DNA of 63,237 nt, filler included, from Reticulomyxa filosa (GCA_000512085.1; 14 parts of 14 records of this genome joined end to end with filler, not necessarily neighbours in it), one strand, 5' to 3'. Positions 1 through 63,237 are shown, counted from the first letter of the whole stretch. The notes: generated by a model not told the origin, from the letters alone. Translations and numbers: made by a program.

Positions 1-530
1 GTCCAATCGTGGCTTGCAGTAGAGCCGATTGGGGTAAAGACACCATGTCGAGAACGTCGGACTCTCGACATGGTAGAAAAAAATAGAACGGTGAAGCGCA
101 ATCTTTCCAGTGTGTTTATGCTATTGTTGATTGAAATTTTGTTTGATTTAAAATTGATTTGTGAAAAGAATCTTAAAAAAAGAATTCGATAGATAAGATC
201 AAAAGTGGACTTATCACCCTTTATCTTATAATCTCTCTTGACTCGTTTGAGTTTTGTTGGTCTTAATGGTGGAGTGGTCTGTTTTACATTGAGAATAAAA
301 AAGAACATAAAACAGATTATTTTCTAAGCAATCCTACAATAATAAAAACAATAGTCATTTCTATTTAGAAAAGTCAATTTTATGCAATTTTCAAAAATAA
401 TAATTTTTCATTACATACTTATTTTAATACTTTTTTATTTCCTCTTTTAAAAACAAATTGTCAAATTTCATGATCACGAAATAAACCCAAAAACAAAATC
501 ATATTTAATTTTGTTTCTTTAAAAATTATT

Positions 531-1698
531 TCATCTACCGTATTTCATAATAATTTCATCAAAATCATCTATCCATCCTAATTTTATCTTTAAAGTTCGA
601 ACCCAATGCTGAATAATAAATTTTATTTCTTTTTTTGACTGTTTATTATTTGTCAATTATTTATATTCATCAAAATAATAAATATACAAATCATACCAAC
701 TTTGAAACATCCCATACACGCATTTTAGTCTTTATGTGAGTTGATAATATTGTTTCTTTATCATCTTCTCCTCCAATGATGTGTATATCATTGTCTTCTT
801 CACTCAACATTGCAATACAATCTCGCAACGGACTAGGTAAAGTGTTTTGAAATGTTTTCCATTTGTTTTCTTGAAATGAATACTTATACACTGATTTTGA
901 AACAACACCATTGTCAATATTCCATCCACCAAAGAACAATATTACATCCCCGATGCAAACATATGCACAATTACTGAATAATGCAATATCCTTACAAACA
1001 GGTAATTTATGAAATTGAAAAGTGTTGTTACCTTCGTCATATTTAATTGATATTGCTGTCTTTTTACAAAACAACAGCATTTGATAATTTTGTTGTCTTT
1101 GTTCATTTTCTGACTTTGATACAAAGCAATGATACAATATTAAATGATCAGTTGGTAAAATATCATGTTTAATAAATTGAAATGTATTTAAATCAAATAC
1201 ACTAATATTCTCTGGATGATAAGTGATAAATAACAAATTATTGTTGCTTCCACCAATCACTGCACGCATTCCATGATAATTATCATCATCTCTTCCAATG
1301 ATAATTGGATTATTGTGATTATCTTTGAAAGGAATCCATTGATTGTAATTGTTGAATTCATTTGATTTGTTTGATATATCTGATAAATTACTCCAAACAC
1401 TTATATATTTCATCACCAATGTATGCTTGTATATATCTCCACCAAAAGACAATATAGTGATTTGATTGCTGTCTTTGTTGTTGTTATCTACTAGTTTCAC
1501 TACACAGTGTCCCCATAATTCGACATCACTTGGATACTTACAGATAAGCTTGTATTCGTTTTTGATTTTATGATAAGAATAACAATCTCTTTTGTCCCAA
1601 CCTCCACAAATGAGTAATTCGTGTTTGTGTATCACACATTGAGCATGATCAAGTCGAATGGGTAACTCCTTCAAAGTTTGAAAGGTTTGATTGCTCAT
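531..1698 (-). CDS. Kelch-repeat beta-propeller protein (2 exons: 1698-697, 638-531)
   Basis: ORF 691-1698 has Kelch-type GG...Y...W motifs (ICGGWDKRDCYSY, LSFGG, LFFGGW...VYKYSFQENKW, IHIIGG). A GT-AG intron at 696-639 joins it to a last exon SKKEIKFIIQHWVRTLKIKLGWIDDFDEIIMKYGR, ending in TGA at 533-531. Confidence 0.85.
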
Positions 1699-2562
1699 TT
1701 TAAGAAACTATGATATTTTAGATTTTTTAAAAAAGGTGAAGAAATGAAAAGTATCCTTTTAAAAGTATATGATTTGACAATGAAAACAAAAACTATAATT
1801 TTCTTAATATCGCGATGTTGATTTTATCACATAGATGCTGATTATAGTCGAGAATGCTATTTTGAAAAGTGCAAAATGTTTTTAATACTATATAAAGAAG
1901 TCTTTGATAATGACGAAATTGTTTCCAAATACTGCTTTTACAATATCTGTCATATTTACACTGCATTAAACTGAGTATTCAACTTGATCCAGTATTATGT
2001 TATTGATTGATTGAATCTTAATCATATAATAATAAAAATGCACGTACAAACAGATATCGTTTCATCCACTTTAGAACGTTTTGAAGTGCAAGTCGCTTTT
2101 GCGCAAATCAGGACAGTATTACTACATGAATAATACAAATATACAATTTTTTGTCATAGTTCGCAGTCTCTTTGTGGTTGTCCAACAGACTATTTATTAT
2201 TAAATCGTTTGCGAACACATAAGATTTGTCAATAACAGCAGATGTGACTATCTCTTCCAAAAACTTTTGAATTTGTATTCGTTCATATTATTACTTAATA
2301 TTTCAAATCAGTTGTGCTTGCCTTCGAGTTACAAAAGGAGCTAGTTTCGATAAAGTGCCAATTACACTTCACAATAACTTTAGGAAAAAAAAGACAGCAA
2401 AAACATTATTATTATGATAAAATGAAAGCAATAATAATGCAATTTTTCTAAATAACTTACATATGTATTTCCGTTAAATAAAGAAATTTCTCTTATTTAC
2501 ATTTGTGTCCACCGTTTACAGTTTTGTTTGAGAAAAGGAGCAAAACAACAAAAAAAGCACAT

Positions 2563-5355
2563 AATGACGGATGATTTAAGAGCAACAAGCGAGTTTCGAA
2601 GTAATATTGCCTCAGATTTTCGAGAGCACAGAAGCAAATCACCAATTCGATCAAGTCAACGAGACGACAGAGTACGAGATAAGCGAGAAAGAGCGATAGC
2701 AAAGACAAAGAGCCAAAGCGAACCGGGCACCGGCATCGACGATCGACTGCGACATATGCACGGCACAGACAACGACACAGAGAACGAGGTGGAGATGCCC
2801 TATGAAATTGTGTCACAACGAAGAGGGACCACCACTCCAGCGACTGTCGCCAATACCAAAGGGATGGACATTTTCATTCTGTCGGAGGACATGACAGCAG
2901 CAATAGGAACACCGGGGTCATCGGGTGATGGATATCGCAAAAGACGAAGTATTAGTATTACCGAGTTGAAATCGGCAGAAGAGTTGGACTCGGAAGACAA
3001 TGTCATTTCAAAAGCAGTTTATTTTTGTTTGAAGTTTGAATTTGTTAAAAAAAATAATAATAAAATTCAGAAATCAATACATTTTATTAAAATTATAAAA
3101 AAAAAAAGAAGAGAATGGCGCAAACGTCGTGCAGACAAACGCAAAGATCGATTTCAAAGGAATTTGAGCATGGACCACATATTGGTGATGGACGAAAAGG
3201 AAGGAGTGTTGACATCAGCATACCCGACGTGGACGATGTCGCCGCATGCATTGGGCAACACTTCGGCCAACTCGCTGTTTGTGGCGTCGCCGACGACGGG
3301 AGCACCCGAAACGCTCAACATGGACAGCTTACTGTTAAACCCGATTTTGTCGACGCGCGGAGGTGGAGTTGACAGTTGCTTGGACATTGCCGACGAAGAT
3401 CACGATCAGGATCAAGAACATAACATTGGACATACGAGAAATGACTCGGCATCGTCAATCATCATTCATAAAAAAATGCCATCGTTTACTGCCTTGTCCA
3501 TCTTTGGATCTACCGAACCTGACAAATCCATCACGCCTGAACAGCCCACTATTCCGTTGATGCCGCCTACTCATTATCGTGATCCTATGACAGACATGCT
3601 CTCGCATGATGAACCTGTCGTCGACATGTCCTTATTCTCGAGCTCGCAACAAAAGGAATTCGACTTTTTCAGTGCGTCCGACTCTCAGCTGCTTCATGAC
3701 ACCGCTTTCAAAGGCGACCAGGACGACGACATGTCAGGATACTTCATTCAACGACTCAACTCTGCTGACAACAGCGACCCCTTTGCACGCGAACAAAGTC
3801 GAAAATCGTTGGTTGTCGACTCGACCAAACTGAAACATATTCACAAAGTTTGCATAATCTAAAAATAAAAAATAAATATATGTATACGTAGTATGTATGT
3901 ACATTTATATATATATGTATATGAAACAGCAACAGCAAATGAGCCAAATGTCGTCCGAGCAACTCAAAAGCGAGCGCTCGAATTTGAAAAGCGAGGAGCT
4001 GCGCGAAACTGAAATCCAAGAAAAGAAGTCCACTAATCAACAAAGGTGTCGCAGCCAAGACAAATACAAGTCTGTGTCTGGCTTTGGGTCTGCGTCAGAG
4101 CAGTCCGATAATAGACCCAAAGATGTTCCTCCAACTGCAATTGCAAATGAGAATATTAATATAGATGTGGATGTGGATATTGATACTGATATCAATGTAA
4201 GTGTAAACATAGATTCAAACATAAGCACAAATGCAAATGCAGACGCAAGTACAGGTACGAGTACAAGTGCAAGTGTAACTGCAAGTACAAGTACGAGTAC
4301 AGAAGCAATTTCAAGCAAAAATGCGGATGCAGATGTAAATTCAAATTTGGTCTTGACAATGGCGACAGTAGGAACAAACAGAAAAAATATTGTTATCAGT
4401 ACCGGTATGCCACCTGCAGATCCCGTTGACCAACAAGTTGTTTCTTTTCCTATCAATCCCTTGTCCACACTTTCGAAAATTGACAACACAAATTATCTTT
4501 TTTTTGTAAATCAACTTTGTATAGCCAAAGAAATCAAGAGGAAGTATAAAGAGCAGTGTCATTGAAGAGAAGATTGCGAAATCGGGGAGCAGTAAGACGA
4601 CGTCAAACGATGTCACCCCGATTGCTGCCGAGCAGACCCAAAGCAATTCACCTGAAAATGAAGGCAAAATCGGGTCAACGAGGGACAGACACACTACACT
4701 CAGTGATCTCTTTAATGAAATGTATCTGAAAAAGTTCAAAGAGGAACTAGACGAAGAAGAAAAAATCGACAGCCAAATGAAAATCAAATCGATTGTACCG
4801 CCACTGTCTGTTGTATCAACTAAAGCAGAGATGCTCCCAAAGCTCAAAGAAACTCTAAAACCAAAAAGAAATCGAAAAGTTTAAAAAAACAATTTTTGAC
4901 ATTGGATTTTTTTTGAACAAATTGCTCCCTTCATATACGTATAAAACTTCATTTCCACTAATAAAATGGAATAAAAGGTGTCGAATGTGGTACTAGAAAT
5001 GTTTGACGAAAATAAAATCCCCCCAAAACCAAGCCATTTCGAAATGGAAGAAAAATCCAGTTCGCCAGAGTTTTTAGAAAACTCCAGAAAAGTATATAAT
5101 ACAATGAAAGGAAAAAATAGATACGAAATAAAGGAATGGACAATTCCACAAGTAAGTCAATTTATACAAAGCCTTGGATGGAACGAAAAAGTTTGCAAAT
5201 ATTATGATTATTTATGCTGGAAATACCAAATTGATGGAAGAAAAGCACTCCATGGATGGAATCACAAAATATGGATTGTCTGGGGTTTCCATCAAGGACA
5301 TTCGTGGAGATTAGCCAGCGAAATCAAACAAGTACTTAATAGAAATCAAATTTAA
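2563..5355 (+). CDS. Multi-exon, largely low-complexity protein with a probable C-terminal SAM domain
   Basis: ORFs 2528-3862, 3897-4565, an open frame ~4523-4878 and 4978-5355 are separated by short AT-rich GT-AG introns (boundaries approximate). The last exon, WTIPQVSQFIQSLGW...Y...YQIDGRKAL...GFHQGHSWRLASEI, fits the SAM pattern. Confidence 0.55.
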
Positions 5356-6128
5356 TGTATTTTACTATCTTTTATTGTACTTTTTTTATTTTATTTTATT
5401 TTGGATTGAATGTTTGTGATGTACAATTGATTTGAAAGAATATTAAACTTTTCAAGGTTTTTTTTTGTGCCTTGAACAATCAAACGAAGAACGCATTAAA
5501 AAAACACATATTTCATGCAATAAAACTCTACCAACTATTGATTCCAGCACATGTCTGTAGAGATGCAAGAAAGATGGTTTCTAGAGATTGTGCTAGATAA
5601 AAGTGAAATTTAAATAAAAGAAAAGGATAAAGAGTTGAATTATTACAACCCTGAAATCAGTTATGGCTAATATATCACTACATCTCTATAATAAAAAATT
5701 CAAAATTACTCAATTTAGTAATTCAACAATAATAATACCTGATACTTTTTCGTGTTTTAATATTATCACCACACTTTTTCCATTAAATTTCAAAATGGAC
5801 AACAGCATGGTGTGTCATCAGTTGAAAATAGAATAGATTCGAATTGCCTTAATGTTGACAAAGAAAATATTCAAAAATGACACAGTTTGTGTCATTACAT
5901 ACAATTACACAGTCAAATAACAAGCTATTAAACTTGATTAACATACTTTCACTTCATTTGGTTCAATATTTCCAAACATAATAAATCAATATCAAATATA
6001 TTAATTGTATCAATAGAACTGAGATAGTGGATATTTAATAAAATCAATTATCATTTTATTCAAAACAAAAAGAACAAATTCAACAAACAAATTTCTGTCA
6101 AATACAAAGAAGAACAGTGTTTGTGCTG

Positions 6129-6280
6129 TTCAATTAACAAAAAAAGTGCTTCATAACTGTGAAAACAGATTCAACAGAAAGCACATGACAAATAAAAAAA
6201 AAAAAAAATGGAACTACCACCCTTTTTGAGTACCCTTTTGGTTGCCCGATTTTGTTCAGACTTTTACATAATTTTTTAGT
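6129..6280 (+). repeat. Left arm of a ~150-bp imperfect inverted repeat (partner 7736-7886)
   Basis: Colinear with the reverse complement of 7736-7886: TTCAATTAACAAAA...CACATGACAAA..AAAAAATGGAAC..CACCC.TTTTTGAGTAC...TTCAGACTTTT. Confidence 0.8.
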
Positions 6281-7735
6281 TTTGGTTGAAATTTAAATAA
6301 TTACTGGCTGTACATTTTTTTTAGATGGAAAAAAAAAAGAAACGTTGCTAGCTTTTGTACACAATTTGTCCAATTCTTAAGACTATATAATTCGTGACGC
6401 TGTTACAAGTTTAGTATCAACATACATCAACAAAACACACAACAAGAGAATTTGCAGAAAAAAAGATTCCAGAAAGTTGTTACATTTTTTGATCAATATT
6501 TTTGATGATCTTTTATACAAAAATAATTAATTTATACAAGTTTTTTCATAAGACAATTTGTGTGATATGAAGACTTTATGACAGATTTATTGTCGATATT
6601 TGTGTATTTGACTTAAACGTACAATCATGAATTTTACATTACTATTTAATGAAAGTCATTATAAGTGTGAACGACAAGATGTTATTGTCATTGGACTTGA
6701 ACGGAATGCCTTAAACTGTATTACTTTGTAATGATTTCCATTTGTTGGCATCAAGGTATTTCAAATAGCTTTCATTTATATTTTACAATTAAATTTAATA
6801 TAGAACGCACAAAAATAATTTTCATCAAACGACAGAAATACCAAAAACGTTAGATATATTGGATGCATTAAATTTAAGAAAAAAAGGTAAACTAATTATA
6901 ACAATAAAAAAACTATACTTCATATACATCTTCAATCAAAAAAATTTCTCTTTTCTTGTTTTTCTCCTTTCGGTTCCTTTATTGCTTCTTTTTTAAATAA
7001 AGAGTATGAGCTTGCGTAAAAAAACTTTTTACAAAAACCTTTGTTGTTAATTGTTGTTTTTGAACTTTTTTATCTTGTTTTCCTTTGTGCTTACAAATAA
7101 TTATTTCTACTTGATGAATATGATTTTCATTCATGTTATTATTTCCCAATGATGATACTTGACAGTGTGAAAAATGTAAAAAAAAGGAAAATACAAGACT
7201 GCATAACTGATTCCTTTTTTGATTATTGATAATCATTAACCAATTAGTTAAAGAAAATCAAAAAATGATATTTGTAATAACAAATCTCTGTTGATGCATG
7301 ATTTTTTTTCCCTTGTACAAGTCAAGAAACGGTATTAATCAACCAATTTTACCTTTTTTTTGATGGTTTGATTTATGTAAATAATTAATAAATAAAATTC
7401 AGTGGCAGAACAAGTTCATCTAATAACGACGATATTCTTAACAGCAAGGAAATTAATACTTTTGCTGCAGTGGAATTGTGAAGGAATGTGTTATTTTCAT
7501 TATGCAGCATATATGATTTATTTTAATTAAAATTAGTCAAACAAATAGTGTGTTGAGTGTTTTTAAAAATATAATTTTTGTACTAAAAAAAATATATGTA
7601 TATTCTTCATTTTATGCAATGTCAAACACCATTTCGTTGTAAGGCCATATGAACTAAGAAAATATTGGACCCTGTCGAACACGCTTAAAAAAAAAATAAA
7701 TATTTAAAGAATAACCTTGAATAGCAATTATAAAT

Positions 7736-7886
7736 ACTAAAATTCTGTTCAAAAGTCTGAATACAATCAGACAACAGAAAGTGTACTCAAAAAGGGGTGG
7801 TTCCATTTTTTTATTTTTTCTTTGTCATGTGATTTAGGTTGAACTTAGTTTAACAGTTTAAGCAAGAAATTCTTTTGTTAATTGAA
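7736..7886 (-). repeat. Right arm of a ~150-bp imperfect inverted repeat (partner 6129-6280)
   Basis: AAAAGTCTGAA...GTACTCAAAAAGGGGTGGTTCCATTTTTT...TTTGTCATGTG...TTTTGTTAATTGAA is the reverse complement of the left arm with substitutions and small indels. Confidence 0.8.
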
Positions 7887-8567
7887 GGTAGCCAAGTCAT
7901 TATGTGTCATACTACTTGAAACAACTTGTTTTGTTTATTTTTTCTTTTTCTTTTCGACTGATATTATTTTAACAAATTGCTTATCGGGACTGACAGCACT
8001 CATCATTGTTGCTGTCATTTTTTCCAATTGTCTTAAGAGAAAGACTGCAAATTTGTAATCACTCAGATGAAAAAGAGCTCAAATGTAGTTTTCTTAGAAG
8101 GTTTGTTTATTTCTTTTTTTTCATTGCATAAGTCCGAAAAAGCATTATTAATAAAAGAATTTTAGGAATGACTGTATTTACTTTTGCTTTTTCTTTTAAA
8201 TATAAGTGATAACAATGTCAACACAATGTTGCATGATATAATTTATTTGATAGTAATGAGTCAATAATCTTTGTTGTAAATTTCACTGAACTGTTTTGAA
8301 CATAAATATGTAAAATACAAAGTTTATCTACATATAATTTGTCATACAAGACAAAAATTCTTCAAAGCATTGAATATGCGTCAGACACTCAAAAAAGTTC
8401 GTGAAAATATCGATTTTTTGTTGTTTTTGTTTGAGAACCTGTTGCAAAAATGGCATTACAACAAGTAATTTTATTGAATTTTGTTTAAATTTTAATTTTG
8501 TAAAACATTACTTGTCTACTAAAAACACTTTTTTCCAACTAAAAATGTAATCTTCAAAAGTTTTATT

Positions 8568-9323
8568 TTAAGATTGTTGCTGATTAATTGTTAAAGTTCC
8601 TGTTATTTCATCCTTTTCGATTTGTTTTCTCAACAATTGACTTTTCAACCAATCAAAAAGTTCGTCAACACGAATATCACCAGAGTCATCTGTGTCGATT
8701 TGATGCCACAATTGTTCGGCTTGATTGGTATCCAGATGCAACAATTCTTCCGCGAATTTTTGAAACTTTTTGTAAGTAATTCTTCCAGTAAACTCGCTTT
8801 TGGCATTTTTTGGAGCGCTGGTATTTGCGTGAGGGATACCAGAAGATTCTTCAGGCAAAGAATTACACATTTCCAATATACGTAAAGCCTCTTTTAATAT
8901 TTGAAAACTGGTTTGTTGTTTCATATATTTTTGCAAGCTATAGCATCCAGGATTAGTATTTGGGTCGCAAAAGTAATTTACAAATTCGCTATATGATATT
9001 TGATTGTCTACAATCTCTGAGTCCATTTCACGGAATATAGTCTCTTTACTTGGCTCTGTTATATTGCAAATTTCCAGAAATTTTGATATTTCGTTTTGCT
9101 GTAAGTAGATATTGGTTTTTTTGAATTTGCTGTAGCCACTAAATGCCCAAAACGCTTGTGCAATTGTATGTCTAAACTCATCGAATTCGTGTGCATCTTC
9201 ATTGTCCACAGATAAACTCGCTGGCTTGCTTGTCAGGTCTACGTGTTGCTCGGAAGCCTCCTTTGGAAGAAGTTTTTCTTTCTTTGAGCTTCCTAGTCTA
9301 AAGCAGGACTCGAGATTTCCCAT
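8568..9323 (-). CDS. EF-hand calcium-binding protein with an N-myristoylation motif
   Basis: Complete intronless 251-aa ORF. Starts MGNLES(C), an MGxxxS motif. EF loops DSEIVDNQISYSEF and DTDDSGDIRVDEL. Confidence 0.8.
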   Translation of the reverse strand: MGNLESCFRLGSSKKEKLLPKEASEQHVDLTSKPASLSVDNEDAHEFDEFRHTIAQAFWAFSGYSKFKKTNIYLQQNEISKFLEICNITEPSKETIFREMDSEIVDNQISYSEFVNYFCDPNTNPGCYSLQKYMKQQTSFQILKEALRILEMCNSLPEESSGIPHANTSAPKNAKSEFTGRITYKKFQKFAEELLHLDTNQAEQLWHQIDTDDSGDIRVDELFDWLKSQLLRKQIEKDEITGTLTINQQQS

Positions 9324-9780
9324 TCTTGTGTTTGTGGTTTGAATTGTATTTAACTCCCAAATTTCTAAAATCTTTTTTTTCCTTTTTTTTTGCGTTCGTT
9401 TTCACAAGAACTGTTGTTTTGTGTAATCCCAAAAAATTTTAGAAAGTTGCACGAGTTTATCGTTTTTTATGTGCATGCGTCTTAAAATTGTTTCAGTATT
9501 AGATTATGTTGCACGATGTTTATGTTGTTTTAAATTCTTCATCTTCTTTAGAAATGATATGGCTTGCCAAAAAAAAAGTAAAATTTGCGAACCTTTATAT
9601 GAAAATGCAAACAGGGAGACTCTTTCAATTAGTTGTGCATAATCTGGAGTTATGTGAACAAAAGATGTAAGATTTTCCGCAAATAAATAAATGTCCCCAA
9701 TAAAAAGAAAAACGAAACTGAAATTAAATAGAAAGAAAAAAATTTTAACATATATGAAGTTTGAAAAGGCATTCTTTTAT

Positions 9781-12590
9781 TTATTTTGGTCCACGTGTCT
9801 GACCAACAATACTCTTAGCCAATAAGCTCAATCCAAAAGATTGATATGAATTCCACGTAGTGTCGTATTGGAAATTTTTGTTGGGATCACTGGAACTATT
9901 ATCATTCGTTTCGCTTTGATGTTGGATGTGACTTGGCTCAACATTTTTCACCGAGCGAACTGGAGTGCCTAGATTCGTGAAACGAGTGTCATTTAATGTA
10001 CTCGAAGACGAACGAGAGCCAATCCAATTGGTTTCCAAATTGCTTGATAAAAGCGACGAATGTGATTGAGTTACATCTTTGTCTTCACTCGTTTTCCAAT
10101 ACTTTTCGCTTTTATTTCCAAGTGATTGAACAGATGCAAATAATAAATGCAACAATTTTGTCATTTGGAGTTCATCCGTTCGAACCTCGCCTGAGTGAAT
10201 AGGATTGGTATTAGTCCATTCAGAAAGATACGATTTTATTTCCGGATGTTTTGAAATATTCCACGAATTCATCTCACTATACTTTAACAACGTGCTTAAT
10301 ATAATGATTTGCTGTGGAGAATGACAATCGCGATGACTCCATCCTTCTTGTACGTAATTCGCAAGCGCGCCATTGCCTACCCAATTCTGGAAAAGACTTT
10401 CCAGTAAATATTTGACATTGACAAGCACCTGTCTGTCAATCAAAGGTTCGTTTTCAGAGTCCAAATGAGTGTTATTGCTATTGTTGTAACATCCAAATGA
10501 TTTCATAATTTCGAAAGCCATCAATGTATTTTTTTTGGAGGTTTGGAAATAAAACGTGTCAATTATTTTGACGTCCCATGGGAATGATAACAGCGAAAAA
10601 TCCTCCCCACTGCCGACAAGATGATCATTAGTGCGATACAAAACCTGCAATGGACGGAACAGTTGCAAATAATCGTTTACACTCTCCCGATAGGCGTGTT
10701 GTCGAGTATGTTTCTTTTTCACGTAAATCACGCCATTGTGTAGTTTGAAAGTATTGAGTATTTGATTGTCATTACAGTTGAGTGTGATTGACCAGTACAC
10801 GTCTTCGCTCTCTTTTTTTTTGGAGGACTTGTTCTGTGTTTCATTTCCATGTTTTGGAGTGTCGTCATTGTAAATGAAGAGACTTTTGATCCGATGCAAT
10901 GGGGGTAAGATGAGTGGAGTCTGTTTTGTAATTATCGACTTTGAATGGCCACGTTTTTTCTTCATCTCAATATTCACATTCATTGGTATTAGTCTTTGCG
11001 TATCGACGTCAACAGTCACTAAGTAGCGATTTTCGATGCTCAAATACCATAAATGTCGGAAAGTCCTTTTTTTTTTTTTTTTTTTATGTATGAAAGAGAA
11101 TAATATGTGCATACATATTGTATTGGCTTGCATTCTGAATGTAAACATACCTGCAAATGATAGATATTGTCACAGAATCGCATGGGAAATCTTGGATATA
11201 GAGCGATGAGCAACGAGGCGATACCGACATTGTTGTTGTGAGTACTCAAAGTCAATCGACCTCCATTTAAAAACAAGAAGCCGGTGGCCATGCTATACAT
11301 CATGTGAATGCCATAGCTGATGTCCGATTTTCCTCCTTTCTTTTGTTTGGAATCGACAAAAGATTGCAGATAACGAATCAGTTTCAACGTTTTCAACTGT
11401 CCGCTGCCACTCATGACCAATGACAAACTAATGACGATCAACGCCAGACACAGTTCGATCATGTATTTTTCGACATTACATCCTTTTACACGATACTCTA
11501 AAAACTCTTTCGCATAATGAGTGATCAAATGATAGCACTTTTTATTTTGAGTGCCTGCGTATTTCATACCTTTACAAAACAACAAAGCAAAAAAAAAGCC
11601 TTTCTAATGAACCACACACATACACATGAATAACAGAGGACAAACAAGACTTGCCTAGACTCATGCAAGCACTACTGACAATGTTTAAATATATTTCATT
11701 GAAAACATTGTCTTTGCCAACTTTGGATTTGGACTTGGATTTACTCTGCGAATTGGAATGGTCACTCAAATATTTGGAAACAATGGTAGGCATTTGTTCA
11801 TGTAGCCATGACGAGGTCGGCGAAATTGCGTCCCAAAGGATTACATTTCTGCAGAGATTTTTTAAGTACACCCAGTCGGCACGAATATAATCAATGTAAA
11901 ACAGATTGTTGCAAATCTTTAATTGATTGCTTACGAATGTGTTATTCGTTTTCAAGTACATCAGTCCAATGGCAAGAATGGCACCTGACGTGGTCATGTC
12001 CGTGTTGATCGATTCGCTTTCACGCACACACGAATTGCGCAACATATCTGTATCTGACTCCATCATGTTGCCCGAGTCGGGGAAATCACTAAAGTTTGGA
12101 GTAAAGTAATGAATGGCCGCTTGCAAATATTCTTGTGATGACATTGCAAACGTCTTTTTGTTATTGTTGTTCATGTCATTGCCATTGTTGTCGTGATTTT
12201 GATTTTTGTTTTCGTTGTTTGTATCGCTCTCGTCCAACCCGTCTTCATCAAACGCATCTCCTCCAGAGTGATACCATAACAAATAGTCGTTTGCACAAGA
12301 GTTTACGGGCGGTTGGTTATTCTTTTGCACACTTCGATTGAATTGCATCAACTCACTTTGAATCAGCACATTAAATCCCTCCATATTCATTCCATGTGCG
12401 CCAGTGCTCCCACCAATGCCATTGTTTAGACCATATCTGCTAATCGGATACGAACTTCCGCAGTTGTGTTGGCTCGTATTGTTGTTGGCACTTTTCATTT
12501 TTATGTCCAATAAGTATTGCAAAATCTTGCATTTTTCATTGCCATATTTCCCGCCCATCAATGCCAATAAGCGATTTAATAAATATTCAT
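9781..12590 (-). CDS. ANAPC1: Anaphase-promoting complex subunit 1, 3' part (5' end lost at contig break)
   Basis: APC1 PC-repeat motifs occur in order: GAILAIGLMYLKTNN, RNVILWDAISP, SACMSLGMKYAGT, LSLVMSGSGQL, YGIHM..MATGFLFLNGGR, LLIALYPRFP..DNIYHLQ.FRHLW. Introns at 11654-11570 (GC-AG) and 11150-11066. Confidence 0.92.
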
Positions 12591-12683
12591 TGTTGTTATT
12601 ATTTCCTTAATGTGTATACACAAATATTTAAACGTGTTAACAAAGAAAAATAAAAACAAAAAAAAATAAAAAATAAAAAAATA

Positions 12684-12724
<41 letters not shown>

Positions 12725-12732
12725 ATAAGTGA

Positions 12733-12832
12733 NNNNNNNNNNNNNNNNNNNNNNNNNNNNNNNNNNNNNNNNNNNNTTAATTAATTAANNNNNNNNNNNN
12801 NNNNNNNNNNNNNNNNNNNNNNNNNNNNNNNN
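12733..12832. other. Artificial contig spacer N44-TTAATTAATTAA-N44 (first of 13)
   Basis: Identical 100-bp spacers, with stops in all six frames, start at 12733, 33037, 34881, 36466, 37681, 39002, 41004, 46437, 47843, 49276, 58078, 59218 and 61689. Confidence 0.98.
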
Positions 12833-15800
12833 ATTTCGAATTCTCAGTTATCTGAAAGAGCAGTTGCAAGGCGTGAGTCCGGTGCCAGTTGCAGACATCG
12901 AACAAATTGCCGATCCCGAACATAGCGGAGAGTTCGTTTGATAGCGTGCATGCAACGTTGAATCGCATTGCGAATAATCAGCGAGTGGATCTGACCATCC
13001 GAACGACAGCCTTGGAATTGTTGCTCATGCTTTCAGTGACGAGGGGGACGCTAAGCACATTGCTGTCGGTGTTGTATATACTGTTGTTCCGCTTCGCGGC
13101 GGATCAGGCTTTGAACATGCGGTCGTCACTCGTGCGTCTACGTAAAATGCGTCGCGAAATGCGCTTCAATCTGCCGTCGCAACGCAATCAAGTAATGAAA
13201 GTGAACGTGACGCCCGCCATTGGAAGTCTGCGCAAATTGGCAATGGCCACCGACGATGGCTATCTGTATTGTCACAGCGAACGCGGAATTACCAAAATTG
13301 GAACGGGCTTGAACAACTCGAGTCCCGGCTTTGTGGTCGGACAAATCCGCGAGTATCGCAGCAACGAAAAATCGAGTATTTGTGTGATCGGCGATAAGAT
13401 CTTTTATCGCAGTGCCAATATCGCGCCGGCAAGTTTGATCGTTTTGTCCACGGAAACTTTGACCGAAATCGGGCATGTGCTGCGCAATGGAAAAGGCACG
13501 TATATCACTGCGGATAACAGTCATGTGTGCTTTGGACACAACGAGGTCGAGGAAGAGGAGGAGGAAGATAAAGATGATGAAAAAAAAGATGCGAAGCGAG
13601 GTGGACGCTTGGGCAAATTTCGATCTGGAGAGGATGAAGATAAGAGTGAAGAAGATAAAAGTGAAGAGGATGATGATGAAGACGATGAAGACGATGAAGA
13701 TGAAGATGATGAAGAAGATGATGATGATGATGATGAAGATGAAGATGATAATGGAGGAGAAGAAAAGGATGAAAAAGAGGAAAAAGAACATGCCGATGGG
13801 GACGATCATGAATCCATTCGAAGACGACTGCGTACAATCATGGAACAACTCATCGCTTGGGAAGAAAACGGAGACGAAGACGATGAAAATGAAATGGCCA
13901 CACTCGAAAACGAATATGATCGTCTGATGGATTTACTCCCTCCTGAAATGCAAGACGAAGCCATTGAAGAACAACGACGAAGACGCGAGGGCGGGGCGCA
14001 AGTCAATGCTGACAAGACCAACGAAAAAGAAGAAAAAAAAAATGATGGCATCCCTGCATTCAGTCCCATTTTCACCGATGGCAGATTCTTATTCGCTGTC
14101 GAAGCTAAGAAACCACGAATCGATCCAACCAAAATCGTTCGACCTCCTGGCGCTCTTGGGGATGACGAAGATGAGTCCAAAGCGAACGCGTCCGAATCCA
14201 ACGCGTCGGTCGCTCCACAGGAGGAAAAGACAGACCCACTCGACCCTTCACAAAACGAAAACAAAGACGCTAAAGAAAAAGAGGAGGAAGAAAAGATTAC
14301 CCGAGTTAATCTCACTGTTCATGCTTTTGACCCCGACGAAGAACTCGGCCATTGTCACTCGGTTATCTTGAAAAGACCGCCACCAAAAACCGAAGAGCAT
14401 GTTTTAAACTTTGTCGTTCCGGGTATGTTGCTGCGCGTCATCTTTTATTAATTTGTTTAATTTGTGTGTTGATTGAACAACGAAGCATTTACTTTGTAAT
14501 AATGATACGTGTATAATATAATAAATGTATGTGTGTTTAAATGGAAAAAGACGAAATAAGCGAAAAGCGAAAGAAAGCCAGTGGAAACGTAGTCAAAAAA
14601 AGCGTTCGAAATAAAGACAATACCTCGTGCATTGATTTGGGATGTCCGAAACAATTGAACTTTAGTGGTTCCACTACAATGGAATGCTGGGTGCGATTTC
14701 CAGATGCCGAAGCGAGACAGGTTTTTTTTTTTTGAGGGATTCAGTAATATAAAAGATATACATATATTTATGACTAATTAAAAAAAAAAATTTTTTTTTG
14801 AATGAAAACAATCTCAGACCATTCAACATCTATTCCATCATGGAGATGGCGATTACGCAACCTATTTGAATTTGCAAAAGAAACACATTTACTGCGGCTC
14901 GTCCACGCCCATGGGCACGATATCCGGCAATGCGACCACACAGGCGGACATGTCTCAATGGACACACATTGCGGCTACATTCGATGCAAACGACACAACC
15001 TGGCGCATCTACGTGAACGGTACACTGATTACAGCGACTCCCTCTCCGGGCAATGTAGGATGTGCTCCTCAGGCCAATGGCAAGAACTGGACCATTGGCA
15101 GTATCCCGGACAATCCATTCTGCGGACAGATGTGTGATATCCGCATTTGGAGCTGCGCTTGCACCGAAGATCAGATCAAAAAAAACATGAAAGCACGCGT
15201 GGAAGACATTATTGCACAGCCACACTTGCAAGGATTTTGGCCTTGCAACGATGGCTTGGGACTCTTTGTTCGAGATTTGTCTGTGTATAACCATTATGGA
15301 TTTGTCAAAGATTGCGAATGGAAGAATGAGCCAAGACCTTACCCTTTGCGAATCTCCACCGCGGAAGCCGAGTCTGTCCAAGACTTTAGTCCGCAAGTAA
15401 CGGTGACAGCTACTTTTTATACCAACGGAGAGACCTTGGTTATTGCATATCCCTCGGGCACGTTTTGGAATCGTAGCTATCAAGGAGTCGCGCAAAAGTT
15501 TTCATTGAATAATGGATGGTTGCAAGACGAGTTAGAATACGATGACTTTCAAAGTATTGAATCGGCCTGTTTCACGAGCGATGGTAAGAGCGTTTGGATG
15601 TTCACTTCAAGCTCAACAGCCTCTGCTGCCACATATCATACCATGGAACCTCCCACAAGTTTTGTATGAGAGCATTGCCAATAATGTTATATTTACATAG
15701 TTTTATAAACTTGTGAACATCTCGCCATCTCACAAAAAGCAACAAATAAAACACTGCACATTTGGAACGCATAAATAGCAATCAGTCAATGGCGAGCAGA

Positions 15801-18800
15801 TCGCATGCAAGACGTAATCGACGAAAGTCAGCAATTGACCTGTCAAAAGCTGTTGAAACGCTATGGTTTGGTGGGTGTGGATATAACGTCCACGGAGACG
15901 ACCAAAGCAACTGCGGATGGCAATGACGACGAGATTCCAGACAGCCAAAAGAGCGTAAGTGTGGTGCCGACCAGAGGAGAAGCGTTGAGCGAGACAGTTT
16001 CAGCCACACTGACACTTTCGAATATAATTGTCAAACTTGATAACGATTGTGAGGCCCTTCGCACTGTTGACACGTCACAAAAAGTACCAATGTCATTATC
16101 TATTCCCTTTGGAGTCGATTTGAATACGCAAACTTTTGAGTCGCTGCTAGACATTGCCGAGCGTCTAACGGATGAATTTTACAGCAAAGAGTGGACGGGT
16201 CCAAAAGAAGTGCTTCCGTCCGACGGAGAAACCTCAGGCGATTATTCCCGAGAAAACTTGGAAGAGGTGCGTATGATCGCTCTGCTGACAATAATCCGAG
16301 TATTGCGCACGAACATTATCCATTTGGTAACATGGAATGTGGATCCGACCTCGTGTGGATTCAACAAACACAAGACCAATGAATTTGGAATCACATTGAA
16401 AGACACGATGACCATTCGAGAACGCTACGTCACTCTATTGAATCGTCTGGTGTTTGATCGTCCTGTTCGAGCAAAACCTAAGTTGCTGGAAGATGCTGTT
16501 CACACCGAAGTGGCCGAGTGCTTGAGTATCGGCTTGTCTGTGTTTTATATGGACCCGATTGATCGTGTCGGTATACTGTTTGATCACGTCGAAGGATGTC
16601 TCAATACTAGCTTGCCCAACCCATTGCGCTTGCTTTTAGCTAGTCGTTACTTTGATTGTTTGACGCAGCCACATAATTTGATCGGATTGGTACCAGCGTT
16701 GATTACCATTTACAAGAAAGGAAAAGATTCATCCATGTATCCACGTTGTTTGTTATTGCATAGTGTGTTACAATTGATCATTCAAGATGCCAAGACTGCA
16801 ATGGAGCATCATTTACGTACCCCAAATGCAAATGCAAATACAAATGCAAATACAAATACAAATTCAAGTATAAATGTAGATGCCAGTGCAAGTTTTCTCG
16901 CAATCGATCGCAGCAAAGAAATTCATGCCATTGGAGAAAGCTCATTGCCAAAGCTGTCCACAAAGGATTTGAAAAACACATTGCGACAATTTTTAGCGCG
17001 CATGGAAATCTGCCTGTTCAACAACGAAATAGGAAAAAACGAAAAAGATACGTATACTAACTATGCCTTGCCTTACGCGTTTAAATTGATAGACAGTTGT
17101 TCCGAGTTGATTGAGTTTATAAACTCGAAGAAGTCCACATTGGAATTGCATGTTCAGGCTTCTCTGGTTAAAATTTTTGAAGAAAGGATTGGCGAGCTGT
17201 TGCCCCCAATCATTAACGTCATGTGGGGCATGACCATCGACCCTAAATTGGCCAGTCAGATATTACCGCACATCCACCGCGTATTGATCGCATTGAACGT
17301 ATTGATGAGTGACCTGCCAAACACTTTGGTGTCGGAAAGAGACTTTGTCTCCGGAAAGCACGAGCGCATTGTCGTAGACCGGTCGATGACAGCAGAAAGC
17401 ACACACCCAGCGCAAAGAGGCACGACGGAGAAGACAGTATCAATTCCAGGAACGAAAATGTTGAAGTTGACAATTGATGCACAGACCTTTGACGCAAAAG
17501 CGCCCGGAGCATCGTTAACCTTGTATCGCCGTCCCAACCAACAAGACCCAATCGAAGGAGCGAACTTTGTCACTGCACCGAACAAGCCCATCTTCGTGAG
17601 CGGAGATACGCTTACAATTGTATACAACAGTGGTTATCAATCCAATGCCTGGGGATTTAAAGTGACAGTGTCTGGCACCACGGAAGAGGTACGTTATGAA
17701 TTGCCATGGGTGTTGGATTTGGCCAAGAGCTGCGCTTTGCTGGCAAGCAAATGTGCAGGTGTGTATATCGCCGCGCCATCGATGATGGTGGAGACGGAAT
17801 TGGATCGATCCACACTCGATTGGTTGGAAAACGATTTATTATCTCAAGGTATTGAATACGACGAAAAACGAGATGCGAAAGAAAGAGAATCGCTTAGCTT
17901 CTTACCGCACCAACTCAGTCCCGTTCTGAAAAAGTACTGGGAGGATGGCGAAAAGCGCTTTGACGTGCGTGACAGCAGTGGCCAAGAGGCAACCGATTAT
18001 CTGCAAGTGGCCCTCAAACTGGCACCTGTTTTATCGCACATTCCCTTCCAACGCTTCCCCTTGCCCAGTTCCGAAGTGGAGGATCAAGTTCACAATGCCG
18101 TGGTCCACGTCTTTGCCGTGTTGATCAAACACAATCTACTTGCCAAAACCGCCATGAAAATGCTAGGCGATGAAAATGTCGCTGTCGTCGCTACTGACGC
18201 CAGACCGAAACGACACGCATTCATTCCCGACAGCATTTTGCGTGTTTGGAAGACAGCTCAAAAACTGCGCGGATGGCTTGTTCAAAAGTTTCAGGCAGAA
18301 TTGAGTGCGAAACAGGCTGAAGTGACACGTCGAATGCAACAAATGAAAGAAGAAAAAAAGACCGATGGCACAAAGGCACCAGCCACGCAGAGCGCGAACA
18401 AAGAATCAGGGCGCACCAAACAATCAAAAAAAGAAAAGAAGAAAAATAAAAAGAAAAAAAAAAAGGAAAGGCAAAGGACAAGAACAAGGACTGGAACAAA
18501 AGCAAGGAGACGAGGTCGAACAAAAAGAAGAGGGAAAAAAGAAACAAAAAAATAAGAAGAAAAAAGATAAAAAGAAGGAAAGCGACCAAAGTCGAGAGGA
18601 CGCAAAAGCGCAATCGAAAAACAAAGAAAAAAAAGGGAGTGAAAAGAGCATGGAAGAAAAGATAATGCAAAAGAAAATGGAGGAAATGAAGAAAACCAGT
18701 GGAATGGCGGAGCACACCTCCAATGACAATCCCGAGAAAAAGTCGAAAAAGGAATTGAAAAAAGAAAGAAAAGAAGAAAAGCGTGCAATGCAATCAGCGG

Positions 18801-19746
18801 CAAGTGGTTCGCTTACTCAATTGAAGCACGAACAACAATTGTTGGTCCAAAGTGAGGACCACGAGGAAAAAGTCGAACTTGCCACCGACGCAAACGACAC
18901 CGCTGTGAGCGAAGAGAACGTCCTTGTGGACAAGGCCAAGTTGTACCATGATATTTGCGCGGAGATTGAGACTCGTTGCAAATTTTTGTTAAAAGTATTG
19001 GCAGTGCAACCCGAAGTATTGGAAGACTTGTCTATGTCTACGTTGATGAGGAATAAGTCTGCAGATGATTCTTCCCTTTCAGGTAATAATAACAACAACA
19101 GCAGTTCGGATAAAACTCAATCTGCCACTGCAGCTCTCATGGCGTGGCACAGTACCAAAGAGGGCGTGGAACTGCGATCTGCCAGCGCCGAACAAAGATA
19201 CTCGATCGTGTGGAAATTGGTGCTAAAATTTATGGACACAGATAAAATCGAAACGCAGAAACTGATCGCTCGTATCGAAACTGATCGTGTGCGTGCGCGC
19301 CTGCGCAGCTTTGGATTCCGAGTCCTGCGTGTGTTGATGGAGGAATGCGCGAGCAACTTTAGCATTGTGAAGAGAGAGCTGTTGCATTTTTTGATTCCCT
19401 CGCTGCAAGAGTCACATGCTTTTGCATTTGTCGGACAAGCACCGAGCATCTTTGCTGGACTGTCTCCGATCGGCTATGGACTAACGGACGACTTGTTGGA
19501 TGCAACACACTACTTGTATTCGTTACTTATCCAGTACTTGAAAAATCCAATGAAATGCGGGTCGCACTTTATTCAGGCCACCTTGTATTCCTTTGCGTTG
19601 GACTCGAGTCGACGTGAGTTTGAATTGATGAATCGCGTAGGGATCTTTGACGCACTCAAAATCCTGTTGGATCATGGCACGCAGGAAAGCAAGAAAGACG
19701 AAACCAATGAAAAGAAAGAAGAAAAAAAAACGAATCCGAAAATAAG

Positions 19747-19791
<45 letters not shown>

Positions 19792-22700
19792 AACAATACG
19801 TCCAAGAATGAAGAAGATAAGAATGCATTGGTGATCCAAGGAGGATACCAAACATCTGCATGGTCGTTATTGGAAATGCTAGCATCCATAACCATGTCCA
19901 TTCGACAAGGCCAAGGTGTCCCTCATCACAAGAGCGACGAGCGGATGAACTCGTATTTGGAAAACATCCATTTGATGGTATTGGAACAGTTGGACAAGAT
20001 CTCCCAAATCAATCCCGGACAACCTGGATCTTGGGTGCCGCAATTGCCGCCCGAATACGAAATCAAGTTTGCTAAGAAGAAAGAAAAGGAAGACGTGCTG
20101 ATGTCGCGCAAAGTGGCGACGGTGTCGACATACGGTATCGCAACGGCGGCAGCGACGGGATTGACCGAAGAAGCGGAAGACGAGGAAGAGGACACGGACG
20201 TGTTAGGAAATAGTAACAATGTAGTCGAGCAAACCACGACATCGGAAGAATCGTTCCATGTGCGAGTGCTCAATTTGGTGGAGGAGTTGTGCGAAACGCA
20301 ATCCAATATCACCGGCAAACAGGAAGAGGAGGAAGAGAAGAAAGAGGATTCCAAGAGTCTAGAAAAGCAATCTGGAGGCTATACCGCGTTGGATTTGTTT
20401 TCAAAAAAAAGAGGTTTGTCGGCTTTGCTGCGTTTGTTATGGAATGGCTCTCCGCGCACGAGAGTGGTGACTTTGCGCATTCTCAGACATGTGCTGGCTT
20501 CTCATAATGCGCCGCAATGGAAGCTATTGGACGAATGTGACAATGCCAAGCGCAGTGGCAATGGCGACGACGAGATACAATCGATGTTCATTAGTCGATT
20601 GTTGCAAGACATTGGACGGGTATTATGTGCACCAATATTTGCGTGCTATTTCGATGGAAAGCAAGACAGCTCGGCGGTAAGTAGCACGTATCAAAAGTTA
20701 TGGGAGTATATGTCGAATATGAATCTGCCGTTACTGTATTCCAGCGACTTTGTTTCAGTGTGTGCGGAAGAGATAATGTTGCTGCGTCATTTGTTACGAA
20801 AAGCAACAACGTCGTGGCAGTCGATAATTGGATCGACGATTCAAAAGTCGCTCCACTATTTGGCAAAACAAAGCAAAAACTTGGACATTGGTGATGAATT
20901 GCTTCAATGCGTTGGGGCGCTGGGCCTGCTGGGTGGATACGTGGACAACATCCGTGTCGGCAGTCGAGTGTATTACGCCCCCGAAGACGTCATCGCTGTG
21001 GTTACGAGTCGTTCGGTCACGAAAAACCGACTCACTCTGATTCGAGAAGTGGAAGGATCTGTGATTGACAAGGCCGCCACTCAAGAAGTGGTAGCGTTAG
21101 GAGACGAGCCTTTCGATGTTACCAACTTCCCCAAGTCTATTCAATGGTCCAAAATAATGGAATACTTGGTGGGAGCATTGTCATGGAAGTCAGAGGCGGG
21201 CCAATTCGAGGTATTCAAAGACAAGATTGATGTGATGAATGTGCTGTGTCTCCGCATCCAAAGTCTGTGTGGCCAAGCTTTGAATGGCCTGCTATTGAAT
21301 GGAGACCTGTTGCAACTATTTATGCAGTCGTTTGCGTCCAATGGCGTGAAAGTGCTAACCGACATTGCATTCACGCGCACGCATCATTCGTGCGAGGTGC
21401 CCACAAGCGTGCTGTGCGATCGCGGACACATTTTGACCAATGAGTCGTTGCGAAGAAGTCGCAAGTACGAAGCAGTAGAACTGAGCATCGAACACACCGC
21501 AGCATTGAACGTGCGAGTGAAAAAGCCCAACGTCGAGTTCTTGGCCGAATTCACATGTCTGGGCAAACACTTGGAACAGCATCATCAAGGTGTCACCGGC
21601 CTAAGCGAGTCGACCAAGGGCAGTGTCAAAGGCCTGTTGAGCTATATTCAGTTGAACGAAGAGCCCACCGTTGACAAATGTCGAAACAAGATTGTCATGA
21701 TCGATACGTATGGCAAATTCAAAGCCCGTTTGCGAAAGGCCAAAGAGTTTGGTGCCATTGCCGTGATCTTGGCCTTGCACTCCAAGAAGGCATCGAGCGA
21801 AAACTTGCAAATCAAAGCCGAAATTGAAAAGAAGCCAAAGAAGTCCACCAAGCCTGCGAATGCTACCAACGTGGTGGAATTAGCAACGCAAAGCGCGATT
21901 ATGGACTTGAATCCTACTCGCAATCGACAAATACGTACGGAAAGATCGCTTGTCGGAAGTGGGTTTGAAGTGAGAGACGATATCAGCAGTGCGATGATAG
22001 AGGACTCCACATTAACCACTACCGCCACTACCACCACTCTAAAAAAAGACGACAAGGCCGAGCGCAACGAAGCCGATGATATCGAAGCCATCAAAAATCT
22101 GTTGATTGTGGCCGTGCCTCAAAGCGCCGCCAAAACTCTACGCTTACTGCTGGGCGTGAAACGAACAATCATCCCAGCATTTTGAATCGCCAAATGATGA
22201 TCCAAGAACTGATCAAAACGCGAGGTCACAGCAAGCAATTGGCAAAGCGAGCACTCAAAAAAGACGGCAATACCACAATTGAGGCTGCCGATGCGTGGAT
22301 CAAAGCCAACAAAGAGTGGCTACTCCAAACAATTGAAATCGAGGAAGAAAAGCAGAAGGAACAAAAGATCCAAGAGGCCAAGCGCTCCAAAACCACGTCT
22401 GCGGATCAACTAAAAATGGTTTCGTTAGAAGAGCTAACCACGGACCAAAACCATGCTTCGAACCAATGGAACTTGGCCGAAAAGTGGAAAGATTTTGAAG
22501 ATGCGACATTGCGCAACTTGGCCAGTGGATCTTCGACACAAGTATCAACCCAGGCCGGGGATCCTTGGGGAAACAGCTCTAGCACTTTGGACTTTTTCAC
22601 TCGTGTTGACGAATACGACAATGTCGAGCCCAATGCGGCATCCAAAGAGTGGTTCAATATAATGATTTATCAGCCCACGCATGACTTGCTCTACTATGTG

Positions 22701-25700
22701 CTGGCCACCGACCACGCTTTGTGTGTTCATGCCATTCGTCGTGCTTTGCTATCCCTGTTCATACAAGTGTCGCTGCACAACATTGTAACGCCCAAAGAAT
22801 TTGAGCAAATCTTGCACATTTGCTTGTCCTTGCGTCCACATCCTGCCGCCGAGTTGGATGCCGTGAACTCGATGAAGCCGATGGATATTACTGGAAGATT
22901 GGTGCGATGTCTGCGTGATGAGCAAGCGAAGAGCGACGGAGATAGATTTTATTTGAATACGTTGATGAGCTGCGCGCAATCAATTTTGCGAAACTTGTGT
23001 ACCAATCGTCAAGTGTTTCGTAAAAAAAAGGGCAAGAAAGGGACGGATGATCCAAGTACATCACAAGATGGAGATGATATGACCACAGTCAAACGCTTGA
23101 TCGCACCTGTGCATGGTCGAACAAACCGTCATGGAGGATACAACAGTCGTGAAGAAGAGGCTCGAGTGAAGGCTTTGCTGTATGAATGGCCAGGCACGGA
23201 AAAACTTAAACTCATTGTAGCAGGAGACCCGTCGCTGACCAATATGGGCACCACTTGTGTCTCCGTCTTCCAAGATCCAAACAAAAAGAAATTAATTGCC
23301 AAGTTCATTGTCACGCCCTTTGACTTTACACGACACGTACAAGTGATTGAAGGCAACAAGTTCTATTACACAGTCACTTCCACCAGTTGGTACACCGGAT
23401 GTCCTCCAGCCGAAGTTACGTTCACCGTTATGGATTTGAGCAGTGATTTTGGCATATCGGAGTCGGAAGTATTGGAAGGAACCATTTATAGCGCTTTGGT
23501 GTTTATCAATGCAATGCTGGTCGCAAGGGTCATTAGTCTGGACATTGTCTTGCTGCAGCTCTTGCGCAGCTTGGAACATGCGATGGATCGCAAAGCCGCT
23601 CAAGCTATTGCTCGCATTGCCACGTGCATTGCCAATCAATGGCATTTTATCCCACGTTTGGATAACAAGCAATTGAGTGATAACGTAATTACCCTCATTG
23701 ACCAATCCATTGACCATTTGGAAACTTCTCATGAGGGATTGCGTCTCTGGACTTTGACGCAATGGAGCAGTGGGTCATTGCCGGGACCACATATCCAAAC
23801 ACTATTGGAATTGCTGCTAGCCGTGCGAAGTGTCATTCCAAAACAAAGCAAAGAAAAGAGCGAACATGAAGAAAAGGAAACCAAATCCGAAAACGATGAA
23901 CAGAAAACAGGGGTCAAGAAAGTACCGGAAAATGTGGTGAAAGCGTTTGCCAAGCATCGAGACGGTCCTTCGAAATGTACAATTATTACATTGATGTACG
24001 AAAAAGTAATGTCTTCCCGAACACTATCAACCAAGCCGGATCCTCATAATCGCTATTTCATTGACGACTTTGTCGCAAATGTAAGTGTGAGAGGCGGAAA
24101 ATGGTATTTCGAATGCAAGTTCACCGGACAATGCAATTACGCGTGTGTGGGCGTCATTGCTCGCAATTACCGCAAACGAAGCAACAATGGCATTAGCAAC
24201 GACGACAGTGGAAACTCGTGGTGTGTCACTGGACCAAAGACCACCTTTATGCACCGAAATCGTTCGATTCAGCCCATCCGCGGGGACTCAGGTGACTTTG
24301 CACGGCCTAATTGGGGCTCTGGAATCGTCATCGGAGTGAAGCTGAATTTGGACGACAAATTTATGGAATTCACATTCGACGGACTGCCTTCTGGAAATGT
24401 GTTTAGTGGCATTGAATGCGAAGAGGGTTTATTCCCTTGCGTGTCCTTAAATCAAAACTCCCAATGTGTTATCAACATGGGCTTGGAAGAGTTTGCCTTC
24501 CCTCCCAACCCCAACGAAGGCTACGTGCCTTTTGAACATGCCGGTATCTTGTCGTCTTCGTGGTTGAATCGCTATCAATTGGCCAGCGACGTTACCATGT
24601 TTTTGACGAAACGAGCCACGCTCCCTGACAACATTGTGGACAGTGCATTAACTGGCGAGGCGTCATTGGAGTACTCGCATAAGATGAGATTTGAAGTGGT
24701 CAAATCCAATGCCATTCGTGGTGCCAACGCCGATACCATTTTGCAAGATAACACGTTATCTGCTCGATCGACGAAACCGGAAAACACCAACATTACCTTT
24801 AAGGTGCCAGGTCATGAGACCGTGGAATTTTTGCTGCGAGGCGTCAATGTACGATGTCCGACCAGCGTCACCGCGTTCAAAATGTTTGTCTTTGTTGGCA
24901 ACAACGATCCGGACTTTGATTCGTTTGAATGGTGCCGACATTGGGATCAGAAAGCCTTTGACAGCTTCGAGTCTCGAAAGCGTGCCACCAATGCGACATT
25001 GAGAAAACCGCACGAACCAGTTGGATTTATGGAGAACACTGGCAGCACTGGTTATATCAAGCTGACCCCTCCAGTCGCCGGCAAGTTTGTGACTCTAAAG
25101 TTTGTTGCTCGTGACAGAGGCGACTTTGGCAGTCTAAGCATTGAGTACATATCATTTGATTGCATACACGGATCGCATCCATTGGCAAGTTTGATTGGCG
25201 ATCACGAAAGAGCTGTGAAACGACGTGCGGAAATTATTCATGCTTTGAAAGGTACAATTCAAGCAAAATGCGGCAATTGGAGTCTGCCAATGGACGAAGC
25301 ATTGACTGAAATGTCTCAAATGGTTGCCACACGCTTGGGTGTGGAAGTTACCACTTTGGACGCGGTCATGTTGATTCCTAACAAAGATGACGTGAACCGA
25401 TTCAAAAGATTGATCACTGTCGAAAGTGAGGAGTTGCAAGGAAGATTTGCTATCGTCAAGTATTTGAATAAATTGGTCACTCCTTTATTGCATTACATTG
25501 ATGTTACATTATTTGCCGATGACGAAGAAAATGGGACAGGCACCAGCTCGTTGACGTCATTTGCCACCTCGTTTTTATCCGCGCTGGCACGCAATCAAAC
25601 CTCGCAAGGAAATCGGCAGTCGGGCAATTCCTCCACTTCCCCTCCTTCTGCAGAGGAAAGCAAGAGAGAATTGACCATGGAGTTGGTACCATCTTCATCT

Positions 25701-26990
25701 TTATCTTCCCAGATTTACACGTTGAAAGGTTGCTATTTCATGAGCACCAAAAAATCGGTGTTTGACACTTTGCTCTCAAGCTCGTGTGTTTTCAGTCAAC
25801 GAAATCGTCCGCGAATCTCCATTAACCGTATCAAAGCGGCCAGGGCCCGAGAGAACAAAAACGACCCGACCGGTCTGAAATCTACTTTTGGACAGTTGTT
25901 CAGCCAATTGAAAAACATTCGCTACAGTACCTTCCGCGGAATCTCGGGTCAACAACTTTGGAACGTGCAATTCATTGGGGAAGGTTCCACTGATATTGGT
26001 GGGCCTTATCGAGAGTCGCTCACAAACGCCATTAGCGATTTGCAAAGCGATGCTGTACCATTATTTATCCTTAGTCCTAACGGTAGAAATAGCGTGGGAT
26101 TGAATCGTGAAAAGTGGATTCCCAATCCCTCTTGCACGTCGTCCTTGCATCTCAGCATGTACGAATTTGTTGGTGTGTTGATGGGAATTGCCTTACGCAC
26201 CAAGCAAACTTTGGGATTTGATTTGCCTTCCATTGTGTGGAAGCAACTATTGCCTGATGAAAAGGTCGATATCACAGACTTGGAAGCAATTGACAAATTG
26301 TGTGTTCAAGCTTTGAATGAATTGGAGAAAATTGACGAAAAATCCTTCAATTATGTCGTGTATGAAAGATTTACAACACAGCTGAGTGATGGCACAGAAA
26401 TTGAATTGAAAGAAAATGGAAAGAGTATTGACGTAACCAAGAAGAACTTGTCCGAGTTTGTCTCCCTTGTAATTAAAAAAAGATTGAATGAGGCATCAGA
26501 GCAATTGAAATCAATTGCCAAAGGTTTGAATCAAGTCGTTCCTGCCCGCATGTTGTCTTTGTTCAGTTGGTATGACCTCGAGATATTGGTTTGCGGCAAT
26601 CCGAACATTGACGTGGAGGCATTGCGCCGTCATACTGTTTATCAAGGAGGGTTATCATCTTCATCAGATGTCGTGAAATTCTTTTGGAAGACCTTATATG
26701 CTTTTTCACAGGAAGAAAGGCAACTATTCTTAAGATTTGTTTGGGGAAGAAATAGATTGCCACTTACTGAAAACGACTGGCACTCAAATTTCGCTATCAA
26801 AGCCCTCAATACAAACGAGGATTCGTTGCCAATTGCTCATACATGCTTCTTCAGCATTGATTTACCACCTTATTCTTCATTTGAATTGTGTCGCGACAAA
26901 TTACGCTTTGCTATTCATAACTGCCAGGCCATTGACATTGATTTTGATCCAACTTCATCTTCTTTACAAGCGTGGGTGGACGATTTTTAA
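12833..26990 (+). CDS. Giant HECT-type E3 ubiquitin ligase, HERC1/HECTD4-like (5'-partial, >4,500 aa)
   Basis: C-terminal HECT domain (FGQLF...WNVQFIGEGSTDIGGPYRE...LPIAHTCFFSIDLPPYSS, catalytic Cys present). Upstream: SPRY ~24070-24510, UBA-like ~22195-22320, PA-like ~21616-22150, CUB-like ~17395-17690, LamG ~14620-15330. In-phase GT-AG introns at 14423-14550, 14721-14817 and 15659-15778. Three single-base frame breaks at homopolymers (~18460, ~19725, ~22158). Confidence 0.88.
13550..13790 (+). repeat. GAT/GAA trinucleotide-rich tract encoding a poly-Asp/Glu segment of the HECT ligase
   Basis: Visible (GAT)n/(GAA)n run, translating as EEDDDEDDEDDEDEDDEEDDDDDDEDEDD. Confidence 0.85.
19747..19790 (+). 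repeat. (AAC)n microsatellite encoding poly-Asn in the HECT ligase
   Basis: About 14 perfect AAC units, in frame with the downstream ORF starting at 19828. Confidence 0.85.
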
Positions 26991-27859
26991 ACAAAATTTT
27001 TTGTTAAATTCACAGGGTTTGTTGATTACCATTTGATTTCCGAAATAATAGACTTGGTTTAATTTTTTTTACAACGTTTGAATATTTCAAAACACTCTCA
27101 TAAACTCTTTGCATCTCGCATAAAATCCTTAATGCACATTTTGTTATCGAAAATTACTCAATAATTGCACGTCTTTCAAAAGTACGACACCTGGCAGCTG
27201 ATATTGTGAGATTGAGTCTGTTCCATCAATTATAAAAGATATCCTGATTTTGTTTGAAGGCACTCTTGTGTCATTCAAATCAAGTAAGCAGCAATAATTT
27301 GTTCAACTCTTATTTATCTTCAAGAGACGGTCAGGAATCAAAAAGAGTATTTGGACATAACGCTATTATTTCAAAAGATTTTATTTATTTGTCTTTTTAC
27401 CAAATTATCGTGCTATGAAAAGGAAATTGAGACGACAAACACGAACGAATCAATTCCAAAAGTTCAAGAGTAATCACAAAACTGAAAAACATTTTTAAAG
27501 TTTGCACTTCGGATACAAAGACAACATTTGGACGAGAAAATTTGCAAAACGGTCTCACTGCAGCAAAACAATCAAAAATCTTCTCAAAAAATACAGATAA
27601 AATTATATAAATCAATGCATTAATTGCGGTAGAAGAACTATCACAGAAAAGGCTTTGTATAAAGTGATACAAGTGATTGTTGAATTTTTTCTTCAACTGC
27701 AAATATCATTTTTATCAGGTTATTCACAAAACCTTACTGTGAGAAATACTTGAATGAAAAAGCTGTAATTGTGATTTTTGATTACACAAGCAACAAGACA
27801 GATAGAAAATTTCATTTGGCGAGAGTGTTAGTTTGAAAGAGAAATTCAGAGGAAAAGAT

Positions 27860-29774
27860 TTAAAGTTTAGATGATATCGGCAAAGAGCTGTGAATATCAA
27901 TATTTTCTTTTGGCAATGGAATCAGTACTCCTGGGTTACAAATCCAATTTGGATCAAGGTAGTGTTTTAAAGCTTGGAGAACTTGAACATTGCGATGTCC
28001 AATCTCTTCCCAATAAGCTTTACGGTGATCAACCCCAACAGCGTGGTGATGTGTAGCCGCGCCGTTATTATTAACAATGCATTCATTCAGCTTAGTTTTT
28101 AATAGTGTCCAATCATTTAATACTCTTTTGCAATAAGCCTTTGCACTTTCTTTTTCCTTGCGCTTGTAGTGTACAAGGAGTGTGTAATAAGGCGCACAGC
28201 CATCAACATAGCAATGTGTGAAGCGATAAGTCAACAAATGAAAAGGAGCTTTTTCAGAGGCATTTTTTTTATCGTTAAAATTATGAAAATGTTGTTTGAC
28301 ACAAGCGTGGATGGCATTATTCAAAGCTTTGAAACTAGTCCACGTGACAACCGTCTCAAAAGTTTCACCAAAAATGCCGTATCGCAAGGCATCGGCTCTA
28401 ATATATGGCAAAGCTAAGAAGTTGTAAAACCAATTATTAACTCCATCTTCTTCTTCCTCTTCTTTTTCATTTTCGTTATTGTTTTTGTTTTTCTTTTTGT
28501 CATTAGTTTCTTGTCATTGGTAAGATGTTGTTGTGTCAGTCCAATGCCATGGTACTTTTGAACAATGGTCTTGCAACAATCAAACAGTGCCTGAAAATCG
28601 GACAAAATGTGCGATTCAAATCCTAGCAACAGCACAAACGTGTTGGCAGATTTCGTGACCCGATTTAACCAGGCTTCCATGGGAGAAATGAGGCGACATT
28701 GCGTGGGATGTAAGCCGCTTTGCACAATTTCTCGAACGCAATTGACAGCATTGTTTTCCTCTTTAAACTCGATCCGAACCGTTTGGCTAAATTTTGGAGT
28801 TTTCATTAACTTTAGCGTGACTTTGGTGACGACGCCAAAAGCGCCTTCACTGCCGCAGATCAAAGCACGATTCATATCCAGCCCACTGCCACTGGAAGGG
28901 ATCTTGGGTGTTTCAATTTTGCCCAAGCGTGGGGTGATGAGCGTGGCACTTTGTACAAAATGATCGATTCGTGTCATTTGTGTTGCATAATGTCCGCCAT
29001 TTCTGGTCGAAACCATTCCGCCAATCGATGCAAACTCATAGCTTTGCGGATAATGTCGGAATGTCCACCGTCCATGATATTTGGTTTTCAACTCCTGATT
29101 CAATTGCGGACCGGTCACATTCGCTTCCACTGTCACACATTGCGATTCTTCGTCTACACATAAAATACGGTTCAACCGCTCGAGGCTGCACATTATTACG
29201 CCTTTGTAGAACCGCTTACAAAATGACGAATCCACACCTCCGACCACCGACGTGCCCCCACCATACGTATACATTGCTACCTTGTTCTTTTCGCAGTAGC
29301 GCAATAGCTCTTCAATTTCCTGCTCGTCTTTTGGAAATGCTACGTAATCAGGACATGAATCAAAGTCTTCCTTTTGTCATTCATTATGTGAATATATATA
29401 TATATATATACGTATTGTAGTGGAAACAAACAAACAAAATAAATAAAATGCAAAATGCTACAACTAACCATTAAAACGCGGAGAAAATCTGCTGCTGATT
29501 TGCCGTAGCTGTGGCGCATTCTTTCTTTTTTATCTTGACTGAGAAATGAATATATTGCCTCCGTTTTGTCAACCGTAAACTTTGGAACGGGCAGCACAAT
29601 TTTGTCAACATCAGGAATAGGAACCACTACAGACGAGCCCGAGCCTTCATGTTTTAAACCTGACAGTGCCTTTACCAATTGATCCCGTAATGATGACACA
29701 GTCTTCACTAAAAAATCCGGTGGATTACTGCCCCAGCCGTAAATGTCAAGTTTGCGAACATTTTCATTAGACAT
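27860..29774 (-). CDS. Alkyl-dihydroxyacetonephosphate synthase-like FAD oxidoreductase (VAO/PCMH family) with C-terminal PTS1 (SKL)
   Basis: Motifs YGGGTSVVGG, RHYPQSYEFASIGG..STR.GGH, GSEGAFGVVT, RFTHCY.DG.APYYT, THHHAVG.DHR and LDP.WICNPG. Intron at 29468-29371. One frame break in an A-rich stretch at ~28510. Ends SSKL-stop. Confidence 0.85.
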
Positions 29775-30493
29775 AGTCCCCCCTTGTCAACCCGTGAACC
29801 AAAAAACTTTTCGAACTCTTCCACTTTAACTGCAGTTGTTTGAATACTTGAATTAAGACCGTAGTTTGTTCAAAAAATTTCTAATTTTGTTATAATGAAG
29901 AGTTCGTTTTTGTTATGTTTCAATATTTATACGCTAAATAGCATAGAAACCAAAGGGAAAGTACAAACGTTTTATTCTCTATTCGTCAGATGGTACACAG
30001 TTTTCAAAAGCAATAATGTGTAAATAACACAAAAATAACTTCAAAAAAACAAAGTGTAAAGCGCATTTTTTTTCTCCTGTCACTGCGCTTTACAATGCAT
30101 AAAAAAGGTCTGGTTTAATTCCGTAAATACACTGTATCTAGAAATCTAAGCGCATTCAGAATACGTGCAAATAATTTTTGTAGCGTCGCAATTTTGCAGC
30201 GCAGCAAAAAAAGTTTGCAACAAACCCCTTGAACAAAACGTGCAAACCCCAGTACCACTTTGTTCCGTTTTTTTATTCGTCCTTTTTTTCTGCAGTTAAT
30301 CGTTTTCAGCAGTGCGAAATTATAAATTGAAAAAGATAGACAAAAAAAAAAAATTGAAACGTCTACATTATTTATCAGAACGTGTAGTGTAGCCACATTT
30401 CTGCTCGAGTTGACATTGAAGCAAGATTTGAAAACAAAAAATTATTATAGTGCTTCGTTATTTTAACTGAGTATGCCGAGAAGTTTCCAGAAA

Positions 30494-31074
30494 TCATTTT
30501 TTCGTCTCGTCCAAGTTGTTGACGACAGCCTTGGGTAAATAAAACTTCATTCCAGCAAAATCTGGTGTGACTTTGATTTGGCATCCAAGTCTTGACGTGT
30601 CTTTTACTTCGACTGCCAAATCAAGCATATCTAACTCATCGTCATCTGGCTTGGGCAATTTGTCATATAATTCTTTTTGGACGTAAATATGGCATGTTGA
30701 ACAACAGCATTCCCCACCACAGGCACCTTCGACATCAAAGCCGTTCGATTGACACACATCCAGCATTTTCTCACCAACTTTGCTGGCCACTTCGCCCATT
30801 TTGTCATTCTTTTTCAAAAAATATTGGCTCAAATTGGAAAGGTCATAGCAAAAACAAAACAACACAATAACTCAACTGCGTCAACAATAAAAAATGATAC
30901 CACAGGACCATTATTTGTCGGCTTGGAACAAAAACTTTTTTTTGGAAGTTGTAGCGGACGCAGCAATGACAATATTTGCCTATATCGAGATAGATTATTC
31001 CTTCGAGGGGAATACAGCCGTCTACTTCTTACGATATTGACTGGCATTTTCGTAATACGCCTCTTTGAATACAT
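30494..31074 (-). CDS. Mitochondrial adrenodoxin-type [2Fe-2S] ferredoxin (FDX1/FDX2/Yah1 family)
   Basis: EGACGGECCCSTCHIYV...ELDMLDLA...SRLGCQI signature. The upstream exon is Arg/Ser/Leu-rich and lacks acidic residues, like a mitochondrial presequence. Short intron ~30900-30829 with a probable homopolymer indel beside it. Confidence 0.9.
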
Positions 31075-32461
31075 CTTAGCTTAGTCCACATTTTGTATTA
31101 ACGACAAAAACAATTTGACAAATTGTCGAAATGAGGCCAATGTAAAGGAAGCTTCTGCGCTCTTTCACAAAAATTTTTTAAAGTACCATAAAAAGTTAAA
31201 ACCTCAACCGACATAAAATGGGAAAAAATATTTTAGTTACATTTTTAGTTTAGAGTGTTAAATTTGTATTTTTATGGCTTACACTTTGAGTAAACAAAAT
31301 ATCAGTTCCATGTCGAAAAAGACAACACAAACTGTGGAATCGCTTATTCGGTTTCAAAAAATCGAGAACATCCAATATTAGAAAAACAAAACATCAAATT
31401 TTCAACAAAAGAGAGGAAGGGCTTTAAGTGCTCGCAAGTCAAATGAGAGAAGAAAGAGTAACCACTCAGGAGATTAAGCCAAAAGCTACTGTTATTTTGA
31501 AGATTCCCGCGTTGACAAGCAACACAAAAATAGTCAAAGAGCCACAATTCACGAAATTTTTCGTTATATTATCGCATTGACTGCAGCGTTCTTTTTCAAT
31601 GATATTAGTTTTTCTTGATAATGGAAAAATAAAAAAATTTAGCAAATGTATGATATCTTTGATTTAAAAAAAAGAGTAATAATAATTGCCAAATCAAAGC
31701 GGAGCCACCCGTGACCAGAAAAGACTCATCCCGATAAAGTTTGTGCAATCACCATTTTTGTACTCCCATGAGGTAGTACTAAACATCAATATTGCTTTGC
31801 TTTGACACCTGGTATAAAATCTCATTTATCACTTTTTTTTGAAAGGGAAAATTGTTCAACTTTTGCTTTTTTCCAAAAAACATTATTTTATTTAAAACAT
31901 GCTTCACAGCTTGTCCGTCAATGTCTTGAACCGTCTTAGTAGATTAAAATCACGCTACATATGAGTACTAATTCAGCCTCTTCTCAAACGCAACGTCTCT
32001 TCCACCCACAATCATCCAACAAAGACAGGAATGGGGAAATGGCCAAGCCAAAATAAAGCAAAAACAAAAGCACACTCGATAGTAGTGGACAAGATGATGC
32101 TGTTTGACGGCAATTTTTAAAAAATTTGTTTGATGTATCTTACAAAAGCTTTCTTAAATATAACAAATTGATCTTTTTTGCAATTCATATACTAATCTAC
32201 TTTGGTATTGTATCGTAATTTCAAAACGAACTGATACTCCAAGGTACAAATTTATGTCGTACAATGCAAATACAATAATATGCTTTATTTGATAGATTTA
32301 TTAGTGTTTCATACAAAAAATCAAATAAAAGTATTAACTAATTTGGTCCAAGACAAAAAGATGAAAGACACAAACAGTTTTGCCAACAAGAACATTTTGC
32401 AAAAAAAACAAAATAAAATAAAATAAAGAATAAAAGCTTATATTTAAAAGAAAAATAATTC

Positions 32462-32954
32462 TCACATTTTCGCTTCCTCTAATAATGAACCTTCAATTGG
32501 TGGCATAACAACACCAACAGAATTGTTATTTGAATTAACAGATTGTCTCTTGAAATGATTTGAAACAGAGTGAACATTTTGTTGTGGTTCTAATGCTGAT
32601 AGTCCGAGTTTTTGTCGGAATGCATTGTTTTCGTCTTCAACAATTTTGACACGAATCCCCAATAAATGTTTGACTTCTTTCAAATGTTTAATATTTTCTT
32701 CTCTGTCCGCAACAGTGTCAGCCAATTCATTGGCCAGTAATTGCAGTTGTTGATTTTTTTGGGTTAAAGTTTGCATATCCTCAGACAATCGCGATTTGAA
32801 TAGCGAAAGATGAAAAGCATCATTTTTGTGTTTGGAGAGTTCATCTTCAAAAGCTCGTCGATAAGTGCTGATGGCTGTTTCAGCCGCTTGTTTCTCTTGG
32901 AGCAATTTCTTGACCTCCTTTTCTAATTCCTTTTTCGCATCCAATTGTTTTTGC
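32462..32954 (-). CDS. C-terminal exon of a coiled-coil protein (partial)
   Basis: 160-aa open frame with heptad-like E/K/L/Q composition. The 5' side runs into intron-like sequence and a contig break. Confidence 0.5.
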
Positions 32955-33001
32955 TTGATTTATTATATTAATTGTATTTGTCAGCAAAGTTTATTCAGTT
33001 A

Positions 33002-33036
<35 letters not shown>

Positions 33037-33240
33037 NNNNNNNNNNNNNNNNNNNNNNNNNNNNNNNNNNNNNNNNNNNNTTAATTAATTAANNNNNNNN
33101 NNNNNNNNNNNNNNNNNNNNNNNNNNNNNNNNNNNNGCGTGTGCGTGTGATGTTTATTTATATACATATATATTCATTTGCTCATTTTTATATTTGTATA
33201 CTTTTTTTTTTTTTTTTAAGACAAAAAAAAAAAAAAAAAG

Positions 33241-33560
33241 GTGGACAGATAAAGTCCGTCAATCCAATTGGAAACAATGGCAAGAACGCTGCAATTTGGA
33301 CAATGGCGCTCGTTTTGTGATTTCAATTTATTCCTTTGTCTATGTAGTTATTATTCTTGCTGTGCGCGACAACTGGGATATCAACGACAAACAATCCCAA
33401 CAAACCTTGTTGCTGTTTGCTGTGGAGTTCGGATATTACTTGTGCATCCTCTCATGCTCTTGTCATGGAGAATTAGATGTCACTGAACCATTGGCGCGCA
33501 TTTTCAATGCTTATCGATGGTTGTTTTTGTGCTTATTTGTGTGCTGCATAAATATGATGG
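33241..33560 (+). CDS. Exon of a membrane protein of unknown function (partial)
   Basis: Follows a poly-A..AG acceptor. Contains two to three hydrophobic segments (FVISIYSFVYVVIILAV; LLLFAVEFGYYLCILS). Confidence 0.4.
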
Positions 33561-34009
33561 TTATTGTATTACCTTAGCTATTGCAAGGTTGTCCATTGGG
33601 AGTATTCCAATATTTCCTTCCGAAATAAAAGTCCACCAATAGTTTTTTTGAAATATTTTAAATTTTTTTTTTTTTTCGGCTTGAAGGAACTGTTTTTTTG
33701 TGCAAGAATATTTTCAATTTGCCTGAATGTAGAAAATGACATTTTCTCTACAACTGCATCTTCAAAAAAAAGGGCTTTGCCTTTGTGTAATCCTCAATAT
33801 CGCAAACAATTGAAAACAGCTGATCACAACTTAAAAAAAAATATGAATCTTTGGAGGGGTCCCTTTCAATTGTGAATGCTGTAGTTATTGAGCCCAAAAT
33901 TTTTATTGGTCACGATCAAAATATTTCAGCAATGAGTATATCACCTTTTTAATCTGTTTCTTTTGAATTTTTGACATGTGGTCACTATATAAAAAAAAAC
34001 GTGTTAAAA

Positions 34010-34786
34010 AGGCGCAGAAAACGTGGATTATCGAAAGAAATTGCAAGAGATCGAAAGAGAGCAAAGAGAGAATGAGAGACGAGCGCGTGATTCGACGATA
34101 GTGAAGAAGCGATTGGTGTTGAGAGATCAGATAACGAAATCGAAGGAACAGCAAAAGCCAAAGTCGGGGCAGTACGAAGCGCACATACGCAAAAAAAAGT
34201 TGTTGATGCGTCGAGCTAAGTCGCGTCTCACATATGAGGCCTCCTCTGAAGCAGTGGACGAGGACATCCAACAAGCTGACACAACAACAACAAAAGAAGT
34301 CGCATCAACAACGTCCACGGATCAAACAAATACTGTTTCGGATAACAAAGAACCTGACGAAGTTTTTTTTTTTTTTCTCACCCTCCCCCCTTTCCTCATT
34401 TTTTGAAAGATGTTGCACACAAAGTTATGTTGTGTATATCTATTGATGGTCAGATAAGTCCCAACGCACAAAACAGCGGAATAATGGTTTTAAGTGATGA
34501 AGAGGAGGCGAAGTTGGAAGTGCTCGAAGAGGCATTCTTGAGGAACGACAAGAACTTTGAGGGGCTGATTTCGTATGAAGTGTTCATGGAATGCCTGAAC
34601 GAGACGAATTTGCAACTGGAAGACGAAATGGACAAAATGTATTTGGTCAAGTTCATTAGCACGTTCGAACAAGGCATCGACTACTATGGCTTCCTACGTC
34701 AAATTCGTTACGTTGGGTCGCGAGAAAATAAAACTATTGTGCAAGTCCTTGAGTTATTCGTCCAAGAGCAGAAAAATATTGAGACA
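34010..34786 (+). CDS. Coiled-coil plus EF-hand-like protein fragment (2 exons)
   Basis: A charged helical exon to 34361, an intron starting GT(T)n, then EAFLRNDKNFEGLISYEVFMECL...GIDYYGFL (EF-hand pair-like). Confidence 0.55.
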
Positions 34787-34980
34787 GTTTATCATTATTA
34801 TTATTATTATTATTTATTAATTATTTGTTATTTATTTGTCTTTTTTTTTTTTTTTTTTTTTTTGGGGGGGGGGGGGGGGGNNNNNNNNNNNNNNNNNNNN
34901 NNNNNNNNNNNNNNNNNNNNNNNNTTAATTAATTAANNNNNNNNNNNNNNNNNNNNNNNNNNNNNNNNNNNNNNNNNNNN

Positions 34981-36398
34981 ATAACAATGATAATAACAAT
35001 AACAATAACAATAACAATAACAATGATAATAATCATAATCATAATCATCGTATTTATAATAGCAGAAGTGGTAGTAATGCTGACGATAGTGGCCATGGAA
35101 GCAATGACGAATACAAAGGGAGACAGAGATATAAAGATAAAGATAAAGATAATAATAAAGATAATAATAATGATAATAATAAAGATAATAATAAAGATAA
35201 AGACAAAGACAACCTAAATGGACAGCGCAATGTGACAATAGACCAACGTGAAGAAAAGGAACGTGAGCAACAGCAAACACAAGAGCATAAGCATAAGACG
35301 AACCACAAAGCAAAGAGCAGGCCGAAATGGGGATATAGGCACAGAAAGAATCACAAGCACAAGCACAAGCACAAGCACAAGCACAAACACAAGCACAAAT
35401 ACAAACACAAACACAAGCACAGACATAAGCATAAGCATAAGCACAAGCGCAAGCACAATTGCAATCGCAAAGAGAAGGACAAGAAGGGGAAACAAGATAA
35501 CAACGAGGAGATAAACAAAGGACAGCCTGAACACATTACTGCTATCAACAACAAGAAAAAAACTCAGAGAGAGCAGAGAAAGCAAGCGAAGCGGGAAAAG
35601 AAACGACAACGAAAAGAAAAGCGTCTTCGATTGCTACAGCAATACATGCAAATGTTAAAGTACTCGAGCCAATCGCAGCCGCGAATTCCACTTGCGCCAT
35701 TGCGCAGCAGTGCAACGACTGTCGGCGGCAATGGACGTGTCAGCGCAGGTGCAGCCTCGACTGTGTTTTCCAATCTTAATCTCAATCTCAATCTTGCTCA
35801 AAGTCAAAACCCAAAGCGAGGTCGAAATGCCAATCTCAATCAAAGTCGTTTGACCCTTGACGTGTCGCCAATGAGCGGTGGCGGCAGCAGCAGCAGCAGC
35901 AGCGGTGTCAATGCTCGACAAGCCAATCGCAGTAGTAACAATCGCTTACAAGCGCATTGGACGCCTAGGCTTCCACATGCGTCGTCTTCTCCCCCGTTTT
36001 ATCGTCTTCCGTCTGCGCAGACCGATACTACGGACAATGACCATGATATCAGTCCAACTGCACATATTGATGAAAACGAACAGGTCGTTACCGCAGCAGC
36101 AACGACGACGACGACGAACGACGACGACGACGACGACAGCGAGAATGACATCGATCACGGCTGCCAATGATGAAATACACTACTTTTATGACATTGCGTT
36201 TTTGATTAGTCAGCCTTTGTTTCTTAAAAACCCCTTGCACGTTCATGACGAAGAAGATCAAGAAGACCAAGAAGAAGATCAAGATCAAGAAGAAGAAGAG
36301 ACCAACAGTGAGCCCATTATGGAACCTTCTCTTGCGAGTGAACGCATCAATCGTCTTTTAATTGTTCCCTTGGATGTTCGGAGTGAATGTGATGAAAT
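34981..36398 (+). CDS. Low-complexity protein fragment (poly-N, (HK)n, poly-S/T/D)
   Basis: Open frame from the contig start through ORF 35232-36170, probably continuing after a frame break. No recognisable domain. Confidence 0.4.
35352..35456 (+). repeat. (CACAAG)n-type hexamer repeat encoding (His-Lys)n
   Basis: About 17 degenerate CAYAAR units. Confidence 0.85.
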
Positions 36399-36432
36399 GT
36401 ATGCTATCTTTGTTTTCATTTGCTTTTATCAC

Positions 36433-36465
<33 letters not shown>

Positions 36466-36565
36466 NNNNNNNNNNNNNNNNNNNNNNNNNNNNNNNNNNN
36501 NNNNNNNNNTTAATTAATTAANNNNNNNNNNNNNNNNNNNNNNNNNNNNNNNNNNNNNNNNNNNN

Positions 36566-37680
36566 TATTATTATTAATAATGAAGAAAAAAAATTAGGTA
36601 TGTATAATGAAGATTTATATAAACAATTACCTGGACCAAAAAAATTAAATCGAGTAAATAATTATAATTATTGGGTAACAGAAAAATCAGATGGAATTAG
36701 ATATATTTTTTATATTGGTAAAATAAGAGTATATTTAATTGATAGATCATTTAAATTTTATAAAATTAATCATTTATTTTATCAATCACAAATGTGTTTA
36801 AAAGAAAAGGTAACATTATTAGATGGTGAATTAATTATTACAAAAAATAATCAATTCATGTATTTAATATTTGATTGTATTGCATATAAAGGACAAAAAT
36901 TATCAAATAATTATACATCAAAAAGATGTAAAGGTGCAAAAGAAATAATAATAGAATATCAGCAAAAAAGAGAAAATTATCAAAAGATACAAAAGCAAAG
37001 AATACAAAATAATAATAATAATAATAATAATGAATTACAATTAATTAATTTAAAAATTGATTTAGATCCTATTCCTATTCATTTAATATGTAAAAATCAT
37101 TATAAAGTAAATGATAATGGTATTGATAAAATTTATCAAAATATTCAATTATTTCAAGATGAATATATTTATACTGAAAAAGATGAAATAACAGGACAAA
37201 TTATTAGACAAAATTTAAATGATGGATTAATATTTACACCTGAGGAATGTAATTATTTAATGGAATCATCATCATCATCTCTTTTTGAATATGGTGTTTT
37301 AATGAAATGGAAACCACTTGGAAAAAATACTATTGATCTTAAAGTTAAAACACCTTTCTTTTTTCGTAATCAATTACTTGCTTTTGCCAATGCAAATAAT
37401 GATATTGATGTTTTATTTGCTCAATCATTCTTACGATCTTTATTTGATTCTCTAAAAAAACAAATTATTGATTTTCATTTTTCTTTTCATCGATCTTCTT
37501 TTCTTCATTCTTTTATTATTGAATTTGCTTGGGATTTTTCTTCTCAACAATGGATTCCTTTACACAATCGATTTGATAAACAAAAACCCAATTTTATTTA
37601 TACTTGCACTGATACTCTCACTGTTATGATGGATAATATTACACATCGTGATTTAAAACAAGCTTTTCGTTCTTCTTCTT
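36566..37680 (+). CDS. mRNA capping enzyme, guanylyltransferase domain (partial, open at both contig ends)
   Basis: Nucleotidyltransferase motifs in order: I EKSDGIR (KxDG), III LLDGEL, IIIa YLIFD, IV DGLIFTP, V MKWKP..NTIDL, VI W...RFDKQKPN. Confidence 0.9.
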
Positions 37681-38154
37681 NNNNNNNNNNNNNNNNNNNN
37701 NNNNNNNNNNNNNNNNNNNNNNNNTTAATTAATTAANNNNNNNNNNNNNNNNNNNNNNNNNNNNNNNNNNNNNNNNNNNNACAGCACTGGTCACAAAAAT
37801 TTCCTTCTATCAATTAAGCTGATATAATCCAAAACAAAGCACGTGATCATTGTTCTCAAAAATTTGCTTGATATCATAACCAATGTTATACATTTGTGAA
37901 TCCACAAAAACAATCTTTTTGTTTTAATTAATAAAATCAGATAATCAGATACAATAACTCAGCAATTACAACTTTACATTATTCAAAAGATAAATGTTCA
38001 TGCCAAACAAGATATCCATGCTGCTTAATTATGTTTTGCTCAAATAATTATTTCATAAGAAAAAAAAAAACAATTGGAAAACGATGCATTCGCAGAGAAA
38101 CAAATTATTGCATCTTTTGTTATTAATAAGGAAATCAATATTCAAGCAAAGATA

Positions 38155-38921
38155 TCAAACAAAGGAAATAAAAAGGACCAAATTAACACGAACACCGCTG
38201 TTAATGTATTCAATATGATGTAGCATATCACCTCGAAAGATGTGCATGCACCCTACTTGATGGGGTACACGAAGCGAAGGTGTTTTAGTATCAAAAGTGA
38301 ACGAAAGACATCCCCCATCGAATGTCTGCCCTAAGCACAAATGCAGAGTAATATCACTATCGTCCCTGTGTACTTGAGAGACAACGCCATTGTCGTCAGC
38401 GACATGATACTCTTGGTAAACAAAAGCTTTGTTCAAGACATTGGTTTGTTTGGTATCATGCGTTTCGACTAACTCTCTGACAATAAACCCTTTGATTTGA
38501 AATTTCATGTTTGCTTGAGTTGCAGACAAAAGTTGGGCTTGCACAAGAGCGTCAAGCAAGGTTGAATTATTGAAAAGGATGTTATTGCACCATTGGTAGA
38601 CAATGGCTTCTATTTTTAATTCGGTCAAATTGTATTCCACCCATTGGACGCCAGTTTTTTGTGTGTAATCCAAGCAAATGTTAATCAAATTTTCGCTAAT
38701 TCGTTGAAACTGTTGCTTCGAGCCAAACACATTCCACGCTTGAAAAACACTTTGTTCTTGTTTTTCAACCACACATTTCCACTCCACTTGGCGAGAGTGA
38801 TCCAAGAGCAAATCCATAATGGACCCCACCGTTGGATTAAACTGCTTTTGCAACGTTTCTAATGTCCGCATTTGGTGGGTCATTATTGTTTCAACTTTTT
38901 CTTCATCCTTCAACTTCACCC
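38155..38921 (-). CDS. 2-oxoglutarate/Fe(II)-dependent oxygenase (OGFOD2/lysyl-hydroxylase-like), 5'-partial
   Basis: HxD...H...R facial triad pattern: HRDDSDITLHLCLG.F.GG.L.F...GCMHIFRGDMLH.....SGVRVNLV. Confidence 0.8.
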
Positions 38922-39103
38922 TACGAACAATTTTTTTTGGTTCATCAAGGAAATAAGATAGAGGAGGAGGGGAGAAAAAAAAAAAAAAAAAAAAAAAAAA
39001 ANNNNNNNNNNNNNNNNNNNNNNNNNNNNNNNNNNNNNNNNNNNNTTAATTAATTAANNNNNNNNNNNNNNNNNNNNNNNNNNNNNNNNNNNNNNNNNNN
39101 NCG

Positions 39104-39449
39104 GGATCGAAGATTCAAAAATCGCTCCACAATTTCACAAAACAGTGCAATCAACCGCTTCAATGTGTTGAGGACGCTACTGGGTGGATACGTGGGCAAT
39201 ATCAGTGCCAGAAGTCAATTGTATTATGCCTCCCCTCACAAAGACCTCGTCGCTGTGGATATGAATGAATCGTTCGGTTACCAAAAAAAACCGAATCAAT
39301 CAGATTCAAGAAGTGAAAGAGCCTGCTATTGACAAGGCCACCACTCAAACAATGGTAGCTCCAAGGGACGAGCTTTTCAATGATTTCCCCAAGTCCATTC
39401 AATGATTCAAAATAACGGAATGCTTGATTGTGGAATTGTCATTGAAATC
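39104..39449 (+). pseudogene. Decayed copy of an internal segment (20830-21190) of the HECT ligase gene
   Basis: Colinear nucleotide similarity (CTGGGTGGATACGTGG, ATTGACAAGGCC.CCACTCAA, TTCCCCAAGTC.ATTCAATG) with deletions, frameshifts and a TGG-to-TGA change. Confidence 0.85.
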
Positions 39450-41106
39450 CAAGCGCGCACTCGAACAGCAAGAACTCAATTTATCACGTCACAAGGATTT
39501 GCTGTTATTACGCTTGTTTCTCTTTCGTGTCATCTGACGTTATAATTGTGATTGGGCCCATTGCTTGAAAAGGTACTTTTTTTACACAACATCTTTACAC
39601 AATATTAATTATTTATTTGTATGTATTAATATGTGTTGCTCGAATTTTTTAATAGATATTTCAAGGTGTATCAATGAAATTTTGTGATGTGGATGGATAC
39701 GTTTTTGCTGTTTGCATTACCATTTGTTCTGCAGCGAATTCCCGGCAATAATGGAAATAGTGACAGCAACGTCAGCAGTAGCAATATCGATGGTTATAGT
39801 ACATGAAAGCAAAAGTGGCAACCCCATCGTCGAATTGTTGCTGATGGTAACCAATACATCGTCGAATCATGGAAGCCTTACTACAACGCACGCACATGTC
39901 ATTTCTCAAATATATTTATTTGTTCATTATTGAACAAGTATCTATAGTAACGGCGTGCATCAAATATGGATCATCGTTTGCGTTTTAAACGACGTACAAT
40001 TTGAAAAGAATGGAAGGTCCATATCGTGTAATATGGCTCATGATGGATCAAAAGTAAATCATACAATTGAAAGTGGTGATTATGTGCGCAGCCTACATTC
40101 CAAGTTATAATGTTTTCTTATAATGTGATTGGAAAATAGTTGGAACATGTATGATCAACATACACGCATATAACACAGGTCTTCAAAGAATGCAATCCTG
40201 TCTGTCGGGCAATTGGAAAGGGGTTGCAGTACCAGCAAGCAAAGATAAAGTAGTTGAAACAATGCCAAATTGGTGGCATATAGATTGCAAGTATTTGATG
40301 TTTGTCTGAAATTTTTTGCTTGAAAAATTTTTGTGTGAATTGTGATTTCTTTTGATTGTTTTTTAATAATTATTTCAATTTCTCCTCCAGCACACGAAAC
40401 CTTTTATCAAATTATAATTATCGTAAAAAATTTCTGAACTTGAACATTTTAAATCAAGAAAGCGCGTAAGACTGTGCGAAATATGAATTGATTTTGTCAC
40501 TATTCCTGGCAAAAAAAGACTTCGGGTGAGTAGATTACAAGAAAAATACGTATAACATAAAGGAACAAGGAGATGATAAAGACAATGGCTAGCAAGAAAA
40601 AGAAAAGGAGGAGGAAGTGAACCTGAATCTAATGAAGACAATGAGAACAAAAATAGCATTAATATTGACGATTGAAAGATGTGCAAATTCTTTGGCCATG
40701 AAAATTAACAAAGGACTCCAAAATATCAAAAAAGAGCAGAAAAAGAAGATTATGAAAATATCAATAATAAAACAAGAGTTACGAATGAGAATAAAGAAAG
40801 ATATCAACAATGATGATAATGACAGTCGTAATATCATTTATTGTTCACTACACGATAAAATTATTGATTCTCGGATATCGAAAGTAAATACAAATTTCAT
40901 CAATTAAATCCAGTAGTGTTGTTGAAATTGAATTCTCAACATTTAATATTGATCAATAATTATATTCGCATCCACATATAACAATAATATCTAAATTATT
41001 TTANNNNNNNNNNNNNNNNNNNNNNNNNNNNNNNNNNNNNNNNNNNNTTAATTAATTAANNNNNNNNNNNNNNNNNNNNNNNNNNNNNNNNNNNNNNNNN
41101 NNNGCA

Positions 41107-42123
41107 TATTAGCATATTCAAGCACAAAGCGTCTCTTTTGTTCTTTCATGGCAAAACTGATTTTGTTTGGCAATACAAACAGTCCATGGTCGAGCGGACA
41201 TTTAAAATAAAATTTGTTTTTGACAGTCCCGTTGTTCGCGCCATGTTTTTCATCCAATTCTATTCCATACCACACATCCTATTTATTTTTTATGTGCAAT
41301 TTTTTTTTTTTTTTTTTTTTCATCACAAGTGTTATTACTTATCACATTTACGTTTTTTTTTTTTTTTTTTCAAAAAAAAAAAAAAAAACAAAACTGTGTC
41401 AAAATGCACGCTTCCAAAGTATCGAATGGTCCCACATAAGTTGGTCTTGTTTGCGACACAAACTCGGTCGCCTACTGTAAACTGGTACTTTCCACTGGCT
41501 ACGTTTGTGTTGTTTTTTTTTTTGAAAGATCAAAACTGAAATGGGGCTTTAAGGAAGTGGACTCGATCTAAAGGTTTGAAGGAAAAGACAATATATACAC
41601 GCACGCACATTCGAGAACTTGCTCAATTTTGGACAATGGTATCCACACCGCTTTGGATTTTGGCGACTCGCTTTGTCTATTGCGAGTGCTCCCTTTGGGC
41701 TCTATCACCATTCGAACCCACTCTCCTTTTCGGTCTGGCTTTCGGCCTATGCAGGTCACGATTCCCTCCATTTTATTTTTTAGGCGAATCTATTTTATTT
41801 CCATGTACTTTTACTTATATACAGATTTTTCTTTTCTTTTTGGAAAATAATGACACACTTCCTTTATGTTATTCTAGTTTGCAACTTAAAATTAAACTTG
41901 TTCTTGACGTACTATTTATTTGGTTCTCTTTTTTTCCTCTTTCTTCTAACTCAACTTTATCGTCTACAAATAACATCAATTTTGATGAGTTGTCTCTTCC
42001 TTTCGTCGGCTCTTGTGGTATATTTAACGGAGATTTTTTACTATCTCTAGCTTTTCTCATTGGTATCCCTTGTATTTTGATGGGATCGATGGGATCCATA
42101 TTCATATAACTATTATCTTTCAA
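41107..42123 (-). CDS. CAP-Gly domain protein (multi-exon, 3'-truncated at contig edge)
   Basis: Splicing out 41394-41279 gives VGDRVCV...GTIRYFGSVHFDT/DVWYGIELDEKHGANNGTVKNKFYFKCPLDHGLFV (a GKNDG-motif variant). Upstream exon limits are approximate. Confidence 0.85.
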
Positions 42124-43386
42124 ATGTGTCGTCTTAAAGATCTTTTACATACGCGTTTTCATCCCTCCCCCCTTGTTTTCAAAAAAAAAAATTCTCCTTT
42201 TGACTGTCCTCTTGCAACATTCACATCTTTTAGGTTACAAAAATGACCTATTTCTTGTAATTCTTTATCTCGTTCAAATTGTGGTAACATTATCACGGTG
42301 GCAAGTCTAATCAATACAAATGATAAATGTAATGAGATGAAAGATGGTACGAAATTGTACTACAAACAATATCATTAAAATTTACGTTTGGAAATGATAT
42401 TATATTTGGAAGTATCAAAGGATACATTTTGAAAAGTTAAAATGTGTTCTTAGAAAATTACTAATTTTGAAACACTAATTAACTTTTGAATTAAAGTAAA
42501 ATAAATCAACAACATAAAAATACATAGTGCGTTGTTTCATATTTTTTAATGTTTCTAACCTGGTACAGTGATACATGAGCCATAACTGACTCCAGAGTTG
42601 TAATAACCCAACTCATAAAATAAAACATTCTTTTATTATCCTCAAATTTCTTGTACGTTTTCGTTAGCTGAGCTCTCTTTCTTGCATCTCTCTACACTGG
42701 AATTAATAATTTTAACTTATTGAATCCATTTAAAATTTTTTTGGCATTTTAAATTTTATTGTTTGTTTTTTGGAGAAAATGTTTTTTATATGAGCATTTT
42801 TTACAATTTTTTGAGCATTTGTTTTTGTTAAATTTATTTATACAATGTTAGTGCATTGTTTTTTAAACTTTTGTCTTTGTTCATTATATTATGTAACAAA
42901 AAGTATGTCGTCATTGTTCATTTTAATGTAAAGTTTAATAATACTTGTTTCTTACAGCACAAATACTGCATCAAAAATTAAATCAAAGTTGTCCATATCA
43001 ATTTGAAATTGCAATTATTTAGCATTTTCAAAATTTATACATTTTGCATATTACGAACATTTACATATTGCTGAGAAGGTATTACAAGAATTAAATTTGG
43101 CTTAACATGAATCTTTCAGTCATCGGATGGAGATAATTCAATACACGCTTAAAATAATCTCTTTCAAAGCTTGAATCAATATCGTGTGCTAAAAAAGTAA
43201 TGATTATGGTTATTTTTGAAGAAATTGGACAAATGGATGAAAAGTGGTTAATTTACTTCAACTCATTAATTTTAATGATCTAAAAGCTTTTTACAAGCAT
43301 AATTTTATTTTAAACATGCACACTGTCGTATTTTTCGACCTCATTTCAAGGAAAACGTCTTACACACTGACAATCCCTTTTTGTAA

Positions 43387-46300
43387 TTAAAAAGTCCCTC
43401 CGCGTTGTTCAATGAGTAATCTCTGTTGGTCTTCTAAGCCGTTAACACCTTTCCATACACTCCCGATCATGGTTAATCCACAGCTTTGGAGACCACTCTG
43501 CCACTTGGCTTTACTTGCTGCACTTTCTGATGCACCCCGAGAAGTCATAATCTTCCATTTCATGGCAGCGGCAGCAGCAAAACCATCCGGGCTTTGCATT
43601 GCCTTTTTCGGCGCCACCTCCCATGCCCGAACACTACGATCCCAAGAGCAAGAAACAATAGTTCGACCATCAGGTGAAAATTGTACTCCTGACACACCAC
43701 TGGAATGTCCCTCCAATGTCTTCAAATATTTTTTGGACGACACATCCCACAAGTAAATAGCGCCTTCTTGAGAACCTGATACAATGGTGCGACCATCAGG
43801 TGAAAAATGTACACAAAGTTCTTCTTTATCTTCTTGGAGTTTCTGTATTTCTTTCCCTGATTTTACATCCCATAATCGTGTAGTCTTATCACTCGAACAG
43901 GAGACGATAATACTACCATCGGGAGAAAACTGAGCTCTTTTTACGCAATCGGAATGTCCTTCCAATTTTCGGATCTCCCGTCCAGATGCCGCATCCCAAA
44001 TGCGAATTGTTTTGTCCCAAGAAGAAGACGCGATCATATGACCGTCTGCGGAATATTGCACTCCTGACACAGGACCTGAATGTCCCTCCAATTTTTGCAC
44101 AACCGCACCCGACGTATCCAAAATTTCAATTATCTTATCAAATGAACAGGCCACAATTCTATCTCCATCGGGCGAAAATCGTACCATGAGATATTTTGCC
44201 CGGCTTTTAAATCTGTTTAGTTCTAATCCCGATGCCACATCCCATATTCGAATTGTTTTATCCTCCGAACATGACACAAGTGTGGTGCCATCTGGAGAAA
44301 AATGTACACTCGTTACAAATCCAGAGTGTCCTTCAAGTACTTGTCTTTGCAGTCCCGACAATGCATCCCACAGCCGAATGGTTTTATCTTCAGAGCCCGA
44401 TCCGACAATACCATTATTGGGAGAAAATTGCACGTCCAGCACAGGATCCATATGTCCATCTGTTTTTTGGAGCTGCTGTCGCAACGTCACATCCCATATT
44501 CGAATTGTTGCATCTTCAGATGCTGACACCACGTTACGTCCATCAGGTGAAAATTGAACAAAGGAAATATATTCAGAATGACCCTCCAATATTTGTATCT
44601 CCCTTCCTGATTTTATATCCCATAATCGAATTGTTTTGTCATAGGATGCAGACACAACAGTAGAGCCATCTGGTGAAATTTGTGCTCCAGTGACACCCCA
44701 AGCATGTCCCTCAAATTTTTGCAATTCCCGTCCTGATTTGATGTCCCACAGCCGAATCGTTTTATCCTCAGAGCACGACAAAAGAGTAGCACCGTCTGAT
44801 GAAAAATGCACTCCAGTCACCGCATTGAGATGTCCTCTTAATTGCTGGGTCATTTGTTTTGATGTCATATCCCAAATCCGAATCGTTTCGTCCGTTGAAC
44901 AAGACGCGCAATAGTTGCCATCTGGAGAATATTTGATTCCAGTCACCAAGCCCGAGTGTCCTTCTAATTGATCTAGCTGGTTTCCTGACTTCACATCCCA
45001 TATTCGAATAGATTCATCCCAAGAACAAGAAATTATTTTTTGTCCATCTGGTGAAAAATCTGCTCCCTTTACAACATCCAAATGCCCTTCAAATTTTTTA
45101 AGTTCCTTTCCTGACATTATGTCCCATAGTCTGATGGTTTTATCCTCGGATGTCGACAGAATTGTTTTTCCGTCTGGTGAAAATATCACTCCCGTCACAA
45201 AGTCTACATGTCCTTCCAGCTTTTTTAACTCATTCCCTGACACGACATCCCACAATCGAACTGTTTTATCAGACGAAGACGACGCGATCATTCGACCATC
45301 CAATGAAAATCTCGCGGATGTTACTAGTCCTTTATGTCCTTTCAGATAGGCGTATTCTCCAAACGAAACTCCGGATATCGTGGCAGAACAAAAATTGGCT
45401 TTGTTTAAGCATGCTTGTAAAAGACTAACTTGAGAAAGATTTGCATTTGTGAAATCTGTTCCTTCTAAAAAAGCGTGGTCTAAAACGGCCTTTTGAATTT
45501 TGACATTACTCCAATTTTTATAAGACAATGAAATTCTTGCAGCATTAAGGATCGTGACTGCATTGGCAGCTGCGATAGCCACTGGATGTGTCTTCGAGGC
45601 ATCGATAACTCGGAACAAACGACTTTGTAAATTCGCATATATACCTTTATTTTCATGGAGTCGCTCCGAAATGAAACGGACAATGCTATTTTCGCTGTTG
45701 AGTAACTTGTGGCCGATACTCAGTGTGGTCACATATTGGGCAAATTGTTGCTGAAATTCTTTGTTATTTAGACTGGTACGGGTAGGCTTCCAATTTACAA
45801 TCTCGTTGATGATCTTGTGTGCTGCAAAATATTCTTGACAAGATTTGTGCAAGAATGTGTATTGATTGGTGCCAATTCGTCGTAAAACATATTTGGACAA
45901 ACTCTCAGCGTTGAAGTATTTTCTCCAAACATCTCCTCCTTTTGACTCATTCAAGGACATATTAGTGATATTTTCATTCACCTTTTTTTCCGATTCTTTG
46001 CCATCTGCATCATTATCCATTTCGGGATCCGGACTGAGCACAGTAAATATATTCTGATTGTCAATATCGTTTTCAATAGCAACTTGATTAGATTGCAAAA
46101 ACATTTCAAATGCCAATTCTTGACAGTATTTTTGGAATGCGGATCTCATTTGGTTTGTGCTTGTGTGTATTCTTAATTCAGACAACTTCTTGGAAATGTT
46201 TTGGATGTGAAAATCTAACCACTGGTTGGTGAAAACCTCATATACTTGGGCCCTTGAAATGGTGCTTCCAACGGCATGCTGTTGAATCAAAGATGGCAAC

Positions 46301-46436
46301 ACGGTTAAGATCAGACGGAGGAGAAAAGGCTCCTCTACCATTTTGTACAAGTTTGGATACTTTTTTAATGTTTCGTGGTACTGTTGTGCAGTCCAGTTAT
46401 CTTTGGTTTTGTTGAATTGTTCTGTGTTTACAAATT
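43387..46436 (-). CDS. NACHT/STAND-type protein, C-terminal part: helical/winged-helix region, pentapeptide repeats, 14 WD40 repeats
   Basis: PFLL and FLHKSCQEYFAA motifs typical of the region after a NACHT domain. Pentapeptide run AVLDHAFLEGTDFTNANLSQVSLLQACLNKANF. Fourteen ~42-aa GH...FSPDG...WD repeats. The P-loop itself lies beyond the contig break and is not seen. Confidence 0.85.
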
Positions 46437-46553
46437 NNNNNNNNNNNNNNNNNNNNNNNNNNNNNNNNNNNNNNNNNNNNTTAATTAATTAANNNNNNNN
46501 NNNNNNNNNNNNNNNNNNNNNNNNNNNNNNNNNNNNATTGCCCTTTTTAGTAT

Positions 46554-46735
46554 TTGACTTTGCAGAAACTTTTACATGAATTGATAAAAAATGGTTATTT
46601 ATGTGATTTAATTCCTAAGAAGATACTATCAACAGGCGAAAAGGTAATCAAAAAACAAATTAATTATAATGAAAGTAATGAAGAAGATGAATTGATATTA
46701 AATGATAAAATATTCACAATATTAAATGAATTGAA
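46554..46735 (+). pseudogene. Truncated fragment of a probable multicopy protein family
   Basis: A protein-like stretch LQKLLHELIKNGYLCDLI...ELILNDKIFTILNELK then degenerates. It resembles an expanded foraminiferal family from memory only, unverified. Confidence 0.3.
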
Positions 46736-49700
46736 GTCCAACGTGTCAGGCCTGAAGAGCGATTTGTCTCGGTGCTCTCCAAAGAAAATGCCGTTTGTGT
46801 TGTCATATCCACGGTATAATGTTTATTTGAACAAAGAATGGACTTTTTTCTTTCTCTATCTGCTTTGCGAAGCCTTGATGTCTTTTAAAAAATTTTTCAA
46901 AGGAGTGAGGGAAACTGGAGTAATGGTATAACTCTTTAACTAGGATGAAGTATATGACGTTTAGTATTTCCACTATAGCAAATACACAATGTCTTAATGA
47001 CTCTCTTTTGAATGAAAGTTGTTTTGGTACATAAGTTTACTTTAAACTATAATTAAAACAAAAATAATGTGAGTTGCAATTCTGGTAGAGATGAAATGAA
47101 TTGTAAATGATAGATGGGATTAAGTTTCGTTTATTACCAATATGAAAAATGAAAAAAAACAAAAGAGCCCAACCAAGTGAAGCTGAGTAATACTGGCATC
47201 TAAAGAAAAAAATTATGTTTTGGAGCGCAAAGAAAAGATAAACCATAGAAGGAATAAAAATAAGACTTTAGTTACAGATTTGCTTGGAAAAATATTGATG
47301 TTACAAGCAAATTTTTTAAATGTACGTAAGAAACTTATGTGACCATATAACATTGCTTTACAGTGCCATTGACATGACGAAGATTACTTAAACTTGTATC
47401 GTTTCGAAATTGCAATGCCCGTATCTACAATCGATAAATGCATTGTTGCTGACTTGTTTACTTGTGATAGTTTTTATTTAAATATATGTCATATTATTAG
47501 TTTCAAGTCAATGACAAAAGATAGTTTGCGTTAGGGTCAATGCCACAGTTGAAATCAAACACACTTGGATCATTCGCGGGAAAATTCCGCTCCCAAGCAG
47601 ATCTGCAGCGAGTCAAGCGTATCCATTCACTGCTTGAGAGAACATAGTTGTTGCTACTTTCCAAAAAGCCGCTTGTCCAGTCACGCATTAGCACAACAAA
47701 TGCCATCACAAATACAAAGAGCATTAGTCATTTCATGTCTTAACTTTCAAACTGTCTGTTTCCCCCTCCAGCTCCTACGTTTTTTACTCAAATACAGTTT
47801 ATTCATTCCTAATAATTTTCAAAATATACAACAGAATTGCAANNNNNNNNNNNNNNNNNNNNNNNNNNNNNNNNNNNNNNNNNNNNTTAATTAATTAANN
47901 NNNNNNNNNNNNNNNNNNNNNNNNNNNNNNNNNNNNNNNNNNTTTCAACAAGCGTAAAAAATTAACACAAGGCACACGCTTTGTCAAAACACAATACAGA
48001 AACAAGGGTTACAATTTGACTGTCGACATAGCTTCTGCCTTTTGAGCATTCTTGTTCTCTCACTCCGCTGTACTTTATACGAACAATTGAGCTAACGTCT
48101 TTGAACGCGAAAAATCGTATTTTCAAATAACATTTCAAATAAAAAAGGATCGATAGTATCAACATGGCAAAATAAAGGCATATTTTTGCATGTTACGAAA
48201 ATCAGATATTCATAAGCGTTCGCTAGTTTCCAACTGCAGCAAAACCGTACAAGGCAATCCCAAAGAAATATATATTTAAGACGTGTAAGCGGCAATCTGG
48301 AAAATGGTGTGCAAGAAAGCTTGACCTTTTGTCGTCTGCACGAAGAGGTAGCTGTTGATTCAAATCAAACGTAATTTATGTTTGCGCTAAAAAAAACAAC
48401 AAAGACAAGAACAGACATACATAATTGTTTTTTAATGCATATATTAAATGCAATAAATGAAAGTGATGTTGGTCTTGTGGTCGTAGCCTGTGAACACTGA
48501 CTATCCAACAACATCTAATAAGAATTTGGCGATCTGACGCTTTGCAGCGCATTAATAGTATCATAATGACTTATTTTGGACGATGTCATGTTTTCGATAA
48601 ACTTCTTTTTCTTTTTCATTATATCCTGGAGTAAAAGTAAGATTTTTACAATATTTTCATTGTATCCAAGCAATGAAACTTAGTCAATATCCAAAGAATG
48701 AAGTGTTTGCTTCTTGCCAACCAAAGTCGTAACTAACTACGAAAATTACAAATAAAAAAATTTAAAAAATGGAACCACGTTCCCCCTTTGTCAAATTAAA
48801 ACTGGCTTATTTTTTGGAAACAGGTTCAAAAAAAATAAAAAATGACCCACAATTTTTAAAAAATAAACTACAATCAAATCTGATTATTGAATATTCTCGT
48901 TTGTCATTTTTTTTGCAGCAAAATAGTTGATATATTTTATGATTGGATTAATTTTGTTTTGATTTTTTATGTGGAAACGATTGCTTTTTTTCAAAACATT
49001 GGGAATTAATCGTTATTTTATACGAGTAGAAAATGTATAATTATATGATTTTTAACTTGCTACCTACTGCAGCGCTATTTGCAAAGGTTAAAGATAATTT
49101 TGAAGGGAGGAGAGTAAAAAAAGCTTATTTCTATTCTTTATTTTTTTTCGACTTTTTTTTGCTAGCTAATGTAAGTGATTATTTGAAACGATACAGTAAA
49201 AAAAAATCTCAATAATGCAAATGATCAAATTCAAAGTTTTACTTTTCATTTCTAAAAAAAATCACATGAATATTTNNNNNNNNNNNNNNNNNNNNNNNNN
49301 NNNNNNNNNNNNNNNNNNNTTAATTAATTAANNNNNNNNNNNNNNNNNNNNNNNNNNNNNNNNNNNNNNNNNNNNTATTTCACAGTATGCATTAAAGTAA
49401 GCAGCTGCATCTCTTTATGAATATTGTTAGATTTTACAATATAAATAGACTCAATCAACTTTTGCAAGTTTTTCTTTTTTTTTAAAGACGAATTATCACA
49501 AAAAGTGGACTGATTTTGATACATTTATTGTATTTTTTAGTATTTTCTTTCTGAAATGTATCATCATTTAGTTAGACAACTGACAGTATTAATTTCATTA
49601 TTGTGTGGTGTATTGGCAGGCTTTTTTTGAAAAGCTTTTTTTGGCCAGTTTTTTTTTTTTGTAGATTTTTGACTGAAACTGGATTTTCAGTGCAAAATAC

Positions 49701-50223
49701 TAACAATATTACTATTTACCTATTTACTTTACTGATCAAATTAAAATATATTCAAACAGTCACAAATAGAATTGTGCTACTACATTACAATTTTGGATTC
49801 AATATTTGACTTGTGCTCAATTGTGTGCAATTTTACTTTGAAAAATTCGCATATATTGATTGCTTGCTGTGTTACGTTGAAATATTTGACTTCCTGTATT
49901 TTTTTAAAGTGTTACTCCAAAAATTAAGGCAGGTCAATAACATAAGAACAACCATCTTTATAGAGCGTATCTTGTGTATAGTACAATGAAATTTAATTAA
50001 ATAATAAAAGTTTAATATGATTTTCTTAATGTTAAATCTCACGGACACGCTATTATTTTTTGGATATGTCGAAATATTGTTTTAGTTATGCTCGACGCTG
50101 TAAGTAACGTCAGATAAAAAGGTTTTTTCGCAACAACAGTTTTTTTTGTTGTGTTTACTTGTTTTTAAGGTAATTTTTAAGCTTGCTTTATTATTGTAAA
50201 AGGAAAAAAACCAAGAAAAAAAG

Positions 50224-53200
50224 ATGTCGACATCATTGGAGATTGTTGACGAGATGATGCGTATATTGCGTCGTCATCAGAAGAAACTACGTAAAAGCAG
50301 ACAACAAAAGTATCAGACATTGGATGATTTTTTGGTGCATCGAAGACCCAGCCGAGAACAAGTGTTGGAATATCCATTTCTTGCTCCGTCTCTGTACTCA
50401 GTAGCACACGATATTGAAAGGCAGCAAAGACAACTTCAATTACAGAGTAAATTGAAAGAGAAGCCAGACCGTGAAGAATTGGAAAGTCAGCAAATATTGT
50501 TGCCAAACTCGAACCAAATATCTAACGTGTTACAAGGCACAGCAGCGCGGTTGTCAGAAGAAATGTCAAACCTACCATCAAAAAAGAATTGGAGCAAAAG
50601 GGGATTTTGCCTTATGGGAATTTGGTATTTTTGTGTGTGTATTGTCGCTTTTTTCTTCCTTTTTCTTGGTACCACGTTTTTTTAAATAGCAGAAAGAATA
50701 TCTGCATGTAATTACTTTTTTTTTTTTTTTGGCATTTAAAAAAAAAAAAGTTTTTAAATGTCCCCACCCGCACATCTCTCCAATTGCTAATTTTGTTTTT
50801 GAAGTGTACGTATAATGCCAAGAGTGAAATGATGTATTGTTTTCAATAAAACTATGCAACGGTCGAAACAATGTACTGACAGGCCTCTTCGCTTCAACCG
50901 ATCGCACAGCAAGTGGAACAGCATCGAAACATTGCGAAAGAGTACAACTCACCTTTGGTGAATGAGGGACGAAATGTTGATGAAACCATTGCGCCACGCA
51001 TCCAAGGGACAGCCCGCCAATTGGAGTTTATGAAAAAAAAAAGAATGGTTGGAATGGAAATATCCACAGAGAGTAGCGCCGGAAGAAATGGTTGACTCTG
51101 GGTTGGTCTATTCCTTGGAAATGGCTCACACTTTGCACAGTGCAGCATTAGAGTTGGAACATTTGTTGAAAACAAGAGTCAATGAATCCTATCTGAGAAA
51201 GAAGCATTTGTTGCCTTTCCGACGATTGGTTTGTTTTTTTGTTGTTGTTTGTTTTTATTGTTATTGTTATGTGTATAATACTATACACACGTATATAACA
51301 TCAACCTAAAATGTCACACAATTAAAATACACGATGTTGTGAAGTCGGAACCATTGCGTCCCATTGCAAGTGAAATTAGCGAATTTTTGAAACGACGACC
51401 TTCGAAAGATGACATTTTGGAGTATCCAGAGCTGTCGAGTGCTTTGTCGCCAACGGCACATGAACTGGACAAAACGCTAAAGAAACAACGTGTGGAGCGG
51501 GGCATTCGTGATCGCCGGAACAGCGAGGATCTGGTCGAAGTCAATGTACTCTATTCCGACACCGTGGCACCCGCTTTGCAACCAGCAGCTGCTGATTTAG
51601 AAAAGCAACTCGGAGAGAGACCAACAGAAGCCACTTTATTCGAAAAGCATATCATTCAAAACCAGAATCTGGTAATTTTTTTTTTTTTCAAATTAAAAAA
51701 ATAAAAACGTTTATAAAACATTGAACATAAAATGAACTTGAACATGGGTTGGTGTGTCATGTGAAGTCGGCCGCACATCAAGACGCAGCAGCCCAATTGG
51801 ACAAAGAGTTACAGCATCGCAAAGACTGGAATCCACAAATCCCAGTACAAGGCAATACGGCCCCGTCGTTGGAAGCGACCAGCCGCGAATTGGAAAAAAA
51901 GATAAAAGAAGACAAAATTGAAAGGACATTAGAACATCGACCTTCTGTGGTGGACTTGGTGCATTCCAACATAATATACAGTGAAGACATGGCAAAGTCA
52001 TTACAAGGTCCCGCCAAAGAGTTGGAACACAAATTGGAACACCGAAGCAGCGTGAAAGGTGTCAAGAGGGCTGGATTGTTACCTTATAGTAAATTATCTG
52101 ATTCCATTCAAGGTGCCGCATTTGATTTGGAGGTATTTTTTTTTTTTTTTTTTGGCATAATCAACGTGTACCTGGTCTAAAAGTTTTTTTGTATAACATG
52201 TATGATATGTCACTGTAAACAGAAAGCATTGCAGTCCGAAATGCATGAACGAACAGCAGAACATATTCAAGCGGCGCAATTGAAGTTGGCACCTGCATTG
52301 CAAATGATCGCACAAGAATTGGAAAAGCAGATGAAAGAGGACACATTAGAAACCTTTCTTCCTCACAGACCTGCGCCTGAGGAAGTGCTTGGGGAATACA
52401 AAGACATATCGCCATCGTTGGTTTCCTCTGCTCGTAAAATGGACTTGTTGACGAAACGTGTTTCCATAGCAAGTCAATTGAGCCAACGCAAGACAAAAGA
52501 AGAAGTAACAGAAGAGCAGATATTGAAAAATCCTCAACTTGCCGATTCTCTTCAGCCTGTTGGACATACCATTGAAAGGCATTTGCAAGAGAAGCAACAA
52601 AACAGACGTGAGGCAAGCGATATTGCGCCAAGCCTTCAAAGTCGAATCAAGACTTTGGAAGAAAGAAGGAAAAAGCATCAATTGGAAAGTCTGTTATTGC
52701 ACCGACCCAATGAAGAGGAAATGCTGCGAAAGCATCGTCTGTTATACACAATACAAATGGCCAGCGCGCTGCAACGATATGCCAAAGAACTAGAAAACCA
52801 CCTACGAATGAGAGTTGGAGAAGAATATTTGAAGAATAAAGGCTTGTTGCCATATTTCAATATCCCTCCCGCACAAAGAGCTGCCGCACTTGCAATTGAC
52901 GAGCACTTGGCAACGCATTTGACGACACGCAACAGATCAGGCAGTGACCCATCGCATTTGGCACCATCATTACGAGCAACTGCCAGAAAATTGGTGAAGC
53001 GTCAAGAAGCCGATCATTTGTCGCAACAATTACGAAGCCGTCACGATTCAAACGAAGTGTTGGCACATCCACACGTTGCATCCTCTTTGGCCCCAGCGGC
53101 ACAAGATATGGAACGTATCTTGAAACAAAAGCGACTCAGCGATGGATTGCATGGTCGACATTCGTCTGAAGAACTAGAAGAACGCAATATTTTGTACTCG

Positions 53201-56200
53201 GCGCAAATGTCTGCAGCCATTCAGCCTGCCGCACACAATGTGGAATCATTGCTGGAAAATCAACCCACCAAAAAATCATTGCAAAACAGCGGCGTACTCC
53301 AAAATCCAAACTTGTCATCTGATTTGCAACCAGTTGGCGCGGAACTGGCGAAAAAATTGACACAACGACCACAACCAAAGGAAATGTATGGAACATTGGA
53401 CCCTCGATTGCATGCAGCTGCGAAAAGACTGGAAAGAGCCCAACGTTCTTCATTGATTGAATCGCAATTACAATGGCGATCAGACATTAACGAGGTGACC
53501 TTGTACCCATTGACAATGGCCTCAAGTATTCAACCTGCCGCACTGAACGTCGAAATGGCCCTGCAATCTCGTCGCTCTCGACAAGAGCTAATTGATTACG
53601 GGCTGATACACAATCCAAAACTCAGCAGCGCATTGGCAGCACGCGGAGATTCGTTGTCCCAAGGCTTGAGAAATCGACCGAAAGCCAGTTCGGTCGTTGA
53701 CACCCATTTGGCGGGAAGCTTGCAAAATACTGCCAAGAAACTGGAATTCCATCAGCGACGAGAATCACTGTCGCAATTGCTGAACGGAAGACCGACATGG
53801 AAGGACGAATCGGTGCAAAAGACTCTGCACTTTTCCAACATTGCCCCAGCACTCCAACCTGCAGCATTGAATCTGGAAGAGGAACTGGCATTGCGACCTG
53901 CTTTGCAAGATATGAGTCGAGGTGGACTGTTTCCATTTTCATTTTTGCCGGAGCATTTGCGACCGACCGCATGGGACTTGCAAAGAGCATTGGAACGAGC
54001 AAAGTTGGCTTCTGGACAACAACTCGAAGCTCACGGCTATCCAAATTTGGCATCGAGTTTGCATGGCGCTGCCAGAAAAACGGAAACGCATTTACGTCGC
54101 AAGTCATTGGAACAACACTTGCGCAATCGACCAGATCCTGAAGATATATTACCTCATATTGGTTTGGCGCCTTCTATTCAGCCCGCAGCAAATGCGTTGG
54201 CTCATCATCTTCGAAGAAGATCTTTGGCAGATGCCTTTGATAGTCGTCCGGCGTTGGAGGAAATTTGGCAACGAAGTGGAAGAAGAGTGCATTCACAAGA
54301 TTTGGTGGCTGATGACCACTCGGTCAGTAAAAAGGAAATTCGCATCACAGAGATGTCCAACGAACTTAGTGAAAATATTGACGTGGCGACTGGTGAAGAG
54401 ATTACCCGCATTTTAAGACAATGTGACGCTCAAGTGTTCACTGGTGGCATGAATATCCTGGCATTTTTGAGTTTGCTTCTATCATTGCTTTGATCATCAA
54501 TCATGCCGTTGATGTGCTGAAGGACACCAAACACAATCGCATTGTATTGTCGGGCTGCGGAACTAGTGGACGTTTGGCTTATCTTGCGTCTCGAATGTTT
54601 AATGAAGAGCTGATCAAACACGGACTAAAAGAGTGTTGTGAGTATTGCATTGCTGGTGGAGATCAAGCCTTGCTGTCTTCCCAAGAGAGACCAGAAGATG
54701 ACCCCATTCAAGGCGTCAAAGACCTAAAGGCTCTAACTGAGGGCGCACGACAAGTCTTATACATTGGCATTACATGCGGGTTGTCTGCTCCTTATGTTGG
54801 TGGGCAAGTTGAATATGCAATGCAACAAGACAACTTTGTTACTGTTTTGATGGGATTTAATCCATCTCATATGGCCAGAGGTTAAACTTGCATTTTATAT
54901 TGTGTATTGATCGTTGGGGAAAATATATACAAGCAAATCTTGTTTTGCTTTGCAATAGATCAACCCGTCGAAAAATGGCAAGGAAAGACCTTTAAACAAT
55001 TGTGTGAGACGCTGGCAGCTATTTCACCAACTCCTGGCCATTGTCAAAGTCAACCCAAGAATGCCAAACACATATTATTAAATCCTGTGATCGGACCGGA
55101 AACGATCACTGGCAGCACAAGAATGAAATCGGGTACAGCAACAATTATCTTATTACAATCAATTTTGATTGGTGCGTTGTCGAAAGCATTGTCAACTCAA
55201 ACGACGGAGGACGAGGTAAAATCAAAGCCTGAACAGAGTCAGTCGGGTGATGATGACTACAATCACGTATGGAATTTGTTGTCGTTATTCGATAGCACAA
55301 TTCGAAATACGTATCGAACCAATGTCTGTCTCGAAATGGCAAAAGGAATGAGAGCCATTTCTAATGCTTTACTGAACGATGGACGCGTTATTTATGTGGG
55401 CAACCAAGTGTTTTCAGGAATCAGTACTCTCATTGATTCAAGTGAAATGAAACCAACCTTTGGCACTGAAAATGAGAGATATCGGTAACATTTTTTTTTA
55501 TTTTTTTTTTTTTTTTTTAGAAACAGTAAATGATCATTGTAACATTACACTTGACCTTTTGAATGCCGTGACGTAATGCTAGAACATATTTGCCAGAAGG
55601 ATGGTCGTTTTTGAGAACTCGAAGCGGTGATATCAGTGAAAGAGGGTCTGTTTATAACATCGACCTGAAAAACATTGAATGGAATGAATTAAAAAACAAT
55701 GATGTGGTGGTTTTTGTAAATAATGAAAAATCTGATGTTTGGGCACTTGCAAAAAAAAGCAAAGCACAATTGATTCATGTTCACGTTGGTGCTGATACTG
55801 TTCAATTGCAACAAAGTGAAGCTAGTGCAAAATTGTTGTTGAAGTTGGAAAAATCGGATATTGCCAGAACCGGAATTAACAATAAACTAACTACTCTTCT
55901 TCTTGGTAAGCAATTTTCAAATGTATATTATATGAATATAAATGTATATGTATATATATTTTTTTTTGAGTCAAATGAACAATAAATGGGTGATTTTGAA
56001 TATTTGATAGAATCAATGGAAGTGTTATCGGCGAAATTATTACTAAATGGTTTGTCCACGGGTGGACATGTGTTGAGTGGACACGTTTACAGCAATCGAA
56101 TGATCAATGTAAGAGCTGCAAATGACAAATTATTTTACCGGGCAGTCTTCTTGGTGCAAGACTTGGGCCAAGTGTCGTTCACACAAGCACAAGAGTGCTT

Positions 56201-56423
56201 ATTGCAAGCTGCTTATGGAGACGCTGTGTGGAAAGACTATATCACTTCACCGGTTTCGACACATGTCCAAAATATTGCCAAACTCAACAAAGTTGTACCA
56301 ATAGCCATTGGATTGGCATGTTTCAATAGATTAAATAATCCAAAGTCAGTGGAAGATATACAACACATTTTGGCAAACGAACCTTGTCTCAGAAAAGTCT
56401 TAAAAAAGTTTTTGTCATTATGA
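50224..56423 (+). CDS. RPEL-repeat array fused to a glucokinase regulatory protein (GKRP/MurQ-like double SIS) module, ~1,800 aa, 8 exons
   Basis: Exons 50224-50624, 50883-51228, 51345-51671, 51767-52132, 52223-54880, 54959-55484, 55583-55905 and 56011-56423; all introns GT-AG and in phase. About 25 L...L..RP..EEL...IL units. From ~54335 the GKRP motifs run in order: ITEMSN...ILRQCDAQVF, VLSGCGTSGR, IAGGD, IGITCGLSAPYVGGQ, LMGFNP..MAR, LNPVIGPETITGSTRMKSGTAT, KLLLNGLSTGGHVL, NRMINVRAANDKLFYRA. Single-base frame breaks at ~50580, ~51035 and ~54447. Confidence 0.88.
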
Positions 56424-57186
56424 GACATGTTCTTTTTTATTTTTATTTATTCTTTTTTCCATTCATCCTACTTATTACTATACCCTTATTTTTGTTTCGT
56501 ATTAGTGTACTACATTTTATCCTTTCGTTGTAGTTTTTCTGTTTCACTCGTGGGTCTATTTTTTCTTTGTGACAGTAATCTATTTTTTAACTTTCGTTCC
56601 TGTTGCACTTGTCTCTCTCCATTCGAATAATCCATGTTAAAAAAAGCTATTTTACTATTTGGGCATGTTATTTTTGAGCATAAAGAGTATCTATTAAAAT
56701 ACAAAAATAAAAATCAAACAAAAGTGTTTGCTCGAAGAGTGAGAAACATAATCCTTTAAATGCGTTTAACACACTAGGGATCCAATGTAACATCACAAAC
56801 TTGGGACGGATTCCTTAGAATCGAGACAGTACCTAACATGGTTAATTGTTTTAATTTGATCCTTTTACAAAATTCCATACAGTATACTCGTTTTTAATTT
56901 TCTAATTTTTGTTCTTTGTTCTTTCCTTTTGTTATGGCAATATATAGAGACTTGATGTTGAGAACATACAACAATCAAAAAACAATTATCTCCACAGAAA
57001 TGAACTATTTGTGTATCATTTTCGATCAAAAGAAATGCAATTGTCTCAAACTACACAGCGTAAAAAACTATTTTTTTTTAAGGTATATCTTGGTAATCAA
57101 GATAAAAATAGTGAAATGTCAGGTACAATATGGCACGATCACTCAAGCCGCTATGTTTTTTTGTAAAGGACAAAATGCACGTCGAA

Positions 57187-58049
57187 TTACCAAAAAGCAA
57201 GCCACAGCAAAGAAAAGCCAAATACAACGAACAAAAGATGATTTGTTTTGCCCTTACCGGAAGAGTGTGATGTAACGGTCCATATACTGTTACTGCTTTC
57301 ATTATATGTAGCTACGCTGTTTGGTGGAATTGTGATATTTTCAATGAATCCATTAAACAAGATAACGGGTGTGTTGTCAGTATCATCAATGATAAAAAAA
57401 TAAAAAGGAAAGTCCGCCTTAAATAATATGGGCGTATTTGTTGTGTACGAACTACCAGCCATAACAACCACAGTGACAGCAGCCGCTGTAAAGCCATTTT
57501 CTGTCACATCCAACGCGGTGTCATGATAGATTTCACTTATGAAGATCGGCGCGGAGGTCATTTCGCTAAAGTTCGCTTTGCTAGAATCAAATGCATCATG
57601 CATTCCTAAATTTTTCAATGAATCGGTTAGCTTGTACTTATCTTTGTTTATTTTTTATTTTGGTTCATTTAAACGACCATTAGTATGTACCTTTTTTTTT
57701 CTTTTTTTTTTTTCTGAAACCATAGGCAGAATAATAAAAGATAACTGCTAATGGAAAATTTGGGCACAGCCGAAGCGACTCGAGTGTACTCCAACTATGT
57801 TAATGCATTTTTGACCATGTCATTGTCAATTTCGGTTTGACATGTGGAACACTTGAGCAGGGCGAGAAACACGAACAAGTTATTTGTGTTTGTACTGCGC
57901 AGCTTGACAAATTGGAAATAACGGTTTTCATAGTAGTCAAAGTGGCCAATCTGATGCATCAAATGGATTTCAGTTTTCACATTTGTGCGCGATTCATCCG
58001 ATAAAATGGGTTTTTGCTTGTCATACTTTCCGAAAATTGTTGAGACCAA
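57187..58049 (-). pseudogene. Serpin, 3' half, with an in-frame TAG and a hydrophobic C-terminal extension
   Basis: Serpin motifs VPKFSI, LKNLGMHDAFD..ANFSEM, DVTENGFTAAAVT (hinge) and FKADFPFYFFI...ILFNG. Intron at 57745-57642. In-frame TAG at 57797-57795, with eroded LPY/LP motifs upstream. Confidence 0.75.
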
Positions 58050-58217
58050 AGACCATTTATGTATAATGTATTCACAANNNNNNNNNNNNNNNNNNNNNNN
58101 NNNNNNNNNNNNNNNNNNNNNTTAATTAATTAANNNNNNNNNNNNNNNNNNNNNNNNNNNNNNNNNNNNNNNNNNNNTTTTTTTTTTTGATTGGGGGGGG
58201 TCATTATTAATATTAGA

Positions 58218-59153
58218 GTACTGCGAATCGTATCATTATGGAATCAGCTAGGAGGACTAGCAGACATCAATTCAATCGAATTAAGCGCTATTTATTACCA
58301 ACTGTTTGCCAACGAGCAAGGCAAGTTCAAGGACAAACAGGTGCGAAGGGCAGCTGCATTGGACGGGATGATCAAAGAGAAGCTAGTCAAACGAAAAGAT
58401 CCATGGGAGTGCATCCAAGGCTTTTTGCTTGCATATGCCATTGAAAAAATACTGCTTCATAAAATTTTGTATAAATCACTTGCCAGCAAATTAGTGAGTT
58501 TTTTTTTTTCCCCTCCCCCTTTCTCCCCATTCAAGAGAAATAGATCCTTTGTTGTTGTTGTTGTTGTTGTTGTTAGGACCAAACTGAAGATTTGTCCAAC
58601 ACAAAATTTCAAAACAATTTCCAAGAATCAGATCGAATCATTGAAAAAGTTTTGTAAGATTATTTGTTGTTGTTGTTGTTGTTGTTGTTGAATTTGCTAA
58701 TGACGAAATAAGGGGAAACGTATACAACACATTTACAAAAGGCCAACTTACGTTCGATGGAAACATTAGAAAAGCACAGACATGAGACAAGCGTGAAATT
58801 ACCAAAGAAAAATGAAATAATATTAAAAATATGGGAAGACAACATCCATCTGCGATGGAATCATGCACCCAATGCATCATGCTATATACTGCATCTCCAT
58901 GCGAACACCATCAACAAATTCCCCACGCGTTTCGACTACACCGCTCTAGTCCCTTCGCACATTTGCGTCGACGATGTCCTCTGCTATAAGACGGACTGCG
59001 GTGGCAAATGTGTCAAAGCTGAAGGCAAGCTTAGTTGTGGTGCAATCTATTGTTCAAGTAACAACAACAACAACAACAACAAAAATGCTCACCTTTATCA
59101 ATGTCAATTGTGTTCAAGTGTTCAGTGTTTGGAATGTGTCCAAGTTAGAAAAA

Positions 59154-59154
<1 letters not shown>
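58218..59154 (+). CDS. Multi-exon fragment of an unknown protein (FN3-like strand pattern and Cys-rich segment)
   Basis: Three protein-like exons separated by T-rich and (GTT)n introns. Contains IHLRWNHAPNASCYIL and CxxC clusters. Open at both contig ends. Confidence 0.4.
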
Positions 59155-59185
<31 letters not shown>

Positions 59186-60105
59186 GTATACATATATGTA
59201 TATGTACATGTATATTGNNNNNNNNNNNNNNNNNNNNNNNNNNNNNNNNNNNNNNNNNNNNTTAATTAATTAANNNNNNNNNNNNNNNNNNNNNNNNNNN
59301 NNNNNNNNNNNNNNNNNAAAAAATAAATAAGTATTGCAACAAAACAGCTAAAACTATTTTAAAATTAAAACACTACAAATAAAATAAAAATAAATAAATA
59401 AAAAATTACTTTGGAGTCACTTTAGTGACGCAACAATAATATTTTATTTTTTTATTAATTTTTTTGCCCCTACCCGCTAGCCGCCGTAAAAACAGTCAAC
59501 TGTCATCTTCCATTCAAATTATTATTTTTAATTGAGTTTTTTTTGCTGACCTTTTTTTTTTGACGACTCTTTTGTAAATTTTTTAATGATTATTTTTTTT
59601 TTATTGTTGTGAAATTTATTTTTGTTTATGTTTTCCATTTGGTTTTTTAGTGGTAGTGTGCTACTTTTTGAAATTTCGATGATCTTGATTTTGATTGATA
59701 AATTTTTTGGCGTGTTTTAAGCTGGGACATATTTGAGAAAATTTTGTATTAAAAAAGTGTTGATGTAGGTGCAATCAGATTGAACATGTTGCAGCAAATG
59801 ACGAAACAAAATAAAAAATTTACGTTGGTGTTGTTTTTACAAAAATTTTTGCTGTTATGTAGGGCGTAAAAAACAGGGAAAAAAGCAACTTGCAACAAAT
59901 ATCAACCATCACAAACGATTTCTTTTTTTGTATCAACATGAAGCGATCATCCTTTTTTCTCCTTGAATTTTCATTACACGATTTTACGCAATGACTCTCT
60001 GATAACATCTTTGACGCAAATGAATTCGTAAAAAAAAAAAAGGCAAATGATAGATCGAATTTTCTTGAAATTTTTTGAAAAGCCAAGCAAGACAAAATGA
60101 AAATA

Positions 60106-61570
60106 CCTGTGACAGCTGTACAAACCACTCGATGATCAGCGCCAGAGCTGACCAAGAACAGCCCAGAGGTAGGAACCATCATTAGTTCATCCTGGTAATT
60201 GTAAGTCAAAGCAATGCTAGTGACCATCCGACGTTTATGAGGTTGTTCGACGCGCGCCAATGTAATGGGTGAGTTGTTGTCGTGATCATGAGCATACTGC
60301 AAATGAACACCATTGGACTGTGCCGCATCTTCCTGTTGTTCATCCTGTGTATCATCTTCCAGCCATGTTTGGAGAAGTGGATTTGGTCCGCAAACGTCTG
60401 ATACAAGTCGTGCAACACAATTGTGCCATCATCGCTTCCGGACGCCATGATCGAGTTTGCTATACACAGTCCATTGATAGGTTCGCTGTGTCGTGCTTCC
60501 AATTGCCACCGACAAGTGAACAAGTGAAAGGGTCTTCGATTCACATGCGAGCGTTTCATCCAATGTTCTAGCATCTTACAATTCATTTCAAAAAAGGGGA
60601 AAGAAAGAAGGGGGGAGGGGGGAAGGAGAGGATAGAAACCACACAATTGATAGTAATAACAATGACAACTAAGCTCGAATACACATTAAAAAAAAAAAAC
60701 AAAAAAAAAACTCTATTCAAATGGACAGTCATTCTTCTCTCTTTATTTTTTTTCCACAATTTAATGTCGCCATTGCCATAGCCAGTGGTAATCCAATCTC
60801 CATCCGGAGACCACGCGATGCTAGTGATGGACCCTTCGTAAGTGTTGCGGTCATCACTGACGTTCAGAAACTCTTCCAACGCGGTGGAGTCTTCTTCTTT
60901 GGCAATCCAAAAGCGATTGCTGTCCACTTCGATCTTGTCGTTATCAAACTTTGGATCTGTCAGCATTTGCACATTGCACACAATGAGACGGCCGTAGTTG
61001 GTTCCAATGGCCAGGCGCATTCCGTCGGGAGAGATGGCCAATGCATTGACGTGCTCTTTATGGCCCATCATCGCATTCACGCGGTCGCAAGCCGTCACTT
61101 TCTTCGAAAAGCTGTCCACTACCGCCAGCGAACAGGGTTTCTCTGGCTTTATTTTCTTCTCGTCCGGGTTTATCACCGTCGGATTGTCATCATCATCATC
61201 ACTTTCGTCGTTCTCTAGTGCTTCTTCTTCGAGTTTTTTTTTCGTCTTTTTTGGACATCAAAAAAAAAAAAAAAAAAAGATAACATTTTTAGTAATTATT
61301 AGGTTGTACATATAATTATATACAATATATATGTATATAGATATAGATATATTTATCAATTGTATATGTACGTATATGTAGGTACATAATGTGATTTGTA
61401 CATGTATTTGCGAAAAAAAAAAAAAGAAAGTACTCACCCCATCATTGCGACAAAAACTTTGGAGGAATCTCTTGTGAAAGCAAGCCCTCGAATAACAGGT
61501 TCAAATTCCAATCGAATGCTTTTTCTTGTGATAACTCGCTTTGTTTCTTTTCCATAAGTTGCTTCTAATT
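60106..61570 (-). CDS. WD40-repeat protein (partial, multi-exon)
   Basis: GHKEHVNALAISPDGMRLAIG, SITSIAWSPDGDWITTGYGNGDIKLW, HSEPINGLCIANSIMASGSDDGTIVLHD and FLVSSGADHRV. Both ends are uncertain. Confidence 0.7.
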
Positions 61571-63237
61571 CATCCGGCTTGGGTTCATTATTTTTTTTAT
61601 TTTTTTTTATTTTTTTTGAAAGATGAGTTTGAAAAACTCATTCATTCATTCGTTACAAACAATAGCAAAAAAAAAAAAAAAAAAAACTNNNNNNNNNNNN
61701 NNNNNNNNNNNNNNNNNNNNNNNNNNNNNNNNTTAATTAATTAANNNNNNNNNNNNNNNNNNNNNNNNNNNNNNNNNNNNNNNNNNNNTCGCATCCCAAG
61801 ATCTATGTTATATCTAAAGAAATATCAATCCAGGGCTTTGTGTATCAAATGTATTCTACATAAAGTAATTTGAAAAAGAAGTATACAAAACTTATTTAAA
61901 TTTTTCAACGTAATTCATGAAAACATATCATTTATGTAATTTATAGAATTTATGCTTACTCAGTTTTAATGTTTCAAAGTCGTATATCCAAATTCTTATT
62001 CTTCACATTTCAAGTTTATAAAAGTTGTGTTAAATTACACTTTTTATTACTTAGTTTTGGACAAGTTCTTTTTTAAAAAGATTTTTTATCTTCATTGAAA
62101 AAGAAATAACATGTATTGTTAAAATTCATTTTTCATGTTCCCAAAAAAAATATTTTTCATTTGCCCTTGAAAGAAAAAACTTCCATTTTACATCATCAAA
62201 AACGGTCTTAAGCAAAAAAACAAAATGACAATTCTTGACAATGAAAAGCAAACTTTAACACAACTAGAGTTGCTAAGTTTTATTACAAGCTTTCATAGAG
62301 TCTGGTCAAGTCAAGTTTTTGAAAAAGAAAGGCTTTTCTTGTCAAAGGTGCTGAAAAACGTTAACATACAAAATCGACTCAAAACCTCTGGCATCACATC
62401 GAACGGCCAACATTAATGCAGTGACAAAGGACATGCAGTATCTGGCGATTGCGTAATTGTCGATGATGATCTGCTTGCTGTTCTTGAGCGCGTCTACAAT
62501 GGAAGTAGCAGTGGAACAAATGCAAGGTGAAGTCGTCCACGTTGACGATAAAATAAGATAGCAAAAAAGGAAGATTCGAAAAAAGATAATGCAAGAAAGA
62601 AAGCAAAGAAGGAGCACAAGCACAAAGAAAAAGCATGATATCAAAAAGTATTTGATATAACAACTTCAATAGAACAAAAGGCAAACCAACCGGTAATATC
62701 AGTATCAGCGAAGGTGACAATAAAAAACAAAGAACAAAATACAAATGCTAATGCCAATGCCAATGCAAATGCAAATGAAGCAATGACAGATCGCAAACAA
62801 CATTGTACGCCTTAACGAATTGACAGAGGTTACAGTTGCATCCGCTGATCCAATGACTGCATTCTAGATATGATTACTCGACCGGACCGAAACACTTGAT
62901 TATATACATTGACATATACAATGTATTTATATATACATATTATTTTACCCAACTGTAATGAAAAAAATAAAATTCAGTCTCAATGATAGTATATGAATTG
63001 TACAAAAGTAAAACTCATATCATATATCTAAACTCTTCCTTGAAAACAAAGAAATTATTGTATCATATTTCGTGTCTGTATAACAATTTGGTAAAGCGTT
63101 GCAAATTGTACATGTAAAACTACAAATTACATAAGCTATTAAATCTGACACAAATAAAAATTGTAAAATTAAACTAACACTAATAACAAACTACAAATAA
63201 AACACAAATAAATTATGCAAAAATACAATCAAAATCA

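Follow-up and report, generated by a model that had tools for sequence, protein, structure and literature searches.

A diverged RPEL-like repeat array in frame with a complete GKRP-family module in the foraminiferan Reticulomyxa filosa

Does a single gene of the amoeboid foraminiferan Reticulomyxa filosa join an array of RPEL-like repeats to a GKRP-type sugar-phosphate module and, if so, what might its product do? The question arises from one piece of the window (the whole stretch of DNA analysed, 63,237 nucleotides long with filler included), which comprises the whole 8.7-kb contig ASPP01036007.1. Where GenBank places two genes on this contig, RFI_35084 (1252 aa) and a 515-aa GKRP gene, a first-pass annotation had seen one protein. 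We model the locus as a fusion gene of 8 exons on the plus strand (50224-56423, ~1,790 codons), laid out as follows.

50224..50624, + strand: exon 1, start codon and first RPEL-like units, with Arg/Lys at 50344 and 50461
50883..51228, + strand: exon 2, 3 repeat slots; the A10 run 51023-51032 holds a frameshift
51345..51671, + strand: exon 3, 3 RPEL-like units, RRPSKDDILEYP, RDRRNSEDLVEVNVLY and GERPTEATLFEKHII
51767..52132, + strand: exon 4, 3 repeat slots
52223..54283, + strand: exon 5, repeat part, 15 in-register RPEL-like units and degenerate slots
54284..54343, + strand: linker of ~19 residues from the last RPEL-like unit to the start of GKRP/MurQ homology
54344..54880, + strand: exon 5, GKRP part, N-terminal segment (ITEMSN...ILRQCDAQVF) and SIS1
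54959..55484, + strand: exon 6, end of SIS1 and start of SIS2, with GPETITGSTRMKSGTA and IDSSEMKPTFG
55583..55905, + strand: exon 7, variable part of SIS2, positioned from collinearity and splice sites
56011..56423, + strand: exon 8, lid domain (GKRP-like_C) and stop codon

The third unit of exon 1 is interrupted where the A6 run at 50580-50585 shifts the frame (...LSEEMSNLPSK / KELEQKGILPYGNL), and a donor GT directly follows 50624. Across the frameshift in exon 2 the repeat register is unbroken, with QLEFMKKK / EWLEWKYPQRVAPEEMV aligning with ELEKKIKEDKIERTLEHRPSVVDLV. In sequencing run X1, one contig has a loose end at 50882, readable as the end of exon 1, and a loose end at 51773 is readable as the end of exon 3. 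Exon 3 scores 14.9 bits against Pfam RPEL, and exon 4 holds the highest-scoring RPEL match at this locus, LEHRPSVVDLVHSNIIY (17.6 bits). The SIS1 motifs GCGTSGR, GITCGLSAP and QERPEDD are all found in exon 5, and exon 7, searched alone, gave no sequence match.

The frame is continuous across the fusion point. As first claimed, ORF 52202-54493 is open throughout and contains the quoted strings LEQHLRNRPDPEDIL, LADAFDSRPALEEI and ITEMSNELSENID...ILRQCDAQVF, running from RPEL-like units into the GKRP N terminus. The final RPEL-like Arg is encoded at 54245, the final unit ends at 54283, and the GKRP-homologous "ITEMSN" begins at 54344 in the identical frame. The repeat ORF thus includes the N-terminal GKRP segment (GKRP residues 27-61), and neither a stop nor a start nor an intergenic spacer separates it from the repeats. 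In addition to the breaks in the A6 and A10 runs, a third frameshift in the assembled coding sequence occurs near 54444; this one (54444/54445) falls inside the GKRP part, ~100 nt 3' of the fusion point and outside any homopolymer. Contigs from runs X2 and X3, which represent two related organisms (85-94% nucleotide identity) from two studies, pass collinearly from the repeats into SIS1, that of X2 covering 54044-54768 and those of X3 covering 53699-54878 and continuing across the next intron. Relative to the assembly, the X2 and X3 contigs have exactly one gap each, an additional C after 54444 that puts the two frames in phase. The frame with the extra base reads ...QVFTGWHEYPGIF..., and at the matching site P0037 reads ILRQCDSQIYGGWHEHGNIY. 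Introns 54881-54958 and 55906-56010 are missing from the contigs of all three runs, which we take to be cDNA because the contigs are spliced; the labelling of the runs as RNA is a guess. The joined architecture is transcribed in the two relatives, and in them the extra base at 54444 restores one frame. Their spliced contigs cross 54200-54600, the interval singled out at the start for a transcript check, as a single frame, which together with the location of the junction in one ORF bears out the view of the two parts as one protein.

An assembly chimera, or two adjacent independent genes with chance read-through, would fit the two genes in GenBank and the short contig from a fragmented assembly, but we regard it as extremely improbable given the position of GKRP segment 27-61 inside the repeat ORF and the collinear crossing of the junction by independent contigs from two studies. 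The RFI_35084 product terminates at the frameshift stop, and the second GenBank gene begins at an internal Met 3' of the GTSGR loop, which marks its start as a frameshift artefact; the two genes were called, and the joined architecture missed, because of the frameshift in the assembly. A different reading takes the frameshifts as real: the R. filosa strain that was sequenced would carry a fusion gene in decay and would make a truncated repeat protein at most. The deposited contig does carry three frame disruptions, the base at 54444 is present in the relatives and absent from the R. filosa assembly, and that break does not sit within a homopolymer. We nonetheless find decay distinctly improbable, since two of the three breaks sit in the A6 and A10 runs with the repeat register exact on both sides, and the ~2 kb of coding sequence after 54444, carried on four exons with intact GT-AG sites, contains no further stop or frameshift. 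The differences from the relatives are also largely synonymous (28 of the 40 listed for the GKRP part). The assembly, moreover, was presumably built from 454 reads, and such reads miscount homopolymers. We infer that all three frameshifts are sequencing errors.

The repeats themselves extend over ~1,190 N-terminal residues and comprise 24 in-register RPEL-like units in ~30 slots, a fair match to the "about 25" of the first-pass annotation, with Arg-to-Arg spacings of 31-40 aa or multiples thereof. The unit consensus, which is N-terminally extended, is A-P-S-L-Q-x-x-A-x-x-L-E-x-x-L-x-x-R-P-x-x-x-E-L-x-x-x-x-I-L. Three unit subtypes recur in exon 5, RPxxxE(V/I)LxxP, R(P/H/R)xxEELxxxxILY and RVxxxYLxxxGLLPY, and we observe a super-repeat of three units. 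No unit reaches the Pfam RPEL (PF02755) gathering threshold of 23 bits, the exon 4 match being the best of the exon pieces, and P0001, the GenBank product taken whole, reaches 17.4 bits. We scored the actin-contact positions defined for RPEL motifs (PMC2583105) as hydrophobic residues at -7 and -3, Arg at 0, and hydrophobic residues at +6 and at +11 or +12. The full pattern occurs 18 times, compared with 0.9 +/- 0.9 (maximum 5) in 2000 shuffles. Across the 24 units, Arg is kept in 22 and hydrophobic residues in 23 at -7, 24 at -3, 23 at +6, 16 at +11 and 19 at +12. The core residues are only partly kept (Pro at +1 in 14, Glu/Asp at +5 in 17), and actin binding by many of the units may accordingly be weak or absent.

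Against the PDB, a profile of 16 units (A1) matched the RPEL chains of Phactr1 (9.4e-11) and MRTF/MAL (1.6e-8), the only natural proteins it found apart from one other row at E 1.5, and aligned in register to all three motifs of Phactr1 and of MRTF. Because the A1 units were chosen with an RPEL-like pattern, profile A3, whose segments were delimited by the non-RPEL "APSLQ" anchor, is the fairer test, and it matched Phactr1 at 2.8e-6. A phmmer search of the ORF against 1.84 billion proteins returned 35 matches, 34 of them non-self; where a source is named it is a foraminiferan (Elphidium, Nonionella, Bolivina, Reticulomyxa), and most of the others looked up are metagenome or assembly contigs. 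Pfam RPEL is found at E <= 0.001 in 27 of the 34 non-self matches, many above 23 bits and up to 114.6 bits. These sequence comparisons support the repeats as relatives of RPEL; their original naming as RPEL holds to that extent, though all units in this protein fall below the Pfam threshold. At least part of the array probably binds G-actin as the MRTF and Phactr RPEL motifs do.

The C-terminal module is complete, as had been proposed, with SIS1, SIS2 and lid collinear with solved GKRPs at residues 27-61, 86-215, 218-356 and 480-580. Pfam searches of its pieces gave GKRP_SIS_N (PF22645) at 4.7e-42 (142.7 bits) and GKRP-like_C (PF20741) at 3.5e-25; GKRP_SIS_2 (PF22198) is weak for the exon piece alone (E 0.006, 16.8 bits vs a cut-off of 27) but is recorded in GenBank for the 515-aa product. 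The best solved match of the SIS1 exon alone is Xenopus GKRP (4.1e-31, vs 5e-7 for MurQ), exon 6 aligns to GKRP 218-356, and exon 8 aligns to GKRP 480-580 at 2.6e-14 with the Lys of ...NDKLFYRA retained. The Glu of IDSSEMKPTFG in exon 6 aligns with that of the DASECPPTFG motif of MurQ (4S12), and QERPEDD aligns with the GKRP segment corresponding to MurQ EGAED. A 2008 study by Hadi et al. is said to have described the catalytic Glu83 of E. coli MurQ in DASECPPTFG and Glu114 in EGAED. Rat GKRP retains both residues with almost no etherase activity, so their presence is no proof of activity. What we take to be the sugar-phosphate site is also kept: GTSGR, GLSAP, the Glu of ERPEDD, the Glu of SSEMKPTFG and the lid Lys.

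The first-pass annotation suggested that the protein may couple hexose-phosphate status to the actin monomer pool or use actin to control a hexokinase regulator. Genuine regulation of a glucokinase or hexokinase under the control of fructose phosphates, with the array tying hexose-phosphate status to the actin monomer pool, would suit a module whose sequence resembles vertebrate GKRP more than MurQ and that retains the sugar-phosphate site residues of GKRP structures. A preprint (bioRxiv 10.64898/2026.05.08.723886), citing Veiga-da-Cunha et al. and Kamalaldinezabadi et al., makes this very unlikely. It reports that glucokinase inhibition by GKRP arose solely in jawed vertebrates and needs an inserted binding loop, that lancelet and tunicate GKRPs do not inhibit their own GCKs, and that the non-vertebrate GKRPs of Naegleria and lancelet are active MurNAc-6-phosphate etherases despite resembling GKRP over MurQ. 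Because GCK inhibition is specific to jawed vertebrates on this account and non-vertebrate GKRPs are etherases, a G-actin-coupled etherase or sugar-phosphate binder appears, by analogy, likelier than a hexokinase regulator. It is also possible, though unlikely, that repeats of RPEL descent now form a non-actin-binding helical scaffold or spacer (an alpha-solenoid or coiled single helices) serving oligomerisation, tethering or another partner. Every unit lies under the Pfam threshold, the core Pro and Glu are frequently missing, and the conserved extra helix (APSLQxxAxxLE) is not in animal RPEL motifs; profile A3 also matched designer PPR/alpha-solenoid proteins with a 35-aa period, weakly and as a sum over segments, and long helices appear in an AlphaFold2 prediction. 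That PPR match, however, is made up of eight identical segments at 3-4 bits apiece, none significant singly, and no tertiary packing is predicted with confidence in the AlphaFold2 model (pLDDT 53, pTM 0.18; a single-sequence prediction and weak evidence). The best-kept positions are precisely the actin-contacting ones (PMC2583105).

R. filosa belongs to Rhizaria, the group that the first-pass annotation had singled out by name. We have seen the fusion in Reticulomyxa and the two close relatives (85-94% nucleotide identity) only. Four other GKRP loci, including the closest found (56% identity), have no upstream RPEL array, two of the four holding little upstream sequence, and none of the 34 phmmer homologues of the repeat ORF contains a GKRP domain; the fusion looks lineage-restricted. 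Our literature search, like the two-gene record in GenBank, agrees with the initial impression that no RPEL-GKRP fusion had been described.

The explanation we favour, at a little better than even confidence, is that a single R. filosa gene encodes a diverged, putatively actin-binding RPEL array, a linker and a complete GKRP-family module acting as an etherase or sugar-phosphate binder. Helix 1 of a unit would sit in the actin cleft, followed by the Arg loop, with helix 2 on the subdomain-3 ledge. The module, by analogy with other non-vertebrate GKRPs, would be a MurNAc-6-phosphate etherase or sugar-phosphate binder and not a glucokinase inhibitor. To our knowledge, wherever an RPEL protein has been studied, its loading with actin reflects the G-actin available locally and controls the effector to which the motifs are attached. 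Loading of this array may likewise report the G-actin pool and govern the location or accessibility of the putative etherase, whose N terminus would adjoin the last RPEL-like motif. A plausible setting would be actin turnover while bacteria are engulfed and digested.

The RPEL domains of MRTF-A/MAL and Phactr1 (PF02755; PDB 2V51, 2V52, 2YJF, 4B1Z) share the register L-x3-L-x2-R-P-x3-E-L-x4-I-L with the R. filosa units, which retain the cleft- and ledge-binding hydrophobic positions and the loop Arg, and in all three proteins the motifs are tandem and adjoin an effector region. The R. filosa protein differs in its larger number of units (24 to 30, against 3 or 4), which all score below the Pfam threshold and are contiguous, with a 31-40 aa period, a conserved extra N-terminal helix (APSLQxxAxxLE) and a three-subtype super-repeat in which one subtype has RVxxxYL in place of RPxxxEL. 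Its effector is metabolic enzyme-like, whereas other RPEL effectors are a transcription coactivator, a PP1 cofactor or a RhoGAP.

Vertebrate GKRP (PDB 4BB9, 4LC9, 3W0L) shares the SIS1-SIS2-lid order, collinear over GKRP residues 27-580, but the 1,190-residue array replaces its 30-residue regulatory N terminus, and the preprint would lead us not to expect glucokinase binding in R. filosa, which is not a jawed vertebrate. The GKRPs of Naegleria gruberi and lancelet and bacterial MurQ stand alone, unlike the fusion, whose module is likewise a protist GKRP type from a bacterivore; the DASECPPTFG-type Glu aligns, and the homology starts at the extreme N terminus of MurQ (ITExSN). MurQ, a single-SIS homodimer, scores far lower (5e-7) than GKRPs against the R. 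filosa module. Among the foraminiferal and metagenomic RPEL-array proteins (P0002; P0004 from Elphidium; P0007 and P0008 from Nonionella; P0005 from Bolivina; P0011 from R. filosa), we find the same extended repeat (LQPAAxxLExxLxxRPsxxELxxxGIL) and super-repeat, with phmmer E down to 1e-27 and units less diverged than those of the fusion protein (RPEL up to 114.6 bits). Several RPEL-array proteins bear other C-terminal domains, including a GLOD4 glyoxalase (P0024) and CSN7/PCI (P0028).

The RPEL-like repeats and the GKRP module lie together on ASPP01036007.1 (GCA_000512085.1, Foraminifera, Rhizaria), a complete contig of 8,702 bp at window positions 49376-58077. GenBank models two genes there: RFI_35084 (ETO02351.1, here P0001), a "hypothetical protein" of 1,252 aa with no Pfam family on record, and a neighbour whose 515-aa product has GKRP_SIS_N, GKRP_SIS_2 and GKRP-like_C on record. 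From a six-frame reading and the splice sites, we find a single plus-strand gene with eight exons:

50224-50624, plus strand, exon 1
50883-51228, plus strand, exon 2
51345-51671, plus strand, exon 3
51767-52132, plus strand, exon 4
52223-54880, plus strand, exon 5
54959-55484, plus strand, exon 6
55583-55905, plus strand, exon 7
56011-56423, plus strand, exon 8

The exons total some 5,360 nt (about 1,790 codons), and the introns are all GT-AG, AT-rich and 78-258 nt long. Database searches with this gene were run exon by exon on the sequence as deposited, in which the frame is broken at three places:

50580-50585, frame break 1, an A6 run
51023-51032, frame break 2, an A10 run
54444/54445, frame break 3, within ...TTCACTGG/TGGCAT...

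The repeat register is exact on both sides of the A6 and A10 breaks, and QLEFMKKK/EWLEWKYPQRVAPEEMV matches ELEKKIKEDKIERTLEHRPSVVDLV of exon 4 residue for residue. Because the register holds across both, it points to probable run-length (homopolymer) miscounts in the assembly, which we take to have been built from 454 plus Illumina data. P0001 gets across these two breaks with stretches of translated intron, such as KEYLHVITFFFFLAFKKKK and VCFFVVVCFYCYCY, and terminates at the stop made by the third, while the second GenBank gene begins at an internal Met 3' of the SIS1 GTSGR loop. RFI_35084 and its neighbour are one gene cut in two by a frameshift, and the eight-exon model corrects the public annotation of both. 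The C-terminal part of a serpin gene (57187-58049, minus strand; Pfam Serpin 1.7e-19, profile positions 280-366 of 370) lies tail to tail with the fusion gene, its upstream part running past the contig edge at 58077.

The first-pass annotation had described repeats that run into a GKRP N terminus within one ORF, and the ORF at 52202-54493 is indeed unbroken and contains the strings quoted there. The final RPEL-like Arg falls at 54245. ITEMSN, the start of homology to GKRP and to the extreme N terminus of MurQ, begins at 54344, about 19 residues beyond the end of the last unit. The third frame break falls about 100 nt 3' of this fusion point, so the fusion itself needs no frame correction. The double-SIS module said to follow is complete, as judged by Pfam matches to the gene pieces (GKRP_SIS_N 4.7e-42, GKRP-like_C 3.5e-25) and by its collinearity with solved GKRPs:

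End of the repeat ORF, GKRP residues 27-61
54427-54882, plus strand, GKRP residues 86-215 (Xenopus GKRP 4.1e-31 versus MurQ 5e-7)
54958-55485, plus strand, GKRP residues 218-356
56013-56420, plus strand, GKRP residues 480-580

The Pfam match to SIS2 is weak when its exon piece is taken alone, and exon 7 alone gave no match of its own in the sequence search.

Transcript contigs from three runs (X1, X2 and X3; two organisms, two studies) align at 85-94% nucleotide identity and come from relatives rather than the sequenced strain. The contigs lack introns 54881-54958 and 55906-56010, whose ends are GT..AG, and therefore derive from spliced RNA. Record 18 of X3 (1,236 nt) spans 53699-54878 and then crosses the intron, and record 10 of X2 spans 54044-54768. 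Each passes from the repeats into SIS1, covering 54200-54600, where the first-pass annotation had proposed to look for transcripts. Both contain a single gap, an extra C after 54444, which puts the downstream sequence into the frame of the repeats, giving ...CDAQVFTGWHEYPGIF...; P0037, the closest independent GKRP, has ...CDSQIYGGWHEHGNIY... at this site. The X1 contigs break there and carry no information at that point; their loose ends at 50882 and 51773 carry what reads as the terminal sequence of exon 1 and exon 3, in support of introns 1 and 3. The remaining indels are in-frame or compensating pairs, save one unpaired +A at 52669. This insertion lies in the repeat region of X3 record 17, 40 nt from the aligned start of the contig, and may reflect either an error at the contig end or a frame that differs locally in that organism. 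The 40 listed substitutions all fall within the GKRP part, and 28 of them are synonymous. Because spliced X2 and X3 contigs cross the junction in one frame, the joined architecture is transcribed and conserved in close relatives.

The identity of the repeats was judged by more than their Pfam RPEL scores, which at 17.6 bits for the best exon piece and 17.4 for P0001 fall below the gathering threshold of 23. From 1.84 billion representatives, phmmer with the repeat ORF retrieved 35 proteins. Where a source is named it is a foraminiferan: Elphidium, Nonionella, Bolivina or, for a paralogue, R. filosa itself. The others checked for source are mostly metagenome or assembly contigs. Pfam RPEL is present at E <= 0.001 in 27 of the 34 non-self matches, with scores up to 114.6 bits. 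Against the PDB, single-sequence phmmer with the repeat ORF found no RPEL chain and only the GKRP N terminus (E 0.014), so profiles were needed. A 16-unit profile searched against 177,635 PDB sequences retrieved the RPEL chains of Phactr1 (9.4e-11) and MRTF-A/MAL (1.6e-8), aligning in register to each of their three motifs, and otherwise one chance-level row (E 1.5). These units had been chosen by an RPEL-like pattern, and the test was therefore redone with 14 segments cut at the non-RPEL anchor APSLQ. Phactr1 was again recovered (2.8e-6, three stretches passing separately), with MAL next. The top row of this second search, a designer PPR protein, is a summation artefact: eight identical matches of 3-4 bits, none of which passes alone. 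Three lines of evidence other than the Pfam threshold thus identify the units as diverged members of the RPEL family. The earlier reading of the repeats as RPEL stands in the profile and homologue matches, with all units below the Pfam gathering score.

The repeat region contains no tandem repeat at the DNA level and its repetition is visible in protein only, so we regard it as an old protein repeat. In the translated array, 24 units share one register, with Arg-to-Arg spacings of 31-40 aa or multiples thereof, and about 30 slots fit across about 1,120 residues, in keeping with the "about 25" repeats originally counted. The unit consensus is APSLQxxAxxLExxLxxRPxxxELxxxxIL. Three subtypes, RPxxxE(V/I)LxxP, RxxxEELxxxxILY and RVxxxYLxxxGLLPY, recur in order as a super-repeat of about 115 aa that occurs once in each of exons 2-4 and is also seen in the consensus of the homologues. 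In MAL, actin is contacted by L118 and I122 of helix 1, the invariant R125, and hydrophobic residues of helix 2 and its C-cap (PMC2583105). Counting from the RPEL Arg (22/24), the corresponding positions are hydrophobic at -7 in 23/24 units, at -3 in 24/24 and at +6 in 23/24; Pro occupies +1 in 14/24 and Glu or Asp +5 in 17/24. The combined contact pattern occurs 18 times, compared with 0.9 +/- 0.9 in 2,000 shuffles. AlphaFold2, run on 256 array residues as a single sequence, predicts helices without confident packing (pLDDT 53, pTM 0.18). This model would be weakly compatible with an array whose motifs fold upon binding a partner, and is uninformative for or against a solenoid.

The fusion looks restricted to Reticulomyxa and its near relatives, because repeat homologues lack GKRP, junction searches are blank and other GKRP loci lack the array. 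None of the 34 repeat homologues contains a GKRP domain. P0001 residues 1120-1238 matched only P0001 itself among proteins of 689-2191 aa, and a 249-aa junction piece matched nothing among those of 137-436 aa, weak evidence given that these length bands limit what could be seen. A metagenome scan with the SIS1 exon found four GKRP loci (L002-L005), and neither tblastn nor the unit HMM on six-frame translations showed RPEL-like sequence in any of them. Since L003-L005 have only about 0.6 to 1.3 kb 5' of the match and L002 has 10 kb, only L002 is informative on array absence. L002 (Ga0209914_1000031, a 239-kb contig) encodes a standalone GKRP homologue at 10001-10885 with 43% identity. The contig is apparently from an animal. 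Genes next to the homologue are poly-Q/His-rich and GPCR-like, and the locus is useful solely as a negative control for the fusion. P0037 (TARA scaffold L006), the closest GKRP found at 56% identity, has its own Met 19 residues before ITE, with unrelated ORFs and no array upstream.

Related arrays precede other proteins. P0024, one uninterrupted ORF on a JGI metagenome contig of 1,980 nt, has a foraminiferal-type repeat array N-terminal to a GLOD4-type glyoxalase (Glyoxalase 3.3e-10, GLOD4_C 1.4e-19), and P0028 (eukprot g1835.t1) has one N-terminal to a CSN7/PCI domain; Pfam RPEL was called in neither at the cut-offs applied. Such an array may be a module that several unrelated proteins have acquired. 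P0002 (JGI metagenome contig, 1,223 aa; 114.6 bits) has some 25 or more contiguous, well-kept RPEL units followed by an unassigned C-terminal region of about 350 residues, a much cleaner long array than that of the fusion gene. No paper in the literature searched joins RPEL with Reticulomyxa, and wider literature on RPEL, foraminifera, Rhizaria and GKRP held no mention of RPEL among the matches listed. With GenBank modelling two genes, the fusion is, as first supposed, apparently undescribed: a new architecture from two known kinds of part, masked in public data by a frameshift.

The residues that we take to form the sugar-phosphate site (GTSGR, GLSAP, the Glu of ERPEDD, the Glu of SSEMKPTFG and the lid Lys) are all kept in the R. 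filosa module, the SSEMKPTFG Glu aligning to MurQ DASECPPTFG. Rat GKRP likewise keeps them, and they are therefore no proof of activity. According to a 2026 preprint that summarises and extends earlier work (10.64898/2026.05.08.723886), GKRP originated from a duplicated MurQ etherase, and its sugar-phosphate site is the ancient active site. A Naegleria homologue has etherase activity on par with bacterial MurQ although its sequence is nearer GKRP, lancelet GKRP is an active etherase, glucokinases of cephalochordates and tunicates are uninhibited by their own GKRPs, and the GKRP-GCK interaction arose in jawed vertebrates via an inserted loop (10.64898/2026.05.08.723886). The original proposal of a hexokinase regulator rested on vertebrate GKRP biology and looks unlikely given the jawed-vertebrate origin of that interaction. 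Since Naegleria and lancelet GKRPs are active etherases and R. filosa, an amoeboid organism, feeds by phagocytosis, its module is most simply read as a putative MurNAc-6-phosphate etherase or, failing that, a putative binder of sugar phosphates. The observation is confirmed, its structural interpretation supported and its functional interpretation revised; the fusion is also a data point for the current debate on GKRP-family roles outside vertebrates.

To our knowledge, in all studied RPEL proteins the motifs are a G-actin sensor governing a neighbouring effector region. By analogy, our favoured guess is that actin binding to the array would determine where the enzyme lies or whether its site is accessible, coupling it to actin turnover, for example while bacteria are engulfed. 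The GKRP N terminus packs where the lid meets the SIS domains (10.64898/2026.05.08.723886), and in the fusion protein the last motif ends about 19 residues before the module's N terminus. A reverse reading is possible, in which the array is a large actin-monomer store and the enzyme is carried incidentally. We consider it unlikely that foraminiferal RPEL arrays in general can hold tens of actin monomers apiece and have been joined to unrelated enzymes (a MurNAc-6-P etherase in this gene, a GLOD4-type glyoxalase elsewhere). If so, steps of metabolism, for instance the degradation of wall sugars from engulfed bacteria, would be directly dependent on the local G-actin pool; alternatively, the arrays would serve the reticulopodial network as a large, regulated reserve of actin monomers.

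Foraminifera are a protist lineage noted for extreme cytoskeletal dynamics. The studied RPEL proteins (MRTF, Phactr and the ArhGAP12 family) have one to four motifs each, and the effectors under G-actin control are a transcription cofactor, a phosphatase cofactor and a RhoGAP. The array described here would show that the RPEL motif can form long contiguous arrays, and with its 24 to 30 motifs placed on a sugar-phosphate enzyme it would carry the logic of G-actin signalling into metabolism.
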